Source: Fibrobacteria bacterium (GTDB lineage: Bacteria > Fibrobacterota > Fibrobacteria > UBA11236). From it: 64,000 nucleotides of DNA. Of the stretch, positions 1 to 64,000 are shown in pieces; position 1 is the first letter of the stretch, and each line of letters opens with the position of its first letter. The DNA lies in contig JBGTHM010000125.1 in the NCBI GenBank assembly GCA_041746255.1, forward strand, positions 32,001-96,000. Reading direction: 5' to 3'. The notes beneath the pieces are model-generated. The model had not been told where the DNA came from. It saw only the letters and a list, made by a program, of their open reading frames with translations, and did not search any database. The position numbers and the translations under genes were made by a program.

Positions 1-1030
1 TCCGTTGGCCAAAATGGCATCCACCGAAACCAACCGGCTTTTGGCGATGGAAGACGAATTGCGCAAGCGCGTTGTGGGTCAAGACCAGGCCATCGAAGTG
101 ATTTCCCGGGCCATCCGGCGGTCACGTTCCGGAGTCCATTCCACCAAGCGTCCCATGGGCAGCTTCATGTTCCTCGGCCCTACGGGCGTAGGCAAAACCG
201 AGTTGGTTAAGGCTCTGGCTGCCTTTCTCTTTGAATCGGAAGACGCGCTGTTACGCATCGACATGTCGGAATACATGGAAAAGTTCGCGGTTTCCCGCCT
301 GGTGGGAGCGCCTCCGGGATACGTGGGCTATGAAGAAGGCGGACAGCTTACCGAGAAGGTGCGCAAGAAACCCTATTCGGTCATTTTGCTCGACGAAATC
401 GAGAAGGCGCATCCCGATGTCTTCAATATCCTGCTGCAAATCCTGGATGATGGCCAGCTCACCGACAGCTATGGCCGCAAGGTGAACTTCAAAAACACCA
501 TCATCATCATGACTTCGAATCTTGGAGCCAAGGATATCAAAAAGGGCGTGGGCATGGGGTTCAGCCGGGACGATGTCCACACCGAATTCGACCGCATGGA
601 CAAGATGGTGCGCGAAGAGGTCAAAAAGACCTTCAACCCCGAATTTTTGAACCGCCTTGACGATTTGGTGGTCTTCCACCAACTTGAAAGGAAGGACATG
701 GCCCGAATCGTGGACATTTTGGTCGAGGAACTGGAATCGCGGCTCGGGCCACGTGAAATCAAGATGCAAATCTCCGATCCGGTACGCGAACTCATCGTCG
801 AAAAAGGCTTCGACGCCCAATTGGGCGCCCGTCCCCTACGCAGGGCGATACAGAAGCTCATCGAAGATCCCCTTGCCGAAGAAATCCTGCGGGGAAAGAT
901 CACCGATAATTCCACTCTCAAAATTGGCCGTAAGGGTGATACGCTGACCTTCAATACCGTTCAGCATGGGAAGAGCAAGAAGGAATTGGATAGGGAAGCC
1001 CTTGAACATAAAGAGGTCAAAGAAGTCTGA
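1..1030 (+). CDS. clpC: ATP-dependent Clp protease ATP-binding subunit (ClpC/ClpB family), 3' part; gene begins upstream of the window
   Basis: Second AAA+ module: RVVGQDQAI, Walker A GPTGVGKT, RIDMSEYMEK, GAPPGYVGYEEGGQLT, Walker B ILLDEIEKAH, GARPLRR. Confidence 0.9.
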   Translation, partial: PLAKMASTETNRLLAMEDELRKRVVGQDQAIEVISRAIRRSRSGVHSTKRPMGSFMFLGPTGVGKTELVKALAAFLFESEDALLRIDMSEYMEKFAVSRLVGAPPGYVGYEEGGQLTEKVRKKPYSVILLDEIEKAHPDVFNILLQILDDGQLTDSYGRKVNFKNTIIIMTSNLGAKDIKKGVGMGFSRDDVHTEFDRMDKMVREEVKKTFNPEFLNRLDDLVVFHQLERKDMARIVDILVEELESRLGPREIKMQISDPVRELIVEKGFDAQLGARPLRRAIQKLIEDPLAEEILRGKITDNSTLKIGRKGDTLTFNTVQHGKSKKELDREALEHKEVKEV

Positions 1031-1060
1031 GCCTCAGACATCCCTAACCCACAATCCATG

Positions 1061-1086
1061 AAAAGCCCGGGAAACCGGGCTTTTTT
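1061..1086 (+). terminator. Intrinsic terminator after clpC
   Basis: aaaagcccgg-gaaa-ccgggctttttt: perfect stem, GAAA tetraloop and T-tract, 30 nt after the stop codon. Confidence 0.9.
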
Positions 1087-1193
1087 CATTTCCGGCATGA
1101 CAAAAGTTTTACACGGCGTAATGGGTCGGAGCGGGAAGATCCCCAGGACTTTTCCTATATTGTTCCGGGCATCCGATTTTTTTCAAAAGTAAG

Positions 1194-3593
1194 GTGATGG
1201 TGGTACCTATTCGCAAGTTTATCCTGGCTTCGCTTCTGCTGTTTTTCCCCGCGCGCGAATCCTTGGCCCAATTACTCGACCCCTCCATGCGGAGCACCGT
1301 CAGGGAAACCCCGATTGACGACATCCTCTTCCAGGGCAATCCCACCGTCGACAGCAGCTTAATCACCGGGGCCATCCATCTACGCAAAGGCGAGTCCTAC
1401 CTTCCTCCGGTCATGCGCCAACTTGTAAAAAGCTCGGTCGAAGCCTTGCATAGGCTTAAACTTTTTTCCGACATCCGGGTCGACATCGCCTATCCGAGCG
1501 ATCGCGAGGGCGCCGTACTGACCTTCCATTTTAAGGAGTTGCCGACGCTGGCCACCACGGAATTGAAAGGGAACAAGAAGATCAAGGAAGACGATATCCG
1601 TGCGGCCATGACTTTACTGGACGGACAGGTCTACTCCCCTTCGTCGGTGGAAAAGGACAGGCAGAGCATACTCACCCTCTATCGCGATAAAGGCTATTTG
1701 CTGGCTGAGATCAAAGTGGAGGAAACGCTGGAGGAGGCGTCGGGACGCAATCGACTGACGTTCTCCATCGCTGAGGGTACCAAAGTCAATGTTAGGTATA
1801 TCACTTTTGCCGGAAACAACCTTTTCAAAGACAAGGAATTGCGCAAACGCTTATCCGTCAAGGAGAACAGATGGTGGCGCAGCGGCGATTTTCAGGAAGA
1901 AAAGCTCCGCTCCGGTCTCGACAGCTTGGTGGATTTTTACCAGGAAAAAGGGTTATTGGACGCTGCCGTTACCGGGCATGAAATTACCTATAGCGACGAT
2001 AAACGCCACTTGGATATCCAGGTCACGTTAGACGAGGGCCGGCGATATTATTTCGGGAACGCCTATTTCGTACATAACGACGTGGTGGAAACTCGGGCGT
2101 TGCAGGCCCAGGTGGTGCTGGACAGCGGTGAAGTTTTCAACGTGAAGAAATTCGAAGCCACGAAATTCCAGGTCCAATCCGTCTTTCGCGAACAAGGATA
2201 CTTGTTCGTACAATTGGCCGATCAAAGAAGTTATCGCGACAGTATAGTAGACGTGACTTTCACCATCAAGGAAAACAGCATCGCCCACATCCAGAAAGTC
2301 CATGTGCGGGGTAATACCAAAACCAAGGATAAGGTCGTCCGCCGCGAAGTCAAACTGTTTCCAGGGGATATTTTCCGCCAATCCCTGGTGATGCGTTCGC
2401 AGCGCGACATCATGCAGCTCAATTACTTCGACGGCGTCGAACCCAATATCGAGCCTACCGAAGGCGGAGACGAGAGCGACGTCGACCTGGTGTTCGACGT
2501 CAAGGAAAAGGAAGCCGGTACGGGAACTTTTTCCGCAGGCGCCGCATATCAGGCTCGCGATGGCTTCGTGGGCACCTTGGGATTGCAAATCCCCAATTTC
2601 ATGGGCAATGGACAGCGTGCTGAGATGAACGTGGAATACGGAAAATACAAGGAACTATTTTCCGTGGGATTTACCGAGCCCTGGTTTCTGGACACTCCCA
2701 CTCTGGTGGGAGGTAACCTCTTCTATAGTTTTTACCAGGGTCGTCTCGCCAACGAATTCGACTATACCAGTTATGGTATGCGGCTCCATCTGGGTCGACG
2801 TCTTACCTGGCCTGACGATTATTTTTCCGTGCGCACCTCTTACAACTTGACCCAAAACGACAACGGTCAACGTCAGGATCCCTCCAATCTCATCATCCCA
2901 TCGGGACTGGAATCTTCGTTGAGCGCGACCCTGGTTCGTGATGATAAGGATTTACCGGTTTTTCCCACCGAAGGTTCCCGTTATGCTTTGACGCTTTCGC
3001 AGGTGGGCGGTCCGTTGCAAGGCAGTTTCGACTATGTCCAAGGGGACATCAAGGTCAATTGGTGGTTTCCCACCTTCCATAAATTCGTGTTGGGATTGGA
3101 AACTCAATTCGGAATGATTTACGGCGACAATATCCAGAGCCGGTCCCTTTACCAAATGGGCGGCTTATTGGGCTACCAGGGCAAGTTGCGCGGTTATAGC
3201 CCAGGCTCCATCGGAAATGCCCGGGTGGGACGCAGCTTTTTCTCTTTCGTTACCGAGCTCAGTTATCCCATCGTTCCGGGCACATTCTATGGACTGGCCT
3301 TTTTCGATGCGGGCAATGTATTCGGAAACCTTTCCAAATATACCGATGACGGTTCCGGGCTTCGCTTCAACGCCATTCCCCGCGATCAAGCGCCGAGCCC
3401 CTTTGATGAAATCGATTTCACCGATTTACGTCGCGACATCGGCCTAGGCTTCCGCTTGGTGGTGCCCATGGTCGGCATTATGGGTTTCGATTTCGGCTGG
3501 GGGTTGGATGATGAGGAAGAAATTCGCACCGGCGCCCGCCGTAAACAGGACGGGAAAATGCAGGTTAACTTCGTAGTAGAGCAAGGATTTTAG
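1194..3593 (+). CDS. bamA: Outer membrane protein assembly factor BamA
   Basis: Signal peptide, repeated POTRA units (e.g. GNTKTKDKVVRRE), barrel with LRGY motif and FFDAGNV, terminal Phe; followed by skp and lpxD. Confidence 0.95.
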   Translation: MMVVPIRKFILASLLLFFPARESLAQLLDPSMRSTVRETPIDDILFQGNPTVDSSLITGAIHLRKGESYLPPVMRQLVKSSVEALHRLKLFSDIRVDIAYPSDREGAVLTFHFKELPTLATTELKGNKKIKEDDIRAAMTLLDGQVYSPSSVEKDRQSILTLYRDKGYLLAEIKVEETLEEASGRNRLTFSIAEGTKVNVRYITFAGNNLFKDKELRKRLSVKENRWWRSGDFQEEKLRSGLDSLVDFYQEKGLLDAAVTGHEITYSDDKRHLDIQVTLDEGRRYYFGNAYFVHNDVVETRALQAQVVLDSGEVFNVKKFEATKFQVQSVFREQGYLFVQLADQRSYRDSIVDVTFTIKENSIAHIQKVHVRGNTKTKDKVVRREVKLFPGDIFRQSLVMRSQRDIMQLNYFDGVEPNIEPTEGGDESDVDLVFDVKEKEAGTGTFSAGAAYQARDGFVGTLGLQIPNFMGNGQRAEMNVEYGKYKELFSVGFTEPWFLDTPTLVGGNLFYSFYQGRLANEFDYTSYGMRLHLGRRLTWPDDYFSVRTSYNLTQNDNGQRQDPSNLIIPSGLESSLSATLVRDDKDLPVFPTEGSRYALTLSQVGGPLQGSFDYVQGDIKVNWWFPTFHKFVLGLETQFGMIYGDNIQSRSLYQMGGLLGYQGKLRGYSPGSIGNARVGRSFFSFVTELSYPIVPGTFYGLAFFDAGNVFGNLSKYTDDGSGLRFNAIPRDQAPSPFDEIDFTDLRRDIGLGFRLVVPMVGIMGFDFGWGLDDEEEIRTGARRKQDGKMQVNFVVEQGF

Positions 3594-3601
3594 GAGGAAA
3601 G

Positions 3602-4117
3602 ATGAAAAAAGCAATCGTATTGGCACTTATTCTTATGACCGGAGTAGCATTCACGGCCGATTTGAAGTTCGCGCATGTGGACTCCAAGCTCATCTTCGAG
3701 CAATACAAGAATACCGGCAAGGCGCAGGCCGAGTATGACAAGCAGGTCGCCAAATGGGAACAAGATGCCGCCCAGAAGCAGAAAGACCTCATGGAAATGA
3801 AGGAGCGACTGGAGAAGCAATCCCTCATGCTCAGCGATGAGAAGAAGAAGCAATTGGAAGCCGATTTTCTCAAACGGAAAAGCGAATACGAACAGTTCGT
3901 ACAGAAAATCTACGGGCGTGGCGGAGAACTCTTCGAGAAGAACGAGCAATTCTCAGGGCCCATCATCCAGAAAATCAAAAAGACCATTCAGGATGTAGCC
4001 AACCAAGAGGGCTATGACATGGTTTTCGACCGCGCTGCCGGAGCCGTGGTCTACTGGAAAAAGGACAATGATTTGACCCAGAAGGTTGTCGATTTTCTGA
4101 ACAAAGAGGTTAAATAA
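3602..4117 (+). CDS. skp: Periplasmic chaperone Skp/OmpH
   Basis: Signal peptide, KFAHVDSKLIF, long coiled coil, GYDMVFD...DLTQKV; AGGAGG RBS; located between bamA and lpxD. Confidence 0.93.
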   Translation: MKKAIVLALILMTGVAFTADLKFAHVDSKLIFEQYKNTGKAQAEYDKQVAKWEQDAAQKQKDLMEMKERLEKQSLMLSDEKKKQLEADFLKRKSEYEQFVQKIYGRGGELFEKNEQFSGPIIQKIKKTIQDVANQEGYDMVFDRAAGAVVYWKKDNDLTQKVVDFLNKEVK

Positions 4118-4149
4118 CCCTTCCTTAATACCGGGAATCCGCGAAAAAC

Positions 4150-5127
4150 GTGCTTCTCAAAACCCCGCTTTCCTTTTCCAGAATTGCCCAGCTTTGCGGC
4201 TTTCCGGAACCGGATGCGGGCAAGCCCGAATTGTCCCCAAGGCGCGTACTGGCGATTGATTCTCCTGAATTCAGCACCCCACACTCCCTGACTTTTCTGT
4301 CCAGCCAGGCGCCTTTGCAGGTGCGGCGGAATTTGATTGCGGCCATGGTCCTATCCGAACTCCCAGACGAAGCTTCGGGACTGGCTTGGCTGCAAGTTGC
4401 TTCCATGCATCGGGCCATGGAAAGCATCCTGTTGTATTGCAAGGATAGGCTCGAGCCGTTTCCACCCCCGGTTTTCCCTTCCCATACCGGAAGGCTCTCT
4501 CAAATACACCCCACCGCCGTGGTGGAAGGCGTACTTGCCGAAGACGTGAAGGTCGGCCCTGGATGCTATGTGGGAAAGGGCAGCTTTATCGGGCCCGGAA
4601 CGGTGCTGGAGGCGCGCTCCACGGTAATGGAGAACTGCCTTATTCTGGGCAATTGCGTTCTGCAATCCGGAGTGGTGGTGGGAAGCGCCGGCTTTGGTTT
4701 TTATCCCTGGGAAGAGCGTCTGGCTCCGATGCCACACTATGCGGGAGTGGTGGTGGAAGAGGATGTGTGGATAGGCGCCAATTCAGTGGTGGCGGCCGGG
4801 GTCTTGCATTCCACGCGCATCGGTATAGGATCCCGATTGGATAGCCATGTGCAAGTGGCGCATAATGTGCAATTGGGGGCTGGGGCCGTATTGGCATCCG
4901 GAGCCGGTATTGCGGGATCCACCCAAGTGGGCCCAGGTTTACGGATGGGAGGAGGCTCAGCGATTGCCGGTCATTTACGGATTGGTAAGGGAGTGAGTTT
5001 AGCGGCCTTTTCAGCCATTACCAAGAACGTGGGTGACGGCGTTACGTTGGCCGGGTTTCCGGCCCGGCCTATTCGAGAGTGGCGCCGTGAAAAGATTAAG
5101 TCAAAAGGTGGAAACGATCCGAGCTGA
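4150..5127 (+). CDS. lpxD: UDP-3-O-acyl-glucosamine N-acyltransferase LpxD (divergent N-terminus)
   Basis: Hexapeptide repeats, GSAGFGF, LDSHVQVAHNV, GFPARP; synteny with bamA-skp. Confidence 0.88.
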   Translation: MLLKTPLSFSRIAQLCGFPEPDAGKPELSPRRVLAIDSPEFSTPHSLTFLSSQAPLQVRRNLIAAMVLSELPDEASGLAWLQVASMHRAMESILLYCKDRLEPFPPPVFPSHTGRLSQIHPTAVVEGVLAEDVKVGPGCYVGKGSFIGPGTVLEARSTVMENCLILGNCVLQSGVVVGSAGFGFYPWEERLAPMPHYAGVVVEEDVWIGANSVVAAGVLHSTRIGIGSRLDSHVQVAHNVQLGAGAVLASGAGIAGSTQVGPGLRMGGGSAIAGHLRIGKGVSLAAFSAITKNVGDGVTLAGFPARPIREWRREKIKSKGGNDPS

Positions 5128-5757
5128 TTAATTCGCCTCGGTGGGACGCCCCATTAGCCGGCCCCGCACATCCATCCTCAGCGGTTCATCCGGCTGGTAG
5201 TCATTACCCTGGGGACGGAGCAATTCCATCGAGCCGTTCCGGAATTGCACAGTCGGCCCGGCTTTTCGGACGGATTCTTTTTTCGGAAAAATAGCTACCA
5301 CATCCTCACCTAAATCGATGGTGATTATGTCGAAATTGGCTCCACCGGGAAAACCGTCCTGTTTGATGGAAATGGTATTTTCCAGGCCCGGATTCAGCGT
5401 CAAAGTCATAGGCAATTCCCAGAAGACGCTATAGCCTCCTGTATTGGGAAGCACGAGGGTATCCAGGTGATCGTTTATGTAAAAGACTTTGCGTACGTTC
5501 GCCGCATCGGTAGAATAGAGGAGGATGGCGGATTTCTCGCCGCCGTTTCCTCCCTGGATTTGATGCAAGGTCACCGAGGCATCGGGCTCATGTAACCACC
5601 CTGCGGCAGCGTCACCCGAAGCGGTGTTGGAATGGTAAATAGCGGCGCCATTCTCCAGTGTTCCGGACTCAAATTCGTATTCTACGACCCCTGCCAAGCC
5701 TGGAATCCCCAGCCCGAATAGAATTCCGCACAAGAGGGAAGAGTTTATCATTCGCAT
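5128..5757 (-). CDS. Secreted CBM35/CBM6-like carbohydrate-binding protein with no catalytic domain
   Basis: Signal peptide; EYEFESG...ASG...G...LNPGLENTISI...NFDII pattern typical of CBM35/6 beta-sandwiches; short C-terminal tail ending MDVRGR. Confidence 0.65.
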   Translation of the reverse strand: MRMINSSLLCGILFGLGIPGLAGVVEYEFESGTLENGAAIYHSNTASGDAAAGWLHEPDASVTLHQIQGGNGGEKSAILLYSTDAANVRKVFYINDHLDTLVLPNTGGYSVFWELPMTLTLNPGLENTISIKQDGFPGGANFDIITIDLGEDVVAIFPKKESVRKAGPTVQFRNGSMELLRPQGNDYQPDEPLRMDVRGRLMGRPTEAN

Positions 5758-5791
5758 AATTTCCTCACAAAATATTTAAGAATTGGAAAAT

Positions 5792-6463
5792 TCACGGGAC
5801 ATAAAACAACCCAACTTGCTCCTTACCCTTTGTAAACGCATCCTCTCTCACAATCAATAATGGCAGGGTGCGGTAAGCAAGTAAATTCGCACCGTGGTTA
5901 ATAGGCTTAAAATAGGGCCTTGCCAGCCATGAATGTGGAAAGGCTGCGCCTTGAATAGAGACTAGGGTGCCTTTGGTCATGGATAGAATGTCTGTTCCAT
6001 AATCGATGGAGATTTTATCGATGTTGAGCCCATGGGGAAACCCGTCCTGACGGAAGGAAATGGTATTTCCCCTTTTTGAAGTCAAGTGAACTTTGACGGT
6101 GGTGTCCTTATAAATCCGGTAACCTCCCGTATACGGAAATTTCAGTGTCAGGGTATCGCCATTCACATAAAGCACCTTGCTTACTTTATGGGCGTCAGAC
6201 GCGAAGCGAATCGTCAGGGATTTCTCGCCTCCCTCTCCCCCCAAAACATTGGGGATGGTGACCCCAGCTCCGTTTAGGTGCAAATATCCGGCACAAGCTC
6301 CTCCGGAGGCGCTTTCCATGAACACCGCCTTGGCGCCTCCCTCGAATAAACCGGCCTCGGCTTCATATTCAAGCGTTATGGCGGGGATTTCCGGAGGGGC
6401 TACCCACAACAGGAAGGTTGCCAGCATTGCCCGGAGCGACTGTGAACGCCATTGCGTATACAT
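5792..6463 (-). CDS. Second CBM35-like protein, tandem paralog of 5128..5757
   Basis: EYEAEAG...ASGG...GGEGGEKS...TGGY...NTISFRQDGFP...NIDKI aligns by eye with the neighbour. Start moved to ATG 6463 (G-rich RBS) to avoid overlap with lpxC. Confidence 0.6.
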   Translation of the reverse strand: MYTQWRSQSLRAMLATFLLWVAPPEIPAITLEYEAEAGLFEGGAKAVFMESASGGACAGYLHLNGAGVTIPNVLGGEGGEKSLTIRFASDAHKVSKVLYVNGDTLTLKFPYTGGYRIYKDTTVKVHLTSKRGNTISFRQDGFPHGLNIDKISIDYGTDILSMTKGTLVSIQGAAFPHSWLARPYFKPINHGANLLAYRTLPLLIVREDAFTKGKEQVGLFYVP

Positions 6464-6538
6464 AAGTCCATCCCCCCACATCAAATCAAATAATTGCCGC
6501 GCCCATGGATTGGCAAACACAATTCTATTTTGGCCGGA

Positions 6539-7465
6539 ATGGACAGGCGGCAGGTGATTCTCCCAGGGAAAGGCATTCACGGTGGCCGAGCGGAGCGACT
6601 GGTGATAAAGTTGTCCACGCGCTTACCCGCATGTCCGCGCGTTTTTTTGGGGGGAAATCCATATCCCATCGAGCCTGGCCAATGGAAGGAATTTTCGCGT
6701 ACGGCGCGCAATGCCACCTGTTTGGAATATGCAGGACCGGATCCTAGGTATGCGGGGCTGCGGGTCGATACGCTGGAACACCTGCTTGCGGTCTTATTGG
6801 TTTTCCCCGATGCACCCATCGATATATTCTGCGAGGGTAGGGAACCGCCCTTTCTGGACGGAAGCGCGCTTCCGATTCTTACCGCCGTGAAAACCCTGCT
6901 GGGAGATAAGACCAGCTATGCCTTGGGATGGAAACAATATGCCTGTCCGTTGCAGTGGGAGCATACGTGGAGGGCGGGCGGCATACGAGTCATGCCTGCT
7001 CCGGAGTTCCGTGTGAGTTACGGGGTGGTGAGAGGGGATGTTTATCAAAGGGCCGTGCTGGAAAGTCCCCATGAATTTCTGGAGTATGCGGTTCCGGCAC
7101 GGAGTTTTCTCTTCTATGAGGATGGGAAAATCGCTAAGTCCCGCTCCGACTCTCCTCTCTTAAAAGGCGCTAGGTGGGACAGCGGGCTACTCCTGGCCGA
7201 ATCGCGCGAACAATTCGAGGAAGCACGGTCACGGGGTGTGCCTCCCGCAGAAATTGCCGGAACTTACCCTCTTCTCAATGCCACCTTCTGGAGGTCCGAA
7301 TCCGAATTGGCCTGGCATAAGATTCTGGATTTGCTGGGTGACTTGGCTCTTTTCAACTTAGCGCTTCCCAGAGTGCATATTGAGGTGGAAAATGGGGGGC
7401 ATTTCCAAAATCACCAGCTTTTGGATCGGCTCCAAGACCAGATGGAATCAATGAACCGTCCCTGA
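6539..7465 (+). CDS. lpxC: UDP-3-O-acyl-GlcNAc deacetylase LpxC (divergent)
   Basis: GKGIHGG near the start, TLEHLLA, LDGSA, HKILDLLGDL zinc motif, GGH; precedes fabZ-lpxA. ATG 6539 chosen as the start. Confidence 0.88.
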   Translation: MDRRQVILPGKGIHGGRAERLVIKLSTRLPACPRVFLGGNPYPIEPGQWKEFSRTARNATCLEYAGPDPRYAGLRVDTLEHLLAVLLVFPDAPIDIFCEGREPPFLDGSALPILTAVKTLLGDKTSYALGWKQYACPLQWEHTWRAGGIRVMPAPEFRVSYGVVRGDVYQRAVLESPHEFLEYAVPARSFLFYEDGKIAKSRSDSPLLKGARWDSGLLLAESREQFEEARSRGVPPAEIAGTYPLLNATFWRSESELAWHKILDLLGDLALFNLALPRVHIEVENGGHFQNHQLLDRLQDQMESMNRP

Positions 7466-7517
7466 TATTGCTAATTTTCGGGCATCTTATCTTCTCACCC
7501 GATTCAAGCAGGTTTGC

Positions 7518-7991
7518 ATGGATACCGCCGACGAAAACAAAACCCCATCAGCCGCCCAGCCTGTTCTCGATTACGCCGGGGTGCTTAAACTGTTACCGCA
7601 CCGTTACCCTTTTCTCTTCGTGGAGAAGGTCTTGGCCTTCGAAAAGGAAAAATCCATTCTGGGGCAAAAGAACGTGAGTTTCGGGGAACCGTTTTTTCAG
7701 GGGCATTTTCCGGACGAACCCGTCATGCCCGGCGTCTTGCAAGTCGAAGCCCTGGCTCAGATATCCTGCCTGCTGGTCTATCTCAGCTTTGGCGAAGAGG
7801 TGGCGGGCAAGCGTCCTGCTTTCACCGGCGTCGATGAGGCCCGCTTCCGTCGGCCGGTCCGGCCCGGAGACATACTCATGCTTCATGCCGAATTGGATCG
7901 GTACCGTCGCGGTTTCGCCACCCTGCGTACCTGGGCCGAAGTCGACGGAGTCCGTTGCGCCGAAGCGATTATCAAAGCCGCGATGGTCTGA
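7518..7991 (+). CDS. fabZ: 3-hydroxyacyl-ACP dehydratase FabZ
   Basis: LPHRYPFL, FFQGHFP, PGVLQVEALAQ, FRRPVRPGD. Confidence 0.96.
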   Translation: MDTADENKTPSAAQPVLDYAGVLKLLPHRYPFLFVEKVLAFEKEKSILGQKNVSFGEPFFQGHFPDEPVMPGVLQVEALAQISCLLVYLSFGEEVAGKRPAFTGVDEARFRRPVRPGDILMLHAELDRYRRGFATLRTWAEVDGVRCAEAIIKAAMV

Positions 7992-7992
7992 C

Positions 7993-8790
7993 ATGGCAGT
8001 CCATCCCACCGCGATAGTCCATCCCTCGGTGGAGCTTTTTCCGGATGTGAGTATCGGCCCCTATAGTATCGTGGAAGAGGATGTACAACTCTCCGAAGGG
8101 GTGCGTATCGGGGCGTTTTGCCGGCTTTACCCGGGGGCTCGCCTGGGCCGCGAAGTGGAATTGTACGACGGAGTTATCGTGGCTGGGGTGCCCCAAGACA
8201 TGAAATTCGGCGGGGAGAAAACGCAGGTGCATATCGGGGATAAAACCCGGTTGCGGGAATTCGTTACCGTGCATCGCGGCACCCGTGAAAGCGGGATGAC
8301 CCGGATAGGACGCGAGTGCATGATCATGGCGTACTGTCATGTTGCGCATGATTGCCGTCTTGGCGATGGCGTCATCCTTTCCAATGCGGTGCAGTTGGGC
8401 GGACATGTGAAGTTGGACGATCATGTGGTGGTATCGGGCATGACGGGAATCAGCCAGTTCATTCACGTGGGGCGGGGAAGTTTTATCGGCGGAGGGCTGA
8501 GGGTTGACCGCGACATCCCTCCCTGGTCCAAGGCGTTGGGGGAGCCTTTACGTTGGGCCGGAGTCAATGCCAAGGGATTGGCCAAGGATGGTTACGGCGC
8601 CTCGGCGGCGCTTTCGCTTCGCACCCTCTATAAGGTGATGTACGGGTCGGTAACGCAGGAGTTTCTGCTGCGTCTGCAAAACGGGGAGGGCGGGCTTCCG
8701 CCGGTCAGTCCGGAAATGCGGAGCGAAGTGATGGATTTCCTGGAGGCTCCGCGCAAGGGCCTGCTGTCCAGAAATACCCGGCGTCAGTAG
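7993..8790 (+). CDS. lpxA: Acyl-ACP--UDP-GlcNAc O-acyltransferase LpxA
   Basis: MAVHPTAIVHP start at ATG 7993, PQDMKF, REFVTVHRGT, HVAHDC, GGHV, DIPP. Confidence 0.94.
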   Translation: MAVHPTAIVHPSVELFPDVSIGPYSIVEEDVQLSEGVRIGAFCRLYPGARLGREVELYDGVIVAGVPQDMKFGGEKTQVHIGDKTRLREFVTVHRGTRESGMTRIGRECMIMAYCHVAHDCRLGDGVILSNAVQLGGHVKLDDHVVVSGMTGISQFIHVGRGSFIGGGLRVDRDIPPWSKALGEPLRWAGVNAKGLAKDGYGASAALSLRTLYKVMYGSVTQEFLLRLQNGEGGLPPVSPEMRSEVMDFLEAPRKGLLSRNTRRQ

Positions 8791-9199
8791 CCAACTCTGC
8801 CTGCAACACAGGCAGCAATTCATGCTTGGCCTTTTCAAAACAAAACACCTGGCGGAACATGGAATGACTGCGATGGTCCTCGGCCTTTTGCCGAACCCAC
8901 GCGGCGGCTACAGCTTGACGATTCTCGTCGTCGCACCGTTCTTCTTCTATCTGTTTTTTGATGATGGTGGATTGCTGCGTCATGTACTGTCGCATGCAAA
9001 AGGGCATGTTGAATTGGATGATGAAAATCTTGATCATCACCTCGAGTGCGCAGTGGCCTTCCACTTTCTGGAACTCTTCCATGAATTCGATGAGCTTGTT
9101 CCTGTGCTTACGGAGAAAGGGAAGAATCGAGGATTTCAGTTCCTCCATTTCCCCGGCTGCATAGGCCTTTTCAAGCTGGCTTACCATTTCAGATGGCAC
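8705..9199 (-). CDS. Hypothetical cytoplasmic helical protein (164 aa)
   Basis: Natural-looking charged helical composition; GAGG RBS upstream; fills an otherwise empty gap; its 3' end overlaps lpxA. Confidence 0.6.
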   Translation of the reverse strand: MPSEMVSQLEKAYAAGEMEELKSSILPFLRKHRNKLIEFMEEFQKVEGHCALEVMIKIFIIQFNMPFCMRQYMTQQSTIIKKQIEEERCDDENRQAVAAAWVRQKAEDHRSHSMFRQVFCFEKAKHELLPVLQAELATDAGYFWTAGPCAEPPGNPSLRSAFPD

Positions 9200-9355
9200 G
9201 ATCGCACCTCACTGACGGAACGGGTTGCATTGGAATCCCAAAGCTAATTACGCACTAGTTATTATACCAAGTGGGAGGGATTTTTCTACCCGGAATACCG
9301 GCCCGGCCAGGTAGGCTTGAGGGCCATTGGAGGTTCTTGTATCGTTATGCTTTGG

Positions 9356-10405
9356 TTAGGGCTCCAGGGTGGAGCAGCATCGAAATCCGATGGCCTCGGT
9401 GGAGGCTTCGGGAAGGTGGGCAAAGCGTGCCGCGCAGGAGGAATTTCCGGACCCGGCTTCCCAATTACCGCCACGCACCACTTTATCGGGGTACTTTGCG
9501 CCCCAGTTTGAAGCCGTCCATTCGTATACGTTTCCCGACATATCGTAAACGCCATGGGGGCTGCGACAGACGGAAAATTCGCCTGAGGTATGAATGGTAT
9601 TGGATTGGGTGTTGCACGCTCCCTCCACATAGGCCGGGCCATAGGGGTACAAACGTTTTTCCGTACCGCGACAGGCCATGTCCCATTCTTCCTCCCGGCA
9701 GAGGCGCTTACCTTGGCTGGAACAAAGCGCGGAAGCTTCGCGAAAGTTTTTATTGGTCAAGGGTTGTTCGCCATAAAGATTGGGGTATTCGAAATGGTCG
9801 ATGCAGAAAGGCTTGAGTTGCGCTTTTCGACCCTCGCCGCTCGAGTCTGGATTGGGAATCGCCTTGGGAGGAGTTATTCTCGCCATATCCTTGCCGCAAT
9901 TGCCATGGTGGGTACCCAGGCCGCCATCCAAGCGTCGCATGGATTCAGGAAGTATCCAAAACACCAACTCCCCGATAGGGCATGAACACGACTCCTGATA
10001 GGAGGCTTGAACCGTTCCCTGGTCGGTGGAAATGAGTTCCGCATAGAAAGAATATTCGCCGTCTTTGAAATCGAGTCTGGATACCAGTACCAGATTGATA
10101 TTCTTCCGCGCCAGGGATTGTAGGGATGGCGGCGTCGATTCCTGGAGATAAAGGCGGGCGCGATAATCGGAGGGAAGTTCTACCACCTTTACGGAGCGGA
10201 TTTTCTCCGATTCTTTGCGAAGAATATGGTAGAAGGTTTCCCGTGCCTCCGGATCCAAGTGCCCGCTTTGCACGGGCATGACGGCCAGTTGGGGTTTGGG
10301 AGGATTACGATACATCTTATAACGAAAAACCCTTTCCACACCCGCGTCGGCGGCCATGGAAAGGGTTAATAAAAAGAGGATGGGGCGAAGCCGGGTAAGG
10401 CGCAT
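9356..10405 (-). CDS. Secreted SUMF1/FGE-sulfatase-domain protein
   Basis: Signal peptide; FCIDHFEYPN, GKRLCREEEW, YPYG, GVYDMSGNVYEW, RGG.W, IGFRCC. Confidence 0.85.
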   Translation of the reverse strand: MRLTRLRPILFLLTLSMAADAGVERVFRYKMYRNPPKPQLAVMPVQSGHLDPEARETFYHILRKESEKIRSVKVVELPSDYRARLYLQESTPPSLQSLARKNINLVLVSRLDFKDGEYSFYAELISTDQGTVQASYQESCSCPIGELVFWILPESMRRLDGGLGTHHGNCGKDMARITPPKAIPNPDSSGEGRKAQLKPFCIDHFEYPNLYGEQPLTNKNFREASALCSSQGKRLCREEEWDMACRGTEKRLYPYGPAYVEGACNTQSNTIHTSGEFSVCRSPHGVYDMSGNVYEWTASNWGAKYPDKVVRGGNWEAGSGNSSCAARFAHLPEASTEAIGFRCCSTLEP

Positions 10406-10438
10406 ACCCCGTGATTCTACAGCTATTCCGGCTTCAAA

Positions 10439-13327
10439 TCACTTTTTTTGAGCTTTCTTCTTGGTCACCTTCTTGGCGGCCTTACGGGTAGTTTTGGGAG
10501 CTGCCTTTTTAACCGTCTTTTTGACGGTCGCCTTTTTTCGGGCGGGGGCGGCTTTTTTCACGGTCGCTTTTTTCTTGGCGGGGGCCGGTTTAGCAGCCTT
10601 CCGCGCCGGAGCGACCTTGACCTTGGTTTTACCGGCAACCTTTTGGGTGGATTTGGAGGCTGCGCGTTCTTCCAGCACGGCCTGCGCGGCGGCCAAGCGA
10701 GCTATCGGCACGCGATAGGGCGAGCAACTCACATAATCCAATCCCAGACGATGGCAGAACTTCACCGAAGAGGGATCACCGCCATGCTCGCCGCAAATAC
10801 CGACTTTGAGCTTGGGATTGCCTGAGCGGCCTCTTTCCACACCCATAGTGACCAGTTGGCCCACGCCTCTTTGATCCAAAACCTGGAAGGGGTCGTCGGG
10901 GAGGATTTTGCTGTCGGTGTAATGGCCCAGGAAAACGCCGGCGTCGTCGCGGCTGTATCCGAACGCCATTTGGGTGAGGTCGTTGGTGCCGAAGGAGAAG
11001 AAATCGGCTTCCTCGCTCAGCTCATCCGCAATCAGCGCCGCGCGCGGAATCTCAATCATGGTGCCGATGAGGTGTTCGATATTCTTGATGCCCTGTTCGG
11101 AACAGACTTCCGAAATCACGCGTTTCGCGTTTTCCTTCAGGATGGTCAGCTCCGCGCGGGCGCCTACCAGCGGAATCATGATTTCCGGAATCACCTTGAC
11201 TCCCTTGGATTTGACATTGATGGACGCCTCGATGATGGCGCGCACCTGCATGTCGTAAATCTCGGGATAGGTGATGCCCAGGCGGCAGCCGCGATGGCCG
11301 AGCATGGGATTCATTTCATGCAGGCTGGCGACCTTGTGCTTGATGGTATCCACGTTGACGCCCATGGTACGGGCCATTTCCGCTTGCTCCGCGTCGGTAT
11401 GCGGCAGGAATTCATGCAAGGGCGGGTCGAGAAGACGCACGGTAACGGGAAAGCCCTTCATGGCGATGAAGAGGCCTTCGAAATCCGCCCGTTGGATAGG
11501 CAGCAATTTCTTAAGGGCGGCTTTGCGGCCTTCCACGTCTTTGGCGAGAATCATTTCCCGGAAGAAGGAGAGGCGGTCGCCTTCGAAGAACATATGCTCG
11601 GTGCGGCAAAGCCCGATGCCCTTGGCGCCGAAACTGACGGCCACTTCGGCGTCTTTGGGAACGTCGGCATTGGCCCGTACTCCGAGGCGCTTAATCTGAT
11701 CCACCCATTCCATAAAAATCCCGAATTCGCCGGACAACGAAGCGGGTGTGGTATCGACCTTCCCCAACATCACCTCGCCCGAAGTGCCGTTGATGGAGAT
11801 CCAGTCTCCTTCAAGGATGGTATGTCCGCCTACCTTCACCGTGCGCGCATGCGAGTCGATGACCAGGGTGGAGCAGCCCGCAACGCAGGTCTTGCCCATG
11901 CCGCGCGCGACCACGGCCGCATGGGACGTCATGCCGCCACGACCGGTGAGAATGCCACGGGCGGAAATCATGCCCTCGATATCCTCGGGAGAGGTTTCCT
12001 GGCGCACCAAAATGGTTTGGCGGCCTTCTTCCATCCACTTCACCGAATCCTTGGCGGTGAAAACGACTTGCCCCGTGGCCGCTCCCGGAGAGGCGGGCAA
12101 ACCGATGGCGACCACATTCTTTTCGGCGCTGGGGTCGAAAGAAGGGTGCAGCAAATGGTTGAGGGAGTTGGCGTCCACCCGCATGATGGCTTCCTCTTTG
12201 GTGAGGACTTTTTCCTTGACCATGTCGACGGCGATTTTCACCGCGGCCGCGGCGGTACGTTTACCGTTACGGGTTTGCAGGATATACAGCTTGTTGTTCT
12301 CGATGGTGAACTCGATGTCCTGCATGTCGCGATAATGCGATTCGAGCAATTTGAAAATGCGGATAAGCTCCTTGTAGGAGTTCGGCATGGCCTCTTCGAG
12401 GGAAATTTGATCGGGCTCGGTTTTCGCCGCCGAAGCCACGGGCTGCGGCGTGCGAATGCCCGCCACCACGTCTTCGCCCTGGGCGTTGATGAGGTATTCG
12501 CCGTACAGAAGCCTTTCGCCGGTGGAAGGGTTGCGCGTAAAAGCGACGCCGGTGGCGCAATCGTCGCCCGCATTGCCGAAAACCATGGCCTGAACGGTAA
12601 CGGCCGTTCCCCATTCTTCGGGAATCTTGTTCATCTTGCGATAGATGATGGCGCGCTCGCTCATCCAGGAACTGAATACGGCTCCCACCGCGCCCCAGAG
12701 TTGGTCGAGAGGATTTTCCGGAAAAGGGCTGCCATGGCGCTGCAAGGTGATTTGCTTGAATTCAGCCACCAGGTTCTTTAGTTGCAAAGCGGTCAGTTGC
12801 GTATCTTCTTTCGCGCCGACGCTCAGTTTGGTTTCTTCCAGCACTTTTTCGAAATGCTCGGTATGCACTCCCAGAACCACGTCGGCGTACATCATGACGA
12901 AACGGCGGTAGGAGTCGTAGGCGAAACGGGCGTCGCCCGAAACGGCGATAAGGCCTTCGATGGTTTCATCGTTGAGCCCCAGGTTGAGAACCGTGTCCAT
13001 CATGCCGGGCATGGAGGCGCGGGCGCCGGAGCGTACGGAAACCAGCAGGGGGTTTTTCTTGTCGCCGAATTTTTTCCCTAATTCTTTTTCGATGCGGCCT
13101 AAATTGGCAAGCACCTGTTCCTTGACTCCGGTGGGATATTTACCGTTATTGGCGTAAAAACCGGTGCATACCTCGGTGGTAACGGTGAATCCCGGGGGCA
13201 CGGGCAACCCGATGGTGGCCATATCCGCGAGATTGGCGCCTTTGCCGCCCAAAAGCTCGCGCTGCCAGCCCTTGCCATCCGATTTTCCTTTACCGAAGTA
13301 ATAAACGTATTTGGCACCCTTGGCCAT
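10439..13327 (-). CDS. ppdK: Pyruvate phosphate dikinase with a Lys/Ala-rich C-terminal extension
   Basis: LLGGKGANL, SVRSGARASMPGMMDT, GGMTSHAAVVAR (phospho-His), GIGLCRTEHMF, FSFGTNDLTQ, GICGEHGG. Confidence 0.98.
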   Translation of the reverse strand: MAKGAKYVYYFGKGKSDGKGWQRELLGGKGANLADMATIGLPVPPGFTVTTEVCTGFYANNGKYPTGVKEQVLANLGRIEKELGKKFGDKKNPLLVSVRSGARASMPGMMDTVLNLGLNDETIEGLIAVSGDARFAYDSYRRFVMMYADVVLGVHTEHFEKVLEETKLSVGAKEDTQLTALQLKNLVAEFKQITLQRHGSPFPENPLDQLWGAVGAVFSSWMSERAIIYRKMNKIPEEWGTAVTVQAMVFGNAGDDCATGVAFTRNPSTGERLLYGEYLINAQGEDVVAGIRTPQPVASAAKTEPDQISLEEAMPNSYKELIRIFKLLESHYRDMQDIEFTIENNKLYILQTRNGKRTAAAAVKIAVDMVKEKVLTKEEAIMRVDANSLNHLLHPSFDPSAEKNVVAIGLPASPGAATGQVVFTAKDSVKWMEEGRQTILVRQETSPEDIEGMISARGILTGRGGMTSHAAVVARGMGKTCVAGCSTLVIDSHARTVKVGGHTILEGDWISINGTSGEVMLGKVDTTPASLSGEFGIFMEWVDQIKRLGVRANADVPKDAEVAVSFGAKGIGLCRTEHMFFEGDRLSFFREMILAKDVEGRKAALKKLLPIQRADFEGLFIAMKGFPVTVRLLDPPLHEFLPHTDAEQAEMARTMGVNVDTIKHKVASLHEMNPMLGHRGCRLGITYPEIYDMQVRAIIEASINVKSKGVKVIPEIMIPLVGARAELTILKENAKRVISEVCSEQGIKNIEHLIGTMIEIPRAALIADELSEEADFFSFGTNDLTQMAFGYSRDDAGVFLGHYTDSKILPDDPFQVLDQRGVGQLVTMGVERGRSGNPKLKVGICGEHGGDPSSVKFCHRLGLDYVSCSPYRVPIARLAAAQAVLEERAASKSTQKVAGKTKVKVAPARKAAKPAPAKKKATVKKAAPARKKATVKKTVKKAAPKTTRKAAKKVTKKKAQKK

Positions 13328-13472
13328 AGAGAAACTCCCTTCTAATTCGACACGGTCAATTATTGAAAAAGCTCAATTTAATCGAAGGGACCGGCACCCG
13401 GCAAGTTAAGCGTCTGTTTTTTTCAATATGGAGTGGAACAGGGTGAGGTAATCACCCCAGTCGGTGTGGGGC

Positions 13473-14279
13473 TCAGGATAAACTAAGGCGTAGGATTCCG
13501 GAATCACGCGGGTCACGTTCAAAATTCGCGCGGGAATCGCCGCGAATTGAGCGATTATACAGCTCCCGTTCGGTTTTAAGGGCGCGAACGTGGAGGATTT
13601 CCTGTTCTAAGCGTCTGTACTCACCCAGCCGAACCTGAAAGCCAAGCAGCGAGTCGAACAGGTTCTGTGCATAGAAGGATTGAGAGTCATGGGCCAGATG
13701 CTCCTGGGTCTTTTCCAGGAGGGAGCGTAAGGGGGCGGGATTGGTAAATTCCTGATTTGAGTTTTTAGTGGCCAGGTAAATATGCAGTGATCCCCGGTGA
13801 AACTCGGGATGCACTTTGGCATCGGTGAGGCAGGCTTCATTGCGCAGGATTTTGGGGAAGAGAAAATCCTCCTCACTTCCGAGCAGGAGGATGAATTGCT
13901 GGACGAAATTTTTGAAATCACTTTGGATTTCGAGTAGCCACCCCCCTTCCGAAGAGGATGGGATGGAGTGGATATCCAGAATATGGCTGATATCGGGGAT
14001 ATCCTGCAGCAAAAAATTCCTATGGATTTCGGTAAGGAAATCACAGAGGAAATGGAGAGGCAGATGCTCCCAGTCGCTACCCGCAGCGGGAATTTCGGTA
14101 TCTTCCAGTTGCCGTAAGAAAAGTCCGCCGTCGAGGCCCGTGTATTGGAAAAAAAACTCGAGCCGCTGGTCCAGATAATTCCAAGGGCTTATCTCATACC
14201 GATTCAGCGATTCCAGCAGCATGGGACGGATTTTTAATGCGGTTCTCAGCGTAACGGTGGGAACTATCAGGTTTTTCAT
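13473..14279 (-). CDS. RIC/ScdA-like (hemerythrin-fold) protein, degenerate
   Basis: DWEHLPLHFLCDFLTEIHRNFLLQDIP, EEDFLFP and LEQEILH echo RIC-family repeats (DW...L.D.I...HH..L...LP; H..KEE..LFP; H..LEN.ILF). Confidence 0.55.
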   Translation of the reverse strand: MKNLIVPTVTLRTALKIRPMLLESLNRYEISPWNYLDQRLEFFFQYTGLDGGLFLRQLEDTEIPAAGSDWEHLPLHFLCDFLTEIHRNFLLQDIPDISHILDIHSIPSSSEGGWLLEIQSDFKNFVQQFILLLGSEEDFLFPKILRNEACLTDAKVHPEFHRGSLHIYLATKNSNQEFTNPAPLRSLLEKTQEHLAHDSQSFYAQNLFDSLLGFQVRLGEYRRLEQEILHVRALKTERELYNRSIRGDSRANFERDPRDSGILRLSLS

Positions 14280-14449
14280 GACAGCCGGGGCCTTCCTGGA
14301 AACCGCAAGCGGAGGGGACTGGCCTAAACTAGTCGGATCAGGAAGAAAAAAACATGCGATTTTTACTCACAGTACATTTTATAGTCAGAAGCGGCGAATA
14401 TTGCATTTTAACGAATAAATTCTGGGTCAATTAACCCCAGCTCGAGCCA

Positions 14450-15601
14450 TCAAAGCACCTGAAACCCCAATGTGACGAGTTTTTCCCGTAAGGGTTTCCG
14501 GTCGGAGGGAATTTCGGTTATTTCGAAATCGCGGGTTTCGAAACGAATGGGGTAGCGTTTTCGCAGCGAATCAAAGGCAATCGCCGGGTCAGGCTCCCGT
14601 AATGCCCTTCGCAGTGACGCATCGTCCACGTGGATGGGGTAGACGCGCTGGTAGCAATGGGAGATAAAATCCAGGTCGCTTTGGGCGCCGAATCCGGAGG
14701 AAAAAACGATTTGTTGGTCTAAAGGAGTAGGAATCCGGGGATTCCAGGCGGGAGTTCGGCCACAAAAGCGGTGATAGGCCTGGCTTAAGGCCAGGGTACC
14801 GTTTAATTTGCCGTGCACGGAATGTCCGGCAATATGCGGAGTTGCGAAAAAGGCGGAATCCACGGTAGCGGCTGCAATTGCGGGCTCATTTTCAAAAACA
14901 TCCAGGACCAGGGCTTTAAGCCGACCCGATTTCTGCATCGTGAGCAAATCGTTTTCGATCACCACTTCGCCTCTGCAGGTATTCACTACGACATTGAGAT
15001 TGGGAAAGGAGGATAACCAGGCGGCATCCACCATTCCCTGGGTGGCATAGGGTCCAGAGCGTGAAAGAGGAACATGAAAGGTGAGCAAGGTGCAGGTTTC
15101 GCGTAGCGTTTGCAATGAATCCAAACTTGATCCCGGCTCCCTCTCCTGGCGGGGCGGATCATAGCGTAAAACCCGTAACCCCAGGGCCTCCGCCGCAATT
15201 GCGGTCCGGGAACCTACATGACCGCAGCCCACAATGCCCAGGACATCGCTCCCCTCGGTCCAATAGCCTTTTTCCCGCAGTGCCAGGAGAGCCGCGGTCA
15301 CATAGTCCTTCACAGCGTCGGCATTACAACCCGGGGCGGCCGTGAAAGCGATATCCCGTCCGTTTAGGTAATTCAGATCGATATGGTCGGTTCCGATGGT
15401 CGCGGTGCCTACGAATTGAACCGGCGTGTCTTCCAACAAGCTGGCATCAACCAGGGTTATAGAGCGCACCATGAGGGCATCGGCCTCGGTGAGATCCGAT
15501 TTTTTCAGGTCTCGCCCCGCAAAAGGAACAACTTCGCCCAGGCCTGAAAAAGCCTCTCTTCCCTGGGGAATGTTTTCGTCCACAAAGATTTTACCGGGCA
15601 T
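14450..15601 (-). CDS. pdxB: Erythronate-4-phosphate dehydrogenase
   Basis: KIFVDENIP, VRSIT, GTATIGTDH, APGCNA, GCGHVG, HVPL, LDVFENEP, TPHIAG, FDSLRKRYP; start at ATG 15601. Confidence 0.93.
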   Translation of the reverse strand: MPGKIFVDENIPQGREAFSGLGEVVPFAGRDLKKSDLTEADALMVRSITLVDASLLEDTPVQFVGTATIGTDHIDLNYLNGRDIAFTAAPGCNADAVKDYVTAALLALREKGYWTEGSDVLGIVGCGHVGSRTAIAAEALGLRVLRYDPPRQEREPGSSLDSLQTLRETCTLLTFHVPLSRSGPYATQGMVDAAWLSSFPNLNVVVNTCRGEVVIENDLLTMQKSGRLKALVLDVFENEPAIAAATVDSAFFATPHIAGHSVHGKLNGTLALSQAYHRFCGRTPAWNPRIPTPLDQQIVFSSGFGAQSDLDFISHCYQRVYPIHVDDASLRRALREPDPAIAFDSLRKRYPIRFETRDFEITEIPSDRKPLREKLVTLGFQVL

Positions 15602-15663
15602 GGATTCGGCTCTTGGTAGGTGGTTTCGGTGACAACGCTTGAGCAAGTTAGCATTTTTGCTTT

Positions 15664-16587
15664 ATGACCCGCCCTCCCCACGACCCTTCCCTAAACGCTA
15701 TGGCCGACGCCATGGTCGAGGCAATCAACCACGACGCATTGGCGAATATTTTCGAAAACAGCTGCCTGCCCGGGCGCCGGTCCATGGCTAAGTTGGTCGA
15801 TGCCCTGCTCGATCTGCTCTTTCCCGGGGTCTTCGGTGAAAAGCCGGTTAAAGAAAAGGAATTGCCTGGATACTTACGCGAAAATTTCCATGCCGTAGGT
15901 TCCGTTCTGGAAAATTATGTGGGCATGTGCTTAAGCTTCCGGCCCAAAACGGATGGATCGGTTACCGGGACGGAAATACCCGGACATGAAGTGACGGCGA
16001 AAGCCAAGGCTATTGTGGGGGAGTTCTTCCAAGCGCTGCCATGGATAAGGCAGGTTCTTTCCCATGATTTGCAGGCCGCCTACGAGGGCGACCCGGCTGC
16101 CGGATCCATTCTCGAAGTGCTGATGGGATATCCTTTCGTGGAGGCCATCGCCACCCATCGCCTCGCGCATGAATTGTACCGGCAGAAGGTTCCCCTATTG
16201 CCTCGCATGATGAACGAAGTGGCGCATTCCCGCACAGGCATAGACATCCATCCCGGCGCCACGATTGGGTCCGGATTTTTCATTGATCACGGCACCGGTG
16301 TGGTTATCGGTGAAACGTCGGTCTTGGGCAAAGGAGTGAAGCTCTATCAAGGTGTCACTCTCGGCGCTTTGAGTTTCCCCAAGGATAAAGATGGCAGTCT
16401 TATCAAGGGTGTGAAGCGGCATCCCAATATCGAAGACGGGGTGACCATTTACGCCGGTTCCACCGTTTTAGGCGGCCAGACGACCATCGGTAAGGGAAGC
16501 ACCATCGGCGGCAATTGCTGGATCACGTCATCGGTGCCTCCCGAAACCCTGGTGTTGGCAGAACATAATCGCCGCGAAAGGGCGTGA
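15664..16587 (+). CDS. cysE: Serine O-acetyltransferase (CysE/EpsC type)
   Basis: AAYEGDPAA, HRLAHELY, TGIDIHPGA, FIDHGTGVVIGET, YQGVTLGA, KRHP. Confidence 0.93.
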   Translation: MTRPPHDPSLNAMADAMVEAINHDALANIFENSCLPGRRSMAKLVDALLDLLFPGVFGEKPVKEKELPGYLRENFHAVGSVLENYVGMCLSFRPKTDGSVTGTEIPGHEVTAKAKAIVGEFFQALPWIRQVLSHDLQAAYEGDPAAGSILEVLMGYPFVEAIATHRLAHELYRQKVPLLPRMMNEVAHSRTGIDIHPGATIGSGFFIDHGTGVVIGETSVLGKGVKLYQGVTLGALSFPKDKDGSLIKGVKRHPNIEDGVTIYAGSTVLGGQTTIGKGSTIGGNCWITSSVPPETLVLAEHNRRERA

Positions 16588-16624
16588 CTTCCCTAAAAGC
16601 CTCGTCCGGGATTATAATGCGCTT

Positions 16625-17746
16625 ATGCCCATGCAAGCTTCCCCCGCCATCCGATTAGCTTTAATTGGTCCGGACGATTCCATTCGCTGCGGCATTGCCG
16701 ATTATGTTTTTGATTTGCGCTCCGCGCTGGCCGCGCGTTGCGACCTCAGATTTTTCGACTACGAGAGTTCCTTAAAAACCCAGGCCTTGTCGGAATGCCA
16801 GGCGCTGCTCGTGCATTACGAGCGTTCGCGGGTTCCCGGTCCCGGCTATTTGCGTAAGCTGTCGCTCCGCCATCCCGGAAAATTGTTCGTGGTTCCCCAT
16901 GAGGTGTACGGAAAAGATCCCCTGGCGTTTCCCTATGAAGGTCTTCGCAGCCGCCATTCGCTGGGCCTATTCCTCAAAAAGGCGCTGTATCGGTGGCGGC
17001 ATAGGGCCTATGCCCGGGAGAAGGAGTTGGAGGGCCAAGGATACCATGCCCGGGGCGTGATACCCCTTTCCGATCCGGCGGCGGCTGTGCTGCGGCGCAG
17101 CGGTGCGGGAAACGTATTGAAACCCGTGCCTCACGCCGCCTGGGAAAATCCGGGCCACTCCGTAACCGGAAAGTTATCCCTAGCAGGCAAGTTACCCCGG
17201 CGGGAGGAGTTGTTGCCGGCGCAACCCGATTTTGTAGCGGGTATTTTCGGTTTCCTCAATAGGGGAGTGGACTATTCCCTGGCGTTCACCATGCTGGAAC
17301 GATTTCCGAAAATGGGATTGTTGCTCCTGGGAGGCGATCGGGGCGGTGGAAACCTGCGCACCTGGCTGGAGGAGGAAATCCTGAGACGGGGATTGCAAGG
17401 CCGGGTGGGAATCTCGGGGTATATTGAAACCGAAGATACGCCTTATTATTGGAGTCTATGCGACTTGTTCCTCTGCCCTTTTCGGTTCAAGAGCAGTTCC
17501 GGCTCCATGCTGAGACTGGTGCATACCGGTAAGCCCATTGTCGCCGGAGATTTGGCGATTGTCCACTATCTTCAGGGGTTGGGGGCCCCGTTCCTCCTGT
17601 ATCGGAGCCAGGATGAATTGGCATCTTTGCTTAGGCGCGCGGGCGCCCGTACCCTGCCGGCATTTCCGAATACTTATCCGTTTAATTTCGCTACCGTGGC
17701 GGGCGAATACTTGCGCGTCATATCGGAAGCGTTAAAAATTGAATGA
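16625..17746 (+). CDS. Glycosyltransferase, GT-B fold (family 4-like)
   Basis: CGIADY N-terminal motif, FGFL, CDLFLCPF...SSSGS...GKPIVA C-terminal GT4 pattern. Confidence 0.75.
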   Translation: MPMQASPAIRLALIGPDDSIRCGIADYVFDLRSALAARCDLRFFDYESSLKTQALSECQALLVHYERSRVPGPGYLRKLSLRHPGKLFVVPHEVYGKDPLAFPYEGLRSRHSLGLFLKKALYRWRHRAYAREKELEGQGYHARGVIPLSDPAAAVLRRSGAGNVLKPVPHAAWENPGHSVTGKLSLAGKLPRREELLPAQPDFVAGIFGFLNRGVDYSLAFTMLERFPKMGLLLLGGDRGGGNLRTWLEEEILRRGLQGRVGISGYIETEDTPYYWSLCDLFLCPFRFKSSSGSMLRLVHTGKPIVAGDLAIVHYLQGLGAPFLLYRSQDELASLLRRAGARTLPAFPNTYPFNFATVAGEYLRVISEALKIE

Positions 17747-19339
17747 GAGCCGGATCAAAAGGTTGTGGTCTACCCGATAGGGATTGTCAACTTGTTCAAC
17801 CAACTCTTTCAAGCGGAAAAGATAACCCACTTCCAGATTGCGAGTCAGCAATACGCGTAGGTCGGTGGTGAATTCCACCAGCTCAATGTCCCGGGGATTT
17901 CCCTCCGGTGCAAACAATTCGGACCGGAAATCGACGGTGAGCATCGAGCCCAGGCGAAGCCTGGCGTTGATGATATTTTCCACACCAATTTCGTAAAGGT
18001 CGCTGGGTATCAGAAATTGTCTCGGATTATCGGTGGCTAGATAACTGCCTCCAAAAATATGTTGGCGCGCGGCAACGCCTAATTGGGTGGAGAACTCCAG
18101 GGATGTGGAAGACATCAACTCCAAATTCACGCCGATACCTTCGGTAAAACGCAGGGGATACAAGGGGGGTTTGAATTCAAACCCCCCGCCGGTAATGGTT
18201 TCCAAAGTGTCGGGATTTTCGCCCGGGGAGACGATGTAAACGGTCTCTTCAGGTGATTTTACCGGAAAAAAGTGGGTTTCGAGCTGCCCTCGCACATAGG
18301 GGCCCACCCATTGGTTCATGCGCCGGACCCAGGTGGAACGGGCTTGCAGGATGTCCGAGCTGACGATGAGAGGTTTGCCGCCGCTTTTGCTGAAATTACT
18401 TTGCAGGAAGATTTCGCTCAGGCCGAAATACAACGAATTATCAAAACGTAAACGGGTGCGTGCATCCGTGGCGATGATAATACCGTCTGAGCGTGATCCG
18501 GTTCCCTCATCCTTCCAGAAAAGATTGACGAGGCCCCCCGCCCTTATTCCCAGGCTCCAATTACGGCCGACCCGTTGCCGGGTTTGCAAAGCCTTGATCC
18601 CACCTGAAAGAATTTCGAGGCCTTGGGTGTCGTAAATAAGTTCAACCAGGGATATCTCGCCGGGATTGACCTGGACGGTAATGTAGTTCGTCAATGAGCC
18701 GAGATTGTCTCCGACTCTTCCCAGCCGGTAGACACCCGGCGGTAGAATCCAGGATTTGATATCCTGCAACCGTTCTTCCTTGTAACCATAGCCTTTTCCG
18801 TAGCTTTCGCCGGTACTGAGCCTGATGATTTCGTATTGGGCATCGAGGTATTCGCCATCCCGGCTGAGCGTTTCCACGATTAGACCGCTCCAGGTAGGGG
18901 GAACCACGGTAGTGTGGCCCTCGGCTACTTCGACGGTATAGCTCAGTTGCTGGCCGGCGGTGCCGGATCCGTATCGGACGACATAGGTTCCGGAATCAAC
19001 CAAAATGCGGCTTCCCGATTGGCCATTGGCGGCTTCCCTGCCATTGGCGTTGAAAATGCTTACTTCGGGTTCGCGCCGAGGTTCAGAGAAGCTGGGTACG
19101 AAAATGGCCCCCTTGCTCAGCGAAATCAGAGTAATATCTCGCGAAAGCTGCTCTTCGACCGAAGGCGCCAGCCAATTGGCGCCGCGGCGAGGCAGGGCCG
19201 GTTCTTTAATGACTCGTTCGCGTGATCTTTCCACCTCACGTTCAGAACCGGAAACCTCTTCGCCGGGAAGTCCGGAATCGGCTTCGATACGACCTATCGC
19301 GGCGGAAAGTATTAAAAGCAGAAGCAATAGACGGTTCAA
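17732..19339 (-). CDS. Secreted protein with a probable C-terminal outer-membrane beta-barrel (DUF3078-like)
   Basis: Signal peptide, small beta-rich N-terminal domains, alternating amphipathic strands in the C-terminal half, terminal RLSFNF; overlaps the upstream gene stop by 4 bp. Confidence 0.6.
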   Translation of the reverse strand: MNRLLLLLLILSAAIGRIEADSGLPGEEVSGSEREVERSRERVIKEPALPRRGANWLAPSVEEQLSRDITLISLSKGAIFVPSFSEPRREPEVSIFNANGREAANGQSGSRILVDSGTYVVRYGSGTAGQQLSYTVEVAEGHTTVVPPTWSGLIVETLSRDGEYLDAQYEIIRLSTGESYGKGYGYKEERLQDIKSWILPPGVYRLGRVGDNLGSLTNYITVQVNPGEISLVELIYDTQGLEILSGGIKALQTRQRVGRNWSLGIRAGGLVNLFWKDEGTGSRSDGIIIATDARTRLRFDNSLYFGLSEIFLQSNFSKSGGKPLIVSSDILQARSTWVRRMNQWVGPYVRGQLETHFFPVKSPEETVYIVSPGENPDTLETITGGGFEFKPPLYPLRFTEGIGVNLELMSSTSLEFSTQLGVAARQHIFGGSYLATDNPRQFLIPSDLYEIGVENIINARLRLGSMLTVDFRSELFAPEGNPRDIELVEFTTDLRVLLTRNLEVGYLFRLKELVEQVDNPYRVDHNLLIRLSFNF

Positions 19340-19983
19340 GGCGAGGTAACCTCCGGGGTCTTGGCTTTATGTTGGTATTCATCCAGTATGATTTCGATTT
19401 CCTGGACCATTCTTTCGTTCATGGTTTCCAACAAAAAGGAGATTTCCCTAACCAGGTAAATAGGTTCTTGCTGCGATACTTTTTTCCGAAGATCAAAGGT
19501 CTTTTTCCAAACCACCTGATTGGTGCGGGCGTCTTCCAATTTATAGTCGATGGCCAAATGCGCATACCAGATTTCCTTGCTGTCGTATTCCTCAATGGCG
19601 AGAATGTCGGCGCCCAGGTAAAAATCGGGCATGTAGCTTTCCACCGTGCGTGTGATGTTCTCGAAAAGCCTTACCGCCCTAAGGTGTTTGATGACAAGAT
19701 CCGAGATCATGCGCTCGGGATCCACTGACCAGAGATGAAAGTTGTAAAATTGCATGAGATGAGGACTCTGCCGATAGACGATTTGGCTGCGGCGATAAGC
19801 CTCGGATATATTGAAATCGCGCACGCGTACGGTATAGGGGTAGGTTCCCTTTTCCAGCCTTTCCGGCGTTGGATTCGGTGCGTAATCCAGGGTGTAATAA
19901 CGTGTCTGGGGCGGAGGTTGGAAGTAACAACCCGCCAAAGCGAATATTGCCGCCGAACCCAGCCATAAGGGCCATCTACTCAT
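19336..19983 (-). CDS. ABC-type transport auxiliary lipoprotein (PqiC-like)
   Basis: Lipobox LAGC, RYYTLDY, QIVYRQ...FHLW...P; directly after the MCE gene. Confidence 0.85.
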   Translation of the reverse strand: MSRWPLWLGSAAIFALAGCYFQPPPQTRYYTLDYAPNPTPERLEKGTYPYTVRVRDFNISEAYRRSQIVYRQSPHLMQFYNFHLWSVDPERMISDLVIKHLRAVRLFENITRTVESYMPDFYLGADILAIEEYDSKEIWYAHLAIDYKLEDARTNQVVWKKTFDLRKKVSQQEPIYLVREISFLLETMNERMVQEIEIILDEYQHKAKTPEVTSP

Positions 19984-20864
19984 TGTCGCCTTTCCAGTTT
20001 TTCCTCTTTGCGCAAAAGCACCGAGGGGTTTTCCTTGATTTGCCGGCTGAAAGTGCTCATGTTCATCATAGTTTCTTTCATGCTGCCCATCGACGAAGAC
20101 AAATCCTCCTGAATTTTCAGCAGGGTCATGTCGGCACGTCGGGCCAGGGAACCCAGCTCTTTTGCGACAGTCTGGTATTCTTCCACGGTTTCGGCCAAGG
20201 CGACCTTGCTCAATTCCTCCTGCACTCCGCGCGAAATCGATTCGACCTGAACCAGAATCCGCTCCACACGTTGGCCGGGTTGAACTCGGTTCAAGTCGTC
20301 CACCAGCACTTCCAGGGCCTCGCTCAGCGAAGCTGAGCTGGAGATCAGCCTGTCTAAATGTTCCTGGTTTGCCACGCTGGTAAGTGCCACCATATTACCG
20401 AGCAAGTTGTCAATTTTCACGGCGATAGTGTCGGCTCGGCTCAAAAGCCTTCCCAATGTGGAGGGTTGCGCCTCGATTTCACCGCCTGGAGGCAGATCCG
20501 GTGATGCATAATTGCCCCCCGTCACCTCCAGGTATTTCAATCCGGTAATTCCGAAAGTACCGATGGTCAATGTCATGTCGGATTTCATGGTGACGTCTCT
20601 GGGTATCTGGAATTCAACCACCGTCCGGGTGATGTCGTTCGTATCGGTGCGTATTGCCGATATGGATCCTATGTTCACACCATTCAACTTGACTGCCGCC
20701 CCCAGCTCAAGTCCGCTTACCGATTCGTCCAGCCGGGTGAAATAGGTTTCGGTGGGAGTCAGCAATTGCTTTCCCACCATGAAAAAGAGGATTAGCGCCA
20801 ACACGGTTGAAATGCCTATTATGAAAATTCCGAGCCGGGCCTTCTCGGCCTTGGATACGTCCAT
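19980..20864 (-). CDS. mlaD: MCE-domain protein (MlaD family) with a long helical C-terminus
   Basis: N-terminal TM, ESVSGLELGAAVKLNGVNIG, GITGLKYLEV, C-terminal ENPSVLL. Confidence 0.88.
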   Translation of the reverse strand: MDVSKAEKARLGIFIIGISTVLALILFFMVGKQLLTPTETYFTRLDESVSGLELGAAVKLNGVNIGSISAIRTDTNDITRTVVEFQIPRDVTMKSDMTLTIGTFGITGLKYLEVTGGNYASPDLPPGGEIEAQPSTLGRLLSRADTIAVKIDNLLGNMVALTSVANQEHLDRLISSSASLSEALEVLVDDLNRVQPGQRVERILVQVESISRGVQEELSKVALAETVEEYQTVAKELGSLARRADMTLLKIQEDLSSSMGSMKETMMNMSTFSRQIKENPSVLLRKEEKLERRQ

Positions 20865-20868
20865 TCGG

Positions 20869-21654
20869 TCAATCCTCCAGGTGGAACGCCAGTTGCCGGC
20901 TGTCAGCCGAGTTGGTGCCTGATTCGCGGGTTAAAAATTGCCGGACTTCTTCCGGGCCATTCTCCATCGCCTCGGTAAGGGAGCCGTCGAAAAGCACCTC
21001 TCCTTGGGAAAGATAGGTCATCTTGTCGCACAGAGTGCGAATGGATTCGAGTTCATGAGTCACTACTACCAGGGTAATACCCAGGGATTCACGCAAAGAA
21101 AGCAACAAATCGTCCAAACCGCGCGAGGTAATGGGGTCAAGACCCGCCGATGGTTCGTCGAAGAATACGAGTTCGGGATCGGTTACGATGGCCCGGGCCA
21201 GACCCGCCCGCTTCTTCATCCCTCCCGACAACTCGTTGGGAAGCTTATAAAAGGCATGGCCCAGTGAGACCAGTTCCAATTTCGTGCGTACCAGTTCTTC
21301 CACCACCGAATCGGGAAGGCTCGGATAATGCACTTGTAAGGGCAGTGCAACGTTCTCTCCTACCGTCAACGAAGAAAGTAAGGCGCTACTTTGAAACAGA
21401 ACTCCGATTTTACGCATCATCTCCGTCGGCATGCGGTCTTCCGACCATTTCACCTCTTCTCCGGAAATGAAAATGGAACCGCCGAGGGGGCGTTGCAATC
21501 CGATAATGCTCTTGAGCAAGGTGGATTTACCGCAACCCGATCCTCCTAAAATGATACGAATCTCTCCGGCTGCCACGGCCATGGAAACGTTTTGCAGCAC
21601 GACTGTGCTTCCATAGCCTGCCTGTAAAGCGCGGGTTTCCAGTTTAATCGACAT
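20869..21654 (-). CDS. mlaF: MlaF-family ABC ATPase
   Basis: GGSGCGKST, FQSSALL, LSGGMKKRAGLARA, FDEPSAGLDP, VTHE. Confidence 0.9.
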   Translation of the reverse strand: MSIKLETRALQAGYGSTVVLQNVSMAVAAGEIRIILGGSGCGKSTLLKSIIGLQRPLGGSIFISGEEVKWSEDRMPTEMMRKIGVLFQSSALLSSLTVGENVALPLQVHYPSLPDSVVEELVRTKLELVSLGHAFYKLPNELSGGMKKRAGLARAIVTDPELVFFDEPSAGLDPITSRGLDDLLLSLRESLGITLVVVTHELESIRTLCDKMTYLSQGEVLFDGSLTEAMENGPEEVRQFLTRESGTNSADSRQLAFHLED

Positions 21655-21787
21655 TCATCCTTTTTCTGCCATACCTTTTAACGGTCGGTCCGAAGACGCT
21701 CAACAATCTATTATTATCGTTCATCCCCGCGTCCTTTTTCACCCACTTTTCCGCCCGCTTTTCAGGCCAGGGGCGAATTCCAGCTCC

Positions 21788-22849
21788 TTACATATAAAAG
21801 ACGAAGGAAAACAGGGCATCCGCAAGGATTATGGCGAAAATACAAGTGACTACACAAGACGTGGTGGCTTTTCCCACCGCATCGGCGCCTCCATGCACCC
21901 GTATTCCTTTGGTCACGGCCACGAATGTGATGATCCAGGCGAAAGTCACGGCCTTCGTCAGCATTTGAAAGACGTAGTTCACGGTTATGGCGCTTTGCAA
22001 TTCGGTCAGAAAACTAGCCGGGGATAGGTTGAAAAAGGACATACCCACCGCCAAACCCGCTGCGATACCCATCAGGGCTGAACATACCGTCAAAAGGGGA
22101 AGGCAAAGAGTCATGGCCCAGAAGCGGGGAAGTACAAGGAATTGAATGGGATTGATGGCCATGGTTTGCAGGGCGCCGATTTCCTCCTGTACCACCATGG
22201 TCGATAATTCCGCTGTAATGGAACTCCCGGATCGGCCGGCCAGCACGACGGCGGTCAAAACCGGCCCGATTTCGGTGACCATGGAGATACCGATGCCGCT
22301 GGCAAGGAAAATGGTGGCCCCGAACCTCTGCAATTGAATTCCCGATTGCAAGGCGAGCGTGAAACCAATCAAAAAAGACAGCAGGGCTACAATGGGAAGG
22401 GCGGAGCTTCCCAAGCGTACCATTTGAATGACCGTGTCGCCGCGTAAAATAGTCTTGCGCTTGAAAGCGCCCAAGGTAGACCAATAGAGCGATTCGGATA
22501 GCAGAACCGCCATGGTTTTGATTTCGTCAAAGACGGAGTAAAGTCCTCCGCCAATCGATACGGCCAAAGATTCGGCCTGCGGGGGGGTACCTGCCTCCCC
22601 TTTTTCCAAGGCCTTTTCCAGGCGGGGACGAAGCTGGGGAGAAACTTTGGAAAGGATTAAGCGGCCACCGGCATTTTCACGGGACCGGTGGAGATCGGCA
22701 AGCCATGCTACGGCCAGGGAATCTAGATCGCGGACTTGCGAAAAATCCAGGCGCAGCTCACCGTCTTTAACTCCCGCGAGCAAGCGAGGGTGTTCCTCGG
22801 CAATCCATTCCGGGGTAATCTCGCTGGGTAATCGGAGCGCTTGCTTCAA
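21788..22849 (-). CDS. mlaE: MlaE permease with a fused N-terminal STAS domain
   Basis: LDFSQVRDLDS (STAS); EIGPVLTAVVLAGRSGSSITAEL..M...EEI.AL..M; GADAVGKATT. Confidence 0.9.
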   Translation of the reverse strand: MKQALRLPSEITPEWIAEEHPRLLAGVKDGELRLDFSQVRDLDSLAVAWLADLHRSRENAGGRLILSKVSPQLRPRLEKALEKGEAGTPPQAESLAVSIGGGLYSVFDEIKTMAVLLSESLYWSTLGAFKRKTILRGDTVIQMVRLGSSALPIVALLSFLIGFTLALQSGIQLQRFGATIFLASGIGISMVTEIGPVLTAVVLAGRSGSSITAELSTMVVQEEIGALQTMAINPIQFLVLPRFWAMTLCLPLLTVCSALMGIAAGLAVGMSFFNLSPASFLTELQSAITVNYVFQMLTKAVTFAWIITFVAVTKGIRVHGGADAVGKATTSCVVTCIFAIILADALFSFVFYM

Positions 22850-23021
22850 CTTCTCTTTCCTGGAAGCGAAGGGTAATCAAAGCACGAAATTATGTACATT
22901 TTTCCAATCGAATTCTTTGGTTCCTGCTCCCATAACACCGGCATCGCCATGCGCATTGGACGAATGCCAGTCGGCTTTTCCGTTACCAAGGGTAATCCGG
23001 ATAGTATAAGATTAATGATTT

Positions 23022-24506
23022 ATGAAATATAAGATTATTTCATCCAGGCTCTTGGTAGCCGCAATTTACGCGCTAATGGTATCAGACGCGGCCTTTGCCG
23101 AGGATTTACCGACCGGACTCGATTCGGCCGCTACGCTGGTAATGGATTATCGCACATTCGAAGCCCGCGTCCTAAAATCTCATCCCATTTTGCATGAAAA
23201 ATCGTTGGATGTCGAAAAAAGAAAACTCGAGCAGGCTGAACTTAAAGCATCGGTAATCCTGCCCCGGTTTGAAATTGACATGGGCATGGGCCCGGCGCCT
23301 GGATTGAACCGATACACGGATACCACCGGATATGTGGTAATCAATGGTGAAAATTTTCCCATTCTTTCCGAAGATCGGGAATACGATTTTTCGACATGGG
23401 GGCCTTATTTCGGGGTGGATGCCAAAGTGGCCCAACCCCTTAATATCGGGCGATACCGTTCGGCACGGAACGCCCTGAACTTCCAGGTTGCCGTGGAAGA
23501 GGCCCAGGCCCGCAAGCGACGCGTAGCCATTTCCTTTGAAGCCCAGGAGCTCTATTTTAAGCGGCTTTATGCCCAAACCATGTTGACGATATTGAATAAG
23601 GCGGCCAAGGATCTCGACGACGCGGGGGAAAAAATCGATGAAATGCTGGATGAGGGGGATCCCTCGGTCTCGCAAACGGATATGCTTGAACTCAAAGCGG
23701 GTCGCTATGCTCTGGAAAAAGGACGCCTGGAAGCCGAGATGGGCTTAAGGCGGTCCGCATTGCAAATGGGGTTCATGTTGCAGGTTCCCCAAGCCATCCA
23801 AATAGAAGGTCCCGATAAGCAGTTATTCCTCCGCACCGACCCCTTGCCCGACTTGGACAGTTTGAAGACAGCCTTGTTGATCCATCACCCCGATTTACAA
23901 AGGCTCGAAAACGGTTTGGAAGCACGTAGGGAATTAGTGCGGGTGGCTAAAGGAGAGTTGGGACCCGACTTCTTCCTGTTCGGAAATTTCCGCTATTCCA
24001 AAGCCTGGTCCTCCGATCGCGAAACGGTGGGTTCGGACCCATTCATCCGGGATCCCCTCAATGAATTGACCGGCGTGGCGGGGATAGGCATGAAATTCAG
24101 GTTGAACGTTTGGCAGCGATACCAAAAGTTCCGGAGGGAAAAAATCGAACTGGAGCAATTGCGTAGAACGGAAGTGTATGCGGCCCAGGGTCTACTGCTC
24201 CAACTGGAAGATGCTCATTTGAGGTATTTGAATGCCCAGGCAAGGGTTCAGGAGAGTGCGACTTCCTTAAGAGCCGCCGAAGCCTGGCTCAAAGGCGCGG
24301 CTATGACCTATGATCTCGACCCTAGCACAGCCAAAGCAATGCTCAGCCCCTATAAAACCGTTCTAAATGCCAAGAAAGATTATTTCGAGGCGGTGCTTGA
24401 CCAGAATGTCGCTCTAGCCCGGGTGTTTGAGGCGGTTGGATGGACTCTGTCGGACTATTTTGATAACTTGAGTGAGTCTTCAGGCGCGCAACCAATGCCT
24501 CAATAA
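23022..24506 (+). CDS. TolC-family outer membrane channel
   Basis: Signal peptide; two repeats of helical segment plus beta-hairpin (HP...LPRFE; HPDL...PDFFLFG); typical OEP layout. Confidence 0.8.
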   Translation: MKYKIISSRLLVAAIYALMVSDAAFAEDLPTGLDSAATLVMDYRTFEARVLKSHPILHEKSLDVEKRKLEQAELKASVILPRFEIDMGMGPAPGLNRYTDTTGYVVINGENFPILSEDREYDFSTWGPYFGVDAKVAQPLNIGRYRSARNALNFQVAVEEAQARKRRVAISFEAQELYFKRLYAQTMLTILNKAAKDLDDAGEKIDEMLDEGDPSVSQTDMLELKAGRYALEKGRLEAEMGLRRSALQMGFMLQVPQAIQIEGPDKQLFLRTDPLPDLDSLKTALLIHHPDLQRLENGLEARRELVRVAKGELGPDFFLFGNFRYSKAWSSDRETVGSDPFIRDPLNELTGVAGIGMKFRLNVWQRYQKFRREKIELEQLRRTEVYAAQGLLLQLEDAHLRYLNAQARVQESATSLRAAEAWLKGAAMTYDLDPSTAKAMLSPYKTVLNAKKDYFEAVLDQNVALARVFEAVGWTLSDYFDNLSESSGAQPMPQ

Positions 24507-24516
24507 GGGATAAAAT

Positions 24517-25209
24517 ATGCGAATCGCTGCAAAACTCCAAATTTCCGCTTTGATTCCGTTGCTATTGCTCGCCGGGGTAGCTGCGGCCGCACTTCCCGCC
24601 GCCGCGAAAAGCGAAGCCGACAGTCTTATCGCTTTTTTTCGAACCAAGGACGCCGAATTACAGAAACTGTTGCGTTCTGAGAAAACCGATGAGAAGGCCG
24701 AGGAAAAAACCGAGCGAATCAAGTTTCTCATCAACGGCATATTCGATTTCGAGGAATTGGGAAAAAGGGCCTTGGGCGTCAAAACATGGGGTTCCATGGA
24801 GCCGGTGCAAAAAGAACGTTTTACCAAGGCATTCAAAAATATGGTGGAAAATGCCTCCGTCAAAAAGTTGGAAGTTTACCGTTCCGATTCCACTGTTTAC
24901 GATAAACCGGAATTAAAACAGGACAAAGCGTCGGTAACCACTCATGTCTATTCGAACGGACAGGTATCGATTATCGTCTATAAACTGTTTCGCAAGGGCG
25001 AGGAATGGAAAGCGTGGGATCTGGTCATTGACGACCTGAGTACGGCGCGTAATTATGGGGAGCAATTCCGTAAAATCCTTGCCAAATCCGATATGAATGC
25101 GCTAATCACCAAATTGGAGGACCGGAGCGATTCGACCAACGGTCCCCTGACTTCCAAAACCGACAATGTGAAAGCCAAATCCGAGAAGAAAAGCCAGGTT
25201 ACCAAATAG
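24517..25209 (+). CDS. mlaC: MlaC/Ttg2D-family periplasmic lipid-binding protein
   Basis: FDFEELGKRALG..W, QKERFTKAF, YKL...WKAWDLVIDDLS..NY..QF..I. Confidence 0.85.
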   Translation: MRIAAKLQISALIPLLLLAGVAAAALPAAAKSEADSLIAFFRTKDAELQKLLRSEKTDEKAEEKTERIKFLINGIFDFEELGKRALGVKTWGSMEPVQKERFTKAFKNMVENASVKKLEVYRSDSTVYDKPELKQDKASVTTHVYSNGQVSIIVYKLFRKGEEWKAWDLVIDDLSTARNYGEQFRKILAKSDMNALITKLEDRSDSTNGPLTSKTDNVKAKSEKKSQVTK

Positions 25210-25276
25210 CGCCCGCTGAAAGAAAAGGTGGAATAGCTTCCTTTGGTTGTCGCCGGAAACTATTTTTGGGCACACC

Positions 25277-25987
25277 ATGATTTGGCTGTATATTTTTCTA
25301 GGTCTGATAGGCTTAGCTCTCCTGCTTTTTTTCCTACTCCGCTTCGATTATTCGCTTAGCTTTCAATTCCCCGGAAATTTGCAGGGAACCTTTCGCTTTT
25401 CCTTTTTAGGTTTTAAGCGGGCCGGAGAGTTCTCCACGGCGCGCAAGCAGCCCGAATCGACTTCAGTTGCGCAATCCACCTCGTTTCCCGATACTCCCAT
25501 AATCGCTCCCTCCGGCCAAGCGGGATTCTTGCGATTACCTTCCTTGCGAACCCTACGTAATCGACTCAAGCGAGGAGCCTTCAAGTTTGCGGTTAATTTC
25601 CAGGTATGGGCCGCTTTGATTCGATTCGGAACCCGCTCGCTGGGATTTTTCGGTCATGCGGTTCGCACACGGCTGAGGTTTTTGAGTTTGGGTACTGAGG
25701 ATCCAGTAGTACTAGGCTATTTGGCCGGAGGATATTCAGCGCTTTCGGGGTTTTTTCCCGGTTTGCGCTGTCCTGTTCATTACTATTTTAACGAAAATCG
25801 ATTTACTTTCGGATTGAAGGTAAGAGGCCGGTTTAACGGTTTACATCTGGTCGCGGCTGTGGTGCGCTCTTTCCTGGCGTTTCCCTGGTTTTTTTTGACG
25901 GCACGGTTTATCGGTTCAATCCGTGATGATTCGCTGAATTGGTGGCAAGAAAACCTTTTGAATAAACTGGCGCCTCGCTACGGATAG
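25277..25987 (+). CDS. Hypothetical membrane protein (DUF2953-like)
   Basis: N-terminal TM; LGTEDPVVLGYLAG resembles the DUF2953 G..DPA.TG motif; start at ATG 25277. Confidence 0.5.
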   Translation: MIWLYIFLGLIGLALLLFFLLRFDYSLSFQFPGNLQGTFRFSFLGFKRAGEFSTARKQPESTSVAQSTSFPDTPIIAPSGQAGFLRLPSLRTLRNRLKRGAFKFAVNFQVWAALIRFGTRSLGFFGHAVRTRLRFLSLGTEDPVVLGYLAGGYSALSGFFPGLRCPVHYYFNENRFTFGLKVRGRFNGLHLVAAVVRSFLAFPWFFLTARFIGSIRDDSLNWWQENLLNKLAPRYG

Positions 25988-26014
25988 ATTCCATTTGGCG
26001 GACGGGGAGAATAC

Positions 26015-26434
26015 ATGAGCATTCCGGACAAGAATGAAGAAAAACAGTCGTCGGCCCTTTGGGATTGGGTAATCGGTATCGGGTTGGTTTTATTGATTGG
26101 TGCGGGTATCTGGTTTTATCAGAGCCAAAAGAAGGAGTCGCACACCCGTTTTTCCGAGGCGGATGTGCTTTTCCAGTCCGGTGAGTTCCGTCAGGCTGCG
26201 GCTATATACGAAGAGTTGAAGCAGGCCCAATACGCTACGCCCTCACAGGATAGCCTGCTTTACGAAAGACTCGATTCCATCGCCGTTATCCGGGAACAGG
26301 ATGAAGCGGATTTCAATCGTGTCACAACCCTTTTAGAAAAAGGCGACACCCTTTCAGCGAGAATCATCCGGGATAGAACTGCCTTTCGGGGGATGCTCGA
26401 CGAAGAGGAGAAACGCTTGCTCGAATCGTTTTAA
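26015..26434 (+). CDS. Hypothetical membrane-anchored helical (TPR-like) protein
   Basis: GGAG RBS, single TM (WVIGIGLVLLIGAGIWFY), ADVLFQSGEFRQAAAIYEEL TPR-like helix. Confidence 0.65.
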   Translation: MSIPDKNEEKQSSALWDWVIGIGLVLLIGAGIWFYQSQKKESHTRFSEADVLFQSGEFRQAAAIYEELKQAQYATPSQDSLLYERLDSIAVIREQDEADFNRVTTLLEKGDTLSARIIRDRTAFRGMLDEEEKRLLESF

Positions 26435-26440
26435 AGCCGT

Positions 26441-26908
26441 TTAGAGACCCGCGCGAAAAACCGTGATTAAGCGCGAAGTTTCTCCGGTTATGTCGAGCCT
26501 AAGCCAATAGGAGAAGGGGAAGTGGGTTTTTCCCAGGCGCTCCGGCCATTCCATCAACATGATCCCCCCGCGTTCGGCGTAATACTCAAGACCGATTTCC
26601 TCCCAATCCGCCCCTTCGGACAACCGGTATAAGTCCACATGAAAAAGAGGAGTCGGCGCATCATATTCCAAAATGAGGGCGTAAGAGGGAGAGTGCGTGT
26701 CGCCCTCAAATCCCAAAGCCTTGGCGAAGGCCTGGGCCAACCGGGTCTTCCCCGCGCCCAATTCTCCGCTTAGAGCCAGGTTATCTCCGGGAACAAGCCC
26801 AACCGCGAATGCTGACGCCCAATTTAGGGTTTCTGCTTCGCTGGTGCTGGTGAAAGATTCCAGCTCGTGGAAGCCCGGGGGTATGGCCTGGGACTTCCCG
26901 CTTTTCAT
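26441..26908 (-). CDS. tsaE: tRNA threonylcarbamoyladenosine biosynthesis ATPase TsaE
   Basis: LSGELGAGKT, SPSYAL, HVDLYRL, EWPE. Confidence 0.95.
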   Translation of the reverse strand: MKSGKSQAIPPGFHELESFTSTSEAETLNWASAFAVGLVPGDNLALSGELGAGKTRLAQAFAKALGFEGDTHSPSYALILEYDAPTPLFHVDLYRLSEGADWEEIGLEYYAERGGIMLMEWPERLGKTHFPFSYWLRLDITGETSRLITVFRAGL

Positions 26909-28461
26909 TTTGGCGTGAGCGTGACCAGGGGAACCAAAAGTTCTTCGATGGACAGGCCGCCGCTCACCATTTGATCTTTATATTGGGTTACCAGATATTG
27001 AAACTTGTTGGGATAAACGAAGTAGTAGTTTTCCTTGGCGATGGCATAGGATAACTCGTCCGCTTCACCCGGCAAGCCGTAATGGACGGGTGTCTCCACG
27101 AAAAGCACATGTCTTTCGTCGCAGGAAATATCCTTGCCCATTTTTACGCGCGGGTGCGGAGATTTCTCTTCCTGGCAAAAGACTTCGGCCGGGTTTTTGA
27201 CCAATACCGTGCCATGATCGGCGGTCAGGATCACCGTGCGCTTCTGTGCGGAGAAATACTTGAGGATTTCGAACAGTTTCGAGCCGCGAAACCACATTTT
27301 CGTGAGTTCCCGGAACCCTTTTTCATTGGGAACCACTTCCATCATGAGCGGGTTTTCACGGCGAAGCTGGTTCAGCATATCGAAAAATTCGACTACGATC
27401 GTGATAAGGGAATCGGAATCATATTCTTTCAGGTCTTGGTGCAGTTTTTTGCTGTCTTGCGGAAATTGCAGGTGGAATATGCGTGGTTCGTCGTTTTCGA
27501 TGCCGTTGACGCGAAGATTCATTTTCAGCAATTCCCGCTCATAGGGCAGCTTGTCGTCTTCCTCCTGCATTTTTTGCCAGAGTTGGGGCTGCTTGAGGCT
27601 TACCTCGCGGGGGGATTCACCGGAAAACAGGGCGGCCCGGCAAATACTTTTTTCGCTGGGCAGGAGCGCCCAGGAGATGGCATTTTCAATTTTGAAATAG
27701 GGTTCGAGATAATGTTGGATGGAAAGCCATTGATCTTCCCGGAATCCGGCCAGCACCAGTAGGCAAACTTTTTCCCCTTTTTTAAGCAGCGGGAACACTT
27801 TGCGTTTGAGGGCCTGGGTATGCAGTGAGGGGTTACCGCCTTTTTTGCCGAACCACTGGACGTAATTATCCTCGACGTAGGCGTTGAATTTCGCGCTGAC
27901 TTCCTTGCGCTGGTTCCTATGGGTTTCCTCCAGGCCCTGATCGGCTATGGCCTGGAGCTGGTTGTCCCATTTGCAAAGTTGGAAATAAATCTTTTCCCAT
28001 TTGGCCGGCGAAACGTTGGTGAGAAGACTGGCCTTGTTTTCGGAATATTCGCGCACGTAGGAAGAGGTTACGTGATTGTTGCGAATGGCCTTGGAATGGA
28101 GGATGCTTTTGCAAACCGACAGGATTTGGGAGGGATTGACCGGTTTGATGAGGTAGCCGTCGATGTTACGCCCCAAAGCGGCTTCCATCAGGCGTTCTTC
28201 CTCGCTTTTTGTGACCATGACCACGGGTATGCTGGCGTCGAATTCGCGGATTTCCTCCAGGGTGGTGAGCCCGTCCTTGCCCGCCATCTGTTCGTCGAGC
28301 AGGATGAGGTCGTAATTCGTTTCCCTTATCATGGCCAAGGCATCGTCTCCGTTGGTGGCTTTTGCCACTTCGTAGCCGTGCTCCTCCATGAACATGATAT
28401 GCGCGCGAAGGAATTCGATTTCGTCGTCCACCCAAAGCAGGCGATTATTGCCGTTATTCAT
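26905..28461 (-). CDS. porX: PorX-like response regulator (receiver + PglZ/alkaline-phosphatase-like domain)
   Basis: LWVDDEI, LLDEQM, MVTKSEEE.LMEAA.G..I..YLIKPVNP.QIL, TADHG, FVYPN, GGLSIEE; 518 aa; adjacent to tsaE as in Bacteroidota. Confidence 0.85.
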   Translation of the reverse strand: MNNGNNRLLWVDDEIEFLRAHIMFMEEHGYEVAKATNGDDALAMIRETNYDLILLDEQMAGKDGLTTLEEIREFDASIPVVMVTKSEEERLMEAALGRNIDGYLIKPVNPSQILSVCKSILHSKAIRNNHVTSSYVREYSENKASLLTNVSPAKWEKIYFQLCKWDNQLQAIADQGLEETHRNQRKEVSAKFNAYVEDNYVQWFGKKGGNPSLHTQALKRKVFPLLKKGEKVCLLVLAGFREDQWLSIQHYLEPYFKIENAISWALLPSEKSICRAALFSGESPREVSLKQPQLWQKMQEEDDKLPYERELLKMNLRVNGIENDEPRIFHLQFPQDSKKLHQDLKEYDSDSLITIVVEFFDMLNQLRRENPLMMEVVPNEKGFRELTKMWFRGSKLFEILKYFSAQKRTVILTADHGTVLVKNPAEVFCQEEKSPHPRVKMGKDISCDERHVLFVETPVHYGLPGEADELSYAIAKENYYFVYPNKFQYLVTQYKDQMVSGGLSIEELLVPLVTLTPK

Positions 28462-29755
28462 TTATGTTCCTGGTAACCCTGTCTGGTTGGTTGGGCAGAA
28501 CGATGCGGAACTCGGTGCCGACATCGCGCTGCGTCTTCTCAACGTATATTTTTCCTTCGTGATATTCTCCGACTATGCGCCCACAGAGCGGGAGACCCAG
28601 CCCCCAACCCCTTTTTTTGGTGGTAAAACCCGGTTTAAACACTTGTTTCAGGTTCTCCCGGGGAATTCCCTTTCCATTGTCGGCCACCGAAATCAGGACG
28701 CTGTCATCTTTTTCCAGGTACTCCGTTGATATAATAATTAATCCGTCTTTAACTTCAATGGAGTCGACGGCGTTGCGGATGAGGTTTTCGATGACCCAAC
28801 CGATGAGTTCGCGGTTAAACCAGATTTCCGGCAATTGGCCCAGCCGCAGCTCAATATTGATTTTCTTGCCCAAATGCGGCAACCGTGTCCGGAAATAGTG
28901 GCTGGTGAAGGTGATGATGTCGTTGAGCTGTTGTCGCTTGAGGGCGGGGGTGGAGCCGATTTGTGAAAATCGGGTGGCGATACGGTTGAGCCGGGAGATG
29001 TCGCTTTCCATTTCCCCCAATATTTTTAAAAGCCTTTCCGCGTCCTGTTGCGATTCGGCCTTTATTTTCATGAAGTCTATCCATCCCAACAGGGACGATA
29101 TTGGAGTGCCCAATTGATGGGCGGTTTCCTTGGCCAATCCAACCCAGAGAACGCTTTGCTCATGGGAACGGATGATGTAGAAACCGAAATAGCCGATGAA
29201 GCTGAGCAGTAGAATCACCACCAGTTCCACCATAGGCATATAGGATAGGATTTGGATGAGGGGAAGTTCCCCGTAGTGGAGGTAGCCCAGCTTATGCTCT
29301 CCCGTCTGGAGGGGCAGGGGGGTTCTTTCCTGGTCGTATTGCCGAACCAAACCGAGTATGTATTCCCGTTCCCTCTCGCCGAGTTGGTCGAAACCCACGG
29401 GCTCGAGATTCAAATGTTTTTCCCAGAACCGCAGGCGGATGTTGTTCCAGCTGATGGGAAGGTTATTCTGATCGGTGACGACCATGGGAACTTGGGATTT
29501 CAGGACAATCTCATTGAAGATGACGTTGATCTCATCCTTGCTGAGTTGCTCCGCAATGGCCACGGCATAGAGCCGGGCTTCTTTCTCATTGACGTCCAGC
29601 GCTTGGGTTTCCAAGGTGCTGATGAAAAACTGGTTTAATATGATGAAGCAGCCCAGGAGGACCAGGGTGCTGACGAAAAGCAGATAGCGGACGTTGGCCT
29701 GCGGAAGCGAAGCCAACCATCCTTTGAATTTTTTTATCACCATGAGCCGGGTCAA
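28454..29755 (-). CDS. Membrane sensor histidine kinase
   Basis: Two TM segments, WVGLAKETAHQLGTPISSL H-box, ENLIRNAVD, DNGKG, FKPGFTTKKRGWGLGL. Confidence 0.93.
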   Translation of the reverse strand: MTRLMVIKKFKGWLASLPQANVRYLLFVSTLVLLGCFIILNQFFISTLETQALDVNEKEARLYAVAIAEQLSKDEINVIFNEIVLKSQVPMVVTDQNNLPISWNNIRLRFWEKHLNLEPVGFDQLGEREREYILGLVRQYDQERTPLPLQTGEHKLGYLHYGELPLIQILSYMPMVELVVILLLSFIGYFGFYIIRSHEQSVLWVGLAKETAHQLGTPISSLLGWIDFMKIKAESQQDAERLLKILGEMESDISRLNRIATRFSQIGSTPALKRQQLNDIITFTSHYFRTRLPHLGKKINIELRLGQLPEIWFNRELIGWVIENLIRNAVDSIEVKDGLIIISTEYLEKDDSVLISVADNGKGIPRENLKQVFKPGFTTKKRGWGLGLPLCGRIVGEYHEGKIYVEKTQRDVGTEFRIVLPNQPDRVTRNINE

Positions 29756-29808
29756 CCGGCTAAGGTAGGCGATCTTAAACTTCAGAAATCCTCCTCAACG
29801 AAAATCGG

Positions 29809-31077
29809 CTAAGGGACGAGTTCTTTGCGCCCACCCAGATAATGTCGTAAAACCTCGGGTATGAGAACCGTGCCGTTTTCGGTTTGGAAGTTCTCCAATA
29901 AGGCGACCAGTATACGAGGTGTCGCCAGTCCGGAGCCGTTCAAGGTATGGACGAAGCGCATTTGCCCGTCCTTTTTGGTGCGGATATTGGCGCGACGGGC
30001 CTGGAAGTCGCCGAATACGGAAACCGAGGAAACTTCGAGCCAGGCATTGGCGGCAGGAGCGAATACTTCCAGGTCGTAGCATTTGGCGGCGCCGAAACCC
30101 AGGTCGCCGGTACATAATTCCAGCACGCGATAGGGTAACTCCAACATGCGGAGAAGATTCTCACCGTAAGCTCTTAATTCCTCCAAGACTTCCAGGGAAT
30201 GTTCCGGTTCGGTAAACTTCACCATTTCCACTTTGTTGAATTGGTGGAGGCGCAGAAAGCCGCGGGTATCCTTTCCCCAAGAACCCGCTTCCCGTCGAAA
30301 ACATGGCGTGTAGGCGACATAGGATATGGGAAGTTTGTCGGCGGGAATGATTTCGTCCCGGTGCATGTTGGTCACCGGTACTTCGGCGGTGGGAATGAGA
30401 AAAAGACCGTCCTCGCCGCAGGCGTACATGTCCTCTTCGAACTTGGGGAGCTGGCTGGTGCCTACCATCGACTGGCGGTTGACCAGAAGGGGGGGGATCA
30501 ATTCCGTGAATCCATGTTTGTCGATATGGGTATCGAGGAAAAATTGGATGAGGGCACGTTCAAGCCGCGCGCCAATACCCGTGAAAACCGGAAAGCCCCT
30601 GCCGGTTATCTTGGCGCCTCTTTCGAAATCGAACAGTTTGAGGTTGGCGCCCAGGGCCATATGATCTTGCAGCGGAAAGCTGAAATTCCGTCGTTCGCCC
30701 CATTCCGATACCACTTTATTGTCGGACGATCCGCCTCCCAAGGGCACGCTTTCATGCGGAATATTGGGGACCAGCAGGGCCAGTTCCGCGAAGGTCTTCT
30801 CAGCGGAGCCGTATTCTTCCTGTAGCGCCTTGATCTTGTCGCCCAGGGTTTTGGTTTCCGCGATGGAGGCGGTTGCATCCTCACCGGTCTTTTTGAGTTG
30901 CGCGATGCGGTCGGATGCGAGATTGCGCGCATGTTTCATCTGATCGAGCTGGGAACCCAGACGTCGCTTCTCCTCGTCGAGGCGTATCAGGGAATCGACG
31001 TCAACCTGGACGCGACGTGCCTGGAGGGCCTGTTTGATTTTTTCCGGGTTTTCGCGGTAAAGTCGGGGGTCGAGCAT
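29809..31077 (-). CDS. serS: Serine--tRNA ligase
   Basis: MLDPRLYRENPE start, LIPTAEVP, CFRREAGS.G.DTRG..RLHQFNKVE, HTLNGSGLA. Confidence 0.98.
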   Translation of the reverse strand: MLDPRLYRENPEKIKQALQARRVQVDVDSLIRLDEEKRRLGSQLDQMKHARNLASDRIAQLKKTGEDATASIAETKTLGDKIKALQEEYGSAEKTFAELALLVPNIPHESVPLGGGSSDNKVVSEWGERRNFSFPLQDHMALGANLKLFDFERGAKITGRGFPVFTGIGARLERALIQFFLDTHIDKHGFTELIPPLLVNRQSMVGTSQLPKFEEDMYACGEDGLFLIPTAEVPVTNMHRDEIIPADKLPISYVAYTPCFRREAGSWGKDTRGFLRLHQFNKVEMVKFTEPEHSLEVLEELRAYGENLLRMLELPYRVLELCTGDLGFGAAKCYDLEVFAPAANAWLEVSSVSVFGDFQARRANIRTKKDGQMRFVHTLNGSGLATPRILVALLENFQTENGTVLIPEVLRHYLGGRKELVP

Positions 31078-31208
31078 AGAAGAATCCTGTAAAAGCATGA
31101 AATCTAGCTAATTTCGGACCTGCGCCTAATGCCTGCTTTGTATACTATTTTGCTGCGATGGAGCGGTTCCGCGGGTTCGGAGTCGGTTAGTCGAGTTACC
31201 AAGAGGAT

Positions 31209-33635
31209 ATGGGAACCATGCAGAAATTCGCACTTCTGGCGCTGTTCATGCCCCTGCTGGCGTGGGGGCAAACTTACGATGTGGTCGGTTTGGTCATGGA
31301 CTCCGATAGGGGAGATCCCCTGGGGTCCGTGCAGGTTCTAACCAAAAGCGGGAGGGAGTTGGGCAGGACCAATTCCCAGGGGCGTTTCGAAGTCGAGGTC
31401 AACAGCAGACAGGCCATCCTGGTTTTTAGAAGACATACCTATCGCGATCTGGAGCTCGACCTCGGTACGCTTCCCGAAATCATTGGTGTGGAAGTGTTGA
31501 TGGAATCGGAGGTCGAGCAGTTGGAAGACGTGGTGGCCCGTGAAAGACAGGTTGTCCGGCGAGACGACTTTCAAGCGCAGAGCATTGAAGAATTGGAACT
31601 CTTCTCGGGCATGAAAATCGATTTGAACGATCATCTCCGCCAATTGGCGGGTGTTTCCGGCATGGGGGAATTCAGCAACGACATCTCGGTTTTCGGGGGC
31701 CGTACTTCCGACGCTACCCATTATCTGGGGCTTTCGCGCATTGCCAGTCTCCGGCATCTCGATATCGGTTTTCCGGGAAATCAAAGCGTTTTGAACCCGC
31801 GGGTGTTGCGCTCAATCAGCGTGGAGGATAACCTCGCGCGGGGTCCCTTGAATCAAGGGAATTCATCCGCCCTGGTCTATGATTTGCGAGAGGGCGATCC
31901 TTATAATATCCACGTCGACCTGGTGTTCGGCACCATCAATCGAGAGCTTAACATGAACGCATACTGGGATGGCCGTACCTATCTGCTCTCAGGCCGTTAC
32001 CTGGAGCCCACTTTTTTGGCGAATATGGGCGAGCGTTTTTTCACTGTTCCCAAGGATGCGAGAATTGACCGGGTCGGTCGGCCCTGCGACCCTTCGGAGG
32101 TTTGCCGCAACCTGTCCAATCCCATCGATGCGGAAAGTGGAGACCTCTTTTTCAGTACCTTCAAACGCGATTCCCTGGGCGGCTTCGGCCGACATAGTCT
32201 CGTGGCCGTTCTGGATAGCTTTACCATAATGCAGGACATTTCCGATTCGCCCACCGAGACGCGAGCCCTGAAAATCAACGAGGGTAGCCAGCGTGGGGCC
32301 ATGTATGCTTATGAAGGATTCTCTCCGCGTGAATCGGGTGATTTGCAATACTCGTTGTCGTATCTGAGATTGGGCCGCGCCGATGCTTATCGCGATACCC
32401 TGCCTCCTCCGAGCCATCAAAACTTTCGCCTTCCCTGGTATTATGCTTCGGGTTCCAGTTTTGAAAATCTGCTTGGTAATTCCCACCAAAGCCGAGACGA
32501 AGCCTTCGCGACCCTGCATTGGTATCCCTACGAGAAAACCCGTGGTATACAAATGGGTTACGGCGTGGAGTTGGAATATCAACGCGAAGACCGGCAATTC
32601 ATGAATTCCAGTGATGGAAGGCGCAGCCTCCAAGCGGAGGCGGGATTATTAGGGGCCACCACTTTGCTGCGCATGCGCCGCGATTTACCTGCCAACTCCA
32701 CCCTGGAGGGCACCGTAGGCGCGCTATCGGTGGCCTCGGGACTGGCGGGAGATGATGAATTCGAAACACTCATGCCCGGGCCGGTGGCTTCCCTGCGTTT
32801 AGGTAAGGGTCTTGGAAAAGACCATAATATTTTCAGCGAATTGGCGCTAAGGCAGACCGCCGCCATCGAACCGGCGCCCGGCAACCGTCTCCAGGCGGGA
32901 TTGACGCCCAGCGCCGAATTCAAAACGGGTGTGAACGGTTCGCTGGGAAGCAAAATCCAATATGCCGGCAGTGCGTATACTCGATTTTACCAGGATCCCA
33001 CCCTGCCGGTTCCCGAAGTTTATTGGAACTATCGCGAAACCCAGACGGCTGAATTCGCCAATGTGACGGGCGGAAATCTGGTCGCCACCTGGCTGCCGAA
33101 TCATCACATGGGAATGAGCGTCAACGCTTCGTCGGTACAGGGGGATTATTACTTGAAAGACGAGGGAACCATTCCCTGGGAATCCAACCGCACCTTGGAT
33201 TTGGCGGCCAACTTTCGTTTTCTTCCCCGTCGCGATTCCCTGCTGAGTTTCATCGTCACCTATGGAGTGAATAACGGAGTTCCCTTATACGAATACGCGA
33301 TGAACCGTGATGGCGGCAATGCCGAAAACTCCACCCGTACCGTGCGTCGCAGTTCCGACTATCCTTCGGTTTCGAGGCAGCGCACCGACATTCGTATCAA
33401 CCTTAATCTTAAAAGCGGGCTACGGCCCCTGGATACTTTCCGCTTCTTTTTCGAAGCCGACAATATCTTCGCGCATTTCGACGACCCGTTTTTCCGGGAG
33501 CTGGGCGGGGATAATCAGCGCCGTCGCGGCTGGACCCGCTCGGGATCCGAAACCAACGATGTGCTCAAGCCGGTGGTAACCCGGGGCATGGGGCTCTTCA
33601 TCCTATTCGGATTCGAAGCGAAGCTGCTTATTTAG
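31209..33635 (+). CDS. TonB-dependent-receptor-like outer membrane protein with an N-terminal carboxypeptidase-regulatory-like domain
   Basis: Signal peptide; G.V.D...G.PL..V.V...TNSQGRF; plug-like LRQLAGV...ISVFGG; beta-rich C-terminal region. Confidence 0.65.
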   Translation: MGTMQKFALLALFMPLLAWGQTYDVVGLVMDSDRGDPLGSVQVLTKSGRELGRTNSQGRFEVEVNSRQAILVFRRHTYRDLELDLGTLPEIIGVEVLMESEVEQLEDVVARERQVVRRDDFQAQSIEELELFSGMKIDLNDHLRQLAGVSGMGEFSNDISVFGGRTSDATHYLGLSRIASLRHLDIGFPGNQSVLNPRVLRSISVEDNLARGPLNQGNSSALVYDLREGDPYNIHVDLVFGTINRELNMNAYWDGRTYLLSGRYLEPTFLANMGERFFTVPKDARIDRVGRPCDPSEVCRNLSNPIDAESGDLFFSTFKRDSLGGFGRHSLVAVLDSFTIMQDISDSPTETRALKINEGSQRGAMYAYEGFSPRESGDLQYSLSYLRLGRADAYRDTLPPPSHQNFRLPWYYASGSSFENLLGNSHQSRDEAFATLHWYPYEKTRGIQMGYGVELEYQREDRQFMNSSDGRRSLQAEAGLLGATTLLRMRRDLPANSTLEGTVGALSVASGLAGDDEFETLMPGPVASLRLGKGLGKDHNIFSELALRQTAAIEPAPGNRLQAGLTPSAEFKTGVNGSLGSKIQYAGSAYTRFYQDPTLPVPEVYWNYRETQTAEFANVTGGNLVATWLPNHHMGMSVNASSVQGDYYLKDEGTIPWESNRTLDLAANFRFLPRRDSLLSFIVTYGVNNGVPLYEYAMNRDGGNAENSTRTVRRSSDYPSVSRQRTDIRINLNLKSGLRPLDTFRFFFEADNIFAHFDDPFFRELGGDNQRRRGWTRSGSETNDVLKPVVTRGMGLFILFGFEAKLLI

Positions 33636-33852
33636 GCTGGTTGGTAGAAGGGGATTCAACCTGGTATATCACCGGGTGGATTTGCTGCGAAACCGGAAGC
33701 AGCGACGTGCGGCTCACCCGGTCGATGGAAGCGTGCGTCTCTTCGGAGCGTGCCATCGATTGGAATTCAAACGACTGGATTTGTCCACTAAAGGATTCGG
33801 CTACTTCGCGCGCAGTCAGGATTTTTGTGCGGATTGCGCCCATATAACCCCT

Positions 33853-34464
33853 TTAGGGAAACAAACCGGTTTCGGAGCAACCCTCGGGACTTTCGTCTTC
33901 GGCCCGCAACACTTCGAATTCCATTTCATACTCGCTGGGCGTGAAAAGCAGGGAGTCGGATCCACCTTGACGTATCCATATCATCAGCCGGTCCTGAAAA
34001 GGCGCTTCGTGAAATTTTTGCAGCAAGGCGGCATTGACGGGCAGCACTTTCAGGGTTTCGGCAGGCGCTCCGGTGATGGCGATAAGTGAATCTACCGAGG
34101 GCTGGTGAGCCCGTATGACGGAGGTGGAAAGGGTGTCGCAAGCGGGACAGGTGAACAAAGCGCGCCCCTCTTCCGTTGTAAGTTGCATCATCCGTTTTTG
34201 GCCGTCGCAGGGAATGTATATGGCATACCCTTGCCCTTCGATAAGACTTATCTGAATCCATTCGGAAGGCAGGTTATTCCAAGTCGACAGCAGCGATTCG
34301 CCATCGAGGAATTGCGATGCGGTTACTCCTTCTCGAGCGGCTTCTTCCTGTACCTTACGAAGCCGACTATTGGTGACCAGATAAAGTACGAACCACAGCA
34401 AAATAGCTACGCCTAAAATGGCAAAGAGGACTTTTTTCCCGGACACCGTGTTTTCGCTTGCCAT
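33853..34464 (-). CDS. Hypothetical membrane-anchored periplasmic protein with 4 Cys
   Basis: N-terminal TM; IYIPCDG, CPAC and GCS cysteines. Confidence 0.65.
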   Translation of the reverse strand: MASENTVSGKKVLFAILGVAILLWFVLYLVTNSRLRKVQEEAAREGVTASQFLDGESLLSTWNNLPSEWIQISLIEGQGYAIYIPCDGQKRMMQLTTEEGRALFTCPACDTLSTSVIRAHQPSVDSLIAITGAPAETLKVLPVNAALLQKFHEAPFQDRLMIWIRQGGSDSLLFTPSEYEMEFEVLRAEDESPEGCSETGLFP

Positions 34465-34622
34465 GTCTCAAAAATTAGTTAATGGCTTTCGGATAAACCG
34501 ATAAAGGTGAAAATTCCTTATGTTGATAACTTGTCTTTTTCGCAATTGGAAAAGGCCGAGGAGCCTTGAGACCCAAGCTTGTTAGCTATATTTCCCTGCA
34601 AACACAGCGGAAGGAACGGCTC

Positions 34623-36305
34623 GTGAGCGAATTGACACAGTCCAGCGTCTGGAAAAGCCTTGAATCCCATTATGAATCCGCCCGCGAATGGCGGATGCGT
34701 GACCTTTTTGCACGCGATGCAGGTCGGGCTCAGAAATTCCATTTGGAAGCCTGTGGATTATATGTTGATTTCAGCAAAAATATCATCACCCAGGAAACTC
34801 TGGGGTTATTACGTGGATTGGCCATGGAGGCCCGTGTGCCCGCCGCCCGCGAAGCCATGTTTTCCGGCCAACCCATCAATATCACGGAAGGGCGGGCTGT
34901 GCTGCATACCGCCTTGCGCAATCGTGGAAATTCGCCGGTAATGGTCGATGGCGAGGATGTCATGCCTCGCATCAATGCCGTGCTGAAACAAATGGAAACT
35001 TTTACCCGACGGATCCGTTCGGGAGAATGGAAGGGGCATAGCGGGAAATCCATCCGTTTCGTGGTCAATATCGGAATCGGCGGTTCTGATTTGGGACCGT
35101 CCATGATTACCGAAGCGCTACGTCCCTATGGAGAGGATGCCTCCGGTCGCAGGCTGGAATGCTTATTCGTTTCCAATGTCGACGCCACCCATCTGGCCGA
35201 GGCATTAAAAAAAGTGGACTTGGAGGAAACCCTCTTTTTGGTAGCATCCAAGACTTTCACCACCCAGGAAACCATGCGGAACGCCCAATCGGCTAAGGCG
35301 GCTTTGTTGGAAAGGTTCGCAGGGGATGAATCGGCGGTGGCCCGGCATTTTGCGGCCCTTTCTACGAATATCCAGGCAGTGACGGCTTTTGGAATCGATC
35401 CCGAGAACATTTTTGCATTCTGGGATTGGGTGGGAGGACGCTATTCTTGCTGGTCGGCTATCGGATTGCCCATCGCATTGGCCATCGGATACGAGAATTT
35501 TCAGGAATTTCTTTCCGGAGCCCATGCCATGGATAAACATTTCCGGGAAGCCTCCCTGGAAAAAAACATCCCGGCGATTTTGGCCTTGCTGGGGGTTTGG
35601 TATAACAATTTTTTCCAGGCGCAAACCCATGCGGTTTTGCCTTATGATCAATACTTGCAACGTTTCCCGGCGTATTTACAGCAAGCAGACATGGAGTCGA
35701 GCGGGAAGTCGGTGGATAAAGAGGGCGTAAGAGTCGATTACCAGACGGGACCGGTGATTTGGGGCGAACCGGGGACCAACGGTCAACACAGTTTCTACCA
35801 ATTGCTTCATCAAGGCACGAAACTGATTCCCAGCGATTTTCTCGCTCCGCTGGTTTCGCACAATCCCATCGCGGATCACCACGGAATTCTGCTTTCCAAT
35901 TGTTTCGCTCAGACCGAAGCGCTCATGCTTGGGCGTACCCGCGAAGAAGTCGAGGCGGATTTACGCGAAGCGAACCTGGACGACGCGGAAATTGCGCGTC
36001 TGGCGCCGCATAAAGTCTTTGAAGGCAACCGGCCTTCCAATACCATTTTGTTCGAAAAACTCACGCCTTATACCCTGGGTACGCTGATTGCTCTCTATGA
36101 GCATAAGATTTTTGTGCAGGGCGTAATTTGGAACGTCAATAGCTTCGATCAAATGGGAGTGGAATTGGGCAAGGTGTTGGCCAAGAAAATCCAGGCCGAA
36201 CTGGCGCAAGTGGAGAAGAACCCTGCTGCGGAACTGGCCCACGACGGCTCGACGTCCACTCTTATCCGATATTACCTGGAGAAACGTTCACAGGCATCTC
36301 GCTAA
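34623..36305 (+). CDS. pgi: Glucose-6-phosphate isomerase
   Basis: [63 protein letters not shown] start at 34623 after a GGAAGGA RBS. Confidence 0.98.
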
Positions 36306-36338
36306 AATCGAAGATTTGGGGATGGACCCAGGACAGTT

Positions 36339-38348
36339 TCAAGGGGCGTATTGCTTACCTTTTCGATGTAGATCGAGAATGCCCCTTACCTTTTGCCGCA
36401 ACATTTCAGCCGTGAAGGGTTTCGCCAGAAAGTGCACTTCCGCGGAAGAAATACCCCTTCTTATGGCGATATCCTCGGTATATCCTGAAATGTAGAGTAT
36501 GGGCATATCCGGGTGCATAGAATGCACGGCCATGGCCAGTTCGCGACCGCTCATGCGCGGCATGACCAAATCCGTTATCAGCAAATCGATAGGCCCCTCC
36601 TCCGCCTGGCAGAGGTTCAACGCCTCGTCGCCTCCATGGGCTTCGAGTACGCGATAACCGCTTTCCGTTAAAAGCCGCATGATCAGATTACGCACGGCCT
36701 CTTCGTCTTCGGCGAGCAATACCGTTTCGGTGCCTCCTTGCGCGGGTTTCGCCGGGTTCGCAAGGCTTGCATCGGAACTCGCCTTTTCGGACGATGCCGG
36801 AAAATAAATCCGGAAGGTCGTGCCTTCACCGGGTTCGCTGGTAACCTGTATGCAACCGTTGTTTTGCTTGACGATGCCATATACCGAAGCCAATCCCATG
36901 CCAGTACCCTGCATTCCGGGTTTGGTGGTAAAAAAGGGTTCAAAGATATGCGAGAGCGTGTTTTTGTCCATGCCGGATCCGTTATCTTTGACGCTAAGCA
37001 GAACCCAATCGGTACTGGCATTGGGTTCACAATTCAGCAAGCTCTCGGGAGGGGCGGCGGCAGCGGTTTCGATGGTGATGATTCCTCCCTCATTTATGGC
37101 ATCGCGCGCATTGATGACCAGATTCAGGATAATTTGCTCCAACTGCACCGCGTCCAGCTTGATAAGAGGCAGGTCGCAACCCAAAAGCGTGACCAATTCA
37201 ATGTTTTCCCCGATGAGCCGACGGAGCATTTTATTCTGACCGACCAACAATTGATTGAGATCGAGCACGTCGGGTTGGAGAATTTGCTTGCGGCTGAACA
37301 TCAGCAATTGCCGGGTGAGGGAGGCGGCTCTTCCGCCGGCGCGTTTGATTTCCTCCAGACCCGTCATCAGGGTTTCCGGACTGTCGAGCGCATGCAAGAG
37401 CAAATCGCTGTAACCATTGATGGCGGTAAGGATGTTGTTGAAGTCGTGGGCGATACCCCCGGCAAGCCGACCAATGGCTTCCATCTTCTGGGAATGCCGC
37501 AGATTATCCTCCGATTGCTTGAGGGCCTCTTCCGCGCGCTTGCGTTCGGTAACGTTTTCGATTAGCCCGTCCATGAAGAGCTTGCCGTCGGCATAGCGAT
37601 TAAGGACGATGGAAAGCGAGGCCCATATCACCCTTTCGTTTCGTTTGCGTAACGGCATTTCGGGCCATTGCGCATGCCCGTTCGCTTGCAGCGTCCGGGT
37701 CAGGGCAAGAAATTCGGCGTCGGAAGAAAATAGGGAGCGCAGGTCCAGGGATTGGACAGGCTCTTCACGAGGGATACCCAACAATTCGAGAAACCCTGGG
37801 TTGGCCTCGAATAACTTGCCTTCTAAGTCGGCCCGAAAGACGCCCACATTCAGCCGGTTAAGCAAATCCTGGAGGCGGTTTTCCACTTCGCGTGTGCGGG
37901 TTCTAGCATGGAAAATGCCGGATGCCGCCGATACGGCGGACCTTAATTGGTTGTAATTCCGTTGCGACTTCAAAACATAATCCGATAGCCCAGCCTTCAT
38001 GGCCCGTACGGCGATTTCCTCGTTTCCGGTGGCGGTGAACATAATGACCGGTCGCCAGGGAAAACGTTTCTTGATCTCTTCCGTAACCTTGATTCCGTTA
38101 CTCCAAAGCAATTGGTAATCCGTGACCGCCACGTCGAAGGGGAACTCGTCCAGCGCTTTATCCAGTTCGGTTTGGTTGCGCACCTGTTCAATTTGCAACC
38201 GGCCGAATTCGCGATCGAGTTCGCGGATGACCAGCAGACGGTCGTCGGGATTGTCGTCGATGATTAGAACCCGAATGAAAGCATCCTTGTCTTCAGTCAT
38301 AAAAGGGATTCCTTCTACCATTGCAAGTTCATTGAATTTGCGTGTCAT
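36339..38348 (-). CDS. Hybrid histidine kinase REC-PAS-HisKA-HATPase-REC (start may be ATG 38300)
   Basis: IIDDNPDD receiver, [36 protein letters not shown]-terminal LLAEDE...TDLVMP...KP. Confidence 0.93.
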
Positions 38349-38811
38349 TCCATACCTCGATTTCCCGGGGTGGATTCCGGTTCGCTTGCAGCCAATATTG
38401 TCCGATTAGGCGGACAAGCGAAGAAAGCCCATCGAAGTCGGAAGGTTTCACGAGATAGGAATTCGCACCCAGAGTGTAGGCCCTTGCGATATCGGTCTCC
38501 TCGCCGGATGAGGATAATATCACGACGGGCAGGAAACGAATTTGGTTCTGTCTACGCAGCCACTCCAAAACCTCAAAGCCGGATTTTCCGGGTAGTTTCA
38601 AATCCAGCAGGATGAAATTGGGTAGAGGATAGCGGTTGCGGTCCGAATAGGGATCCAGGCCGGCCAAATAGGCTATGGCGTTCTCCCCATCCGCTACCAC
38701 CTGGTAGTGCGCGCGCAGCTGGGATTTTTCGAACGCCCTGCGAACCAGCCATGCGTCGTTGGCATCGTCTTCGACATGCAGTAATGTATAACGCTGAATG
38801 GCGGTGGTCAT
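38329..38811 (-). CDS. Single-domain response regulator (Rcp1-like)
   Basis: VEDDAND, LLDLKLP, LSSS, GANSYLVKP. Confidence 0.93.
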   Translation of the reverse strand: MTTAIQRYTLLHVEDDANDAWLVRRAFEKSQLRAHYQVVADGENAIAYLAGLDPYSDRNRYPLPNFILLDLKLPGKSGFEVLEWLRRQNQIRFLPVVILSSSGEETDIARAYTLGANSYLVKPSDFDGLSSLVRLIGQYWLQANRNPPREIEVWNDTQIQ

Positions 38812-41800
38812 GGCTGCGCGCCTATCTCGGGCTGCGGAGGATTAGCCTCGTTCTTGGCGGCCAGCAGTTCTATCCAAAATCGGCTTCCACCCCCCGGTTC
38901 CGACTCGAGGCCGTAACGGCCTTTCATTTTTTCGATGCCTTTGCGGACGATTGCCAGGCCGATTCCGTTTCCCGGATAGGTTTCCTGTCCATGCAACCTC
39001 TCAAAAACCTGGAAGATATGTTTATGATGCTGCACGGGAATGCCGATGCCATTGTCTTCAATGCGTAGGCAAACCCAGGGGCCATAGGTTTCGGAGGCGA
39101 TGCGCAACTTGGGCGTCATGTCGGGAAGGGTGAATTTGATGGCATTGGAGATTAGATTGGCCAATACTTGCACCAAAGTTAAATGGTGGGCCTTCACTTC
39201 AGGAAACGGATTGCGGAACTCAATTACGGCATGCTTTTCCGCAATTTCCTGTTGCAATTGATCAAGGGCTTCCTTTAGCGCCGTTTCCAAGTTTACGGTT
39301 TCCATGGACATATCGGAGCGGCTCAGCCGGCTATACCCCAATAAATCCTGGATCAAGATGTCCATCCGTTTGGCGGCCGAAACGATACGTTCGGCGAATT
39401 CCCTGGCTTTGGGATCCATGGAAGGGGCGTAATCTTCTATCAGCACCTGGGCGAATCCCTGCACGGTCCGTAACGGGGCGCGCAAGTCGTGGGAGACCGA
39501 ATAGGAAAAAGCCTCCGCCTCCTTCATGGCCTCCCTTAATTCGTTCTCCGTGCGTTGTCTGTGACCGGCTTCCTGATTCAGGTTCTCATTCAAGCGGGTT
39601 AGTTGGACGATTCGGGTCCTGAGTTCATCATTCAGCCTAAGCACCTCCGCCGCCGAGTTCCTGTTCGCGGTAACGTCTTCCAGGGAAAGCAGGGTGAGCG
39701 CCCGGGGAATGGTTTTACCCTCGAGGCGGCGGGCGTTGATGAGGAGAATACGTTTTCCGATTTGGGGAAAGGTTTGTTCCCACTCAAAATCTTGCAGCTG
39801 TCCCCCTTGGGGAAGGGATTCGCGCAATAACCGGAAAAGAGGAGCCATTTCTTCCGGGGTACGCGCCAGTCGGTGCAAGGGTTGCTGCACCAGATTTTCG
39901 TGGGAAATGCGGAACAGGTTCTTGAAGGCCGGATTGGCCGCTTGAATCAATAGGTCGTCGTCCAGAACCAGCAAAGGAGTACGCGTGGTTTCCACGATGG
40001 CTTCCGCGAAATTTCGGGCCTCCTGAAGCTGCTCCACTCCGCGACGCATGGCATCAATGTCGATGAAAATCAGCACGGCCCCATCCAGTTTGTTTTCGGA
40101 GGTTTTATAAGGCCGGATTCGCAGCAAGAACCATTTCCCGGCCTGGTCGCGAACCTCTAATTCTTTTTCGCCTATGCTATCAATGACCTCGGTCAAGACT
40201 TCCTGGAGATTGGGTATTTCCATCCGCAGGTTCAGGTCTCCGATAGGGCGTCCCAAGTCGGCGGGAATGAGATTGAAAGCCTTTTCGGCCATGGGAGTAT
40301 AGCGCCGGATGCGTAAAGTCCTTTCCAGCATGATAATCGCCACATTGACGCTGGAGAGAAGATTGACCATATCGTTATTGACATGGGTCAGTTCGGAATT
40401 CCGGTTTTGCAACTCATCGTTGAGGGTGGTCAGTTCCTCATTGCTGGATTGCAGTTCTTCCTTGGCCGTCTCCATTTCCTCATTGGTGCTTTGCAGCTCC
40501 TCGTTGCTGGAAAGGATTTCTTCATTGGCCGACTTCAATTCTTCGAATGTGGCTTCCTGTTCTTCAATGATGGATTGAAGGTATTCCTTGGCGGAGCTGA
40601 GTTCCTCTTGCAAGGCCTTGACCCGACTTTCCGCCTCTTTGCCGGGAAGTTCAACCGGGCTCTTGGTCAGGCTTTTCTTTTTGCCCTTGCCTTTGAAACC
40701 GAAATCCTGGGTTTCTTCGAAGAGCACCAGAAAAAACGCCTCGTGCCGGGGCAAGACCTTAATGGGTATGACCACTAGTGTGACGGTAGAGGAAAATTTG
40801 GCATCAAAGCGCAACCCCTCTTTGGATATCGGGGTATTTTCGCGGATGGCGCTTTCCACGGTTCGGCGTACTTCGAGAAGTAGCGAAGGTTTGACCATCT
40901 TCAAAAGGTCGAGGCTGGGCGTTCCCGAGGCTGGTTCCAGAAATTTACCGGTTTGTCCCCGGAAATGGAGGATTTCCATTTGTCTGTTAATGACCACGCC
41001 GGGAGGCGCGTATTTGGCAAGGATGATCTTTTCCGCTTCTCGGCCAATATCCCTTCCGGGAAGGGGGGTACGGTCCTCGGAAGGGGGAAGGACGGAGGCA
41101 TGGTGCAAAAAAGCGGTGGAGGACAGATTCATGTGCAATTGGGAACTGGTGCTTCCGGCTTTTCTCCGGAACAGCTTGCATTTTCTACCCACCGGTTCGA
41201 ACAAATCCGTGAACTGGCCTACCGATTCCGAATTGCCCAGCAGCAAGTAGCCATTGGGTTGCAAGGCGTAATGAAAAGCCGGAAACACCCGTTTTTGCAA
41301 GTGGGAGTTGAAATAGATGAGCAGGTTCCTACAGCTTATCAAGTCCATTTTCGAAAAAGGGTGATCGCGCGTGATATCGTGGCGGGCGAACACGCACATG
41401 TCGCGGATATGCTTGCTGATTTGATAATGGGAATCGGTTTTGCTGAAAAACCGCCGCAACCTGTCTTTGGAAACGTCCAGGGAGATATTTTCGATATACC
41501 TGCCCTTGCGGGCCTTATCGAGAACAACTTCGCTCACATCGGTGGCGAAAATCTGGATGGACGTATTGGTGGCCATATCACCCAGATGCTCCACCAGATA
41601 GATTGCCAAGGAAAAAGCCTCCTCGCCGGTGGAACAGCCCGGTACCCAAATGCGGATCGGGGTATTTCGATTTTTCTTTTTAATCAATTCGGAAAATACC
41701 GTGGTTTTAAGAAATTCGAAACATTCGGTATCCCGAAAAAAATGAGTCACCTTGATGAGTAAGTCTTGATAGAGCGCTTCCATTTCGGAAGGATCGCGCA

Positions 41801-42650
41801 ACACAAGTTCCGTATATTTTTTCAAGCTATCCAGCCGGTGCAGCAGCATTCGCCTTAATACCCGGCGGCGAATGGTGTTTTGTTTGTACTGGGCGAAATC
41901 GACGCCGTGAACGGAAAATAATTTATCGAAAATCGTCCGAAGATGGGAAAGGTCTTGGTCCGACAGGGCGGAAGTTTCGGAATCTTCTGAGGGAGCAAAT
42001 TTTTTCTCTCTGAGTTCCTTTCCCAGCCCTACCATTCTTTCGGCAATCGCCCGGGGCGGCAAGACGAAATCCACGGTGCCCGTGGACAATCCGTTGCGAG
42101 GCATGGATTGGAATTTGGCGGTCTCGTCTTGAACGAAAACAATTCCATTGGCCGCCTTGATATCGTGCAAGGCTAGGGAACCGTCGGAGCCCGCACCGGA
42201 AAGGAGGATGGCAATCGATTGCGAACCGAAGGCGCGGGCCTGGGAGCGCAAGAAAATATCGATGGGCATGGTTTGAATGTGTGAGTCGGGCCGGGCCAGG
42301 AGGAAACGGCCTTCCGAGGAAATTTCCATGGTTTTGCCCGGTGGAATCACGTAAATATGATTCGCTTGCAAACGCATTTTCTCCTTCACCTCAAGTACCG
42401 GTATGGCCGTAGCTTTTTGCAATAAGGGCGGGAGCAGGCTTTCATCGCGGGATAGCATGTGCTGGATGATTACGAAGGCCATGCCGCTTTGAGCGGGCAG
42501 GTATTTCAGCAGTTCCAGCAGGGGTTCCAAGCCCCCGGCGGAGGAGCCGATGGAGACCAGGGGAAAGGATGGGAAATCGGCGGATTTGGATACGGTTTTT
42601 GTTGGGCGGGGCCGCGCGGGAGCAGCTGTTTTTTTCTTTTTAGTTGCCAT
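38808..42650 (-). CDS. CheB-CheR-PAS-histidine kinase fusion
   Basis: CheB triad motifs GSSAGG, IQH and GSDG; CheR WVPGCSTGEE and ISCRNLLIYF; ELQSxNEE heptads; PAS; SHDLRAPLR; HATPase. Confidence 0.93.
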   Translation of the reverse strand: MATKKKKTAAPARPRPTKTVSKSADFPSFPLVSIGSSAGGLEPLLELLKYLPAQSGMAFVIIQHMLSRDESLLPPLLQKATAIPVLEVKEKMRLQANHIYVIPPGKTMEISSEGRFLLARPDSHIQTMPIDIFLRSQARAFGSQSIAILLSGAGSDGSLALHDIKAANGIVFVQDETAKFQSMPRNGLSTGTVDFVLPPRAIAERMVGLGKELREKKFAPSEDSETSALSDQDLSHLRTIFDKLFSVHGVDFAQYKQNTIRRRVLRRMLLHRLDSLKKYTELVLRDPSEMEALYQDLLIKVTHFFRDTECFEFLKTTVFSELIKKKNRNTPIRIWVPGCSTGEEAFSLAIYLVEHLGDMATNTSIQIFATDVSEVVLDKARKGRYIENISLDVSKDRLRRFFSKTDSHYQISKHIRDMCVFARHDITRDHPFSKMDLISCRNLLIYFNSHLQKRVFPAFHYALQPNGYLLLGNSESVGQFTDLFEPVGRKCKLFRRKAGSTSSQLHMNLSSTAFLHHASVLPPSEDRTPLPGRDIGREAEKIILAKYAPPGVVINRQMEILHFRGQTGKFLEPASGTPSLDLLKMVKPSLLLEVRRTVESAIRENTPISKEGLRFDAKFSSTVTLVVIPIKVLPRHEAFFLVLFEETQDFGFKGKGKKKSLTKSPVELPGKEAESRVKALQEELSSAKEYLQSIIEEQEATFEELKSANEEILSSNEELQSTNEEMETAKEELQSSNEELTTLNDELQNRNSELTHVNNDMVNLLSSVNVAIIMLERTLRIRRYTPMAEKAFNLIPADLGRPIGDLNLRMEIPNLQEVLTEVIDSIGEKELEVRDQAGKWFLLRIRPYKTSENKLDGAVLIFIDIDAMRRGVEQLQEARNFAEAIVETTRTPLLVLDDDLLIQAANPAFKNLFRISHENLVQQPLHRLARTPEEMAPLFRLLRESLPQGGQLQDFEWEQTFPQIGKRILLINARRLEGKTIPRALTLLSLEDVTANRNSAAEVLRLNDELRTRIVQLTRLNENLNQEAGHRQRTENELREAMKEAEAFSYSVSHDLRAPLRTVQGFAQVLIEDYAPSMDPKAREFAERIVSAAKRMDILIQDLLGYSRLSRSDMSMETVNLETALKEALDQLQQEIAEKHAVIEFRNPFPEVKAHHLTLVQVLANLISNAIKFTLPDMTPKLRIASETYGPWVCLRIEDNGIGIPVQHHKHIFQVFERLHGQETYPGNGIGLAIVRKGIEKMKGRYGLESEPGGGSRFWIELLAAKNEANPPQPEIGAQP

Positions 42651-42958
42651 TAAAAAACCTATTGAACGCCCGGGATTAGGTGCGGTACCGTCACTTCATA
42701 ATGAAGAACGCATTGTTCCTAAAAGGCTTAATGTGAAACCGATACCCACCCAAAGTTATCGTGCTCGCGAGGAAGACGTTTTAAGTCTAATTTCGCGAAT
42801 CCAATTCTGGAATCCACTCCGCCAGATTTAAGTAAAACTAACTTTTCACAAACGGTAATGCAGTACTTTTCAACAAAATGTCAAAAAGTCTTTCCACGAA
42901 TAAGTCGTTGATTTCAACAACTTATTCACAAATTGCGCATGGATATCGTTTTTGGGCT

Positions 42959-45900
42959 TTAAGCTTCTGTGTTGGTTGCATCCACTGGAGTAGAAGCCTG
43001 AGAAACTGTTTTCTCGTGAGAACAGGCGTTGCGAAACCGCTCCCATATATACTCGGATTGCGCGCGCGGTACGGGGCCGATTCGCCTCCATCTGCGATTG
43101 AGATCGCGGATGCGATCTTGGGTTTCTTCCGGTGACAGCGATTGCTCCGCAAGCTTTTCCGCTTCTTCGATGATCTCCAATTTCATGTCCAGGTTTTCCG
43201 CAGGATTTTCCTCTTTCAAGCCCAGAGCCTTTCTGCGGGCGGCGAAAAAATCATCACATGCGGCGCGGAAGCGATTCCAAATCGCGTCGCTTTTTTCCCG
43301 TGACACGGGGCCGATTCCGCGCCATGCGCGTTGACAGTTTTTTACTCTCTCAGCGGCCTCATCCCAATTCATATCGGGATTGTGAAGGTTTTTTCCGAAG
43401 TTTTCGGAAAGTTTGGACAATTGCCAAGCCATGCGCGCCTGCGTTTCTTCTTCGTTCAGTTCGCGGCCACTTAACATTTCGATTTCGAAGCACAGGTCTT
43501 CCTTTTTCTTCAAATTAGCTTCCCGGTCTTCGTCCCGCTGTGCAGCATTGGTTTTGAGATTTCCGAAAAAGGCGTCGCAGGCGCTGCGAAAGCGAAGCCA
43601 CAATTGCCGGTCGATTTCCCGCGGCGCTGGGCCTAAAGTGCGCCACTTCTCCTGCAAACTTTTGAAGCGCTCGGAGGTTTCTTTCCAATTGTTGGAATCG
43701 ATCATGGCTTCGGCTTCGGCGCAAAGCTCCTCTTTAGCCGTCTGGTTGTCAGCCATCACGGATTTCCGTTGTTCATAAAAGGTATCGCAGGCTTTGCGGA
43801 AACGCTGCCACAGCTCCTCTTCGGCTTCGCGGGGGGCGGGCCCAGTCTCCTTCCAGGCGGCTTGCACCTCACGCACGCGATTGAATTTATCCTTGTCGGA
43901 TTCCAATTCGTCGAGAGATTCGACAAGACGTACGAATTCCTCTTTCTTGACCTGATTGGCCGGTCTTTCGGCATCCATGTGTTCCAGGTATTGGTTGCGG
44001 GCCGTGAAAAATTTCTCGCAGGCGCCGTGAAAGCGCGCCCAGAGGGCTTCCGCCTTATCGCGGGGAACCGGACCGGCGGATTTCCATTGTTCCTGGAGTT
44101 CCTTGATTTTGGCAGCCGTCGCGCGCCAATCGGTGGAGTCCTGAAGCGATTCGGCCGTTTCACATAATTCTGTTTTCCGGGCCAGGTTGGCTTGCTGAAA
44201 CGCATCCCGGGTATCGTAAAAGGCTTTGCAAGCACTCCGATATCGGCTCCACAATGCATCGGTATGTTCTTTGGGCACCGCTCCCAGGGCCTTCCAAGCG
44301 CTTTGCGCCTCGCGCACGGTTTCCATGGCTTCACGCCAATCCTCGGCGTTGGCCATAGCTTCGATTTTAGCGCATAACTCTTCCTTGGCTTTGAGATTGC
44401 TCTCGCGCTCTTCGTCCAATTCGGCGAAGTATTCCTTACAGCGCTCGTATATCGTATCGCAAACCTGGTGGTAGCGTTCCCACAGGGCTTCGGAACTGTC
44501 CCAGGGAACGTGCCCCAGCGATTTCCATTGACCCGTGAGTTCGCGGAAGCGCGCCACCAGTATCTTTTTATCCTCGGTTTGCTGTAATTCTTCCAGCGCG
44601 GCGCAGATTTGTTGTTTGCCTTGGAGATTGGACCAACGCAGCCAGTCCAGCGCTTCGCGCAGCCTGTCCGTTATGGACCGATACCGGGTCTGCAATTTTT
44701 CATAATCTTCCGGCGATACCGGCCCTGCGTCTTTCCAGACTTGGTTTAAGCGCTTGAAATCTTTTTCGGCCGCCAGGAGATCATGGCTGTCGACCAAGTC
44801 TTCCATTTGCGACAGCAGTTCTTCGCGTTTGCGGGTAGTTGCGTCGAAAGAATTCTTCAACAGGGAAGACGCTTCCGAAATGGCGGCATGGAATTTTTGT
44901 TCCAACTCCGGATCGGTTCCGGCGCCGGGGAGGGATGCCAAGCGCGACCATTCGCCTTGTAGGTTTTCCAGGGTTCTACCGAGGTCGGCATGCTTGTCGG
45001 AGGGGGAGTCCGTGGATGGATTGCGTAGAGTCTGAGCCAGGGTTTCGGCGGCGATTCGCAAGCCTCCCCGAATATCCTGGGCCTCCTGTAACGTTTGGCT
45101 TTCCTTGGCTTCACGGGCTTGTTGCCGGGATCGGTTTTCCAGGGCGGTAATGGCTTGGGAAAACCGCTTCCGCAAGGAGTCGTCTTCCGGGTTGGCCGTG
45201 TCCGCGGCAGGGATCGCGTTCCATTGTCGCCGTATGCCGCTGAGGCGCTCCGCTGAGCTGCCATCGTCTTCGATATCTGCAAGCGACTCAAGCTCTTCGC
45301 AAATCCGGGTCTTGGCTTCTCTGGAAGCTTGTTCACGCCTCTCTTTTTCCTGAACCAGGATTTTTTCCTTTTTATAGAGGAATAAGCCCGTTTCAAAAAC
45401 CTGGCGATTTCTAGCCAAGCGTTCACTTTGCTCGGAAGTAAGGTCGATTCCTTCGGTTTCCAATTGGGCAATGGCTTTTTGCGCTTCTTCCACTTGTTCG
45501 GAAAGCGGTTCCCATGCTAAGGCATGCAGGCTATCGGAAAAGCCCGAGGCCTTTTCCGCTTGTTCGGCGGCTTTCTCAATGACCTGAAGGGCCAGCTCCA
45601 TTTTGGCTTTATCGATGTTTCCGCGGTTCATTTTGGCCGCTTCTTTTTCGCGGAGCTTGAGTTTTTCCTTGGCGCCCAGCCGCACCGCTTTCAATTTGGC
45701 GTTGCGACCGAGGTTTTCCAATTGTCCCGATTGCCCGACTTTGGCGAGGGCTTTCAATGCGAGGGCCTCGTCGGTTTCCGCCATGGCCAGGTTATAAAAT
45801 GCGCCGGCGCGCGTTACGCGCGCGAAGGCGTTGCGCCTTACTTCCAAAGACTGTGCGTTGACGGCGACGTCTTCCACGGATTTGGGATCGGTTATTTGCG

Positions 45901-46216
45901 CAAGCACGGCCAGGCGCTTTTGCAAGGCTTCGGGTGAAGCGGCTTCGGTCTTGGCCTCATCGGTGCGCAGGGAAGTGAGTTTCTTACGCGCCCACTCCTG
46001 AATTGATTTTTCCTGGCTTTTTTCAAGCAGGGCCGTCAGCTTGTTGATATCGGTCAATTTACGGGCTGCTGTCATTCTATTGGCCGGTTCGGCGGCTTCG
46101 AGCGCGACGGTCAGAAGCAGGCTTTGCTGTTCGGAATCCATGGCGTAAATCGCGGCCGCGCGAACGGCGGGATTGCTGTGTTTCCATTGCGGCTTGAAAA
46201 AATCGGTGAAACCCAT
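42959..46216 (-). CDS. DUF349 repeat-containing helical protein
   Basis: FKPQWKH N-terminus; many repeats of K.ELC..AE...W...L...WK..GP.P....LW.RF..AC..F. Confidence 0.9.
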   Translation of the reverse strand: MGFTDFFKPQWKHSNPAVRAAAIYAMDSEQQSLLLTVALEAAEPANRMTAARKLTDINKLTALLEKSQEKSIQEWARKKLTSLRTDEAKTEAASPEALQKRLAVLAQITDPKSVEDVAVNAQSLEVRRNAFARVTRAGAFYNLAMAETDEALALKALAKVGQSGQLENLGRNAKLKAVRLGAKEKLKLREKEAAKMNRGNIDKAKMELALQVIEKAAEQAEKASGFSDSLHALAWEPLSEQVEEAQKAIAQLETEGIDLTSEQSERLARNRQVFETGLFLYKKEKILVQEKERREQASREAKTRICEELESLADIEDDGSSAERLSGIRRQWNAIPAADTANPEDDSLRKRFSQAITALENRSRQQAREAKESQTLQEAQDIRGGLRIAAETLAQTLRNPSTDSPSDKHADLGRTLENLQGEWSRLASLPGAGTDPELEQKFHAAISEASSLLKNSFDATTRKREELLSQMEDLVDSHDLLAAEKDFKRLNQVWKDAGPVSPEDYEKLQTRYRSITDRLREALDWLRWSNLQGKQQICAALEELQQTEDKKILVARFRELTGQWKSLGHVPWDSSEALWERYHQVCDTIYERCKEYFAELDEERESNLKAKEELCAKIEAMANAEDWREAMETVREAQSAWKALGAVPKEHTDALWSRYRSACKAFYDTRDAFQQANLARKTELCETAESLQDSTDWRATAAKIKELQEQWKSAGPVPRDKAEALWARFHGACEKFFTARNQYLEHMDAERPANQVKKEEFVRLVESLDELESDKDKFNRVREVQAAWKETGPAPREAEEELWQRFRKACDTFYEQRKSVMADNQTAKEELCAEAEAMIDSNNWKETSERFKSLQEKWRTLGPAPREIDRQLWLRFRSACDAFFGNLKTNAAQRDEDREANLKKKEDLCFEIEMLSGRELNEEETQARMAWQLSKLSENFGKNLHNPDMNWDEAAERVKNCQRAWRGIGPVSREKSDAIWNRFRAACDDFFAARRKALGLKEENPAENLDMKLEIIEEAEKLAEQSLSPEETQDRIRDLNRRWRRIGPVPRAQSEYIWERFRNACSHEKTVSQASTPVDATNTEA

Positions 46217-46513
46217 GTATGACTCCTTGAAAAGACAGAGGACGGCCCGGCATGCATGCCCGCCGTTAAGGCGGTTTTAGGCCGCCCGGGGTAAATTCGT
46301 TGGTCTACAGTGTAAAAATTGCGGACAGCCCTGAAAAGGCGTGAAAAGGGGAAAGTCAGGTGATATTTGAGATTTCGCTGTGACCACCGTCATTGAACCA
46401 TGTGGGGAGGGGACTTATGTTTCACCCCTGAGACAGTTCAAGGCTCTGGATTATTGTAGGCAGCCCTCAATACCGGGTGGATGCCGCCACTTTCTGGACT
46501 CAAACCGGGGACA

Positions 46514-47113
46514 ATGACTAAAGGAATCTGGATTATCCTTATGTGCCTTTTCGGGGTTTCCTTTCCCTATGGAGAACTCTCTCTCGTCGCACCCGATGGC
46601 AGGCTTGACGGGGCTGCCGTCAATTTGATGTTTCACGAAGGTGAGCTCGAGCCTTTGGCTGACCGCCTTGAAGCTTACCTGAAGGTCACTCCCGAAAGTA
46701 ATGAGGAAGATAGGCTGATAGCCTATAAATTTTTGGGGATAATCCACTCTTCGAGACCGGAGTCCCGCCTTAAAGGTGAGAGCTATTTTTACCAAATGCT
46801 TAAAATTGCGCCCAATATTGAATTGGTGCAGCCATATGTTTCCGACCGGATTCAGGAGGTATTCCAGAACGTGAAAAAGGAATACCATAAACGCGAAGCT
46901 CTCACCAAATTGCACGATGAACTGGGTCGTCCGATTGAACTATCGGACTCCATTTCCGAACCGGTAGATAAAAAAAAGGGCAAGCGCAGAATTTGGGCGC
47001 TGGTCGGCGCAGGAGCGGGATTGGCGACTGCAGGGGGTGTCGTTGCCTGGTATATGACGTCTGACAGGGGAAACAAAAAAGCTGACCCTCAGATCATTGA
47101 GGTGGAGCCATGA
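46514..47113 (+). CDS. Hypothetical exported TPR-like protein with a C-terminal Gly-rich hydrophobic segment
   Basis: Signal peptide from ATG 46514; AYKFLGII...GESYFYQML; WALVGAGAGLATAGGVVAWY; overlaps the next gene (ATGA). Confidence 0.7.
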   Translation: MTKGIWIILMCLFGVSFPYGELSLVAPDGRLDGAAVNLMFHEGELEPLADRLEAYLKVTPESNEEDRLIAYKFLGIIHSSRPESRLKGESYFYQMLKIAPNIELVQPYVSDRIQEVFQNVKKEYHKREALTKLHDELGRPIELSDSISEPVDKKKGKRRIWALVGAGAGLATAGGVVAWYMTSDRGNKKADPQIIEVEP

Positions 47114-49869
47114 GCAATCAAGTCTTATCGAAACTGGGATACGGACTATTGCTGGTTGCATCGGTATTTATCCTACAATTTTGCACTCAACCCGAATCAG
47201 AACCCAAATCCCCTCGAGTACTTTCTTTTAATCTTAATGATTCCTTAGAGCGATACGATAGCTTGTCCCTGATACTAGCCGATGAATTTGGAAAGCCCAT
47301 CGACACGATTTTTTCAGGGCGGGTTACCCAGGAAACATCCATAAAAAAGTACACGCTCCCGTCAGGATTGAATCGGTTTCAGATAATCCGTACAGGATGG
47401 AAATCCGATGGAATCGACGTAAAGACGCTAATCTATTCCGGAACGGAATTGACTGAAGAAGTCTTCACATCCCAATCTTTGGTGCCTGGAAAGGACCCGT
47501 TAAATACAGGGAATAAACCCGGGGTGAAATTGGATTCAATTCGTGTCGGAAAATTCGTGGAGGGGCTAATTGGTAGGATCGAGTTTTGGGGGCGTTCCGA
47601 GTCAAAATCGAGTCGTATCGAAGTGGTAAAGAAACCGGAAGCGGCGGACTTTGAGTTTACGGAAAAACAGGGAAGTTTCAGTGCCGTACTGGAATGGAAA
47701 CCCAACGAGACGGATATAGGTGAGCACGCATTGGTGTTCCGGATTTTGGATAGTGTGGCCGCAATGGATACGGTATTGAAGGTGACGGTATCCGGTGCTT
47801 ATTCGCTGAATCTTTCTTCGCAGGGAGATGGGGAAGTGAGGCCATCGGGGAAGCATAAGGCGATTGGGCCTTTGGGGGTGAGGGCAATCGCAGGCCCGGG
47901 CGCCTTTTTCCAAAAGTGGCTCATAGTCAGCGGCAAACCGGAAATAGACGATGTTTTCCAAGATTCCACCCGGATTACCCTACGCGAGGGCGATGTGCAA
48001 GTCGTCGCCGTTTTCAACGCCACCCCTCCCCCCAAAGTTCATTTTACTTCGCCTACGGCGGGGCTGAAATTCCAAAAGGATATTCCCATCGAAGTGAAGG
48101 TGAATGTGAATGATTCGGGTGGAAAGATCAGCCGCATGGTGCTGACTTGGCGGAACCTAACTTATGGTAAGGAAGCGGAGATTCCCATGGAAAAACCTCC
48201 ATTCGAGCGCTCCTTGGATTCACTTCTCGGCGGTAGCTATGCTTTAATCGTAAGTGCTTTGGGCGAGAATGGCGCAGAAGGACGTGACTCCCTCAATTTC
48301 AGCATCCACTCTCCGCCCATGGTGAAAATGCAATCCACACACGTTTCGGTGGCTGCCGGAGATTCGGCACGCTTTCAATCCCAATTGGCCGAAGGCGCCT
48401 ACCCGGAACCCGTTTATCAGTGGAAAAGGGAAAATAAGACCCTGCCGGAATCGGGAGCTGAACTCCTTTTTCCTTCTGTCGCATACGGCGACGAGGGAAC
48501 CTATTCGCTGCTGGTTTCCAACGAAGCGGGTTCGATGGAATTAAAGGACTTAACCCTTGAAGTCAAAGACGTGATCCCACCGAAGCTGGCGCTGGTTGGC
48601 GCGGTCGACACAGTAATCGCCATCAATTCCTTTTTCGCCGAACCCGGGGTTAAGGCGACGGATGATAAGGATGGCGAGATTACCGACCGAATTCGGGTGA
48701 GCGGCGCAGTTAATCCCCAGAAAATCGGGAAATACTCCCTGACCTATACCGTTGAGGATATGGCGAAAAATTCCACGTCGATGGTAAGAACGGTAATAGT
48801 CGCGGGATGGGCGCTGGTGGATTCGACGAAGATCTGTTGTTCAACTTATATGGCGGGTATTGCGGCGAATGAAGATGGCGATCTCTTTCTTGCCTATTTG
48901 GACCGGTTGAACACGGTTCATTTGTTGAAAAAACCTGCGGTCGGGGATTGGGTGGAATTGGCTGCGATGAAGGTCAGTGAAGATGTGAGGTCGGTGCGGA
49001 TTAAGGTTTCACCCTTAGATAGACTACCTCGTATTGCATCATTGGCATGGAGTTCTGGCATAAAGTCGTATAAATGGAATGGGCATCAATTGGAGCAAAC
49101 ACACGATTTTTCCACTTATGTGCCCGACAATACAGAAGCGTTTGATTTTGCAATTTCACCCGTTACCGGCTTTCCTGTTTTTTTGTTTTCTAAGGATTGG
49201 AGTGCGCGTTGGTATACATCAGAAAAAATCGATTCTCCTCTTTTTGAACCCCAAGGGTTTATAGCAGATTATGCCGGTGATGATGTGTTTTCCATAAGTA
49301 TGTCCCGGCAAGGAATTCCCTACATAACCTTTAACCTTGGGGATAACAAGGTTGTGGTTTACAAATATGTAGGGGAGAGTTGGGAACAAGTGGGTCCTGT
49401 AGTTGCGGATTATTCCCAATATCCCTCGAATGGAAAAAGAAAACAAATCAAGTTGGATGCTGACGGGAGGCCTATAATCGCCATCTTTCCCGAAGGAAAG
49501 GCCCCTACGGTATTTCGCCTGGCTTCGCAGTGGTGGGCAAACCTTTCGGGAATAGAAGACGAGAAGTTACAGTCCTGCAAAGGTGGAGCCTTGACCGTAG
49601 ACGCAGGGAATTCACCCGTAATCGCCTGCATTCAGGAATCTCAGGGGGCGTACAACGGAATCGTGGTCAAGCAATATCGGAAAGACAAATGGATATCAAT
49701 GCCGGAGACTGATCCTTCCGTCTTGTGGCTGGGTCATTCCCTTAACTTCCATAAACTTGCTCTTGAGGTTTCACCAGAGGGGGACCTTTATTTAGCGGCA
49801 GCGGAAGGGAATGGCTCCACCGATAGAATTTATGTCTGGAAATACCATGATCCGTCGACATTGAAATAA
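47110..49869 (+). CDS. Large putative lipoprotein with Ig-like/DUF5011 domains and a C-terminal beta-propeller-like region
   Basis: Lipobox-like ILQFC; YQWKRE...GTYSLLVSNEAG (Ig); DVIPPKLALVG...EPGVKATDDKDG...YTVEDMAKN (DUF5011-like); repeated G.P.IA/W units. Confidence 0.75.
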   Translation: MSNQVLSKLGYGLLLVASVFILQFCTQPESEPKSPRVLSFNLNDSLERYDSLSLILADEFGKPIDTIFSGRVTQETSIKKYTLPSGLNRFQIIRTGWKSDGIDVKTLIYSGTELTEEVFTSQSLVPGKDPLNTGNKPGVKLDSIRVGKFVEGLIGRIEFWGRSESKSSRIEVVKKPEAADFEFTEKQGSFSAVLEWKPNETDIGEHALVFRILDSVAAMDTVLKVTVSGAYSLNLSSQGDGEVRPSGKHKAIGPLGVRAIAGPGAFFQKWLIVSGKPEIDDVFQDSTRITLREGDVQVVAVFNATPPPKVHFTSPTAGLKFQKDIPIEVKVNVNDSGGKISRMVLTWRNLTYGKEAEIPMEKPPFERSLDSLLGGSYALIVSALGENGAEGRDSLNFSIHSPPMVKMQSTHVSVAAGDSARFQSQLAEGAYPEPVYQWKRENKTLPESGAELLFPSVAYGDEGTYSLLVSNEAGSMELKDLTLEVKDVIPPKLALVGAVDTVIAINSFFAEPGVKATDDKDGEITDRIRVSGAVNPQKIGKYSLTYTVEDMAKNSTSMVRTVIVAGWALVDSTKICCSTYMAGIAANEDGDLFLAYLDRLNTVHLLKKPAVGDWVELAAMKVSEDVRSVRIKVSPLDRLPRIASLAWSSGIKSYKWNGHQLEQTHDFSTYVPDNTEAFDFAISPVTGFPVFLFSKDWSARWYTSEKIDSPLFEPQGFIADYAGDDVFSISMSRQGIPYITFNLGDNKVVVYKYVGESWEQVGPVVADYSQYPSNGKRKQIKLDADGRPIIAIFPEGKAPTVFRLASQWWANLSGIEDEKLQSCKGGALTVDAGNSPVIACIQESQGAYNGIVVKQYRKDKWISMPETDPSVLWLGHSLNFHKLALEVSPEGDLYLAAAEGNGSTDRIYVWKYHDPSTLK

Positions 49870-49957
49870 TTCGGATCATTTTTCCGCATCGAGCAGAATC
49901 TACCCAGGCATCCTGCGCCATGGGATCAAATCAACTTGGGGGCAAATTTACCCGCCC

Positions 49958-49979
49958 AACTTAACATATATGATAAGTT
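49958..49979. promoter_or_regulatory. 22-bp near-perfect palindrome, candidate operator
   Basis: aacttaacatatatgataagtt equals its reverse complement except at one symmetric pair; about 120 bp upstream of the Hcp-fusion ATG. Confidence 0.4.
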
Positions 49980-50099
49980 CGAGCGGAATATTTCTTGGGA
50001 TTAGTGACCACCGTCACCCGGCCCTCCCTCACTCCGAAGCCATGTTGGTATCTTTCCGTACTCGAACCCGTTGACCCGATTCCCTTTCTCGATTAAGCC

Positions 50100-52007
50100 A
50101 TGCCGCTCAAAACCTATATCCGCCTTGCCGGCGTAAACGGATTCTTTCCCGGCCCCATCGACTTGCCCCGCCGTGAGAATTGCTATCCGCTGCTGGAAGG
50201 CGCGCACTCCGTGCGCATGTTGCGACAGCGCAGCAACGGATTTACCGGCACCCGCCACCTCCGCTTCCACGAACCTTTTTTCGCCTCCTTTCCCCTGGAT
50301 AAAGCCTACCCTTCGTTGATGCAATGCCTGTGCCATAGCGGCACTTTGCCTCTGGTGGAAATTTCGCTGTGGGATTTGGTGGAAGGGAGCTTCGAGGAGG
50401 AGCCGAAGGAAAAACGGATTTTCCTTTATACGCTGGAAAATGTGAAACTGACCCAGGTGCGCACGCTGATGCGCGTTGCAAAGCTGGACGGAAAATTGCT
50501 ACAAGCGCGCGTGGCGATGGTCTATGACAAGGTGACGTGGCTGCATGACGAGGGCTATCTCCTTTTCTGGGATAGCTTGAAGGATACGGGCAAGGAGGAG
50601 GCCAAGGAGGAGCCCGATCGGGGCGACGCGGAACCCGCGCCGGCTCCGGTTAAAAAGGTGGTCGAGGTGTTGCTGCAAAATCCCGTATGGGATTCGACGG
50701 AAGTGGGCTTCAATGAAGAAGCCACGCTGTCGGTGGAATGCCAATTGCCGGAGGAACATAAAAACCGCAAGCGAGTACAGTTCGTGCTTTTCGCCAAGAC
50801 CCCGAACGGTCCCGAGCAAATCGCCAAAGCCGACGGATTCACGGAAAACGGTCGTGCGACTTGTAAGATGCCGGTGTTTAAGCCTCAATATCACGGGAAC
50901 GGTGAGGCTCCGAAAGAAGTGGAATATTTTTTCACCGCCAAACATACGCTGTCGGAGCCGTTGGATTCGGGGGCCAAGCCCGAAGGCGTGAAGTCGGTGG
51001 ATAAGATGGCGGAACCGCTGATCGACACGCATGTGGTGGTGGGCGTAACGTTTGGATTCGATTCGAGTTTTCTGCACCCGGACCAGATTCCAAAGTTGAA
51101 AGAATTGTGCGAGAAAATCGGGGCTTGGAGGAAGAGTTATCCCGACGGTAAGATGGCGTTGTTCGGGCATACGGATGCAGTGGGTAAGGAGTCCTACAAC
51201 AAGGGGCTGTCGGAGCGGCGGGCGCGTTCGGTTTATGCGTTTTTGATGGGCGATTCGAGCGTGTGGGAGAATTTGCACAAGGAGGAGAATTGGAGTTTCG
51301 CCTGCACGCAAGCTTTGGTGAAGCAGGCGGGTTACGATCCCGGGGCGATTGACGGGTCGGATGGGCCGAAGACGCAAGGGGCGGTGAAGGGTTTTCAGGA
51401 ATCACAGGGGCTTAAGGCCGATGGGATTGCGGGACCCAAGACGCGGGAGGCATTGTTTACTGGGTTTCTCGACGCAGTGCCGGAATTCAAGGGTCTGGGC
51501 TTGAAGACGAAGAATTTTGACAAGGTGGACGGGCAGCCGAATATGGGTTGCAGCGAGTTCAACCGGGTGGAGGTCGTGGAGGGTAGGAGTGAGGCCAACC
51601 GGCGGGTAACGGTTTTGTTGGTGAAATCGAGCCAGACCTTTCCGATGGAGTATCCCTGTAAGCGCGGGAATATCGGGCCGTGCCAGAGTCAGGTAAAGAA
51701 GGCGGGAGAGCGGCGGACTAAGGGGTTCGGGTGTAAGTTTTATGATGGGTTGGTGGTGGAGGCGGTGATTTCACCTTCTGGGAGTCAGACATCGAAACCA
51801 CAAAATCGCCGGATTCGGATTCTGGATTTGGATGGAAACCCCTTACCCGATGCGGGTTTGTGTATGGACAATGGGGATAAATTGTCTCCCGATAACGAGG
51901 GCTGGTGTGAACTGACCCCGGAATACGGGTCCGCTACCGAATTTCACGTGGATACCCAGGCGATCGCAATGTATTGGAATTTGAATAAAAATGAGGGGAT
52001 AGCTTAA
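50100..52007 (+). CDS. Hcp (TssD)-like domain fused to an OmpA-like domain with an inserted peptidoglycan-binding domain and a short C-terminal beta module
   Basis: Residues 1-160 follow the Hcp1 pattern (Y.RL.G; H.V; R.HEPF; DKAYP.L...L; YTLENV; V.M.YDKVTW.H). OmpA-like FGFDSS, FGHTDAVG...YN..LS.RRA, NRRV. PG-binding GYDPGAIDG.DGPKT..AVK.FQ...GL..DGIAGPKT. Confidence 0.8.
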   Translation: MPLKTYIRLAGVNGFFPGPIDLPRRENCYPLLEGAHSVRMLRQRSNGFTGTRHLRFHEPFFASFPLDKAYPSLMQCLCHSGTLPLVEISLWDLVEGSFEEEPKEKRIFLYTLENVKLTQVRTLMRVAKLDGKLLQARVAMVYDKVTWLHDEGYLLFWDSLKDTGKEEAKEEPDRGDAEPAPAPVKKVVEVLLQNPVWDSTEVGFNEEATLSVECQLPEEHKNRKRVQFVLFAKTPNGPEQIAKADGFTENGRATCKMPVFKPQYHGNGEAPKEVEYFFTAKHTLSEPLDSGAKPEGVKSVDKMAEPLIDTHVVVGVTFGFDSSFLHPDQIPKLKELCEKIGAWRKSYPDGKMALFGHTDAVGKESYNKGLSERRARSVYAFLMGDSSVWENLHKEENWSFACTQALVKQAGYDPGAIDGSDGPKTQGAVKGFQESQGLKADGIAGPKTREALFTGFLDAVPEFKGLGLKTKNFDKVDGQPNMGCSEFNRVEVVEGRSEANRRVTVLLVKSSQTFPMEYPCKRGNIGPCQSQVKKAGERRTKGFGCKFYDGLVVEAVISPSGSQTSKPQNRRIRILDLDGNPLPDAGLCMDNGDKLSPDNEGWCELTPEYGSATEFHVDTQAIAMYWNLNKNEGIA

Positions 52008-52008
52008 G

Positions 52009-53280
52009 ATGAGTGAGAAATCCAAATCTTCCAGTTCACGAGTTGAAGTTTTCTCGAATCAGCCTTTTCAGTTGCAAGAGAATCAAAACGATGTCGACGT
52101 GGTGGTTATTCACAAGCAGGAATTGAAATTCCAAAACCTTTCGGTGGATTCGACCACTCCGAGCCTTACCGTTCAAGTGAATTCGGATGGACGGACAAGG
52201 CTTCATTATGTTCCTGAAACCAAGGTCGCCGGAGAAAGAATATCGATAAAAGGTCCAGATTTGTGTGAAATTTGGTTTCCCCGGCCCGTTAATGAAAATA
52301 CGGAATTTCTTTTTTCAGGAATTTCCAAGCCTTTTTCCATGAACATACCTTCGCGTTTCATCAATCCGGCCGACCCGATGTACTTCATGTACGGAGAGCT
52401 ACCGGGATTTACTTCTAAGCCGTCGACACCTGCTATTACCCCTTCTTCCATGGGCAAAGTTCCTCCCGGATTGGAGGATTTATTCATTACTGTGGCGGAC
52501 ACCGACAACACACTGGTTGCTGGTGAATTCCGCGAGGGGTTGAACCGTGTTGAAGATTTGAGGGAAAAGCAGAAAGGGCTTTTGGAAATATTGTTGTTGA
52601 ATACCATTTCCAATAAAAACTTGGCCGGTGCGGCAGGTCAAGTTATCGACAACTTTGGCTTGCTTTCGGATTTTGCACGTGGCGGAAGATTTTACATCAA
52701 AATAACAGATGGAAAATACTATGTCATTTTCAAGGGATACCCTGGGCTGCGGCGAATCTATACGAGTTCAAGATATCGTTTGGACAAGAATTTCACCAAG
52801 TTTTCGATGCTGACAATCGCGCAGGGCGTGACGCCTGCCCTGAAATCGGCCATCCCCAGATTGAGTAAAGGGAGTACCATCGGTTTACTATGGGTTGGTA
52901 GCACAAATACCTATTCCTGGCTGCAGGAGGATGAAAAATTCCTCAGCGATTTATTGATTCAAATGGGATCGGATATAGTTAAGGCGGTGGCAAGTACCAT
53001 TGCCGCTGCGTTAATAATAGCAATCGGAATAGTCTTCACCGGGACGTCCTTGGCGATCTTTACATTAATTATAGGAACAATATTTTTTGGATTTGCTATC
53101 GGTATGGGCCTGGACATAATCGATAACTGGCTAGGTGTTACTGATATAGTCAAAAAATATGGCAGGAAAATAAGCGCCCCTCTCGCGCCGCTTTGGAGAT
53201 CCTATATCGATGAGCCGCTTTCCAGTTTTTTACAAAAGGCAAGTTGGGAAGTCATGCGAATTGATTTGAGGTCGCCATGA
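52009..53280 (+). CDS. Putative membrane-acting toxin/effector (hydrophobic C-terminal hairpin)
   Basis: Starts 1 nt after the Hcp-fusion stop; no signal peptide; IFKGYPGLRRI motif; ~50-aa hydrophobic stretch near the C-terminus resembling pore-forming toxin hairpins. Confidence 0.55.
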   Translation: MSEKSKSSSSRVEVFSNQPFQLQENQNDVDVVVIHKQELKFQNLSVDSTTPSLTVQVNSDGRTRLHYVPETKVAGERISIKGPDLCEIWFPRPVNENTEFLFSGISKPFSMNIPSRFINPADPMYFMYGELPGFTSKPSTPAITPSSMGKVPPGLEDLFITVADTDNTLVAGEFREGLNRVEDLREKQKGLLEILLLNTISNKNLAGAAGQVIDNFGLLSDFARGGRFYIKITDGKYYVIFKGYPGLRRIYTSSRYRLDKNFTKFSMLTIAQGVTPALKSAIPRLSKGSTIGLLWVGSTNTYSWLQEDEKFLSDLLIQMGSDIVKAVASTIAAALIIAIGIVFTGTSLAIFTLIIGTIFFGFAIGMGLDIIDNWLGVTDIVKKYGRKISAPLAPLWRSYIDEPLSSFLQKASWEVMRIDLRSP

Positions 53281-54050
53281 AAGGCTCCTTGCCTGTTGCA
53301 TTAAGGTCCGAAAAAGATTTTCGGAATAGCATACGCATCGGAATCATTCCTACTTCGGTGTTTTTTTTGCTATTGCTTTTGTATTACCCTATTTCGATAG
53401 CTATGTTTATTTATTTTCCGTTCATAATTGCACATATCATTGTTATTTATATATCGAAGGATTCCTTTGGACTGCTAGCCCATCACAGGCTATTTCCTTC
53501 CATACTATTTGTGGCATGGCCTTACCTTTTTTGCTTGTTATACATCGCGTATGCAGGGAAGGCAACGCAATATCATCCGATCTATTTCCCCTCCCTTCTT
53601 GCATTGGGAAGCTTTTCATTTATTTTGACATTCTACTTCGGATTTAAGGATTGCCTGGCATTGGATGAAAAATCCGTTGAAAAACGCCTGAGGTCCGTGG
53701 ATTGGGAAACAGGAATTTATGATGTCGAAACCCATTCCCTTGAATCGGTAAATATATTCGGAGTAATAGTTGAAAGCTTTCCGACCTGGAAATTGGTTTA
53801 CCAGATTGGGTTAATCCTCTCCCCGGGTCCAATTATACTTTTTACTGCCAAACACATTTCGGGACACCTCGTATCAATAATTATGGTAGCAGTTGGGTGG
53901 GGAGGGGCCATACTATTTGGTGGAATATCGATAGAGTTAATCTATGATGCTTGGTTCTTGCGTAAAATGGAAAAAGAAAAAGGCGTTCGACTGGTTTTAT
54001 CGAATTCTACCCGTGCAAATGAAATTTTTAAAAAAACTCGGGATGAATGA
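53277..54050 (+). CDS. Multi-pass membrane protein, putative immunity protein
   Basis: ATGA overlap with the upstream gene; about 5-6 hydrophobic segments; visibly AT-rich DNA. Confidence 0.55.
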   Translation: MKGSLPVALRSEKDFRNSIRIGIIPTSVFFLLLLLYYPISIAMFIYFPFIIAHIIVIYISKDSFGLLAHHRLFPSILFVAWPYLFCLLYIAYAGKATQYHPIYFPSLLALGSFSFILTFYFGFKDCLALDEKSVEKRLRSVDWETGIYDVETHSLESVNIFGVIVESFPTWKLVYQIGLILSPGPIILFTAKHISGHLVSIIMVAVGWGGAILFGGISIELIYDAWFLRKMEKEKGVRLVLSNSTRANEIFKKTRDE

Positions 54051-54202
54051 ATTCAGAAAACTCTTTCGTCGGCAGTAACTCGGGCGGTAGCGGAATCGAA
54101 AGAGTATGCGGTACATTTTATTTAGAACGCCTAAAATAATGGATTAGTTATAAATATTGGTTAAAGGGGCGAAGAGGATTCCAGCCAACGAGGTGGGTTG
54201 AT

Positions 54203-55099
54203 TTGGTACAGAAACTGTTTCTATTCTCGGTTTTTCTTGGCAATATATGGGCGCAATCCGGTGAAGAAATCCTGGAAAAACACGGGCTTACGGACCCTGA
54301 TTTCAAACTGGACGGTTTGGATTTCTCCTCCTTAACTAAAACAGTCGACTCCAGCGTGTATTTCTATCAGGGTACTACCAATCGTTTGGATAGTATGCAT
54401 CAGCTTTATGAATTTATGTCGCCCGCACCTGAATACCGCAAGGCCACCTTTTCCTATGTAAAAAGCAAAATGGGTCGTTACGAACGTGAAATAAAGGTGG
54501 ATACAAAAACTAATGAAGTCATTTATGATGAAACTCGTCAATTCGACAAGCATGACAAACTTCTATCAGTGAATACGCTGTCCGAGTCAATGGGTAAATC
54601 CGTCCAGGGTAATACCTATGACGAGCGCGGCAATCGCATCAGGACCCTAAGTTTCAATAATGAAAATAAGGTCGTGGGAGATAATTCTTTCGAATATGAC
54701 TCCCAAAACCGTATGGTGAAATGGATAAATAACAGTTACACAAATGAACGATATCGCAAATATTACTACACAGATTTTGACAGTTTATCCGCGGAAAGCA
54801 ACGTCTACCCCGAAGAAAATCGAGAGGACATGTTTATCGTCTCTTTCTTCAACTCGGAAAAGTTACTCTGGAAATCAATCCACTATGCCTTTGACACGGT
54901 TCGGTCTCCACAACTTATTTGGTACCATCAATACGATTCTCTCCGAAGAAAGACTAACTCCTATCTCTTCCAGTGGCTGGACACCACCAAGCCTTGGCGT
55001 ATGGAGGATATGACCTTGAGGTGGCGTGAAACCTATGAAGATGATTCGCGAAACCGGCTGAAACGGAAAATCATTCGGGAAGTGGGTTTTGATGATTAG
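54203..55099 (+). CDS. Secreted protein with YD/RHS-like repeats
   Basis: Signal peptide; FDKHDKLL, YDERGNRI, YDSQNRMV, YDSLRRKT, DDSRNRL. Confidence 0.65.
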   Translation: MVQKLFLFSVFLGNIWAQSGEEILEKHGLTDPDFKLDGLDFSSLTKTVDSSVYFYQGTTNRLDSMHQLYEFMSPAPEYRKATFSYVKSKMGRYEREIKVDTKTNEVIYDETRQFDKHDKLLSVNTLSESMGKSVQGNTYDERGNRIRTLSFNNENKVVGDNSFEYDSQNRMVKWINNSYTNERYRKYYYTDFDSLSAESNVYPEENREDMFIVSFFNSEKLLWKSIHYAFDTVRSPQLIWYHQYDSLRRKTNSYLFQWLDTTKPWRMEDMTLRWRETYEDDSRNRLKRKIIREVGFDD

Positions 55100-55419
55100 G
55101 ACACAATTCTGCGCCCTGCGGCGCAGGTATGGAACAGTTCGCTGGTTATCCCGTAGCGCTGGCGGCAACCCATCGGGCAGGATGGAGTAGGTTTGTCGGC
55201 CTGATACACGCCGTTATTGTGTGGGACCTATCCCCGGGCATCCAGGAAATCGTCTATTTAGGGGAAATTAGGCGTTTACCCCCTTTGAATGCAGTCCCTA
55301 GCCTAAAAATTGAGGATATAGGCTTGCAGGGTATCGACTTAGGACCTTTTCTGCATTAAATTAAATTGAATAACCATCCCATTGGGACAATTACAATTTA
55401 CCTGACAGGGGGGGAGTCG

Positions 55420-56868
55420 ATGAGAATCGAATATTTTATCTCAGCATTATTTATTTCACTAGCGATAGTAGTCAATCCATCCCCTGCGCAAATCCCCACC
55501 AGCGTCGTGCTCAAGCCCGTTTTCGCAGGGCAGATTTCTTTCACTCGACCCGTGTATTTCAACGAAATGCCAGGTAAACCCGAGCATTATATAATCCTGG
55601 AAAGCCATTTAGGTCGTGTTTCCTTGGCGCATCGGGAAAACAACCAATGGGTCAAGAAGGAGTTCCTGAGGATTTCCATAAATAGCAGTCAGCCCGAAAT
55701 GGGTCTGCTCGGTTTCGCTTTCCATCCGGACTTCAAAACGAACCGGAAATATTACCTCAACTACAATCCAACGGGTAAGTTAGCGACGGTAATTGAGGAG
55801 CGCGTGGCCGATGTAACTTTTTTGAAGGATTCCGGGCAGCCTGGGCGCACCATCATGGAATTCGATCAGCCCTACGGAAACCATAACGGCGGCAGTTTGG
55901 AATTCGGGCCGGACGGGTTTCTTTACATTGGAACGGGAGATGGCGGATCGGGCGGTGATCCGCAGAATCGGGCGCAGAACCTGAACGTTATCCTGGGAAA
56001 AATGCTGCGCATCAATGTGAATAGTAAGGACCCCGGAAAAGAATATGCCGTACCAAAGGACAATCCCTTTATCGGCGTAGATAATACCAGACCGGAAATC
56101 TGGGCCTACGGGTTGCGTAACCCTTGGAAATATTCCTTTGACAGTGAAACCCAGGAGTTACTGATAGGCGATGTCGGCCAAAGACATCGGGAAGAAATCA
56201 CCCTGGCAAAAAAAGGCGAAAATTTAGGCTGGAAAATTCGCGAAGGAAATACCTGTTTCAATCCGAATAATGCTACCTCGCCCTTAAACACTTGCAATTT
56301 TAACGGCATGCGCGAACCGATCGTCTCCTTGCCGCGGTCAGAAGCGGAGTCCATCACGGGCGGATATGTATTCCGGGGCAGTCCGGATGCCCGTTTCACC
56401 GGGGTGTACATTTTCGGGGATTATGGCACCCGAAGGATTTGGGGATTGACGCATAAGGACGGGACCTTAATCGAGAGAGTCCAGATAGGAACCGCTTCCG
56501 GCGCGATTTCATCCTTCGGCACCGATTCGCAAGGAAATATCTACGTGGTCACCTTCAACGGAATATTCAAGCTGGAACATGCGGAGCTCCGTCCCGCGGC
56601 AACCTCTGCCCGGAAAACTAATGCCCCCTTCGGTATGGGTAAGTTTCAAGTGGTTAAAAATGCTGCCGGAACCTATTCCGTTTCCTTCCCATCCCCTTCG
56701 CACGAAAGCTTCGACTTCCACCTCTTTCGCACCGACGGTACTCTGGCGATGAAGAAAAATTCCGTCCGCACGTCCCGGAAAATCGAATTGCTAGTGAAAC
56801 CAGGCATGTACATAGCGCGAATAAAAGCGGGGGGAGCCATTAATTCGCAAACGCTTTATCTCGATTAA
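55420..56868 (+). CDS. PQQ-dependent sugar dehydrogenase (GSDH family) with a T9SS-type C-terminal domain
   Basis: EMGLLGFAFHPDF, NHNGG.L.FGPDG.LYI..GDGG, GLRNPWK, GDVGQ; tail FRTDG...PGMYIARIKAG. Start at ATG 55420 after GGAG. Confidence 0.88.
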   Translation: MRIEYFISALFISLAIVVNPSPAQIPTSVVLKPVFAGQISFTRPVYFNEMPGKPEHYIILESHLGRVSLAHRENNQWVKKEFLRISINSSQPEMGLLGFAFHPDFKTNRKYYLNYNPTGKLATVIEERVADVTFLKDSGQPGRTIMEFDQPYGNHNGGSLEFGPDGFLYIGTGDGGSGGDPQNRAQNLNVILGKMLRINVNSKDPGKEYAVPKDNPFIGVDNTRPEIWAYGLRNPWKYSFDSETQELLIGDVGQRHREEITLAKKGENLGWKIREGNTCFNPNNATSPLNTCNFNGMREPIVSLPRSEAESITGGYVFRGSPDARFTGVYIFGDYGTRRIWGLTHKDGTLIERVQIGTASGAISSFGTDSQGNIYVVTFNGIFKLEHAELRPAATSARKTNAPFGMGKFQVVKNAAGTYSVSFPSPSHESFDFHLFRTDGTLAMKKNSVRTSRKIELLVKPGMYIARIKAGGAINSQTLYLD

Positions 56869-56880
56869 TTATCTTAATCC

Positions 56881-58101
56881 ATGCATGAATGGAAACGGCT
56901 AATGTTGCAGCTTCCCGCGTTGACAGCCGCCGTATTCCTGCTTTCCTGTTCCGGCGTCGCAGGTTCCAAAGCCGAAATCGCCTCCCAATCCATTCGCTTC
57001 GAACCCGCCTTCGCAACCGGCGACAAAAATAAATTCCAATACCCGCTGTGGTTCGGCCCGGTGCCTGGCTTGACCGAAGTGTACGCGGTAGTCGAGCGTG
57101 GCACCGGTGCGCGCGATGGCCGCGTGTGGTTGCTGGAAAAAAAGGGGGACGACTGGGATAAATCCCTGTTCCTCTCCGTACCGGTGGAATCGGGCCGCAG
57201 GCAGGGGGAAGAACGGGGATTGCTGGGTTTGGTCTTCCATCCCGAGTTCGCCGAGAACCGTCGCTACTTTATCAACCGGAACCCGCCCAAGACCGGCGCG
57301 CAATCCGATTCGACTTTCATCGAAGAAAGGTGGGCCCGCGACGATTTCCGCGGTGATTCGGGCAGACCTCCCAGACGTATTCTCTCAGTGGCACAGCCCT
57401 ATTGGAATCACAACGGCGGCGGCATGGCCTTCGGTCCCGACGGGTTGCTCTATATCGGAATGGGGGACGGCGGCAGCGGCGGCGATCCGCAGGGCCATGG
57501 CCAAAACCTGGAAACGCTTTTGGGCGCCATGCTGCGCATCGACGTCAACGGCGCAGGAGAGACGGCGCCCTACTCCATCCCCACTGACAATCCCTTCGTA
57601 AACCGGCAAGGCGCCCAACCCGAAATCTGGGCATACGGCTTGCGCAACCCCTGGCGTTTCAGCTTCGACCCCCTGACCGGGGATTTATGGGTAGGCGACG
57701 TAGGGCAGGTCAAGCGCGAGGAAATCAACATTGTAACCGCCGGAGCCAATATGGGATGGGCGATTCGCGAAGGCAATCTCTGCTACCGGCCGCCCACAGG
57801 GTGCCGCGAAGAAGGGTTGACGCCGCCCATCGTCGATTTGGATCGCAATGCCGCGGCCTCCATTACCGGCGGTTATGTCTATCGGGGCGACACGGCATCC
57901 GAATATTACGGCTATTATCTCTTCGGGGATTATCAAACCCGCTATATCTGGGCACTGAAGCAGGAGAACGGGCGGGCCTCCGATTTCAAAAGAGTGGGGC
58001 GGCTACCCGCCATGATGGCGACCTTCGGCGTGGATGTCCGCGGAGAAATCTACGCCGTGGGTTTCGACGACGGTATCGTGTACCGCCTGATTCTACCTTG
58101 A
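56881..58101 (+). CDS. PQQ-dependent sugar dehydrogenase paralog, putative lipoprotein
   Basis: Lipobox FLLSC; ERGLLGLVFHPEF, NHNGG, GLRNPWRFSFD, SITGGYVYRG. Confidence 0.88.
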   Translation: MHEWKRLMLQLPALTAAVFLLSCSGVAGSKAEIASQSIRFEPAFATGDKNKFQYPLWFGPVPGLTEVYAVVERGTGARDGRVWLLEKKGDDWDKSLFLSVPVESGRRQGEERGLLGLVFHPEFAENRRYFINRNPPKTGAQSDSTFIEERWARDDFRGDSGRPPRRILSVAQPYWNHNGGGMAFGPDGLLYIGMGDGGSGGDPQGHGQNLETLLGAMLRIDVNGAGETAPYSIPTDNPFVNRQGAQPEIWAYGLRNPWRFSFDPLTGDLWVGDVGQVKREEINIVTAGANMGWAIREGNLCYRPPTGCREEGLTPPIVDLDRNAAASITGGYVYRGDTASEYYGYYLFGDYQTRYIWALKQENGRASDFKRVGRLPAMMATFGVDVRGEIYAVGFDDGIVYRLILP

Positions 58102-59100
58102 TTACCGGATTTCGCAATCGGTGAGGCAGTCGCCCTGTACGCAGCCGTCTACCTGCAAAGTCAGGTGATCCACCCGGTACTCCTCGTTCAGCTTTTTGGT
58201 GAGGCTTTCCATTACGGCCTTTTGGGAGGTCGTGCCCGGGACGCATTGCACATGGGCGCTGAGGTATAAATCCCTGCCGTTCATGGTCCATAGGTGCAAA
58301 TCGTGCACACTGTCGACCTCCAAGGTTTCCAGCATGGTTTTACGCACATCCTCCAGTTCGACGCCCTCCGGCGTGCCTTCCACCAGAATATGGGCGCTGC
58401 GGCGCATGATGCGATAGCCGCCCAAGGCGATGACGACGGCGATGATGATGCTCAATAACGGATCGATCCACAGCCATCCGCCCAGGATTATCCCTATAGC
58501 CGCCACGACGGCGGCCACGGAGGCGGCCAGGTCTCCCATTACATGCCATAAGGCGCCTTGCAGGTTGAGCGATTTTTCCTCTTCGCCGCGATGCAGCCAC
58601 CAGGCTACGAATACATTGACGAGCAATCCCAGCGAAGCCACCCACAGCATGGGCCAGGCCATAACCTCCTCCGGAGCGAAAAGCCGCTGGACGCCATGGA
58701 AAACGATGAATCCCGCCATCAGGCAAAGGGAAAGCCCATTCGCGAAAGCCGCCAGAATTTCAAAGCGTTTGAAGCCGAAGGTTTTTTCATGCGTGGCGCG
58801 CCTTGTGCCCAGCGAGACCGCCAAGGCGGCTATTCCCAAGGCCACCGCGTCGGTAAGCATATGCAAACCGTCGCTTATCAGGGCCAGGGAATTGAAAAGC
58901 CAGCCGGAGACCACCTCCACCACCATGAATACGGCGATGATGAAAAAGGAGAGTCGCAGCTTGTAAAAAGAAGCGTGCGGAACGTGGAGGATTTCCTCGC
59001 CATGATCATGCGAATGTCCATGGTGGTGATCATGCCGGTGTCCATGACTGTGGCCCTGTTTATGGGCATGGCCTGTTTTTTCGGGATTTTTTTCAGCCAT
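58102..59100 (-). CDS. Cation diffusion facilitator (CzcD/ZitB-like) with a His-rich N-terminus
   Basis: SLALISDGLHMLTD and HVMGD site-A motifs, VHDLHLW, HLTLQ. Confidence 0.93.
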   Translation of the reverse strand: MAEKNPEKTGHAHKQGHSHGHRHDHHHGHSHDHGEEILHVPHASFYKLRLSFFIIAVFMVVEVVSGWLFNSLALISDGLHMLTDAVALGIAALAVSLGTRRATHEKTFGFKRFEILAAFANGLSLCLMAGFIVFHGVQRLFAPEEVMAWPMLWVASLGLLVNVFVAWWLHRGEEEKSLNLQGALWHVMGDLAASVAAVVAAIGIILGGWLWIDPLLSIIIAVVIALGGYRIMRRSAHILVEGTPEGVELEDVRKTMLETLEVDSVHDLHLWTMNGRDLYLSAHVQCVPGTTSQKAVMESLTKKLNEEYRVDHLTLQVDGCVQGDCLTDCEIR

Positions 59101-59106
59101 GGGTTT

Positions 59107-59152
59107 AAAAATAGCAAAAGACCCCTCCCGGGAGCGGAATCCGGAAGGGGTC
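59107..59152 (-). terminator. Intrinsic terminator after the TonB receptor gene
   Basis: Minus strand: gaccccttccgg-attccgctc-ccgggaggggtc (one G-U pair) followed by ttttgctattttt. Confidence 0.75.
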
Positions 59153-59210
59153 GGAGGGTTATGCCGGGATTTCAGGCCCCGGCAAGCGTTAGGGTTGCCT
59201 AAAGTTTGTC

Positions 59211-61466
59211 TTACAAATCGACCCGAATGCCTCCAAAGAAGGTTCTGGGAAGAATGGGCCGTAGTCCGGAAGGAACCCGCGAGGCCACGCCTTGTTCATC
59301 CAAAATATTTTTCACATTGCCGGTAAGGGAGGCATTCCGGGACAGCCGCCAAGCCGCGCCTACATCCACGGTTCCGTAATTGCCGATGCGATCCGAAGGA
59401 TCGATGGTCCCGCTTCCCGCCGTGTTCCGCATAGGGCCCACATAATTTCCGACGGCATCGAGCGAAAGCGCGCCGACATTCAAGCCGCCGCCGACTAGCA
59501 CACGGTGTTCCGCGAGTTGGGGCAGGTTATCACCTTCATTGACGTTGCCCCATAGTGCATAATCGCTATTAAAAGTTGTGAGAAACTCCCCTTGCATGTA
59601 GGTATACGCGGCGCGGACGGGAATACCCACCGGCAGGTTCATCAAGGCGCCGATATCATGACCCGCGGCCAGTTCCACTCCAAAAATACGCGCTTCGCCG
59701 CCATTGTGTTGCTCACCGGTGCTGAGTCCCCCGCCCGCGGCGGATTCGCTGCCGGAGAGATTGTCGTAGAGATTGGCGAAAACGGCGGCCTGGACATTGG
59801 CCGCGCCTGCTCGCAAGCGCGCTCCCAACTCAATGTTCAAGCTTTCCTCGGCCAGGATGCTGTCGTTCTGCCCGGGACCAGGCGGGTCGAAACCTTTATG
59901 CACGCCAGTGAAAACCGTCAAAGCAGCGGTGGGAGCATAGGACAGTCCCAGACCCCATACAAAAACCTCCGTGGAACTTTCCCGGGTGGTGGGATCGCCG
60001 TCACGTTCCGGATCGGTTGCCGCCCAGTCCCGCCTTTCGGAGTCCAGATGCTCATAGCGCACGCCCGGCGACAGGGTGAAGTCAGACCATTTGATGTCGT
60101 CCTGGAGGTATAGCGCCAGCGCATGGGTGGATCCGATGCGGTTATTACCACTGCCGCTGCCGGGAGCGCCGCGCTGGGTCAGCGAAAGCGAACCGTTCAC
60201 CATCTGATACCGGTCGGACCATTGCAGTCGGCCTTCCTCATCATAATGGTAGCGCACGCCCACTTGGAGGGTGTGGTCGAGCATACCCGTAGTCGCTTTC
60301 GCCTGCACGCCGGTTTGCGCGCCCCAAGCGTAATAATTGCGATTGTTCGCCTTCACTTCCAAAGCGCCGGGATCGCTGTCGGCCTGGCCGGAGACAATGT
60401 TATAGGCATTGGCATTGGCGGAAGGGTTGTTCAGTACAGTCGCGATGCCGATTCCAGCCACCTTATCGAGCTTATACCAATTGCGTTGGACATCGTTGCG
60501 ATAGACGCGGGTGGTTATGTCGAGCCAGGAAAGAGGTTGGATGAAGTGCCGGAAGGAAAGCTGGTGCTGCTCCACGTCCAAACGGTCTTCGGCGGAGCCG
60601 GCATAGCGTCGGAGAGGATTGGCCCAGAAGTCGGCTTCGGTCAACCCGAGATAGGTTTCGTGGGAGACTTCGCCCGTGCGGCCCGCCTTGATTTCCGCCT
60701 CTTGATAAATGCTCCATTGCGCCGGAGTGTTCAGGCGGACCTTGAACAGATAGTCCTGTCTATCGAAGCCCGTGGGCGCGGCTTTGATCAAGTCGGGAAA
60801 GCGTTGCGCGGAACCGGGCAATTCCTTGAAACCATCGGTACGTTGCTGGTAGGTTTCGGCCAGCCATCCGAATACCTCTCCGGAGCCGCCGGCGTAACCA
60901 TGGAATTTACCCGATTGATGTTCGCCCAGCGTGAGGTTGAGCCGAGCGGCGCTACCCACCGGAATGGGAGTGGAAACGAAATTGAGGACGCCTCCGGTGG
61001 TGCCGGGTCCGTACAGCACCTGGCTCGAACCCTTGCGCACTTCCACCGAATGCATGCGCCCCACGGCGGGAAAGTAATAAGCGGCCGGCGCGGAATAGGG
61101 CGCGGGCGCGACGAGTATGCCGTCTTCCATCACGGTCACCTTGCCGCTGCGTTCGATGCCGGCACCTCGAATGCCGATGTTGGGGCGGTTGCCGAAGCCT
61201 TCCTCTTCCATGACGTCGACGCCGGGGATTTCCCGCAATACCCGGTGGATATCGGTATAGTCCTGCTTGTCCAGGGTTTTGCGATCGACGATATGGGCGC
61301 TGCCCGCGATTTGCCGGAGACGGGCTTCGGCGCCCACCACTTGCAGCGATTGCATGGTCAGGGTGTCGCGGGCTCTCGCCGGAGAGGTCTCATCGGCATG
61401 GGAAGGTAGCGCGAAAAAGGCTGCGAGGCATAGGCCTGAGGCCGTCGTGCGGAGAAAGGGGGTCAT
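59211..61466 (-). CDS. TonB-dependent receptor, FecA-like family
   Basis: Signal peptide; plug LREIPGV...EEGFGNRPNIGIRG...EDG..VAPAPYSAPAAYYFP; VRKGS...YGP.T.GG; C-terminal PRTFFGGIRVDL; AAGGAG RBS. Confidence 0.92.
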   Translation of the reverse strand: MTPFLRTTASGLCLAAFFALPSHADETSPARARDTLTMQSLQVVGAEARLRQIAGSAHIVDRKTLDKQDYTDIHRVLREIPGVDVMEEEGFGNRPNIGIRGAGIERSGKVTVMEDGILVAPAPYSAPAAYYFPAVGRMHSVEVRKGSSQVLYGPGTTGGVLNFVSTPIPVGSAARLNLTLGEHQSGKFHGYAGGSGEVFGWLAETYQQRTDGFKELPGSAQRFPDLIKAAPTGFDRQDYLFKVRLNTPAQWSIYQEAEIKAGRTGEVSHETYLGLTEADFWANPLRRYAGSAEDRLDVEQHQLSFRHFIQPLSWLDITTRVYRNDVQRNWYKLDKVAGIGIATVLNNPSANANAYNIVSGQADSDPGALEVKANNRNYYAWGAQTGVQAKATTGMLDHTLQVGVRYHYDEEGRLQWSDRYQMVNGSLSLTQRGAPGSGSGNNRIGSTHALALYLQDDIKWSDFTLSPGVRYEHLDSERRDWAATDPERDGDPTTRESSTEVFVWGLGLSYAPTAALTVFTGVHKGFDPPGPGQNDSILAEESLNIELGARLRAGAANVQAAVFANLYDNLSGSESAAGGGLSTGEQHNGGEARIFGVELAAGHDIGALMNLPVGIPVRAAYTYMQGEFLTTFNSDYALWGNVNEGDNLPQLAEHRVLVGGGLNVGALSLDAVGNYVGPMRNTAGSGTIDPSDRIGNYGTVDVGAAWRLSRNASLTGNVKNILDEQGVASRVPSGLRPILPRTFFGGIRVDL

Positions 61467-61485
61467 GGCGAACTGCTCCTTGGTG

Positions 61486-61524
61486 GGTTAAACATTCTCA
61501 ATAAGAATGAGATTCAGTCTCAAT
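61486..61524. promoter_or_regulatory. Fur-family binding box (7-1-7) plus an adjacent half site
   Basis: TGAGATT-C-AGTCTCA at 61508-61522 resembles TGATAAT-n-ATTATCA; a second half site cattctcaat lies at 61493-61502; 20-60 bp upstream of the TonB receptor start. Confidence 0.7.
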
Positions 61525-61597
61525 ATTAATTAAGGATAGATCGAAATGAAATTTGCGGCAAGGGGAGAGTTACGTCAAATCAACAAAGTGCAAGTGG

Positions 61598-62425
61598 CTA
61601 CCCCGGCGAAAATCCTGAAATTTCCTTGAGCAGCCGCGAAAGGCCCTCATTCAGGCGCGAAATCCTTCCCGGCAACGGTTCCAGCGAGGATTCGTCCAGA
61701 TAGAGGTCCCGGTTGATTTCCAACATCAATCCGGGTTTGGCATGCGGGATCCGGGGGTCGGAATGGTGTTCTACGATGAATCCCTCATAGAAGGGATGGT
61801 TGAGGCTCACCCCCCTGGGGCCCTTTGCGTCTGACAGGAGATCTTGGAAAATACTTTCCAGGCGCTCCTTGACGAACCGGGCCATTTCGGGTGAACAGGA
61901 GTTATGGTGGTGATCCGGATGTAACTTGCCGGTTTCGTCCCCGATATTGGCGACGCAAAAAGCCGGTCTGGGATTTCCGCTATCCGGGCCGATAGCCGGC
62001 CCTTGGCCTGACATGGAATGGCAGTCGAGGAAGAACTTTATTTCCGTGCGGGACAGGATTTCCGCCATTGCAGAGTGGTAGGGATCGAAATAACGGCTAA
62101 GACGGCTCTCTCTTTCTTCCTCGGTTAGCTTGAATCCTTCCGGGTAAAACGCGCGGCGCGAGAAATCGGTCATCTTGATGATGCCGTTTTCCCCGTCTTC
62201 GTCTCTACGTCGGTTCAAATCGACTACGAAGCGCGAGACCGGCGCCTTTAGTACGATCGCTGCCTGGATAGCATAAATCGCTTCGGTAAACGGATCGCTT
62301 TCCTGCAACAGCCGGCGCTTCAGCGAAGTTTCGCATTCACCCGTCGCAAGCATCCGGGTCCTGACTTCGGGGGGCACTTCCGTGCTGCCGTGCGGAATGG
62401 AAAGGAGCAGAGGGAGGCTTTGCAT
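61598..62425 (-). CDS. N-formylglutamate amidohydrolase family protein
   Basis: SIPHG, DPFT, SRFVVDLNR, YFDPYH, DCHSM, LEINRDLY. Confidence 0.9.
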   Translation of the reverse strand: MQSLPLLLSIPHGSTEVPPEVRTRMLATGECETSLKRRLLQESDPFTEAIYAIQAAIVLKAPVSRFVVDLNRRRDEDGENGIIKMTDFSRRAFYPEGFKLTEEERESRLSRYFDPYHSAMAEILSRTEIKFFLDCHSMSGQGPAIGPDSGNPRPAFCVANIGDETGKLHPDHHHNSCSPEMARFVKERLESIFQDLLSDAKGPRGVSLNHPFYEGFIVEHHSDPRIPHAKPGLMLEINRDLYLDESSLEPLPGRISRLNEGLSRLLKEISGFSPG

Positions 62426-62447
62426 GGATTTTTTCTCGAGGGTATTT

Positions 62448-63989
62448 TCAGAAAGCGCTGCGGGTAAGTCGTAAGAGTTCGGCCGTGGTCCTATTCAGTT
62501 CGGCGCGCGAAGCGTCGAATTGGTTGACGAAGAGGGCGAAGGCCACCAGCCGGCCCGAATCGGCCTTAAGGTAACCGGCCAAGGCGTAAACACCTTCCAA
62601 TGTGCCGGTTTTGGCATAGAGCTTATCGCTCCATCCTTTACCGTAGAACGATTCCAACCGGCCTTGTTTCTCGCCTCCATTCAGCAAAGATGCGTGAAAA
62701 TGCTGGAAATGAGGTCGAGTGGAAATTCGGGTCAAGAATAAGGTGAAGTCGTCGGCGGCCACCCAGTTATGACGCGAAAGGCCGCTCCCGTCTTTCAGCC
62801 GAGTGCGCTGCAAAGGCATGCCCGTTGACTTCAACGAAGCGGTCAACGCTTGTAAGCCTTCGCTGAGGTCGCCGCGCTTTCCCGCGTGTTTTCCCATCAG
62901 GGCCAGCAATTGCTCGGCATAATTATTGTCGCTCTTTTGGTTGACGTATTTGATGATTTCGCGCATGGGGGGCGAGTAGTGTTCGGCTAATACCCGGTTT
63001 TCCCCTGGGGGAAGCGGTCTGGGAAAGGCTTGGGGGGTTTCCGGGCAAAAGGATGATTGGGATTTATCCGGAGAAAAGCGTATACCTCGGGCCGCAAGAA
63101 ATTGTTGCAACTCGCGGGCGGCGGTCCAATCCGGATGGGGAAGACTGCCTTTGATGGAAAATCTTTTATGGCCCGCCGGGTAAGTGCCTTGTACGAGACG
63201 GGTCGGTCTCAAAAAGGAACCGAAGAGATAGGCCCTATCTCCGCTTCGCGGCGGACCGGTACGCACCCGATTTTCAAAATGGGTGATTCCGGTATGGCGG
63301 GGGCGGGTACCCACAATCTGGGTGGACGCTCCGGGTTTGTCGGAGCCGGTGAAATCCAGCAAGTAAAGGTTGTCGTTGAAGCTCAGGCCGCTGACGATGC
63401 CTCCATAATAATTGCCGATGTCTTCCCACAAAGCGCTGGGGCTCGGCCCCCGCTGTTCGAGATACGCAGCATCGGCGATCACACAACCCGCCACTTCAGA
63501 TATCCCTGCTTTTTTCAATGAATCGGCCCACACCGAAAAAATCGCCGCGGCGCCAAAAGCGGGTCCGAAATGGGCGCTGGCAAAGGCGGGGTCTCCACCG
63601 CCTTTCACGATAAGGTGACCTTTCAGGCGTCCCTGGGAGATTTCGCCCGAGGCCAATAGACGGGTGGTGAAGCGATGGTCCGGGCCGAATTTTTCGAGAG
63701 CGCTAGAGGTGGTGAATAATTTTTGCGTGGAAGCTGGAATCACGGCTTTGAGGCCGTTATAGGAGAAGACGGTTGCTCCGGTAGCCACTTCGCGCACCGA
63801 GTAGCTGAAAGTGGCTTCCGCGGGATAAGCGTTCATTTGCACGCTGAGCGGATTGACTTCGGCGGCGGCGCCCGGTATATTTGCGGACCCTGCGATGAGC
63901 AGGAGAATCGTCGCTAGGCGGAAAAGCACCCATGTGTGAAGGGCGCATCTCGGCAACGGAGGCGCAAGCGGAGGCGAATAGAGACGCAT
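62448..63989 (-). CDS. dacB: D-alanyl-D-alanine carboxypeptidase/endopeptidase PBP4 (peptidase S13)
   Basis: PASTQK (SxxK), GGGDP, KSDN (SxN), DGSGLSR.N, AKTGTL. Confidence 0.95.
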   Translation of the reverse strand: MRLYSPPLAPPLPRCALHTWVLFRLATILLLIAGSANIPGAAAEVNPLSVQMNAYPAEATFSYSVREVATGATVFSYNGLKAVIPASTQKLFTTSSALEKFGPDHRFTTRLLASGEISQGRLKGHLIVKGGGDPAFASAHFGPAFGAAAIFSVWADSLKKAGISEVAGCVIADAAYLEQRGPSPSALWEDIGNYYGGIVSGLSFNDNLYLLDFTGSDKPGASTQIVGTRPRHTGITHFENRVRTGPPRSGDRAYLFGSFLRPTRLVQGTYPAGHKRFSIKGSLPHPDWTAARELQQFLAARGIRFSPDKSQSSFCPETPQAFPRPLPPGENRVLAEHYSPPMREIIKYVNQKSDNNYAEQLLALMGKHAGKRGDLSEGLQALTASLKSTGMPLQRTRLKDGSGLSRHNWVAADDFTLFLTRISTRPHFQHFHASLLNGGEKQGRLESFYGKGWSDKLYAKTGTLEGVYALAGYLKADSGRLVAFALFVNQFDASRAELNRTTAELLRLTRSAF

Positions 63990-64000
63990 TTGCCTCTTTC

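Follow-up and report, generated by a model that had tools for sequence, protein, structure and literature searches.

The question raised by this locus is what is done by a fusion gene of a type VI secretion system (T6SS) tube protein, Hcp, and two coupled downstream genes. The window, i.e., the whole stretch of 64,000 nucleotides that was analysed, was assigned in a first-pass annotation to a probable Fibrobacterota host, and the close relatives indeed carry the name Fibrobacteres. The three tightly coupled genes described there were recovered when the reading frames and junctions were re-read at 50100-54050: genes 1 and 2 are joined by TAA-G-ATG (1-nt gap), and genes 2 and 3 share an ATGA overlap. 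The long hydrophobic C-terminal hairpin attributed to gene 2 corresponds to a single long hydrophobic stretch (residues 319-372), and the transmembrane (TM) segments attributed to gene 3 to 5-6 hydrophobic segments. The features of the locus are the following:

50100-52007, + strand: gene 1, 635 aa (reading frame, Pfam matches to Hcp, OmpA and PG_binding_1, paralog alignment)
50100..50594, + strand: Hcp (TssD) domain of gene 1, residues about 1-165 (PF05638, PDB 4hkh, Hcp of the same genome)
50670..51761, + strand: constant scaffold of gene 1, residues 191-554 (AF2, Foldseek, conserved residues)
51762..52007, + strand: variable 81-aa tail of gene 1, residues 555-635, proposed docking piece for gene 2 (paralog divergence, locus L043, predicted interface)
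52009-53280, + strand: gene 2, putative cargo effector, 423 aa (reading frame, HMMER relatives, AF2 model)
52036..52392, + strand: N-terminal beta-sandwich of gene 2, residues 10-128, proposed loading domain (AF2 pLDDT about 90, predicted interface)
52615..53238, + strand: putative C-terminal toxin domain of gene 2, residues about 203-410, with the hydrophobic hairpin at 319-372 (family core, fusions, motif)
53277-54050, + strand: gene 3, candidate immunity protein, 257 aa, 5-6 TM segments (HMM match)

The best explanation, with a probability of roughly 0.7, is that the locus is an orphan module of a type VI secretion carrier, its cargo effector and an immunity protein. It appears to be a new layout of a system of a known kind, in which a T6SS tube protein with a cell-wall-binding scaffold docks a separately encoded membrane toxin. 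In the proposed mechanism, gene 1 would be a specialised Hcp, and its Hcp domain would be built into the tube of the T6SS-i, whose genes lie on other contigs. The constant scaffold would bind peptidoglycan and thereby hold the payload in the prey periplasm, and the variable tail is predicted to dock the N-terminal beta-sandwich of gene 2 via strand pairing. The C-terminal domain of gene 2, judging by its family fusions and motif, may enter the inner membrane on its periplasmic face, where it would dissipate the membrane potential. The integral membrane protein encoded by gene 3 would protect sister cells, as the conserved synteny suggests.

The Hcp-like nature of gene 1, suggested in the first pass, is supported by several comparisons. 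The Pfam family PF05638 (T6SS_HCP) scores 26 bits on the protein and 29.9 bits in the genome search (cut-off 23.5), the solved Hcp 4hkh matches at E 1.2e-6 (residues 15-159 against 16-156), and the genome's own 162-aa Hcp is 27% identical over 166 columns (E 6e-14). The NCBIfam TssD model (TIGR03344) gives 34.9 bits on gene 1, under its cut-off of 58.9. Residues 1-180 have pLDDT below 50 in the AF2 model, because the alignment is shallow in this region. Beyond the Hcp core, gene 1 carries a C-terminal extension of about 470 aa and 52 kDa; by definition, a specialised Hcp has more than 60 aa added to the C-terminus of the Hcp core (PMC8262886).

The T6SS-i genes are located elsewhere in the genome: TssK, L, M, A, B and C on contig C62, Hcp with TssE, F and G on contig C26, and VgrG on contig C97. 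These include the tssB/C and vgrG genes for which the first-pass annotation had proposed a genome search. Because the other genome matches sit on these contigs, the window is without a further T6SS gene of the six families considered (Hcp, TssC, VgrG, PAAR, TssK, TssA), as had been noted from the sequence; PAAR was not found in the whole-genome search. Among the genera of the family with canonical Hcp, strong matches to the scaffold of gene 1 occur in 20/20 genomes, and in the genus g6, where Hcp was found in just 2/12 genomes, scaffold matches are absent; these genomes are related, hence the counts are not independent observations. A literature search for T6SS effector work on Fibrobacterota returned nothing.

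The genome holds four Hcp-OmpA paralogs, including gene 1, which share 77-85% identity in residues 1-554 and can no longer be aligned past the motif FYDGLVVE at residue 554; gene 1 diverges from all three others at residue 555. The downstream genes at the paralog loci (4/4) are low in GC and unrelated between loci. The constant part has a GC content of 0.56-0.60 at all four loci, and the tail with the downstream genes 0.36-0.45, at a genome average of 0.531; for gene 1 itself the values are 0.488 in the tail versus 0.562 in the constant part. By its sequence, the locus has the polymorphic-toxin layout, with a constant N-terminal part, a sharp junction, variable tips and different downstream genes. 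The tail, the effector and the immunity gene make up a cassette of low GC that meets the constant carrier at FYDGLVVE, and the other three paralogs carry different cassettes. Paralogous Hcp-OmpA genes with differing downstream genes, for which a search had been proposed in the first pass, are present as three further copies. The broader proposal of an auxiliary or polymorphic antagonism module of a contractile injection system is likewise supported, given the presence of the T6SS-i, the Hcp match and these paralogs.

A close known layout is represented by Hcp-ET1-5 of Enterobacteriaceae (cited in PMC8262886), which are described as an Hcp core with an extension of more than 60 aa and polymorphic C-termini, followed by immunity candidates; their loci are orphan, the T6SS that serves them being encoded at another place. 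In contrast to Hcp-ET, about 390 constant residues (beta-sandwich, OmpA-like domain and PG_binding_1) separate Hcp from the variable tip in gene 1, the extension ends in an 81-aa tail without a toxin-family match, the putative toxin being a separate gene, and the scaffold is mostly found without Hcp in sister genera.

Gene 2 encodes a 47-kDa protein, which matched no family of Pfam or NCBIfam; a full HMMER search gave 299 relatives (E<=1e-3). Its AF2 model has a mean pLDDT of 77.6. The structure matches of the N-terminal domain are transthyretin/TssJ-like with Z 6-8, a range called common by the tool; the alignment with TssJ 6hs7_F covers 85 residues (Z 7.8, rmsd 2.4). The match starts within the first 50 query residues in 9 of the 149 listed non-self relatives, and the conserved core of the family is the C-terminal domain (residues about 203-410). 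Among 40 relatives scanned, there are three VgrG fusions, two proteins with PAAR (one of them also a VgrG fusion), two with LysM and 34 without a Pfam domain; in the VgrG and PAAR relatives the gene 2 domain sits at the C-terminus. A DxxK motif is conserved among the 150 best matches (D322 in 120/148, K325 in 131/148), as is D372 (132/143), and the stretch between them, residues 326-368, is hydrophobic. A PDB search with the C-terminal domain gave no match. On these sequence grounds, the putative toxin domain of gene 2 is Tme-like and of a type also borne by VgrG and PAAR proteins, which refines the toxin candidate named in the first pass.

The likeness to the Tme/Tmi pairs (PMC7046647), which is drawn from the published motif description, includes the C-terminal toxin domain with DxxK, a hydrophobic helix and a conserved D, the VgrG and PAAR fusions, and a downstream immunity candidate with 3-6 TM helices. 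Tme differs in that it is reported in Proteobacteria only (PMC7046647), and gene 2 has an extra N-terminal beta-sandwich. Most Tme immunity proteins belong to DUF1240, for which neither gene 3 nor its six homologs gave a match.

The candidate immunity role of gene 3 is suggested by its conserved position. In six other genomes of the phylum, 8/9 loci with a gene 2 homolog were examined, and in 8/8 of them a multi-TM reading frame lies directly downstream; the complete ones are 245-258 aa long, and two are cut off where the contig ends. Six downstream proteins from other loci were combined into an HMM, which matches gene 3 with 31.2 bits (E 2.3e-7 among 22,212 frames of its own genome, where it is the sole hit), compared with 8.7 bits for the best of 500 shuffles. 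Gene 3, earlier named as the immunity candidate, is thus homologous to the multi-TM family found downstream of gene 2 homologs. The four complete gene pairs in other genomes are separate genes with gaps of 2, 3, 3 and 36 nt. Upstream of the gene 2 homolog, an Hcp-like protein with a C-terminal extension (Hcp-X) was found at five loci, at one of them split into two reading frames.

For the tail of gene 1, a docking function seems more fitting than a toxic one. In AF2 the tail has pLDDT below 50, and a word-based search for relatives returned the query itself as the sole match. The docking reading is supported by the occurrence of the tail and the effector together elsewhere. At the metagenome locus L043, a scaffold protein without Hcp is 48% identical to gene 1 overall, with an alignment that runs through the tail (about 43% identical there, counted by eye), and its gene is followed after a 1-nt gap by an effector 36% identical to gene 2. 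A complex prediction of the tail (residues 548-635) with effector residues 1-135 gave a median ipSAE of 0.65 over three runs, a mark which is reached by 116/157 solved complexes and 2/215 mismatched pairs, counts that apply roughly here, since a custom alignment was used; the best of three controls scored 0.00. At least 74% of contacts are shared between the runs, which have a partner pLDDT of at least 65 and place the interface at tail residues 569-577 and 613-619 and effector residues 9, 14, 16-22, 26-35 and 60-63. The prediction supports, rather than demonstrates, binding of the tail to the N-terminal domain of the effector.

VgrG C-terminal transthyretin-like adaptor domains bind cargo effectors, and the likeness to them is that a structural T6SS protein has at its C-terminus a short beta-rich piece which recruits a separately encoded effector. 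Here, however, the carrier is Hcp, and a transthyretin-like fold is seen, at middling Z, on the cargo side, in the N-terminal domain of the effector.

The same module could also work with the effector loaded inside the Hcp rings, as for Tse2 and Ssp4, the tail being a spacer or a remnant. Pore-forming effectors, Ssp4 among them, are known to be loaded as cargo in an Hcp-dependent way (PMC12669606), and the low pLDDT of the tail agrees with such a role, as does the lack of detectable similarity between this tail and those of the Hcp-X proteins found ahead of effector homologs in the phylum's other families. This alternative is nevertheless unlikely: tail and effector are inherited together on the Hcp-less L043 scaffold, the complex prediction separates from its controls, the C-terminal 60 aa of the Hcp-X family are conserved alongside the effector (E 1e-6), and the 47-kDa effector exceeds the 10-30 kDa suggested for proteins that fit the Hcp lumen (PMC8262886).

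The size also bears on docking by the tail, since the 470-residue extension together with the cargo is far above that lumen range, and in Pseudomonas an Hcp cargo enlarged by 30 kDa was no longer secreted (PMC8262886). Heteromeric Hcp rings would, by analogy, solve this problem for gene 1 and its cargo. In Bacteroidales, minor Hcps are described to recognise cognate effectors as heterohexamers (PMC13213661; PMC13035841); they are divergent Hcp paralogs which lie beside and co-segregate with particular effectors and serve as recognition modules, but they belong to another T6SS subtype and are not reported to have a peptidoglycan-binding scaffold (PMC13213661). The Hcp-dependent pore-forming cargo effector Ssp4 of Serratia marcescens (with Sip4) is comparable to gene 2 in architecture: it combines an N-terminal domain of about 113 aa with a helical part that contains transmembrane helices and one sheet, and its loci are often orphan (PMC12669606). 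It differs in that it is reported in Gammaproteobacteria only and is not linked to an Hcp fusion.

The constant scaffold consists of a beta-sandwich, an OmpA-like domain with an inserted PG_binding_1 domain and a Cys-rich end which closes at the FYDGLVVE junction. Pfam gives 34.7 bits for OmpA (cut-off 27.2) and 52.7 for PG_binding_1 (cut-off 23), residues 185-555 are modelled by AF2 with pLDDT above 90, and the Foldseek matches are the OprF C-domain, Pal and macroglobulin-like sandwiches. The near-invariant residues include a GH.D...LS.RRA stretch and C545, F547, Y548 and D549, each of the latter four kept in at least 90% of the 43 members compared. Conservation also extends to D359 and R373/R374, which presumably have a role in diaminopimelate binding. 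Elsewhere in the family, the C-termini include Tle1-like phospholipase, GH19 chitinase-like and NlpC/P60 domains. The OmpA/PG_binding_1 scaffold is a wider polymorphic carrier family, mostly without Hcp.

These toxin-type C-termini also weigh against the idea that the Hcp-OmpA/PG_binding_1 proteins are not secreted and act as anchors or accessories of the producer's own T6SS, in the style of TagL or long TssL, with genes 2 and 3 as unrelated membrane proteins. OmpA-like domains do anchor T6SS membrane complexes to peptidoglycan (PMC8253398), and gene 1 has a weak NCBIfam match to the TssL long-form OmpA domain (E 0.025). Such a role is highly improbable in view of the four paralogs, whose C-termini are hypervariable and whose tips are low in GC and resemble cassettes, the position of the gene 2 domain on VgrG and PAAR C-termini, and the absence of a signal peptide or TM segment from proteins whose peptidoglycan-binding modules function in the periplasm.

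The last domain of a polymorphic toxin is usually the toxin domain, and the tails of two paralogs are similarly short (81 and 97 aa), so the tail itself could be a small toxin, with gene 2 and/or gene 3 as immunity or accessory proteins. There is scarcely any likelihood of this, as the tail matches no toxin family, and gene 2, with 423 aa, has a C-terminal domain that is terminal on VgrG and PAAR proteins and a conserved multi-TM partner of its own downstream. A role in an extracellular contractile injection system or in a phage-tail-like particle, an idea fed by the homology of Hcp to tail tube proteins, has a negligible probability as judged from the T6SS genes covered, since the best matches of gene 1 are T6SS Hcp proteins, the canonical Hcp of the genome adjoins TssE, F and G, and the scaffold follows canonical Hcp across the genera of the family.

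A more far-reaching reading, to be held as tentative and rather doubtful, takes the leaderless beta-sandwich/OmpA-like/PG_binding_1 scaffold as an unrecognised class of T6SS payload carriers in Fibrobacterota. Its link to Hcp would be non-covalent in most lineages, through a conserved N-terminal peptide starting with MNLDPF, and covalent in this genus, as an Hcp fusion, and it would pin its own C-terminal toxin or a docked one to the prey peptidoglycan. If so, an Hcp subunit can deliver about 100 kDa outside the ring lumen, well beyond the reported Hcp cargo size limit and probably in mixed rings with canonical Hcp.

For the orphan carrier, effector and immunity module, a size puzzle is posed by a tube subunit with a 52-kDa extension and a 47-kDa docked cargo, set against the 30-kDa block in Pseudomonas (PMC8262886). 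The predicted strand-pairing interface is directly testable, and the Tme-like membrane toxin domain would reach beyond Proteobacteria. The scaffold occurs both with and without fused Hcp, which points to Hcp-dependent delivery and makes the family a natural experiment on the delivery route. About 139 protein clusters of this family, whose present annotation is OmpA-like, MotB or 'peptidoglycan-binding protein', would become a Fibrobacterota family of polymorphic T6SS effector carriers.

The most likely reading of the three-gene cassette is that a specialised Hcp carrier delivers a Tme-like membrane toxin, while a membrane immunity protein shields the sister cells. Delivery would proceed through the peptidoglycan-binding scaffold and the docking tail of the carrier, and protection would be provided by the candidate membrane immunity protein, the product of gene 3. 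What the analysis shows is the homologies, the synteny and a predicted complex; that the products are secreted, assemble in rings, bind peptidoglycan, and act as toxin and immunity protein is inferred. The genes are as follows:

50100-52007, same strand as genes 2 and 3: gene 1, an ORF of 635 aa, the carrier, with Hcp, a scaffold (residues 191-554) and an 81-aa tail (555-635)
52009-53280, same strand as genes 1 and 3: gene 2, an ORF of 423 aa, the effector, with an N-terminal beta-sandwich and a C-terminal candidate toxin domain
53277-54050, same strand as genes 1 and 2: gene 3, an ORF of 257 aa, the candidate immunity gene

The tight coupling claimed by the first-pass annotation is read from the sequence as a 1-nt gap between genes 1 and 2 and an ATGA overlap between genes 2 and 3. 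The GC content drops along the cassette, from 0.562 in codons 1-554 of gene 1 to 0.488 in its last 81 codons, 0.447 in gene 2 and 0.395 in gene 3. Promoter and terminator scans of the cassette gave signals no better than those of shuffles, and the upstream 919-aa Ig-like protein does not belong to a conserved module with the cassette. About 150 nt past gene 3, within the same low-GC stretch (0.425), lies an ORF of 298 aa with a hydrophobic N-terminus (54203-55099, +); its sole match is a weak one to the RHS-repeat (E 0.09), and the other loci showed no homolog of it. It is followed by a glucose/sorbosone dehydrogenase family protein (55366-56868, +; PF07995, 131 bits) and by a further ORF (56881-58101, +) resembling this neighbour by eye.

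In gene 1, Pfam recognises T6SS_HCP at residues 18-149 (26 bits, cut-off 23.5), OmpA at 317-384 and PG_binding_1 at 406-452. The Hcp identity proposed in the first-pass annotation is borne out by a full-length match to the solved Hcp 4hkh (E 1.2e-6). Its Hcp part also aligns with the canonical Hcp of 162 aa from this genome at 27% identity (E 6e-14), and the NCBIfam TssD model scores 34.9, under its cut-off of 58.9. The AF2 model, built from a 43-sequence alignment, has pLDDT >90 at residues 185-555, and both the Hcp part and the tail stay at pLDDT <50. The confident part runs from a beta-sandwich through an OmpA-like domain, into which PG_binding_1 is inserted, to a Cys-rich end; Foldseek relates it to the OprF C-domain, Pal and macroglobulin-like sandwiches.

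The earlier assignment of the cassette to a contractile injection system agrees with the presence of a T6SS in the genome, where TssK, TssL, TssM, TssA, TssB and TssC are all located on contig C62, Hcp, TssE, TssF and TssG on C26, and VgrG on C97; a search of the genome for PAAR found none. Besides the canonical Hcp, the genome encodes four long Hcp fusions (635, 651, 904 and 1110 aa), which are 77-85% identical up to residue 554, where the shared part ends in FYDGLVVE, and unalignable past it. The anticipated paralogous Hcp-OmpA genes with different downstream genes are thus present, as no similarity was found between the downstream genes of the four loci compared. At all four loci the constant part has a GC content of 0.56-0.60 versus 0.36-0.45 in the tip and downstream genes, the genome average being 0.531. 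At the junction, C545, F547, Y548 and D549 are each kept in at least 90% of the 43 family members, and no orphan copies of the junction motif occur elsewhere in the genome. Such loci are built like a polymorphic toxin system.

The tips differ in their neighbours. On contig C80, a Tae4 amidase effector gene (L009:6739-7191, +; PF14113, 71.6 bits) adjoins the 651-aa paralog and is convergent, with a 39-bp overlap, with the gene of a 226-aa WG_beta_rep protein (L009:7153-7833, -). The longest paralog, on contig C89, has a tip of 556 aa (L008:8545-10212, +) in which the alignment shows a HELAH (HExxH-type) motif and Pfam finds nothing at E<=10. Two paralogous genes in tandem (349 and 214 aa, 38% identity) come next and may be duplicates of an immunity gene.

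For gene 2, a word-based search returned the query itself only, and a full HMMER search gave 299 relatives at E<=1e-3. No match was found in the 31 other genomes of the same family, in the plasmid collection (tblastn) or, with the database protein P0002 as query, in the genome-contig collection. The conserved core of the family spans residues about 203-410, and only 9 of the 149 non-self matches listed start within the first 50 query residues. Pfam scans of 40 matches gave three VgrG proteins that bear the domain at the extreme C-terminus (one also with PAAR), one further PAAR protein, two proteins with LysM and 34 without any family. One cluster member bears the source name VgrG; 20 matches looked up in clusters gave no informative name and no Tme1 accession, and the nearest clusters in the protein atlas are unnamed Pseudomonadota proteins. 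Across the 150 best matches a DxxK motif is conserved (D322 in 120/148, K325 in 131/148), followed by a hydrophobic hairpin and then D372 (132/143). This signature fits the Tme domain as described in PMC7046647, a comparison by description and not by sequence. According to that source, Tme occurs in fusions with PAAR, VgrG or MIX, and its immunity proteins have 3-6 TM helices.

The AF2 model of gene 2 (mean pLDDT 77.6, pTM 0.38) places a beta-sandwich at residues 10-128; the helical domain after it has its hairpin at 227-242 and its long helices at 287-417. For the N-domain the similarity is to transthyretin/TssJ-like sandwiches, with Z values of 6-8, which the tool rates as common. The toxin domain is without a solved counterpart: a PDB profile search gave ClyA only, at E 0.4, Foldseek had 0 matches at E<=1e-3, and VIA-wide yielded generic helical matches only.

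A gene 2 profile detects homologs at nine loci, spread over six further genomes of the phylum that all belong to other taxonomic families. In the eight loci examined for synteny (the G026 locus was left out), a multi-TM ORF immediately follows the homolog in every case; complete ORFs have 245-258 aa, and two reach the contig end. An HMM from six of these downstream proteins scores gene 3 at 31.2 bits, against 8.7 bits for the best of 500 shuffles, and gene 3 is its sole match (E 2.3e-7) among 22,212 frames of the genome; neither gene 3 nor its six homologs showed DUF1240. At five loci an Hcp-like protein extended at its C-terminus (Hcp-X) lies ahead of the homolog; in one case it is split in two ORFs. 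Two of these five proteins reach the Pfam Hcp cut-off (62 and 38 bits), a third gives a weak match (E 0.027) and two have no Pfam match, one of which aligns to an Hcp-positive one (E 6e-9). Carrier and effector are separate genes in the four complete pairs, with gaps of 2, 3, 3 and 36 nt. The split carrier (L037:2406-3215 and L037:3252-3557, both -; G071:C334) is encoded as an Hcp N-part of 101 aa (38 bits) and a remainder of 269 aa, and could reflect a frameshift or a true split. Another homolog (L029:743-1861, -; G027:C115) has an internal TAA and no Hcp-like ORF of at least 70 aa upstream on its strand; it may be a decaying copy.

How the carrier could hold a separate effector is suggested by the tail. 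One complex prediction, of tail residues 548-635 with effector residues 1-135 in three runs and three controls, gave an ipSAE of 0.65 (runs 0.67, 0.62 and 0.65; best control 0.00), with contacts agreeing at least 74% and partner pLDDT of at least 65. The 0.65 mark is reached by 116/157 solved complexes and 2/215 mismatched pairs, counts that are approximate here because our own alignment was used. The predicted interface joins tail residues 569-577 and 613-619 to effector residues 16-22 and 26-35, and these consecutive runs may be read as strand pairing, the tool listing contacts only. The prediction supports binding of the tail to the effector N-domain without demonstrating it. On the metagenome locus L043, an Hcp-less scaffold is 48% identical to gene 1 in an alignment continuous through the junction and tail (tail about 43%, counted by eye), followed after 1 nt by an effector 36% identical to gene 2 (E 2e-92) and cut by the contig end. 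Because homologous tail and effector are paired there on an Hcp-less scaffold, they move as one unit, independent of Hcp. The tail showed no similarity to Hcp-X tails (blastp, 4-sequence HMM) and no relatives among database proteins in a region search. Pfam on the paralog tails alone gave weak matches only (best CarboxypepD_reg, E 0.29, C80 tail) and no family for that of gene 1. Since these comparisons gave nothing firm, a transthyretin-like domain in the tail, which AF2 left unfolded, is unproven.

The main difficulty for Hcp delivery is size, with an extension of about 52 kDa and a cargo of 47 kDa. PMC8262886 suggests that the Hcp lumen can take proteins of 10-30 kDa and reports that secretion of an Hcp cargo stopped once 30 kDa had been added to it. 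Mixed rings with canonical Hcp would be one way round this limit; such rings have been shown for Bacteroidales minor Hcps (PMC13213661). Specialised Hcps, polymorphic toxins, membrane-disrupting effectors and multi-TM immunity proteins are already known. Within the literature as searched, partly in excerpt, four features appear unpublished: a polymorphic T6SS carrier in Fibrobacterota built on the peptidoglycan-binding scaffold, the joining of this scaffold to Hcp, the division into a docking tail and a separate cargo, and the gene 2 toxin domain outside Proteobacteria, although the Tme/Ssp4 supplementary tables, outside the search, might list members.

Among 296 genomes of the phylum searched, the full Hcp-scaffold occurs only in this genome and in the same-genus G265, whose copies are truncated by contig ends. 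Scaffold matches from sister genera begin near residue 165-190, in proteins without Hcp. Six of these were domain-scanned, and one ends in a Tle1-like phospholipase domain; one of the six comes from genome G254, on which the conclusion does not depend. In five genera of the same taxonomic family (g1-g5), canonical Hcp and scaffold matches (best E <=1.9e-19) are found in 20/20 genomes; in genus g6, Hcp occurs in 2/12 and scaffold matches in 2/12, both weak (about 1e-6). These counts cover related genomes and are not independent observations.

In the protein database the scaffold family forms 139 clusters at E<=1e-5, some with Tle1, GH19 chitinase-like or NlpC/P60 domains. Sources that give a name call them OmpA-like, MotB or 'peptidoglycan-binding protein', and Fibrobacteres is mentioned for several. 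Besides the genome's own copies, the only Hcp-bearing cluster is a 411-aa fragment with 50% identity. A conserved MNLDPF-type peptide opens the Hcp-less members (37/40 first inspected; 51/117 by a strict pattern), and may be a T6SS or Hcp targeting peptide replaced by the Hcp fusion in this genus. Such members (P0156-P0272; L043:3458-4969; L017:142-2778) have no signal peptide and carry a Gly/Arg-rich stretch after this peptide. Hcp-scaffold fragments 74-76% identical to gene 1 (L012, L013) also occur in a MAG labelled 'Bifidobacteriales', a label which looks wrong because related proteins elsewhere are named Fibrobacteres.
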